From positions 1 through 12,980 of the forward strand of contig RQZE01000015.1 in NCBI GenBank assembly GCA_003858585.1: a stretch of DNA of 12,980 nt. Reading direction: 5' to 3'. How positions within the stretch are numbered: position 1 is the stretch's first letter; each line of letters opens with the position of its first letter. Below, piece by piece: positions 1-12,980 of the stretch. This DNA comes from Erysipelotrichaceae bacterium OH741_COT-311 (lineage in GTDB: Bacteria > Bacillota_I > Bacilli_A > Erysipelotrichales > Erysipelotrichaceae). The notes under the pieces are model-generated. The model ran no database searches. It had not been told where the DNA came from and was given only the letters and a program-made list of their open reading frames with translations. The position numbers and the translations under genes were made by a program.

Positions 1-75
1 AAGTTAAGCATTTCTGCGGCGATTATAGCTATCCCTTGCGATAGTGAAACTAGCACGTTGCCAAGTTTTCTTTAA
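1..75 (+). CDS. 3' end of an upstream CDS (partial, product unknown)
   Basis: Frame 1 is the only plus-strand frame open from the window edge. It ends at TAA 73-75, at the foot of a hairpin plus T-run. Twenty-four residues (KLSISAAIIAIPCDSETSTLPSFL) are too few to name a product. Confidence 0.3.
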   Translation, partial: KLSISAAIIAIPCDSETSTLPSFL

Positions 76-99
76 AGATATCTTTTGATATCTTTTTTT
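74..99 (+). terminator. Rho-independent terminator candidate (AT-rich stem)
   Basis: aaagatatc (74-82), loop tttt, gatatcttt (87-95), with the T-run continuing to 99. There is no T-run on the opposite strand, so it is plus-strand specific. Confidence 0.5.
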
Positions 100-100
100 A

Positions 101-109
101 TGTTAAAAT
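101..109 (+). promoter_or_regulatory. Extended -10 promoter element TGtTAAAAT
   Basis: TG at 101-102 and TAAAAT at 104-109. Standard -10 to +1 spacing puts the predicted +1 at about 116, which is the A of the ATG of the next CDS. No Shine-Dalgarno sequence lies in between. Confidence 0.4.
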
Positions 110-115
110 AGATAT

Positions 116-976
116 ATGAAAAATAAAAAATTAGAACAAATCTTATTTACATCGTTTATCTTGTTCACTACTTCTTTGATTTATAGCTTATACTTTTTAG
201 GTTATAGAGATACAAAAGAACCTGTTACTTTATTAGTTGGGTTAAGTGATATTCAGGAAGTGAAGATTTTAGAATACGAATTTGTAAATAAAGAAGTTGT
301 AGTACCTTATGGTGAAATTGAAGAAGTATTACTTGATGACTTGCAAAGTGAAAATGGCATTCCTTGGCTTATTTCTAAAGTAAGTGATGGAGCACTCGGA
401 AGTGAAAAAGAAGTCTATCGTGAAGTTTACTTACATGATCAATTATTGGGAAATACCTTAATTCCCTACAGCAATGAAATTACAGAACCAACACCTACAG
501 TTTATAGTTATGGTTCTGATTTAGTTGAAGGAGCCTACTTTTACTCACGTAAAATTACTACTTATGGGGTTGATTGTGATGGATGTCATGTCAATGAACA
601 TGGACAAGGAGGAACAAGCAGTGGCATTATGTTGTCGCTTGATAGTGTACGTCAATCCGATGGTACATGGAAGCCGGGTATTACCTATGATGGTTACTAT
701 TTAGTCGCAACCGATCGTGCGTTGCCATTTTGTACAGTTTTAAAGTTTACCAATCCGAGAATAGAGGGCTCCGGTTTAAGTAGTGGAGAAGAGTTCTATG
801 CCTTAGTTGTTGATCGTGGTGGTGCCATCGATGATAGCGATATTGATTTTTTTGTAGGAAGTGAAGTTAATCCACTTGCAAGAAATTATAAGCGTAAAGG
901 AGTTAAAATTGAAATCGTACAATTTGGACGACGTATAAAGAATAGCTTAGGACAAAGGATGTGTAAAGTTGATTAG
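116..976 (+). CDS. Membrane-anchored 3D-domain (RlpA-like double-psi beta-barrel) cell-wall protein, YabE-like
   Basis: N-terminal KNKK followed by a hydrophobic segment (ILFTSFILFTTSLIYSLYFLGY). The C-terminus looks like a 3D domain (ITTYGVDCDGC...GGTSSGIML...LVATDRALPFCTVLKF...VVDRGGAIDDSDIDFFVGSE). Its position just upstream of rnmV-rsmA matches B. subtilis yabE. Confidence 0.75.
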   Translation: MKNKKLEQILFTSFILFTTSLIYSLYFLGYRDTKEPVTLLVGLSDIQEVKILEYEFVNKEVVVPYGEIEEVLLDDLQSENGIPWLISKVSDGALGSEKEVYREVYLHDQLLGNTLIPYSNEITEPTPTVYSYGSDLVEGAYFYSRKITTYGVDCDGCHVNEHGQGGTSSGIMLSLDSVRQSDGTWKPGITYDGYYLVATDRALPFCTVLKFTNPRIEGSGLSSGEEFYALVVDRGGAIDDSDIDFFVGSEVNPLARNYKRKGVKIEIVQFGRRIKNSLGQRMCKVD

Positions 977-1520
977 GATTAAAGAATTTATAGTAGTCGA
1001 AGGGAAAAACGATACACTTAATCTTAAGCGTTATTTTAACTGTGATACCATTGAAACACATGGAACTTGTTTAAGCACATTTACCATCAATTACATAAAA
1101 AAAGCGGTTTTAACTCGTGGTGTAATTATATTAACCGATCCGGATGGACCGGGTGAAAAAATCAGAAGCATCATCCAACAGCGTGTACAAGGATGTAAAC
1201 ATGCTTTTTTAAAGCCGGAACAATGTCGTAGTGAGGAAAAAGTAGGTGTTGAAAGTGCTGGTTTTGAAGCTTTACAAGAGGCCTTAAGCCATATCGCAAC
1301 TTCTAGCTATGAAGAACCATCGATTAGTCTTGAAGAATACAATAGTCTTCACCTTGATCAACAAGTATTACGCAATCGTATCAGTATGCATTTTCATCTT
1401 GGACATTGTAATAATAAGACGTTATTTAAACGTTTAAATATGTTTCAAATTAGCAAAAAAGACATTGAAAGGTTTTTACAACATGACAAAAGCGATAGCG
1501 ACCATCTCGAAAACAAATGA
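969..1520 (+). CDS. rnmV: Ribonuclease M5 (Toprim domain)
   Basis: TTG start 8 nt before the upstream stop, with AAGGATG about 8 nt upstream. Toprim motifs IVVEGKND and ILTDPDGPGEKIR are colinear with B. subtilis RnmV. Synteny with rsmA supports the call. Confidence 0.85.
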   Translation: MIRIKEFIVVEGKNDTLNLKRYFNCDTIETHGTCLSTFTINYIKKAVLTRGVIILTDPDGPGEKIRSIIQQRVQGCKHAFLKPEQCRSEEKVGVESAGFEALQEALSHIATSSYEEPSISLEEYNSLHLDQQVLRNRISMHFHLGHCNNKTLFKRLNMFQISKKDIERFLQHDKSDSDHLENK

Positions 1521-2334
1521 AATTTTAAAACAATTTAGCTTATACGCTAAAAAGAACTATGGGCAAAACTTCATCATTGATCCTTCGATTGTAGAAAAAA
1601 TAGCCAATAATGCCTCTTTTACTCAAGAAGATGCGGTGATTGAAATTGGTCCCGGTATTGGAGCATTGACAGAACAGTTAGCCAAACGTGCAAAAGCGGT
1701 CTATGCCTTTGAAATTGATGAACGTTTATTGGAAGTTTTAACATATTCCTTAAAGGACTATGCAAATGTAACCATCATTCATCAGGATTTTTTATTGTTA
1801 GACTTAAAATCATTTGTCGATAGTCTGAAACAAAATTATCGCAATATAGTCGTATGTGCCAATTTACCTTACTATATTACAACACCCATTCTGTTTAAAA
1901 TCTTTGAATCCAAGTGTAATATTCCGTTTATTACCGTTATGATGCAAAAAGAAGTGGCAGATCGTTTTACTGCAAGTGTCAACAGTGAAAGTTATAATGC
2001 TTTAAGTGTCATGGTTCAATATCTTTATGATGTAAAGGTGGTTATGAAGATTCCTCGTACTATCTTTAACCCAAAACCAAATGTTGATAGTACTGTGATT
2101 CAATTTATTGCCAAGGAAATACAACATCCGGTTAAGGATCAACAAAGATTCTTTGATTTTATTAAAGCCTGTTTTAAACAACGTCGTAAAACATTGTATA
2201 ATAACTTAAGAGCGTATTTGCAAGGGGATGTTGAAGCCTATTTAACAAGTTGCAATTTGGATGTCAAAATACGTGGACAACAATTAACCTTACAACAGTT
2301 TATCGAATTATACGAGGTAATTTATGAAGGATAG
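1483..2334 (+). CDS. rsmA: 16S rRNA (adenine1518/1519-N6)-dimethyltransferase
   Basis: KNYGQNFIID, SAM site VIEIGPGIGALT and the NLPYYITTPI motif. ATG 1483 (MTKAIATISKTNEIL) aligns with the KsgA N-terminus, whereas the track start at 1465 is a TTG extension. The gene overlaps the rnmV 3' end. Confidence 0.9.
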   Translation: MTKAIATISKTNEILKQFSLYAKKNYGQNFIIDPSIVEKIANNASFTQEDAVIEIGPGIGALTEQLAKRAKAVYAFEIDERLLEVLTYSLKDYANVTIIHQDFLLLDLKSFVDSLKQNYRNIVVCANLPYYITTPILFKIFESKCNIPFITVMMQKEVADRFTASVNSESYNALSVMVQYLYDVKVVMKIPRTIFNPKPNVDSTVIQFIAKEIQHPVKDQQRFFDFIKACFKQRRKTLYNNLRAYLQGDVEAYLTSCNLDVKIRGQQLTLQQFIELYEVIYEG

Positions 2335-3166
2335 AGCATATGCAAAAGTTAACTTGGTCTTAGAAGTTGTAAATCGATTAGAAAATGGATATCATGAATT
2401 AAATATGATTATGGCTCCATTGAATTTCTATGATGTGGTTGATATTGAATTTGCATCCGTCACAACCATTGAAAGCAATGCGGTTTACTTGCCGGTTGAT
2501 CAAAGAAATACAGTGATTAAAGCCATTGAATTACTTAGAGCGAAATATCAGTTTCAGCAACAATTTAAAATCAAAATCACTAAACATATACCAACGCAGG
2601 CAGGACTTGCGGGAGGGTCCAGTGATGCGGCAAGTACCATACGTATTTTAAATAAGCTTTTAAGATTGAATATGAGCTTACAAGATATGTTGGATATTGG
2701 TAAGCAAGTGGGTGCCGATGTTCCATTTTGTATCTTAAATCAACCTGCAGTGGTAAGGGGCATTGGAGAAGTTCTTCAACCCTTTGAACTGGAGTGTGAT
2801 TTCTGGTTAGTCTTAGTGAAACCACGTAAAGGCGTATCAACGAAATTAGCGTTTGAAGCATTAGAGGGAAAAGATATGGTTGGTGGTCATGTCGATGAAA
2901 TGAAAAAAGCTTTACAAAGTGATGATTATCCCAGTGTGATTGCTAATCTATTTAATACTTTAGAAAAGCCTTCCATTGCGATGGTACCGGAGATTGCGGA
3001 TATTAAAGACAAACTGTTAGCTATGGGTTTTGAGGGTGCTTTGATGTCTGGATCCGGGTCAACCGTATTTGGGATTACAAGACAGGAAGCACTTGCCAAT
3101 CAAGCTAGTGCTACGTTGAAGCAGTATGATTATTTTACACGTAAGGTTCAACTTTTAAAGAAATAA
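2324..3166 (+). CDS. ispE: 4-diphosphocytidyl-2-C-methyl-D-erythritol kinase
   Basis: N-terminal AYAKVNL..E.......GYHEL and GHMP kinase motif PTQAGLAGGSSDAAS. The start overlaps the rsmA stop by 11 nt, with GAGGT upstream. Confidence 0.9.
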   Translation: MKDRAYAKVNLVLEVVNRLENGYHELNMIMAPLNFYDVVDIEFASVTTIESNAVYLPVDQRNTVIKAIELLRAKYQFQQQFKIKITKHIPTQAGLAGGSSDAASTIRILNKLLRLNMSLQDMLDIGKQVGADVPFCILNQPAVVRGIGEVLQPFELECDFWLVLVKPRKGVSTKLAFEALEGKDMVGGHVDEMKKALQSDDYPSVIANLFNTLEKPSIAMVPEIADIKDKLLAMGFEGALMSGSGSTVFGITRQEALANQASATLKQYDYFTRKVQLLKK

Positions 3167-3177
3167 ACAAGGATAAA

Positions 3178-3210
3178 CAGAACTACGAACATGGAGTTCT
3201 GCTTTTTTTT
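3178..3210 (+). terminator. Rho-independent terminator after ispE
   Basis: cagaact (3178-3184) pairs with agttctg (3195-3201), followed by c and T8 (3203-3210). Confidence 0.6.
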
Positions 3211-3211
3211 A

Positions 3212-3220
3212 TGGTATGAT
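3212..3220 (+). promoter_or_regulatory. Candidate extended -10 (TGgTATGAT) for asnA
   Basis: TG at 3212-3213 and TATGAT at 3215-3220, about 28 nt upstream of ATG 3248. GGGGAGG (3237-3243) serves as the RBS. No convincing -35 element. Confidence 0.35.
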
Positions 3221-3247
3221 AATTTTTGTTATTTACGGGGAGGATAT

Positions 3248-4255
3248 ATGGGAAAATTACTATTACCAAAAGGGTATCAATCGCAATTGGATATTTTAGA
3301 AACACAAAAAGCAATTAAACTTACAAAAGATGTTTTTGAAAAAGAATTATCACAAGCTTTAAATTTAATACGTGTTTCAGCACCTTTATATGTTGAAAAA
3401 AGCAGTGGATTGAATGATGGATTAAATGGTGTAGAGCGACCGGTGTCTTTTGATTTTAAGCACATGGATTGTGTAGTAGAAGTAGTTCAATCTTTGGCAA
3501 AATGGAAGCGTAATGCTTTAAAAAAATATAATTTAAGTAAGGGTATGGGATTATATACCGATATGAATGCGATTCGTCGTGATGAAGAAATGGATAACTT
3601 ACATTCAACGTATGTTGATCAGTGGGATTTTGAATTGGTGATTGGACAAGAAGATCGTCATTTAGAGTATTTAAAAGGGGTTGTTTGTGGGATTGTGTCT
3701 TCCTTAATAAAAACACAAAAACAACTTCAACAGCACTATCCATTTTTAATGCCTATTATTCATGAAGAGGTGTATTTCATTACCAGTGAAGAGTTATTGC
3801 ATCGTTATCCTCATTTGAATAGTAAGCAGCGAGAAGATGCGATTTGTAAGGAACACAAAACAGTCTTTGTCATGCAGATTGGGGATTTGTTAAGTAATGG
3901 AGATAAACATGATGGACGTGCTTTTGATTATGATGATTGGTCATTAAATGGTGATTTATTGGTGTGGTATCCTTTGTTAGAACGAAGCATTGAGCTTAGC
4001 AGTATGGGAATTCGTGTTGATCAAGCAACGCTTAAGCAACAACAAGTCAAGGCAAAGGTTATGGATGAAGATTTAAAACAATATCATCATGATGTCTTAC
4101 ATAATCGCTTACCACTTACTATGGGTGGAGGAATTGGGCAATCACGTATTTGTATGGTATTGCTGAATAAAGCTCATGTTGGGGAAGTTCATGCTTCTAT
4201 TTGGCCGGTGTCAATGGTTGAAATGTGCTTAAATCATAATATCTTTCTATTATAG
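3248..4255 (+). CDS. asnA: Aspartate--ammonia ligase (asparagine synthetase A)
   Basis: Colinear with E. coli AsnA motifs: VSAPL, VQSLAKWKR, YVDQWDFE, LSSMGIRVD, GGGIGQSRICM. The start is set at ATG 3248 behind GGGGAGG, because the track start at 3191 lies inside the ispE terminator hairpin. Confidence 0.9.
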   Translation: MGKLLLPKGYQSQLDILETQKAIKLTKDVFEKELSQALNLIRVSAPLYVEKSSGLNDGLNGVERPVSFDFKHMDCVVEVVQSLAKWKRNALKKYNLSKGMGLYTDMNAIRRDEEMDNLHSTYVDQWDFELVIGQEDRHLEYLKGVVCGIVSSLIKTQKQLQQHYPFLMPIIHEEVYFITSEELLHRYPHLNSKQREDAICKEHKTVFVMQIGDLLSNGDKHDGRAFDYDDWSLNGDLLVWYPLLERSIELSSMGIRVDQATLKQQQVKAKVMDEDLKQYHHDVLHNRLPLTMGGGIGQSRICMVLLNKAHVGEVHASIWPVSMVEMCLNHNIFLL

Positions 4256-4272
4256 GTGCTTAGCACCTTTTT
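4254..4272 (+). terminator. Rho-independent terminator after asnA
   Basis: aggtgc (4254-4259), loop tta, gcacct (4263-4268), then T5. The asnA stop codon is inside the 5' arm. Confidence 0.7.
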
Positions 4273-4321
4273 AATTGTGCTAAAAATGTAGTAAAATAAA
4301 AAGGTATTAAGTGGAGGTTTT

Positions 4322-6067
4322 ATGGAGAATCAATTACCCCAAAAATTAATTACATTAAGAAAACATTATAACTTTTCACAGGCTTACGTTGCCAATATGA
4401 TACAAGTTTCTCCTATTGAGTACATGGGGTTTGAAAATGGTCGTTTAATGTGTAATTTAAAACAACTTAAATTATTATGTCAGTTATATGAAATAAGTCT
4501 TGATGAATTGATGCGAAATGATCAAGATGTAACGTTAAAGACGTTGTCGATGCAGCATCAAGAAGGCAAGAAACATATTAAAAAAGGATATATATTAATA
4601 GGCTTACTTTTGGGTTTATGTTTAGGTGTTATCTATACCTCATTTTTTATGCATAAACCAAAGAAAAAAGTGTTAGTGCCGATGGAAACAAAGGTCGATG
4701 TATTGTCAGCGTCCAATCGTTTTATTGCTTATATTGATCAAAAGGGTATGGTGTTTGGTCAAGGTGATAACAATAAAGGTCAACTGGATTTTACAAGTGG
4801 TGATATGAAGGCTCGTAAAGTGGTTACGGGTGTTAATTATAGCGTTGTCTTATATGAAGATGGTCAAGTTAAGGCATTTGGTTTTAGTGAAGATTATGCC
4901 AAGGAGTTGGATGATTGGAAGGATGTTGTAGATATTGCTTCGGGGGATGGTCATATCGTGGGCTTAAAGCAGGATGGAACTCTTTATTGTGTTGGAGATC
5001 GTGGTGGTAAGCAGTGTAAGGTGGATGAATGGAAAGACATTACCTTTATCAGTGCCTCACGTAATTCAACGGTGGCTATGAATCGTCAAGGACAAGTGTT
5101 TTATGCCGGAGAAAGTAAGTTTGAAAAAGCCACTACAGCGTTAAAGGATATTAAACAAATTGCCATAGGTGAAAATATGGTAGCAGTTATTAAGAGTGAT
5201 TTAACTGTTGAGTGTCTATCACAGTTTAATGGATGTAATAGTCAAGAGTGGAAAGATATTGTAGATATTGCCATTGGGGATGGTTTTGTTGTGGCATTAA
5301 ATAAACATGGAAGTGTGTTTATCAGCATTGCCAATGTGGAAATTGAAAAACAAGTACAGGCTTGGAGTCAAATTAAGGCCATTGATGCCGGAAAAGATTA
5401 TATTATTGCCTATGATGGGATTCATTTATATGGAGCCGGTAATAATACCTATAATCAATTTATTGCAGGTGATCAAGGAAATAAAACCAAGTTGGCTTCG
5501 CCGGAGAATTTGGTTGTTAAGGAGAGTAGTTCACAGGTCTTCTTTACTTGGGATAATGTGAAGAATGCATCGCATTATGAGTTCAGTATTAACTTAGAAG
5601 GTGGCTATAACGCTCGAGTTGACCAATCGCAGTTGGCGATTGATGCTGCAAAGTTTAAAGATGGTCAAACTTATAAGATTGTATTAAGTGCTTTACCAAG
5701 TGATCAACAATTTTATCATTCGGATGAAGTGATTTTCAATTATACTTACTTTGCTAAAGAGGAAACTTTACCAACAACGACAACATCGGAAGATCCGGTA
5801 GTGATTGTAGTTCCTATTAAGTACACCATTGCCCCTTTAATTGGTAAAAACAAAGAGAAGTTTGAAACCTATTTGACTGCCTTAGGTGTAGTAAATATTA
5901 CAGGAAGTGAAAGTGAAGAGCTTTGTCAAGATCAAGAAGTCAAGATTGTAAGTGTCACCGGTATTCATGAAGGGATGGAAGTCAGTGAAGAACAATTAAA
6001 GAATTTAGTTGTAGAGTATACGTATTGTAAGATAGTCAATACGGAAGAAAGTGGTAGTGAGCGATGA
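4322..6067 (+). CDS. Membrane-spanning HTH_XRE protein with an RCC1-like 7-blade propeller, Fn3-like and PASTA-like C-terminal domains
   Basis: GGAGG RBS at 4313-4317. aa 7-64 form an XRE-type HTH (LRKHYNFSQAYVANMIQVSPIEYMGFENGR...LYEISLDELM). A K-rich flanked TM lies at aa 89-110 (nt 4586-4651). Seven blades of about 37-38 aa lie at aa 125-385 with an RCC1-type signature (GQGDNNKGQL) and recurring W-K-D-I/V-x-x-I-A-x-G. aa 391-476 are Fn3-like (PENLVVKESSSQVFFTWDNV...HYEF). A Thr-rich linker LPTTTTSEDP follows. aa 497-572 are PASTA-like (APLIGKNKEKFETYLTALGV...VKIVSV...GMEV). Confidence 0.8.
   Translation: MENQLPQKLITLRKHYNFSQAYVANMIQVSPIEYMGFENGRLMCNLKQLKLLCQLYEISLDELMRNDQDVTLKTLSMQHQEGKKHIKKGYILIGLLLGLCLGVIYTSFFMHKPKKKVLVPMETKVDVLSASNRFIAYIDQKGMVFGQGDNNKGQLDFTSGDMKARKVVTGVNYSVVLYEDGQVKAFGFSEDYAKELDDWKDVVDIASGDGHIVGLKQDGTLYCVGDRGGKQCKVDEWKDITFISASRNSTVAMNRQGQVFYAGESKFEKATTALKDIKQIAIGENMVAVIKSDLTVECLSQFNGCNSQEWKDIVDIAIGDGFVVALNKHGSVFISIANVEIEKQVQAWSQIKAIDAGKDYIIAYDGIHLYGAGNNTYNQFIAGDQGNKTKLASPENLVVKESSSQVFFTWDNVKNASHYEFSINLEGGYNARVDQSQLAIDAAKFKDGQTYKIVLSALPSDQQFYHSDEVIFNYTYFAKEETLPTTTTSEDPVVIVVPIKYTIAPLIGKNKEKFETYLTALGVVNITGSESEELCQDQEVKIVSVTGIHEGMEVSEEQLKNLVVEYTYCKIVNTEESGSER
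4694..5476 (+). repeat. Seven tandem coding repeats of about 111-117 nt (propeller blades)
   Basis: The W-K/S-D/Q-I motif recurs at about nt 4916, 5030, 5147, 5249 and 5366. The DNA segments 4916-4950 and 5249-5283 are 29/35 identical and lie exactly 333 nt apart. Confidence 0.6.
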
Positions 6068-6294
6068 ATAAGCATTGGTATTATCGAAATAAAAGTGAAA
6101 AGGTCGGTCCGTTGAGTGAAGAGGAGTTTGTTAGTTGTATTCAAAATCAAATCATTCAAGAAGAGGATGAAATATGGACAAAGGGTATGAAGCATTGGTT
6201 GGCATTAAAGGATAGTATTTATAATTTTTATTTCATGAAGTTTGATACGTTAACCATGGAAGATATAGAGGAAAAAGATGATGAAATTATATAA
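6064..6294 (+). CDS. GYF_2 (DUF4339-type) domain mini-protein
   Basis: HWYYRNKSEKVGPLSEEEFVSCIQNQIIQEEDEIWTKGMKHWLAL fits the GYF_2 pattern WYY..g...GP.s.eel......g.i...t.vW..GM..W. The acidic tail is EDIEEKDDEII. The start shares ATGA with the upstream stop. Confidence 0.7.
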   Translation: MNKHWYYRNKSEKVGPLSEEEFVSCIQNQIIQEEDEIWTKGMKHWLALKDSIYNFYFMKFDTLTMEDIEEKDDEII

Positions 6295-7615
6295 CAGTAA
6301 AACATTAAAAGTAGAAGAGTTTGTACCAATTCGTAAGAATCATGTCGATATGTATGTGTGTGGGCCAACAGTGTACAATGATATTCATATTGGTAATGCT
6401 CGACCAATTGTGGTTTTTGATACCTTAAAGCGTGTCTTTTTAGCAAGTGGATACACCGTAAAATACGTTTCAAATTATACGGATGTAGATGATAAAATTA
6501 TTCACAAAGCGATGCAACAAGGGGTAAGTGAGGCAGTTATTACTCAGCGTTATATTGAGGCGTATAATCAAGTAAGAAAGGCATTGAATACGCAAGAGTT
6601 AGAGGCCGCACCAATGGTAACCGATACGATGGATGAAATCATTGATTTTATTGATCAATTGGTAATGAATGGCTATGCATATTGTGTAGATGGCGATGTG
6701 TATTTCCGTATTAATAGTATAGATACCTATGGAGAAATTTCACATCAAAACATTGAAGATTTAAAAGTTGGAGCTCGTATTGAAGAAAATACGAAAAAGG
6801 AAAATCCTCTTGATTTTTCTCTTTGGAAAAAGACGGATATGGGTATTAAGTGGCAAAGTAAGTGGGGTTTAGGAAGACCCGGATGGCATAGTGAGTGCGT
6901 TGTCATGATTTGTAATGAGTTTAAAAAGTCGCTCATTGATATTCATGGTGGTGGTATGGACTTACGTTTTCCACATCATGAAAATGAAACGGCACAGGCT
7001 CGTGCATTGTATAAAAGCGGATTAGCGAATTATTGGTTGCATAATGCGATGATCAATTTAGATGGTGAAAAGATGAGTAAGTCATTAGGTAATACGGTGG
7101 CAGCTAAGGATGTGTTAGAACAACTTGGTAGCAATGCGACACGTTGGTTATTGCTTTCGACGCATTATCGCAGTGAAGCAAATTTTTCTGATTTGACCAT
7201 TGAAACAGCGGTAAAAGAATTGGAAAAGGTGATGAATCCTTTAAAACAGGCATATATTAAGTTAGAGTTAGCTTCTTATGGATTAGAAGATGAGTATGAT
7301 CAAACAAGTTTTCATGCTTTTTTAGCTTATATGCAAGATGATTTAAATACGCCAAATGCGATGGCAGAAATTTTTGAGACGGTGAAAAAATTAAATCAAT
7401 GTATGCGTGTAAAAGACATTGATTTAAAACAAATAAATCTTCTTGTATGCTCCTTAGAAAAGATGTTGGATGTTTTAGGTATTAAGGTTACACGTATGGT
7501 ATTAACTCCTGCACAACGTGAAATGTTTGAACGTTGGAATGAAGCCAAAGCGAAAAAAGACTTTGCATTAGCGGATCAATATCGACAAACATTGATGCAA
7601 GAAGGATTGTTGTAA
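6278..7615 (+). CDS. cysS: Cysteine--tRNA ligase
   Basis: Class I signatures: YVCGPTVYNDIHIGNARP (HIGH) and GEKMSKSLGN (KMSKS). AGAGGA at 6267-6272 is the RBS. The start is ATG 6278 or 6281, both inside the GYF_2 ORF. Confidence 0.93.
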   Translation: MMKLYNSKTLKVEEFVPIRKNHVDMYVCGPTVYNDIHIGNARPIVVFDTLKRVFLASGYTVKYVSNYTDVDDKIIHKAMQQGVSEAVITQRYIEAYNQVRKALNTQELEAAPMVTDTMDEIIDFIDQLVMNGYAYCVDGDVYFRINSIDTYGEISHQNIEDLKVGARIEENTKKENPLDFSLWKKTDMGIKWQSKWGLGRPGWHSECVVMICNEFKKSLIDIHGGGMDLRFPHHENETAQARALYKSGLANYWLHNAMINLDGEKMSKSLGNTVAAKDVLEQLGSNATRWLLLSTHYRSEANFSDLTIETAVKELEKVMNPLKQAYIKLELASYGLEDEYDQTSFHAFLAYMQDDLNTPNAMAEIFETVKKLNQCMRVKDIDLKQINLLVCSLEKMLDVLGIKVTRMVLTPAQREMFERWNEAKAKKDFALADQYRQTLMQEGLL

Positions 7616-7998
7616 TGCAGGTTAAAGAATTATCAGGAAGTGCACTTGCTTATCTTGGAGATGCGGTATGGTCGCTTTGGGTTCGAGAACATCTTCTTTT
7701 GAAAGGCTATCAAAGGGCAGATGATTTGGCAAAGAAGGCAGTGGCTTATAATAGTGCCAAAGGACAAGCTAAAATTGTACATGCTTTGATGGAACAAGCT
7801 TTTTTGGGTGAAGAAGAACTTGATATATATAAGCGTGGACGTAATCATAAAAGTAAGTCGATTGCGAAAAATGCGGATGTGATTACGTATCGCACGTCAA
7901 CGGGTTTTGAGGCATTAATTGGTTATTGGTATCTAGCAAAGAATCAAACACGTATTCAACAGGTTATGGAGATTGCTAAGGAGGTGGTTGGACAATGA
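7615..7998 (+). CDS. mrnC: Mini-ribonuclease 3
   Basis: LAYLGDAVWSLWVREHL and STGFEALIGYWY motifs, about 127 aa. TAATG overlap with the cysS stop. The cysS-mrnC-rlmB order is as in B. subtilis. Confidence 0.85.
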   Translation: MQVKELSGSALAYLGDAVWSLWVREHLLLKGYQRADDLAKKAVAYNSAKGQAKIVHALMEQAFLGEEELDIYKRGRNHKSKSIAKNADVITYRTSTGFEALIGYWYLAKNQTRIQQVMEIAKEVVGQ

Positions 7999-8693
7999 TT
8001 ATTTATGGAAGAAAACCGGTGTTTGCAGCACTTGAACAAGGGCGCATTAAACAGTTGTATCTTGTAAAGGGTAGCTCTTTTAGCATTGCCCAAAATGTAG
8101 CGATACAGTATGTCAGTAAAGATAAATTAGATGAAATGGCTAACCATGGCAATCATCAAGGCATTGTAGCAGTAGTAAAAGACTATCAAACACATCCACT
8201 ACAAGAACTTACAAGCGGAAAGCATGGCTTGATTGTGATGTTGGATGGGTTAGAAGATCCACATAATTTAGGGGCTATTTTAAGAACAGGAGATTGCATT
8301 GGAATTGATGGAATTATCTATAAGAAACATCATGCGGTTTCTTTAAATGCGACAGTGGCAAAAGTTTCCACAGGGGCAATTGAAACCGTTATGGTGTGTG
8401 AAGTAACCAACCTTACACAAACCTTAAAGGAACTTAAAAAACAAGGATATTGGATTGTGGGAACCGATGTGGAAAAAGCCAGTGATTATCGTAGTTATGC
8501 CTATGATACCAAATTAGTGTTAGTGATTGGATCAGAGGGTAAGGGCATCTCTCGTTTGGTGAAACAAGAGTGTGATTATCTTGTAAAACTACCGATGGTA
8601 GGGACGATTCAGTCTTTAAATGCCAGTGTAGCGGCTGGAATCTTGCTTTATCATATCTATGACAAGCGTCATCCGTTTATCGGAAAAAAATAG
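7995..8693 (+). CDS. rlmB: 23S rRNA (guanosine-2'-O)-methyltransferase, SpoU/TrmH family (YacO-like)
   Basis: DPHNLGAILRT, LVIGSEGKGISRL and SLNASVAAGILLY SPOUT motifs. AAGGAGGTG RBS and ATGA overlap with mrnC. Confidence 0.85.
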   Translation: MIIYGRKPVFAALEQGRIKQLYLVKGSSFSIAQNVAIQYVSKDKLDEMANHGNHQGIVAVVKDYQTHPLQELTSGKHGLIVMLDGLEDPHNLGAILRTGDCIGIDGIIYKKHHAVSLNATVAKVSTGAIETVMVCEVTNLTQTLKELKKQGYWIVGTDVEKASDYRSYAYDTKLVLVIGSEGKGISRLVKQECDYLVKLPMVGTIQSLNASVAAGILLYHIYDKRHPFIGKK

Positions 8694-8763
8694 ACAAAAA
8701 CAAAACAAAACAGAAAAAAACTCCCTAGTGTCTTTCGGTAAGATAAAGAAGGGGGTTTTCTTT

Positions 8764-9396
8764 ATGGAATATTTAAGTAATGAAGAAATCAAAGCGTTGT
8801 TGGTATTAGCACGCAAACAGGATGAACAAGCCGTCAATAAGATTATAAAAAATTATAATCGTTGTTTATGGAAGATCATACATAGTTGTTGTAGTAAGTT
8901 GTATGTGCGTAGTTGTGATTATGATGATTTGTATCAAGAAGGGGTATTGGGTATTTTGGCTGCCATTGAGCATTACAAAGACAATGAGGATACTACATTT
9001 ACAACGTATGTATATTTAATCTGTACAAGACGTATTCATAAGCTAGTGAGTAGTAATTATAAGCTTTATACGACGGAACGACAGCTATCTTCCTTAAAGG
9101 TGGAAGATGAGAGTCGTATCTATAATGTAGCAAGTGATGATGTAAGTGTTAGTGAGCAAATGCATCAGCGCTTAAAGATGGATATTTTAAAGAAGGTTAT
9201 GTTAACGTTAGATGATAAGGAGAAGCAAATCATTTATTTATATTTAAGAGAAAAGACGTATAAGGAAATTGCAGAACGTATGATGTTAAATGTAAAACAG
9301 GTAGATTATCAAATACGTAAGTGTAAATTAAAGTTGTTAGATGCGATTAAGGCATTACCGCTTAATGAAGTAGAGGGTGTGTTTGAACAGTTGTGA
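8764..9396 (+). CDS. sigH: Sigma-70 family RNA polymerase sigma factor, SigH-like by position
   Basis: Region 2 (YDDLYQEGVLGILAAIEHY) and region 4 HTH (KTYKEIAERMMLNVKQVDYQIRKCKLKL). Located after rlmB as sigH is in B. subtilis. The start is set at ATG 8764 behind AAGGGGG, because the track start at 8659 overlaps rlmB and adds a low-complexity K/N/Q leader. Confidence 0.65.
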   Translation: MEYLSNEEIKALLVLARKQDEQAVNKIIKNYNRCLWKIIHSCCSKLYVRSCDYDDLYQEGVLGILAAIEHYKDNEDTTFTTYVYLICTRRIHKLVSSNYKLYTTERQLSSLKVEDESRIYNVASDDVSVSEQMHQRLKMDILKKVMLTLDDKEKQIIYLYLREKTYKEIAERMMLNVKQVDYQIRKCKLKLLDAIKALPLNEVEGVFEQL

Positions 9397-9401
9397 AATA
9401 T

Positions 9402-9434
9402 AAAAGAATTAACGTATTTTACGTTAATTCTTTT
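9402..9434. terminator. Bidirectional rho-independent terminator between convergent genes
   Basis: Perfect 15-bp stem: aaaagaattaacgta (9402-9416), loop ttt, tacgttaattctttt (9420-9434). The A-run and T-run at the stem ends allow function on both strands. Confidence 0.8.
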
Positions 9435-9438
9435 ATGT

Positions 9439-10038
9439 TTATTTTATTAAGTTTTTGTAGATGTCGATTAACTCTGTTTTTTGTTCATCGTTTACTTCTT
9501 CTTGTGTGTTGATGTTGAAACTTGGTACTAGGGCAAGATGTCCGCCTGTAATGGTTCCGTTTTTAACCCCTAAAACAAGTGGTACATATAAATCACCATC
9601 TTTTAAGAATGGTTTTGTTTTTTCAACGAAGGCTGTATATTCTTCATCGGTAATTGGTTGTGAAACATCTACGTAATAGAATGTTCCTTCTTCACTGCCT
9701 GCAAGTTCGTTGTAAACTGGCATCGCTTTTTGACACCACGGGCATCCTGCATAACCTAAAAATACCCAGTAAGTATCTTGATCTGTACCAAGTTTTTCTG
9801 TTAATGCAACAAGTGATAAAGGTTTTACATTTGATTGGGTTTTTACAAGGTCATAGCTTGCTAAATCGACATATTCCATTATTTCTACGGGAGTAGTTGT
9901 TTCGGTTGTCTCCATGTTTGTTGTTTCCGGTAGCGTTGTTGTTTCCACTTGTGTGGGTTGTGTTTCTTCTTTAACCGGTTTGCTTGAACATCCTGTTACA
10001 ACAAGTGCCAATGTAAGTGCTAATAATAATTTTTTCAT
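9439..10038 (-). CDS. Thioredoxin-fold lipoprotein with CPWC active site
   Basis: Lipoprotein signal MKKLLLALTLALVVTGC (lipobox VTGC). T/E-rich linker ETTTLPETTNMETTETTTP. Motif WVFLGYAGCPWCQKAMPVY (CPWC encoded at 9733-9744). AAGGAAG RBS 7 nt before the ATG. Confidence 0.8.
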   Translation of the reverse strand: MKKLLLALTLALVVTGCSSKPVKEETQPTQVETTTLPETTNMETTETTTPVEIMEYVDLASYDLVKTQSNVKPLSLVALTEKLGTDQDTYWVFLGYAGCPWCQKAMPVYNELAGSEEGTFYYVDVSQPITDEEYTAFVEKTKPFLKDGDLYVPLVLGVKNGTITGGHLALVPSFNINTQEEVNDEQKTELIDIYKNLIK

Positions 10039-10066
10039 GTTCTTACTTCCTTTACTTATCGTATAG

Positions 10067-10075
10067 ATTTTATCA
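10067..10075 (-). promoter_or_regulatory. Candidate extended -10 (TGaTAAAAT on minus strand) for the lipoprotein gene
   Basis: The reverse complement of 10067-10075 is tgataaaat. The predicted +1 is near 10060, giving a leader of about 22 nt that contains the RBS. Confidence 0.4.
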
Positions 10076-10272
10076 TAAAGAAATCGATTTAAAAATACAA
10101 CTTTGATGATTTATTATAACGATATTGCGTACCAAATAGAGGATACAAGCGATTGATAACCTATTCTGCATTTTTGGTTCAAACGTAATTTTTATTATAT
10201 CATTTAAAAAAATATTTATAAGGCTTTTAAAAAAAATAAATTTACGTTAAAATAAAATCAAAGAGAAAAACA

Positions 10273-10451
10273 ATGATTAAAAAGTGTTGCCAACCATTTC
10301 TTTAGCTTTGGTATTGATTGTATCTGGTGCAATGCTTCTTATTTCAAGGAATGTTAGTGGTGGAAGATGCATGAAGACAGTAATCACAACATACATAAAT
10401 TCTAATTATACAGGTTATGTAAAGACCTATATTCAATGTACAAAATGGTGA
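10273..10451 (+). pseudogene. Possible small secreted two-Cys peptide, frame-broken at an A5 run (or GTG/TTG-initiated from 10284)
   Basis: ATG 10273 (MIKK) stops after 10 codons. The -1 frame from GTG 10284 reads VLPTISLALVLIVSGAMLLISRNVSGGRCMKTVITTYINSNYTGYVKTYIQCTKW, ending at TGA 10449-10451. One extra A in the run 10279-10283 would join them into a 59-aa ORF with a canonical K-rich n-region and hydrophobic core. It is below the track length cutoff. Confidence 0.3.
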
Positions 10452-10456
10452 ATGAA

Positions 10457-10675
10457 ATGAAAATAAAGGATTTAATAGCATTTGTAGTTTTTATCATTAT
10501 TACACTAGTTCTTTCCAATATACATTATAAGTTAATTCCATTGGCATTGGTTGGATTTATGAGTTATCTTGAACTAAAGGATTGGAAAAAAACAAAAAAA
10601 TATCTGCTTTGGTTTATAATTATAAGTAATGTTATTTTTATAATCATCATATTTCTAAATTATTTTTTCTGGTAA
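10457..10675 (+). CDS. Small hydrophobic membrane protein (about 3 TM segments), unknown function
   Basis: MKIKDLIAFVVFIIITLVLSNIHYKLIPLALVGFMSYLELKDWKKTKKYLLWFIIISNVIFIIIIFLNYFFW. GGTGA (10447-10451) lies 5 nt upstream of ATG 10457. Alternative in-frame starts are at 10436 and 10445. Very AT-rich, with no recognisable family. Confidence 0.5.
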   Translation: MKIKDLIAFVVFIIITLVLSNIHYKLIPLALVGFMSYLELKDWKKTKKYLLWFIIISNVIFIIIIFLNYFFW

Positions 10676-10699
10676 TCAAATTATCTCATCCATAAAGTT

Positions 10700-10728
10700 A
10701 AAGTGTCACTTAGTGACATTTTATTTTT
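10700..10728 (+). terminator. Rho-independent terminator candidate
   Basis: tgtcac (10704-10709), loop tta, gtgaca (10713-10718), then ttttattttt. The stem can be extended through a G-U pair and A-T pairs. Confidence 0.55.
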
Positions 10729-10858
10729 CTCAAAAAACGTCAAAAATAAAACACAAAAAACGATAAGAAAAAACGAACTCCTTTGTGCAATACCATTTCG
10801 ATAAAAGATTGTCTATAACTTAAAGATTTGTTATTTTCTTTTTCTTGTTATTTCGCGT

Positions 10859-10864
10859 TATAAT
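10859..10864 (+). promoter_or_regulatory. Candidate -10 box TATAAT upstream of fda
   Basis: Perfect TATAAT about 87 nt upstream of ATG 10951. Only a weak -35 (T-rich) lies at 17 nt. AT-rich DNA makes chance matches likely. Confidence 0.3.
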
Positions 10865-10950
10865 AAAAATAGAAATAATCTTACCGTAATATACGATTTC
10901 CTAGTAATCAAACTTACAACTAAGTTTACATAAGATATAGGAGGTGACGT

Positions 10951-11841
10951 ATGAACTTAGAACAATTAAAACAAATGGAATCAAACAAAGGCTTTATTGC
11001 AGCATTGGATCAATCAGGTGGTTCTACTCCTAAGGCGTTAAAGGCGTATGGAGTGGATGCTTCGGCGTATCAAAGCGAAGAAGAAATGTTTGATTTAATC
11101 CACCAAATGCGTACACGTATGCTTACATCAAAGGCGATGAGTAGTGAAAAGGTGATTGGGGTTATTTTATTTGAACAAACCATGAAACGTAAGGTGGAAG
11201 GTCTTTTTACTGCAACCTATTGTTGGCAAAAGAAGGGCATTGTTCCATTTTTAAAAGTTGATAAGGGACTTGCGGATGAAAAGAATGGTTGTAAATGCAT
11301 GAAGGAATTTGACGGATTAGATGCATTATTAAAAGAAGCGGTTGACTATGAAATCTTTGGTACAAAGATGCGTAGTGTAATTTATGAAGCAAATCCGGAA
11401 GGAATTAAAGAAGTTGTAGAACAACAATTCGCATGGGCAAAGAAAATTGCAGGTTATGGTTTGGTGCCAATCATTGAGCCGGAAGTAGATATTCATTGTC
11501 CGGATAAAATGAAGGCGGAAGATCTCTTAAAGATGGAGTTAGTTAAACAGTTAAATACTATTCACTTTAAGGTAATGTTAAAACTAACGCTTCCAACAAA
11601 AACCAACCTCTATGAAGATGTAAGTAAACATCCAAATGTAGTACGTATTGTAGCGTTAAGTGGTGGCTATAGTCTTGAGTTAGCCACTGATTTACTTGCG
11701 AAAAATAAACATGTAGTGGCTTCTTTCTCTCGAGCTTTGGCTCAAAATTTAAATGTAAATCAAAGTCAAGAAGAATTTGAAGAAGCGTTAGGCAATGCGA
11801 TTGCGATGATTTATGATGCTTCTGTTCATAAAAGACCTTAG
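10951..11841 (+). CDS. fda: Fructose-bisphosphate aldolase, class I
   Basis: Near-colinear with staphylococcal-type class I Fda: [80 protein letters not shown]. Strong RBS AGGAGGTGA. Confidence 0.92.
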
Positions 11842-11851
11842 GGTCTTTTTT
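11830..11851 (+). terminator. Rho-independent terminator after fda
   Basis: aaaagacc (11830-11837), loop ttag (contains most of the stop codon), ggtctttt (11842-11849), with the T-run to 11851. The GC core is short. Confidence 0.55.
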
Positions 11852-11882
11852 ATAGGAAACACATGGAATCATAGGCTAGTAA

Positions 11883-11911
11883 TTGACTATCGGTACTATG
11901 TGTGTTAAAGT
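11883..11911 (+). promoter_or_regulatory. Sigma-A-type promoter candidate for rpmG-secE-nusG
   Basis: -35 TTGACT (11883-11888), a 17-nt spacer, and extended -10 TGtTAAAGT (TG 11903-11904, hexamer 11906-11911). GAAAGG at 11923-11928 precedes ATG 11940. Confidence 0.5.
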
Positions 11912-11939
11912 TTAGTGTGCAAGAAAGGTTGTTTTAATT

Positions 11940-12095
11940 ATGGCGAAAGATAATCGTGTGATTTTAACTTGTACCGTTTGTTTATCTCGTAATTATTCAA
12001 CTTTGAGAAATAAACAGACGCATACACAGCGTTTAGAACTAAAGAAGTTCTGTAAAAAATGTGGACAACATACGATCCACAAAGAAACAAAATAG
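11940..12095 (+). CDS. rpmG: 50S ribosomal protein L33 (Cys4 zinc-ribbon form)
   Basis: Not in the supplied ORF track (51 aa). My translation is [51 protein letters not shown], ending at TAG 12093-12095. It has the typical L33 length and CxxC...CxxC pattern. It lies immediately upstream of secE-nusG as in B. subtilis. Confidence 0.88.
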
Positions 12096-12104
12096 GAGGA
12101 TATT

Positions 12105-12290
12105 ATGTTAAAGTGGTTTAGCATTAGCGGTATTATGAAAGAAATCGGAAGAATTCGTTGGCCGAAGATGAGTGAGCTTTCATTAAATTCATTGGAAGTG
12201 ATTATCTTTACAGCGTTTTTTGGACTATTCTTCGTAGCGTGTGAATTTATCATTACGCATTTACTAAAAGTAACAGGAATTGGTGGCTAA
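12105..12290 (+). CDS. secE: Preprotein translocase subunit SecE
   Basis: 61 aa with EIGRIRWPKMSEL followed by a single TM (VIIFTAFFGLFFVACEFII). AGGAGGA RBS. Located between rpmG and nusG. Confidence 0.88.
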   Translation: MLKWFSISGIMKEIGRIRWPKMSELSLNSLEVIIFTAFFGLFFVACEFIITHLLKVTGIGG

Positions 12291-12291
12291 G

Positions 12292-12837
12292 ATGAGTGAA
12301 AGTAAAAGAGAGTGGTATGTAGTAAATACCTATGCAGGGCATGAGAATAAGGTAAAAGATAACTTATTACGTCGTGTTGAAACAATGGGTATTTCCGATT
12401 ACTTATTTCGTATAGTAGTTGCCGAAGAAGCTGAGATTGAATTTAAAAACGGAAAACCGATTGAAAAGATGCGTAATTTATTTCCGGGGTATTTATTCGT
12501 AGAAATGATTATGACGGATGATGCATGGTATGTTGTGCGTAATACGCCTGGGGTTACCGGGTTTATCGGATCAAGTGGTGGTGGTGCGAAACCATTCCCG
12601 GTTGCGCAAGAAGAAATTGATTCTATCTTAAGACGTATCGGTCAAGGGGAACGTAAGGTAAATGTTGACTTTACGATTGGTGATTCTGTAAAGATTTTAT
12701 CTGGTCCTTTTGCCGGTATGGAAGGTACTGTGGATGCGATGAATGATCAAAGTCAAATCGCAACGGTATTAACGATTTTGTTTGGTCGTGAAACTCCGAC
12801 CGACATTGGATATAACGATTTAGAAAAAGTATTATAA
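12292..12837 (+). CDS. nusG: Transcription termination/antitermination factor NusG
   Basis: NGN motif REWYVVNTYAGHENKV and LFPGYLFVEM. KOW motif GDSVKILSGPFAGMEGTV. ATG 12292 lies 1 nt after the secE stop, whereas the track start at 12280 is a TTG inside secE. Confidence 0.92.
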   Translation: MSESKREWYVVNTYAGHENKVKDNLLRRVETMGISDYLFRIVVAEEAEIEFKNGKPIEKMRNLFPGYLFVEMIMTDDAWYVVRNTPGVTGFIGSSGGGAKPFPVAQEEIDSILRRIGQGERKVNVDFTIGDSVKILSGPFAGMEGTVDAMNDQSQIATVLTILFGRETPTDIGYNDLEKVL

Positions 12838-12844
12838 GCATTGA

Positions 12845-12869
12845 AAACGTAGGGCGTCTACGTTTTTTT
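12845..12869 (+). terminator. Rho-independent terminator or attenuator after nusG
   Basis: aaacgtag (12845-12852), loop ggcgt, ctacgttt (12858-12865), with the T-run to 12869. Confidence 0.7.
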
Positions 12870-12980
12870 ATATAGAAAAACAACGCCATAGTGGCGTGGG
12901 TAAAGATGAGCTTAAGCGATGAACAAAAAAGTCCTTCTTATGCTAAACTTTGAATAAGCCAGCCAGCTTACAAAGAAAAG

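What the first reader, a model, noticed from the sequence alone, without database searches (positions are those of the whole stretch)
4322..6294. Membrane-tethered HTH_XRE protein with RCC1 propeller, Fn3 and PASTA-like domains, translationally coupled to a GYF_2 mini-protein
Seen in the sequence: one 581-aa ORF combines a cytoplasmic XRE-type HTH, a single TM flanked by Lys-rich stretches on both sides, seven RCC1-like blades, an Fn3-like domain, a Thr-rich linker and a C-terminal module. The C-terminal module fits the PASTA pattern by eye (P-L-I-G-K...L...G, then beta strands). Its TGA stop shares ATGA with the start of a 76-aa GYF_2 (DUF4339-type) protein, which in turn overlaps cysS.

Inference on topology: because the HTH must be cytoplasmic, the propeller, Fn3 and PASTA-like parts should be extracytoplasmic.

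Two hypotheses follow. The first is a one-component transmembrane sensor that couples a cell-surface or peptidoglycan-derived signal directly to DNA binding, that is, a kinase-less PASTA sensor. The second is a RodZ-like scaffold, since RodZ has the same plan of HTH, basic juxtamembrane region, TM and outside domain, and there the HTH binds MreB rather than DNA.

I know of no characterised protein with this combination or any functional link to GYF_2 proteins. It is my top candidate for an undescribed module in this window. The PASTA call and the functional ideas are not proven.
Basis: partly seen in the sequence, partly recalled or inferred. Interest (0 to 1): 0.7.

Follow-up and report, generated by a model that had tools for sequence, protein, structure and literature searches.

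The report
Membrane-tethered HTH receptor with GYF partner
A two-gene module seen only in Erysipelotrichaceae encodes a single-pass membrane protein with a DNA-binding-type domain inside the cell and a propeller, a spacer and a PASTA-like (cell-wall-sensor-like) domain outside, always followed by a tiny cytoplasmic adaptor protein; nobody has studied it, and it may link cell-surface sensing to the cytoplasm without a kinase.

Summary
ORF 4322-6067 (581 aa) contains an XRE-type helix-turn-helix (HTH), one transmembrane helix, a seven-bladed BLIP-II-type RCC1_2 propeller, an Fn3-like sandwich, a Thr-rich linker and a C-terminal module. The modelled fold of that module matches PASTA domains of PknB, Stk1 and PBPs, but its sequence does not match the PASTA family.

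Its stop overlaps (ATGA) a 76-aa GYF_2 protein, whose end overlaps cysS. The family is confined to Erysipelotrichaceae: 18 GTDB species genomes and about 35 clusters at 50% identity. In all 22 related loci the receptor gene is directly followed by the GYF gene, usually overlapping by 4-17 nt. The pair stays together in three different genomic contexts.

Family-wide Lys/Arg counts, invariant ectodomain cysteine pairs and the domain types all support an N-in/C-out topology.

Function is unresolved. The HTH resembles DNA-binding Cro/CI regulators and lacks RodZ signatures, so I favour a transmembrane one-component regulator with a GYF cofactor (about 0.4). No conserved operator was found, and the pair heads a housekeeping operon, so a RodZ-like scaffold remains a serious rival (about 0.3).

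I rate it a new variant of a known kind, of moderate interest.

The parts
4254..4268 (+). Terminator-like hairpin that ends the upstream asnA gene. It marks the start of a new transcription unit.
   Evidence: The next terminator-like site on the + strand lies at 9396-9440, after the sigma-factor gene.
4313..4317 (+). Shine-Dalgarno sequence GGAGG, 4 nt before the ATG of the receptor gene.
   Evidence: Read from the sequence. Most relatives lack it and instead carry an extended -10 box next to the start codon.
4322..4519 (+). Cytoplasmic XRE-type (Cro/CI) HTH domain, aa 1-66, five helices.
   Evidence: Pfam HTH_19 E 1e-5 and HTH_3 E 1.9e-4. 29 of 31 family members hit HTH_3, best E 1.8e-10. AF2 helices span 5-64 with pLDDT 92-97. 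The family profile hits DdrO, PezA, ImmR, SinR, HipB and lambda cI in the PDB.
4520..4585 (+). Disordered cytoplasmic linker, aa 67-88, with the Lys-rich juxtamembrane stretch KKHIKK.
   Evidence: pLDDT is below 50 for residues 77-89. Relatives carry an NTDE(I/L)NIEYF motif here, which is deleted in this lineage.
4586..4654 (+). Single transmembrane helix (signal anchor), aa 89-111.
   Evidence: It is the only hydrophobic segment (Kyte-Doolittle up to 2.35). AF2 predicts a helix at 89-110. Family-wide Lys+Arg counts are 138 on the N-flank and 64 on the C-flank.
4691..5461 (+). Extracytoplasmic seven-bladed RCC1_2 propeller of the BLIP-II type, aa 124-380. It carries a semi-conserved Cys pair, C223/C232.
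   Evidence: RCC1_2 68.1 bits and WD40_RLD E 4.5e-19. BLIP-II is the best PDB match by sequence (E 6e-6) and by fold (E 1e-16, TM 0.72). AF2 shows seven groups of three strands. Cys conservation is 21/31 (C223) and 29/31 (C232).
5495..5755 (+). Fn3-like beta-sandwich, aa 392-478.
   Evidence: AF2 predicts seven strands with pLDDT about 90. Pfam fn3 is above the cut-off in homologue P0002 (26 bits) but gives only weak Fn3-like hits in the window protein. 4 of 31 members hit fn3.
5756..5812 (+). Disordered Thr-rich linker, aa 479-497 (ETLPTTTTSEDP...).
   Evidence: Read from the sequence. pLDDT is below 50 for residues 481-497.
5813..6037 (+). C-terminal PASTA-like module, aa 498-572, with two invariant cysteines (C535, C569).
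   Evidence: The AF2 model of the module alone has pLDDT 90. Foldseek top PDB hits are PASTA domains of Stk1, PknB, PBP1 and PBP2x. No Pfam PASTA hit in the window protein. 1 of 31 members hits PASTA at E 0.0028. Both cysteines are present in 31 of 31 members.
6064..6294 (+). 76-aa cytoplasmic GYF_2 mini-protein. It is translationally coupled to the receptor gene through the ATGA at 6064-6067, and its last 17 nt overlap cysS.
   Evidence: GYF_2 42.5 bits against a cut-off of 25.8, matching aa 5-50. Homologues lie directly downstream of the receptor gene in 22 of 22 loci. More than 300 related mini-proteins were found; the 120 listed are all 60-67 aa, and every source name given is Erysipelotrichaceae.
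6278..7615 (+). cysS, the first housekeeping gene of the downstream unit (cysS, mini-RNase III, SpoU-type methylase, sigma factor). It is context, not part of the module.
   Evidence: Pfam hits. The same gene order is found in most related loci.

Best explanation
**What it is.** This is a two-gene transmembrane signalling module specific to Erysipelotrichaceae.

**Receptor gene.** It encodes a bitopic N-in/C-out receptor.
- A Cro/CI-type HTH sits in the cytoplasm on a short disordered tether.
- Outside the membrane, in order, are a BLIP-II-type seven-bladed propeller, an Fn3 spacer, a flexible Thr-rich linker and a distal PASTA-like domain.
- The PASTA-like domain is probably stapled by a disulfide.

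**Partner gene.** It is translationally coupled to the receptor gene. It encodes a soluble 60-76-aa GYF_2 adaptor that most likely binds the receptor's cytoplasmic part in a 1:1 complex.

**Proposed mechanism (inferred, not shown).** Binding of a cell-wall or cell-surface ligand, or of a partner protein, by the ectodomain changes the receptor's oligomeric state. This brings two HTH domains together so that they bind DNA from the membrane. This is how ToxR/CadC/BcrR-type transmembrane transcription regulators are thought to work, and how PASTA kinases are thought to dimerise. The GYF protein would act as cofactor or antagonist of the HTH.

**Shown versus inferred.** The domain architecture, the topology indicators and the gene pairing are shown. 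DNA binding, the ligand and the GYF contact are inferred.
For: **Architecture**
- The AF2 models have pLDDT 86 (full length) and 90 (C-terminal module).
- Foldseek matches the propeller to BLIP-II (E 1e-16).
- Foldseek matches the C-terminal module to PASTA domains (probability 1.0, TM 0.57-0.73).

**HTH type**
- The family profile matches DNA-binding XRE regulators in the PDB: DdrO, PezA, ImmR, SinR, HipB and lambda cI, down to E 5e-8.
- NCBIfam's best hit is the phage repressor RstR (E 8.7e-10).
- The SQ and ENG(R) signatures of Cro/CI domains are nearly invariant.
- The HTH is the best-conserved part of the protein, with 47% mean pairwise identity against 37% for the propeller and 33% for the PASTA-like module.

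**Topology**
- Lys+Arg counts are 138 on the N-flank and 64 on the C-flank.
- Conserved Cys pairs occur only in the ectodomain.

**Gene pairing**
- The GYF gene follows the receptor gene in 22 of 22 loci.
- In 17 of these the two ORFs overlap by 4-17 nt.
- The pair is kept in the cysS operon, between mnmG and mnmE (L002), and next to MscL and Fic/Wzz genes (L010).
- The eight other RCC1-propeller loci, L023-L030, have no GYF match.

**Precedents**
- Membrane-bound one-component regulators, including the Firmicute BcrR, are widespread, and several have a partner encoded directly downstream (PMC10269533).
- Bacterial GYF domains are normally the cytosolic adaptor end of membrane receptors (PMC11135422).
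- RCC1_2 ectodomains are also found fused to Ser/Thr kinases, TIR domains and zinc ribbons in other bacteria (precomputed Pfam).
Against: - No conserved palindromic operator lies upstream of the gene in 15 non-redundant loci. The best half-site occurs in 3 of 15, no better than shuffled controls.
- No obvious regulated target genes lie nearby.
- The pair heads a housekeeping unit (cysS, mini-RNase III, rRNA methylase, sigma factor). This suggests constitutive expression and a structural role.
- By my own alignment of the ENG motif to phage 434 Cro/repressor, recalled from memory, the positions that should contact bases are mostly hydrophobic or small (V/P, L/I, M35, G/A). This would also fit a protein-binding surface.
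- The window protein's own HTH scores are slightly below the Pfam cut-offs.
- The PASTA-like module has no sequence-level PASTA membership.
- One natural member, P0005 in L004, lacks the PASTA-like module altogether.
- No contact between the GYF protein and the receptor could be tested.
Confidence: 0.4

Rival explanations
1. RodZ-like morphogenetic scaffold. The HTH is a protein-binding domain that docks a cytoplasmic cytoskeletal or elongasome/divisome component, directly or through the GYF adaptor. The propeller and PASTA-like ectodomain engage peptidoglycan synthases (PBP or beta-lactamase fold) or the wall. No DNA binding is involved.
For: - The overall plan matches RodZ: a five-helix XRE HTH, a disordered basic juxtamembrane region, a TM helix and an outside domain (RodZ description in PMC9804626).
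- The gene sits at the head of a housekeeping operon and behaves as a clade-wide single-copy gene.
- No operator was found.
- The HTH is the most conserved part, and positions on the recognition helix are hydrophobic and conserved (Y34 invariant, M35 at 90% or more).
- GYF domains are protein-protein adaptors of membrane complexes that include MreB-linked machinery (PMC11135422).
- Both ectodomain types have historical links to PBP or beta-lactamase-fold proteins: BLIP-II binds class A beta-lactamases, and PASTA domains occur in PBPs.
Against: - There is no HTH_25 hit and no DUF4115/RodZ_C hit.
- RodZ structures 3fym and 4gqm are not among the PDB hits of the HTH profile at E<=0.1.
- The RodZ helix-4 signature (Y-x-R/K-G-F/Y-I-R-x-Y-A), visible in the E. 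coli RodZ versus 3fym alignment, is absent from the family consensus.
- Whether these genomes have MreB or a canonical RodZ could not be checked.
Confidence: 0.3
2. Proteolysis-released regulator. The receptor holds a Cro/CI-type repressor at the membrane. A surface signal triggers cleavage in or near the membrane, which frees the HTH to act in the cytoplasm. The GYF protein protects or exposes the cleavage-prone linker, in the way TcpH and ToxS protect TcpP and ToxR.
For: - A disordered linker separates the HTH from the TM helix.
- Most members carry a conserved short motif, NTDEINIEYF, in that linker.
- The small partner is encoded downstream, as for ToxS and TcpH (PMC10269533, PMC11323476).
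Against: - No protease gene is associated with the locus.
- A monomeric 70-aa HTH released without a dimerisation domain would bind DNA poorly.
- The linker motif is deleted in the window lineage although the GYF partner is kept.
- The partner here is cytosolic, not membrane-bound or extracytoplasmic.
Confidence: 0.12
3. Surface binding protein or inhibitor with no signalling role. The propeller acts outside the cell like BLIP-II, binding and neutralising a secreted or foreign enzyme, or it acts as an adhesin. The PASTA-like domain anchors it in the wall. The N-terminal HTH is only a folded cytoplasmic cap of the signal anchor.
For: - BLIP-II is the closest solved structure by sequence and by fold.
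- The ectodomain evolves faster than the HTH, as surface proteins often do.
Against: - The HTH is the most conserved part of the protein (47% against 29-37% for the ectodomain parts).
- A cytoplasmic partner gene is strictly co-inherited and translationally coupled. Neither fact is expected for a passive anchor.
Confidence: 0.08

Closest known systems
Transmembrane transcription regulators (ToxR, TcpP, CadC; in Firmicutes, BcrR of Enterococcus faecalis)
   Same: A DNA-binding-type domain and a membrane anchor lie in one polypeptide, with the sensing part outside or in the membrane. Several have a small partner encoded immediately downstream (ToxS, TcpH, PsaF) (PMC10269533). From my own knowledge, BcrR also carries an N-terminal XRE-type HTH.
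   Different: ToxR, CadC and TcpP use winged-helix OmpR-type domains. BcrR has four TM helices and no large ectodomain (my own knowledge). Their partners are membrane or periplasmic proteins, not a soluble cytoplasmic GYF_2 protein. None has a propeller, Fn3 or PASTA-like ectodomain. DNA binding is not shown here.
RodZ (YmfM)
   Same: Both are bitopic and N-in, with a five-helix XRE-family HTH, a disordered positively charged juxtamembrane region, a TM helix, an extracellular linker and a beta-rich outside domain (PMC9804626).
   Different: This protein has no HTH_25 hit, no DUF4115 and no helix-4 MreB-binding signature. Its ectodomain is about 470 aa with three different domains. It has an obligate GYF partner.
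PASTA Ser/Thr kinases and PBPs (PknB, PrkC/Stk1, StkP, PBP2x, PBP1)
   Same: The C-terminal module has the PASTA fold: TM 0.57-0.66 on the query and up to 0.73 on single PASTA domains, rmsd 2.3-3.1 A. It lies outside the membrane of a bitopic signalling protein.
   Different: - It is a single copy, distal to the membrane, after a propeller and an Fn3 domain.
- It has no kinase and no transpeptidase.
- It has no sequence-level membership. The window protein has no Pfam PASTA hit, a family-profile search of 1.84 billion proteins returned no PASTA kinase or PBP, and hhalign against the PknB PASTA domains gave 7% probability.
- It has an invariant Cys pair of its own.
BLIP-II (beta-lactamase inhibitory protein II, Streptomyces exfoliatus)
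   Same: Both are seven-bladed propellers with three-stranded blades of about 37-40 residues (PMC6121496). The two share 23-24% identity. Both are extracytoplasmic.
   Different: BLIP-II is a free secreted 28-kDa protein. Here the propeller is membrane-anchored and embedded in a multidomain receptor. Binding to a beta-lactamase or PBP was not tested.
GYF domain of GltJ (Myxococcus gliding machinery) and other bacterial GYF_2 proteins
   Same: It is a cytosolic GYF_2 fold associated with a membrane receptor. GYF acts as a protein-protein adaptor (PMC11135422).
   Different: In most bacteria the GYF domain is fused to the N-terminus of the membrane protein, often together with a zinc ribbon. Here it is a stand-alone 60-76-aa protein encoded next to a receptor whose cytoplasmic domain is an HTH. 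No proline-rich ligand is evident in the window receptor's cytoplasmic part.
SinR/SinI-type pairs (XRE regulator plus small adjacent antagonist protein)
   Same: An XRE-type HTH protein and a protein of about 60 aa are encoded side by side and presumably form a complex. This is recalled from the B. subtilis literature and was not tested here.
   Different: SinR is soluble, and SinI pairs with it through helical hooks. Here the HTH protein is a membrane receptor and the small protein has a GYF fold.

Membership tests
PASTA (PF03793) | Match to the family profile at or above the curated score | tested here: not met
   - No PASTA hit for the window protein, even at E<=10 on the isolated module.
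- Only 1 of 31 family members hits, at E 0.0028.
- The family profile finds no PASTA chain in the PDB at E<=10.
- It finds no PASTA kinase or PBP among 1.84 billion representative proteins.
- hhalign against the four PknB PASTA domains gives 6.8% probability and aligns only beta1-alpha1.
PASTA (PF03793) | Small alpha/beta fold: one strand, one helix, then a three-stranded sheet, about 70 residues | tested here: met
PASTA (PF03793) | Attached to a penicillin-binding protein or Ser/Thr kinase; binds muropeptide, lipid II or beta-lactam | tested here: not met
   The architecture has neither a kinase nor a transpeptidase. Ligand binding cannot be tested with these tools.
RCC1_2 / BLIP-II-type propeller | Profile match above the cut-off, and seven blades of three strands | tested here: met
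   RCC1_2 scores 68.1 bits against a cut-off of 22 and hits 31 of 31 members. AF2 shows seven three-strand groups. BLIP-II is the top PDB hit by sequence (E 6e-6) and by fold (E 1e-16, TM 0.72).
RCC1_2 / BLIP-II-type propeller | Picomolar binding to class A beta-lactamases | not testable with these tools
   Needs purified ectodomain and enzyme assays.
XRE / Cro-CI HTH (HTH_3, HTH_19) | Profile match and a five-helix fold | tested here: met
   The window protein is slightly below the cut-offs (25.8 against 30.2; 21.9 against 23). However, 29 of 31 members hit HTH_3, best E 1.8e-10. AF2 shows five helices with pLDDT above 90. The profile hits DNA-binding XRE regulators in the PDB.
XRE / Cro-CI HTH (HTH_3, HTH_19) | Sequence-specific DNA binding to a palindromic operator | tested here: inconclusive
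   No conserved inverted repeat was found upstream of the gene in 15 loci. Targets elsewhere in the genome could not be examined.
RodZ | HTH_25-type HTH with the helix-4 MreB-binding signature | tested here: not met
   No HTH_25 hit. RodZ chains 3fym and 4gqm are absent from the PDB hits of the family profile. The motif Y-x-R/K-G-F/Y-I-R-x-Y-A seen is absent from the consensus.
RodZ | Extracytoplasmic DUF4115 (RodZ_C) domain | tested here: not met
   No such hit in any of the 31 members.
RodZ | Bitopic N-in topology with a basic juxtamembrane region between HTH and TM | tested here: met
   The plan is as described for RodZ in PMC9804626.
Transmembrane transcription regulators (one-component, membrane-bound) | DNA-binding-type domain and TM segment in one polypeptide, with an extracytoplasmic sensor part | tested here: met
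Transmembrane transcription regulators (one-component, membrane-bound) | Regulates transcription from the membrane | not testable with these tools
   Needs ChIP or DAP-seq and mutant transcriptomes.
GYF_2 (PF14237, DUF4339) | Profile match above the cut-off | tested here: met
   42.5 bits against 25.8 for the window protein and 36 bits for the L001 homologue. The other relatives are sub-threshold but align throughout.
GYF_2 (PF14237, DUF4339) | Usual bacterial arrangement: N-terminal cytosolic domain fused to a membrane receptor module (PMC11135422) | tested here: not met
   Here it is a stand-alone soluble protein of 60-81 aa with no hydrophobic segment. The receptor is encoded by the neighbouring gene.
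Fibronectin type III | Profile match and a seven-strand sandwich | tested here: met
   AF2 shows seven strands at 398-475 with pLDDT about 90. fn3 is above the cut-off in P0002 (26 against 25). The window protein has only weak Fn3-like hits: fn3_6 E 0.13 and Pur_ac_phosph_N E 0.023.

The most novel reading that the evidence does not exclude
This would be a kinase-less cell-wall sensor. Ligand-driven clustering of a propeller plus PASTA-like ectodomain would directly dimerise a membrane-tethered Cro/CI HTH. A stand-alone GYF_2 mini-protein would be the obligate cytoplasmic second component. Together they would form a new two-protein, non-phosphorelay transmembrane signalling system. It would also give the first assigned role to a free-standing bacterial GYF_2 protein.
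Probability: 0.2. Interest if true: 0.75.

Novelty: new variant of a known kind. Interest (0 to 1): 0.5.

Why it matters
- **PASTA outputs.** PASTA domains are known as the wall-sensing parts of kinases and PBPs. A PASTA-fold domain wired to an HTH instead of a kinase would widen the known outputs of this sensor type.
- **Propeller ectodomains.** It would show that BLIP-II-type propellers serve as receptor ectodomains in Gram-positive bacteria.
- **GYF_2 proteins.** The strict, translationally coupled pairing with a free GYF_2 protein gives a tractable entry point to bacterial GYF domains. Only one of these (GltJ) has a known ligand.
- **Limits.** The family is confined to uncultured or poorly studied rumen, gut and oral Erysipelotrichaceae. 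This limits both its reach and the ease of experiments.

Tried and rejected
- **PASTA at sequence level.** All routes were negative or marginal:
  - Pfam on the isolated modules
  - family profile against the PDB
  - family profile against 1.84 billion representatives
  - hhalign against the PknB PASTA domains
- **Autoregulatory operator.** A search for shared inverted repeats in the 110 nt upstream of 15 non-redundant family genes did no better than shuffled sequences.
- **Other architectures with this HTH.** A profile search with the HTH alone returned only fragments of the same family. It could not show whether similar HTHs sit on other ectodomains.
- **GYF against the PDB.** The GYF profile found nothing meaningful.
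- **RNA elements.** An Rfam scan of the window found no T-box or other RNA element.
- **Anti-sigma idea rejected.** I considered an anti-sigma role towards the sigma factor three genes downstream. From my own knowledge, B. subtilis has the same cysS-mrnC-rlmB-sigH order, so the linkage looks ancestral to Firmicutes. The pair also occurs away from it in L002 and L010.
- **Toxin-antitoxin or mobile-element reading rejected.** The pair sits at a fixed core-genome position in most species, and the HTH protein is a 580-aa membrane receptor.
- **Literature.** Searches found no description of this architecture.


Full report
**Setting**

The window is a low-GC (about 35%) stretch of core genome. It is 98% identical at protein level to contig JAUMYM010000001 of an Erysipelotrichaceae MAG (locus L005).

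The gene order is rnmV, rsmA, ispE and asnA; then the two genes of the finding; then cysS, mini-RNase III, a SpoU-type rRNA methylase and a sigma-70-family factor. After these come a lipoprotein on the other strand, a class I aldolase, secE and nusG.

A terminator-like hairpin follows asnA at 4254-4268. The next one on that strand lies at 9396-9440. The receptor gene, the GYF gene, cysS and the next three genes therefore look like one transcription unit. Rfam finds no T-box or other RNA element in the window.

**Check of the observation**

ORF 4322-6067 (581 aa) and ORF 6064-6294 (76 aa) are as described. The ATGA overlap and the 17-nt overlap with the cysS start are read directly from the sequence.

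Pfam gives these results:
- RCC1_2: 68.1 bits (cut-off 22)
- WD40_RLD: E 4.5e-19
- HTH_19: E 1e-5 (25.8 bits, just under the cut-off)
- HTH_3: E 1.9e-4
- GYF_2 for the small protein: 42.5 bits (cut-off 25.8)

An AlphaFold2 model built on a 31-sequence family alignment has mean pLDDT 86. It shows:
- five helices at 5-64
- a disordered linker
- one TM helix at 89-110
- seven groups of three strands at 128-373
- a seven-strand sandwich at 398-475
- a disordered Thr-rich linker at 481-497
- a compact beta-alpha-beta-beta-beta-alpha-beta module at 500-570

BLIP-II is the closest solved structure to the propeller, both by sequence (E 6e-6) and by fold (E 1e-16, TM 0.72, 23-24% identity). BLIP-II is known for exactly this unusual seven-blade, three-strand design (PMC6121496). 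The propeller ectodomain of the plant receptor kinase ACR4 also matches.

Fn3 is below detection in the window protein. It is above the Pfam cut-off in the 42%-identical homologue P0002.

**The PASTA question**

By sequence the C-terminal module is not a PASTA family member.
- Pfam gives no hit, even at E<=10 on the isolated module of five members.
- Only 1 of 31 members hits, at E 0.0028.
- A family-profile search of the PDB at E<=10 returns no PASTA chain.
- A family-profile search of 1.84 billion representative proteins returns no PASTA kinase or PBP. The 45 hits are almost all proteins of the same architecture.
- hhalign against the four verified PknB PASTA domains aligns only the first strand and helix, in the right register, with 7% probability.

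By fold the module is PASTA-like. The model of the module alone has pLDDT 90. Foldseek against the PDB returns PASTA domains of S. aureus Stk1/PrkC, M. tuberculosis PknB, S. aureus PBP1 and pneumococcal PBP2x as essentially all hits with a meaningful TM-score. TM is 0.57-0.66 on the query and 0.70-0.73 on single PASTA domains. Rmsd is 2.3-3.1 A and probability 0.87-1.0. The interleaved phosphatase hits have TM about 0.2 and are noise.

Two cysteines in this module (C535, C569) are invariant in 31 of 31 sequences. This suggests a disulfide.

**Topology**

The window protein has Lys-rich stretches on both sides of the TM helix, which makes it ambiguous on its own. Across 31 family members the 15 residues before the TM segment hold 138 Lys+Arg, against 64 after it.

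Conserved cysteine pairs occur only after the TM segment (C223/C232 and C535/C569). From general knowledge, Fn3, PASTA-like and BLIP-II-like domains and Thr/Pro-rich linkers are typical of extracytoplasmic proteins. The same C-terminal module also occurs once in a protein with an FMN_bind domain (P0066). From my own knowledge, FMN_bind domains are usually extracytoplasmic.

N-in/C-out is well supported but not proven.

**Family and neighbours**

- Full-length relatives occur only in Erysipelotrichaceae, including Solobacterium-labelled MAGs. They come from rumen and gut samples; the isolate name of the window's own MAG (S17M_Sa_23) may point to saliva.
- They comprise 18 species genomes in GTDB (L005-L022) and about 35 clusters at 50% identity.
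- In all 22 related loci with downstream DNA, the receptor gene is followed directly by a homologue of the GYF mini-protein.
- In 17 of these the two ORFs overlap by 4-17 nt. In three they are 1-25 nt apart. In two the GYF start codon is ambiguous.
- The mini-protein subfamily has more than 300 members. The 120 listed are all 60-67 aa, and every source name given is Erysipelotrichaceae.
- Most loci continue with cysS, mini-RNase III, rlmB and the sigma factor.
- The pair is also found between mnmG and mnmE (L002) and between MscL and Fic/Wzz genes (L010).
- Other RCC1-propeller genes (L023-L030) have no GYF neighbour.

The pairing is therefore a property of this receptor family. It is not a property of the cysS locus or of RCC1 proteins in general.

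One member (P0005, L004) lacks the PASTA-like module.

**What the cytoplasmic side looks like**

The HTH is the best-conserved part of the protein. Mean pairwise identities are as follows:

| Part | Mean pairwise identity |
|---|---|
| HTH | 47% |
| Propeller | 37% |
| PASTA-like module | 33% |
| Fn3 | 29% |
| Linker | 22% |
| TM helix | 17% |

The HTH profile matches DNA-binding Cro/CI-type regulators in the PDB: DdrO, PezA, ImmR, SinR, HipB and lambda cI. NCBIfam's best hit is the phage repressor RstR.

RodZ markers are absent:
- There is no HTH_25 or DUF4115 hit.
- RodZ chains 3fym and 4gqm are not among the PDB hits.
- The helix-4 motif seen in the E. coli RodZ versus 3fym alignment is missing.

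Several points count against a simple autoregulator:
- No shared inverted repeat lies upstream of the gene in 15 non-redundant loci.
- By my own alignment of the ENG motif to phage 434 Cro/repressor, recalled from memory, the positions that would face DNA are mostly hydrophobic or small. M35 is nearly invariant and Y34 invariant.
- The pair heads a housekeeping operon.

Most relatives carry a conserved linker motif, NTDE(I/L)NIEYF, between the HTH and the TM helix. It is degenerate in three lineages and deleted in the window lineage. The same four lineages carry a three-residue insertion in the first hairpin of their GYF protein. This is compatible with a contact between the two, but also with shared descent.

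**Interpretation**

The architecture, topology indicators and gene pairing are solid. The mechanism is inferred.

I favour a membrane-bound one-component regulator of the ToxR/CadC/BcrR kind (PMC10269533), at about 0.4. Its ectodomain would sense a wall- or surface-derived ligand or partner. Its HTH would be activated by clustering. The GYF protein would act as cytoplasmic cofactor or antagonist. Bacterial GYF domains are normally the cytosolic adaptor end of membrane receptors (PMC11135422). Here that arrangement appears to be split into two genes.

A RodZ-like scaffold, in which the HTH binds protein rather than DNA, is nearly as plausible (about 0.3). It works like RodZ in plan, although membership in the RodZ family fails.

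Regulated proteolysis (about 0.12) and a purely extracellular BLIP-II-like binding role (about 0.08) are less likely. An anti-sigma role and a toxin-antitoxin reading were rejected (see Tried and rejected).

**Novelty and score**

No characterised family with this combination was found in Pfam or NCBIfam naming, PDB searches or the literature searches.

All parts are known domain types, and membrane-tethered HTH proteins are a known class. I therefore rate it a new variant of a known kind. The unusual features are:
- a PASTA-fold domain with an HTH output instead of a kinase
- a BLIP-II-type propeller used as a receptor ectodomain
- an obligate free-standing GYF_2 partner

Interest is moderate (0.5). 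The pairing is striking and testable. However, function is unknown, and the family is narrow and sits in uncultured bacteria.

Noticed in passing
L007 7960-8000, L011 2030-2070, L012, L013, L016, L018, L019, L010, L002, L003 (upstream of the receptor gene); window 4269-4321: In most relatives an extended -10 box (TGnTAnAAT) ends 4-9 nt before the start codon and there is no Shine-Dalgarno sequence. The receptor mRNA is therefore probably leaderless. The window and L001 instead have a short leader with GGAGG or AGGAG.
   Followed up: partly
window 6064-7615: cysS has no T-box leader (Rfam found nothing), and its start codon lies inside the GYF ORF. Terminator-like hairpins occur only at 4254-4268 and 9396-9440. 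cysS, mini-RNase III, rlmB and the sigma factor therefore seem to be transcribed from the receptor gene's promoter in this clade.
   Followed up: partly
L004 128-1654 (protein P0005): This is a natural 508-aa family member that ends right after the Fn3 domain and lacks the PASTA-like module. It still has the GYF gene 25 nt downstream. The contig was seen in two samples.
   Followed up: partly
proteins P0066 and P0061: The PASTA-like two-cysteine module also occurs in a 643-aa protein with an FMN_bind domain (P0066). It also appears fused after ribosomal protein L19 (P0061), which is probably an assembly or gene-calling artefact.
   Followed up: no
window 4520-4585; L006-L022 equivalents: The cytoplasmic linker motif NTDE(I/L)NIEYF is conserved in the rumen clade, degenerate in L001, L002 and L010, and deleted in the window lineage. 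The same four lineages have a three-residue insertion in the first hairpin of their GYF protein. The window's GYF protein also has a long acidic tail.
   Followed up: partly
window 9439-10038 (- strand): This is a lipoprotein (LPAM_1 signal) with a Thr/Glu-rich linker and a CPWC motif, reminiscent of extracytoplasmic thioredoxin-like oxidoreductases. No Pfam thioredoxin hit was found. It could be relevant to the conserved ectodomain cysteine pairs.
   Followed up: partly
proteins P0012, P0015, P0016, P0018, P0023, P0026: According to the precomputed Pfam lists, related RCC1_2 propellers in other bacteria are combined with Ser/Thr kinase domains, TIR domains, zinc ribbons, TPR repeats and an Hsp70/MreB-like domain. 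This suggests that the propeller is an interchangeable ectodomain or sensor module.
   Followed up: no
window 4986-5017 (aa 223-232): A second, partly conserved cysteine pair (C223 in 21/31, C232 in 29/31 members) lies in one hairpin of propeller blade 3.
   Followed up: no
L015 (CAVCTP010000072.1): This contig carries the typical Erysipelotrichaceae receptor-GYF-cysS-mrnC-rlmB arrangement but belongs to a bin labelled Tannerellaceae. It is probably mis-binned.
   Followed up: no
window 116-976 and 8659-9396: The first ORF (286 aa) has no significant Pfam match, only a weak 3D-domain hit (E 0.043). The mechanical sigma-factor ORF starts 35 nt inside rlmB, and the sigma-70 region 2 match begins only at residue 74. 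The true start may therefore be the internal Met at residue 36 (MEYLSNEE...).
   Followed up: no
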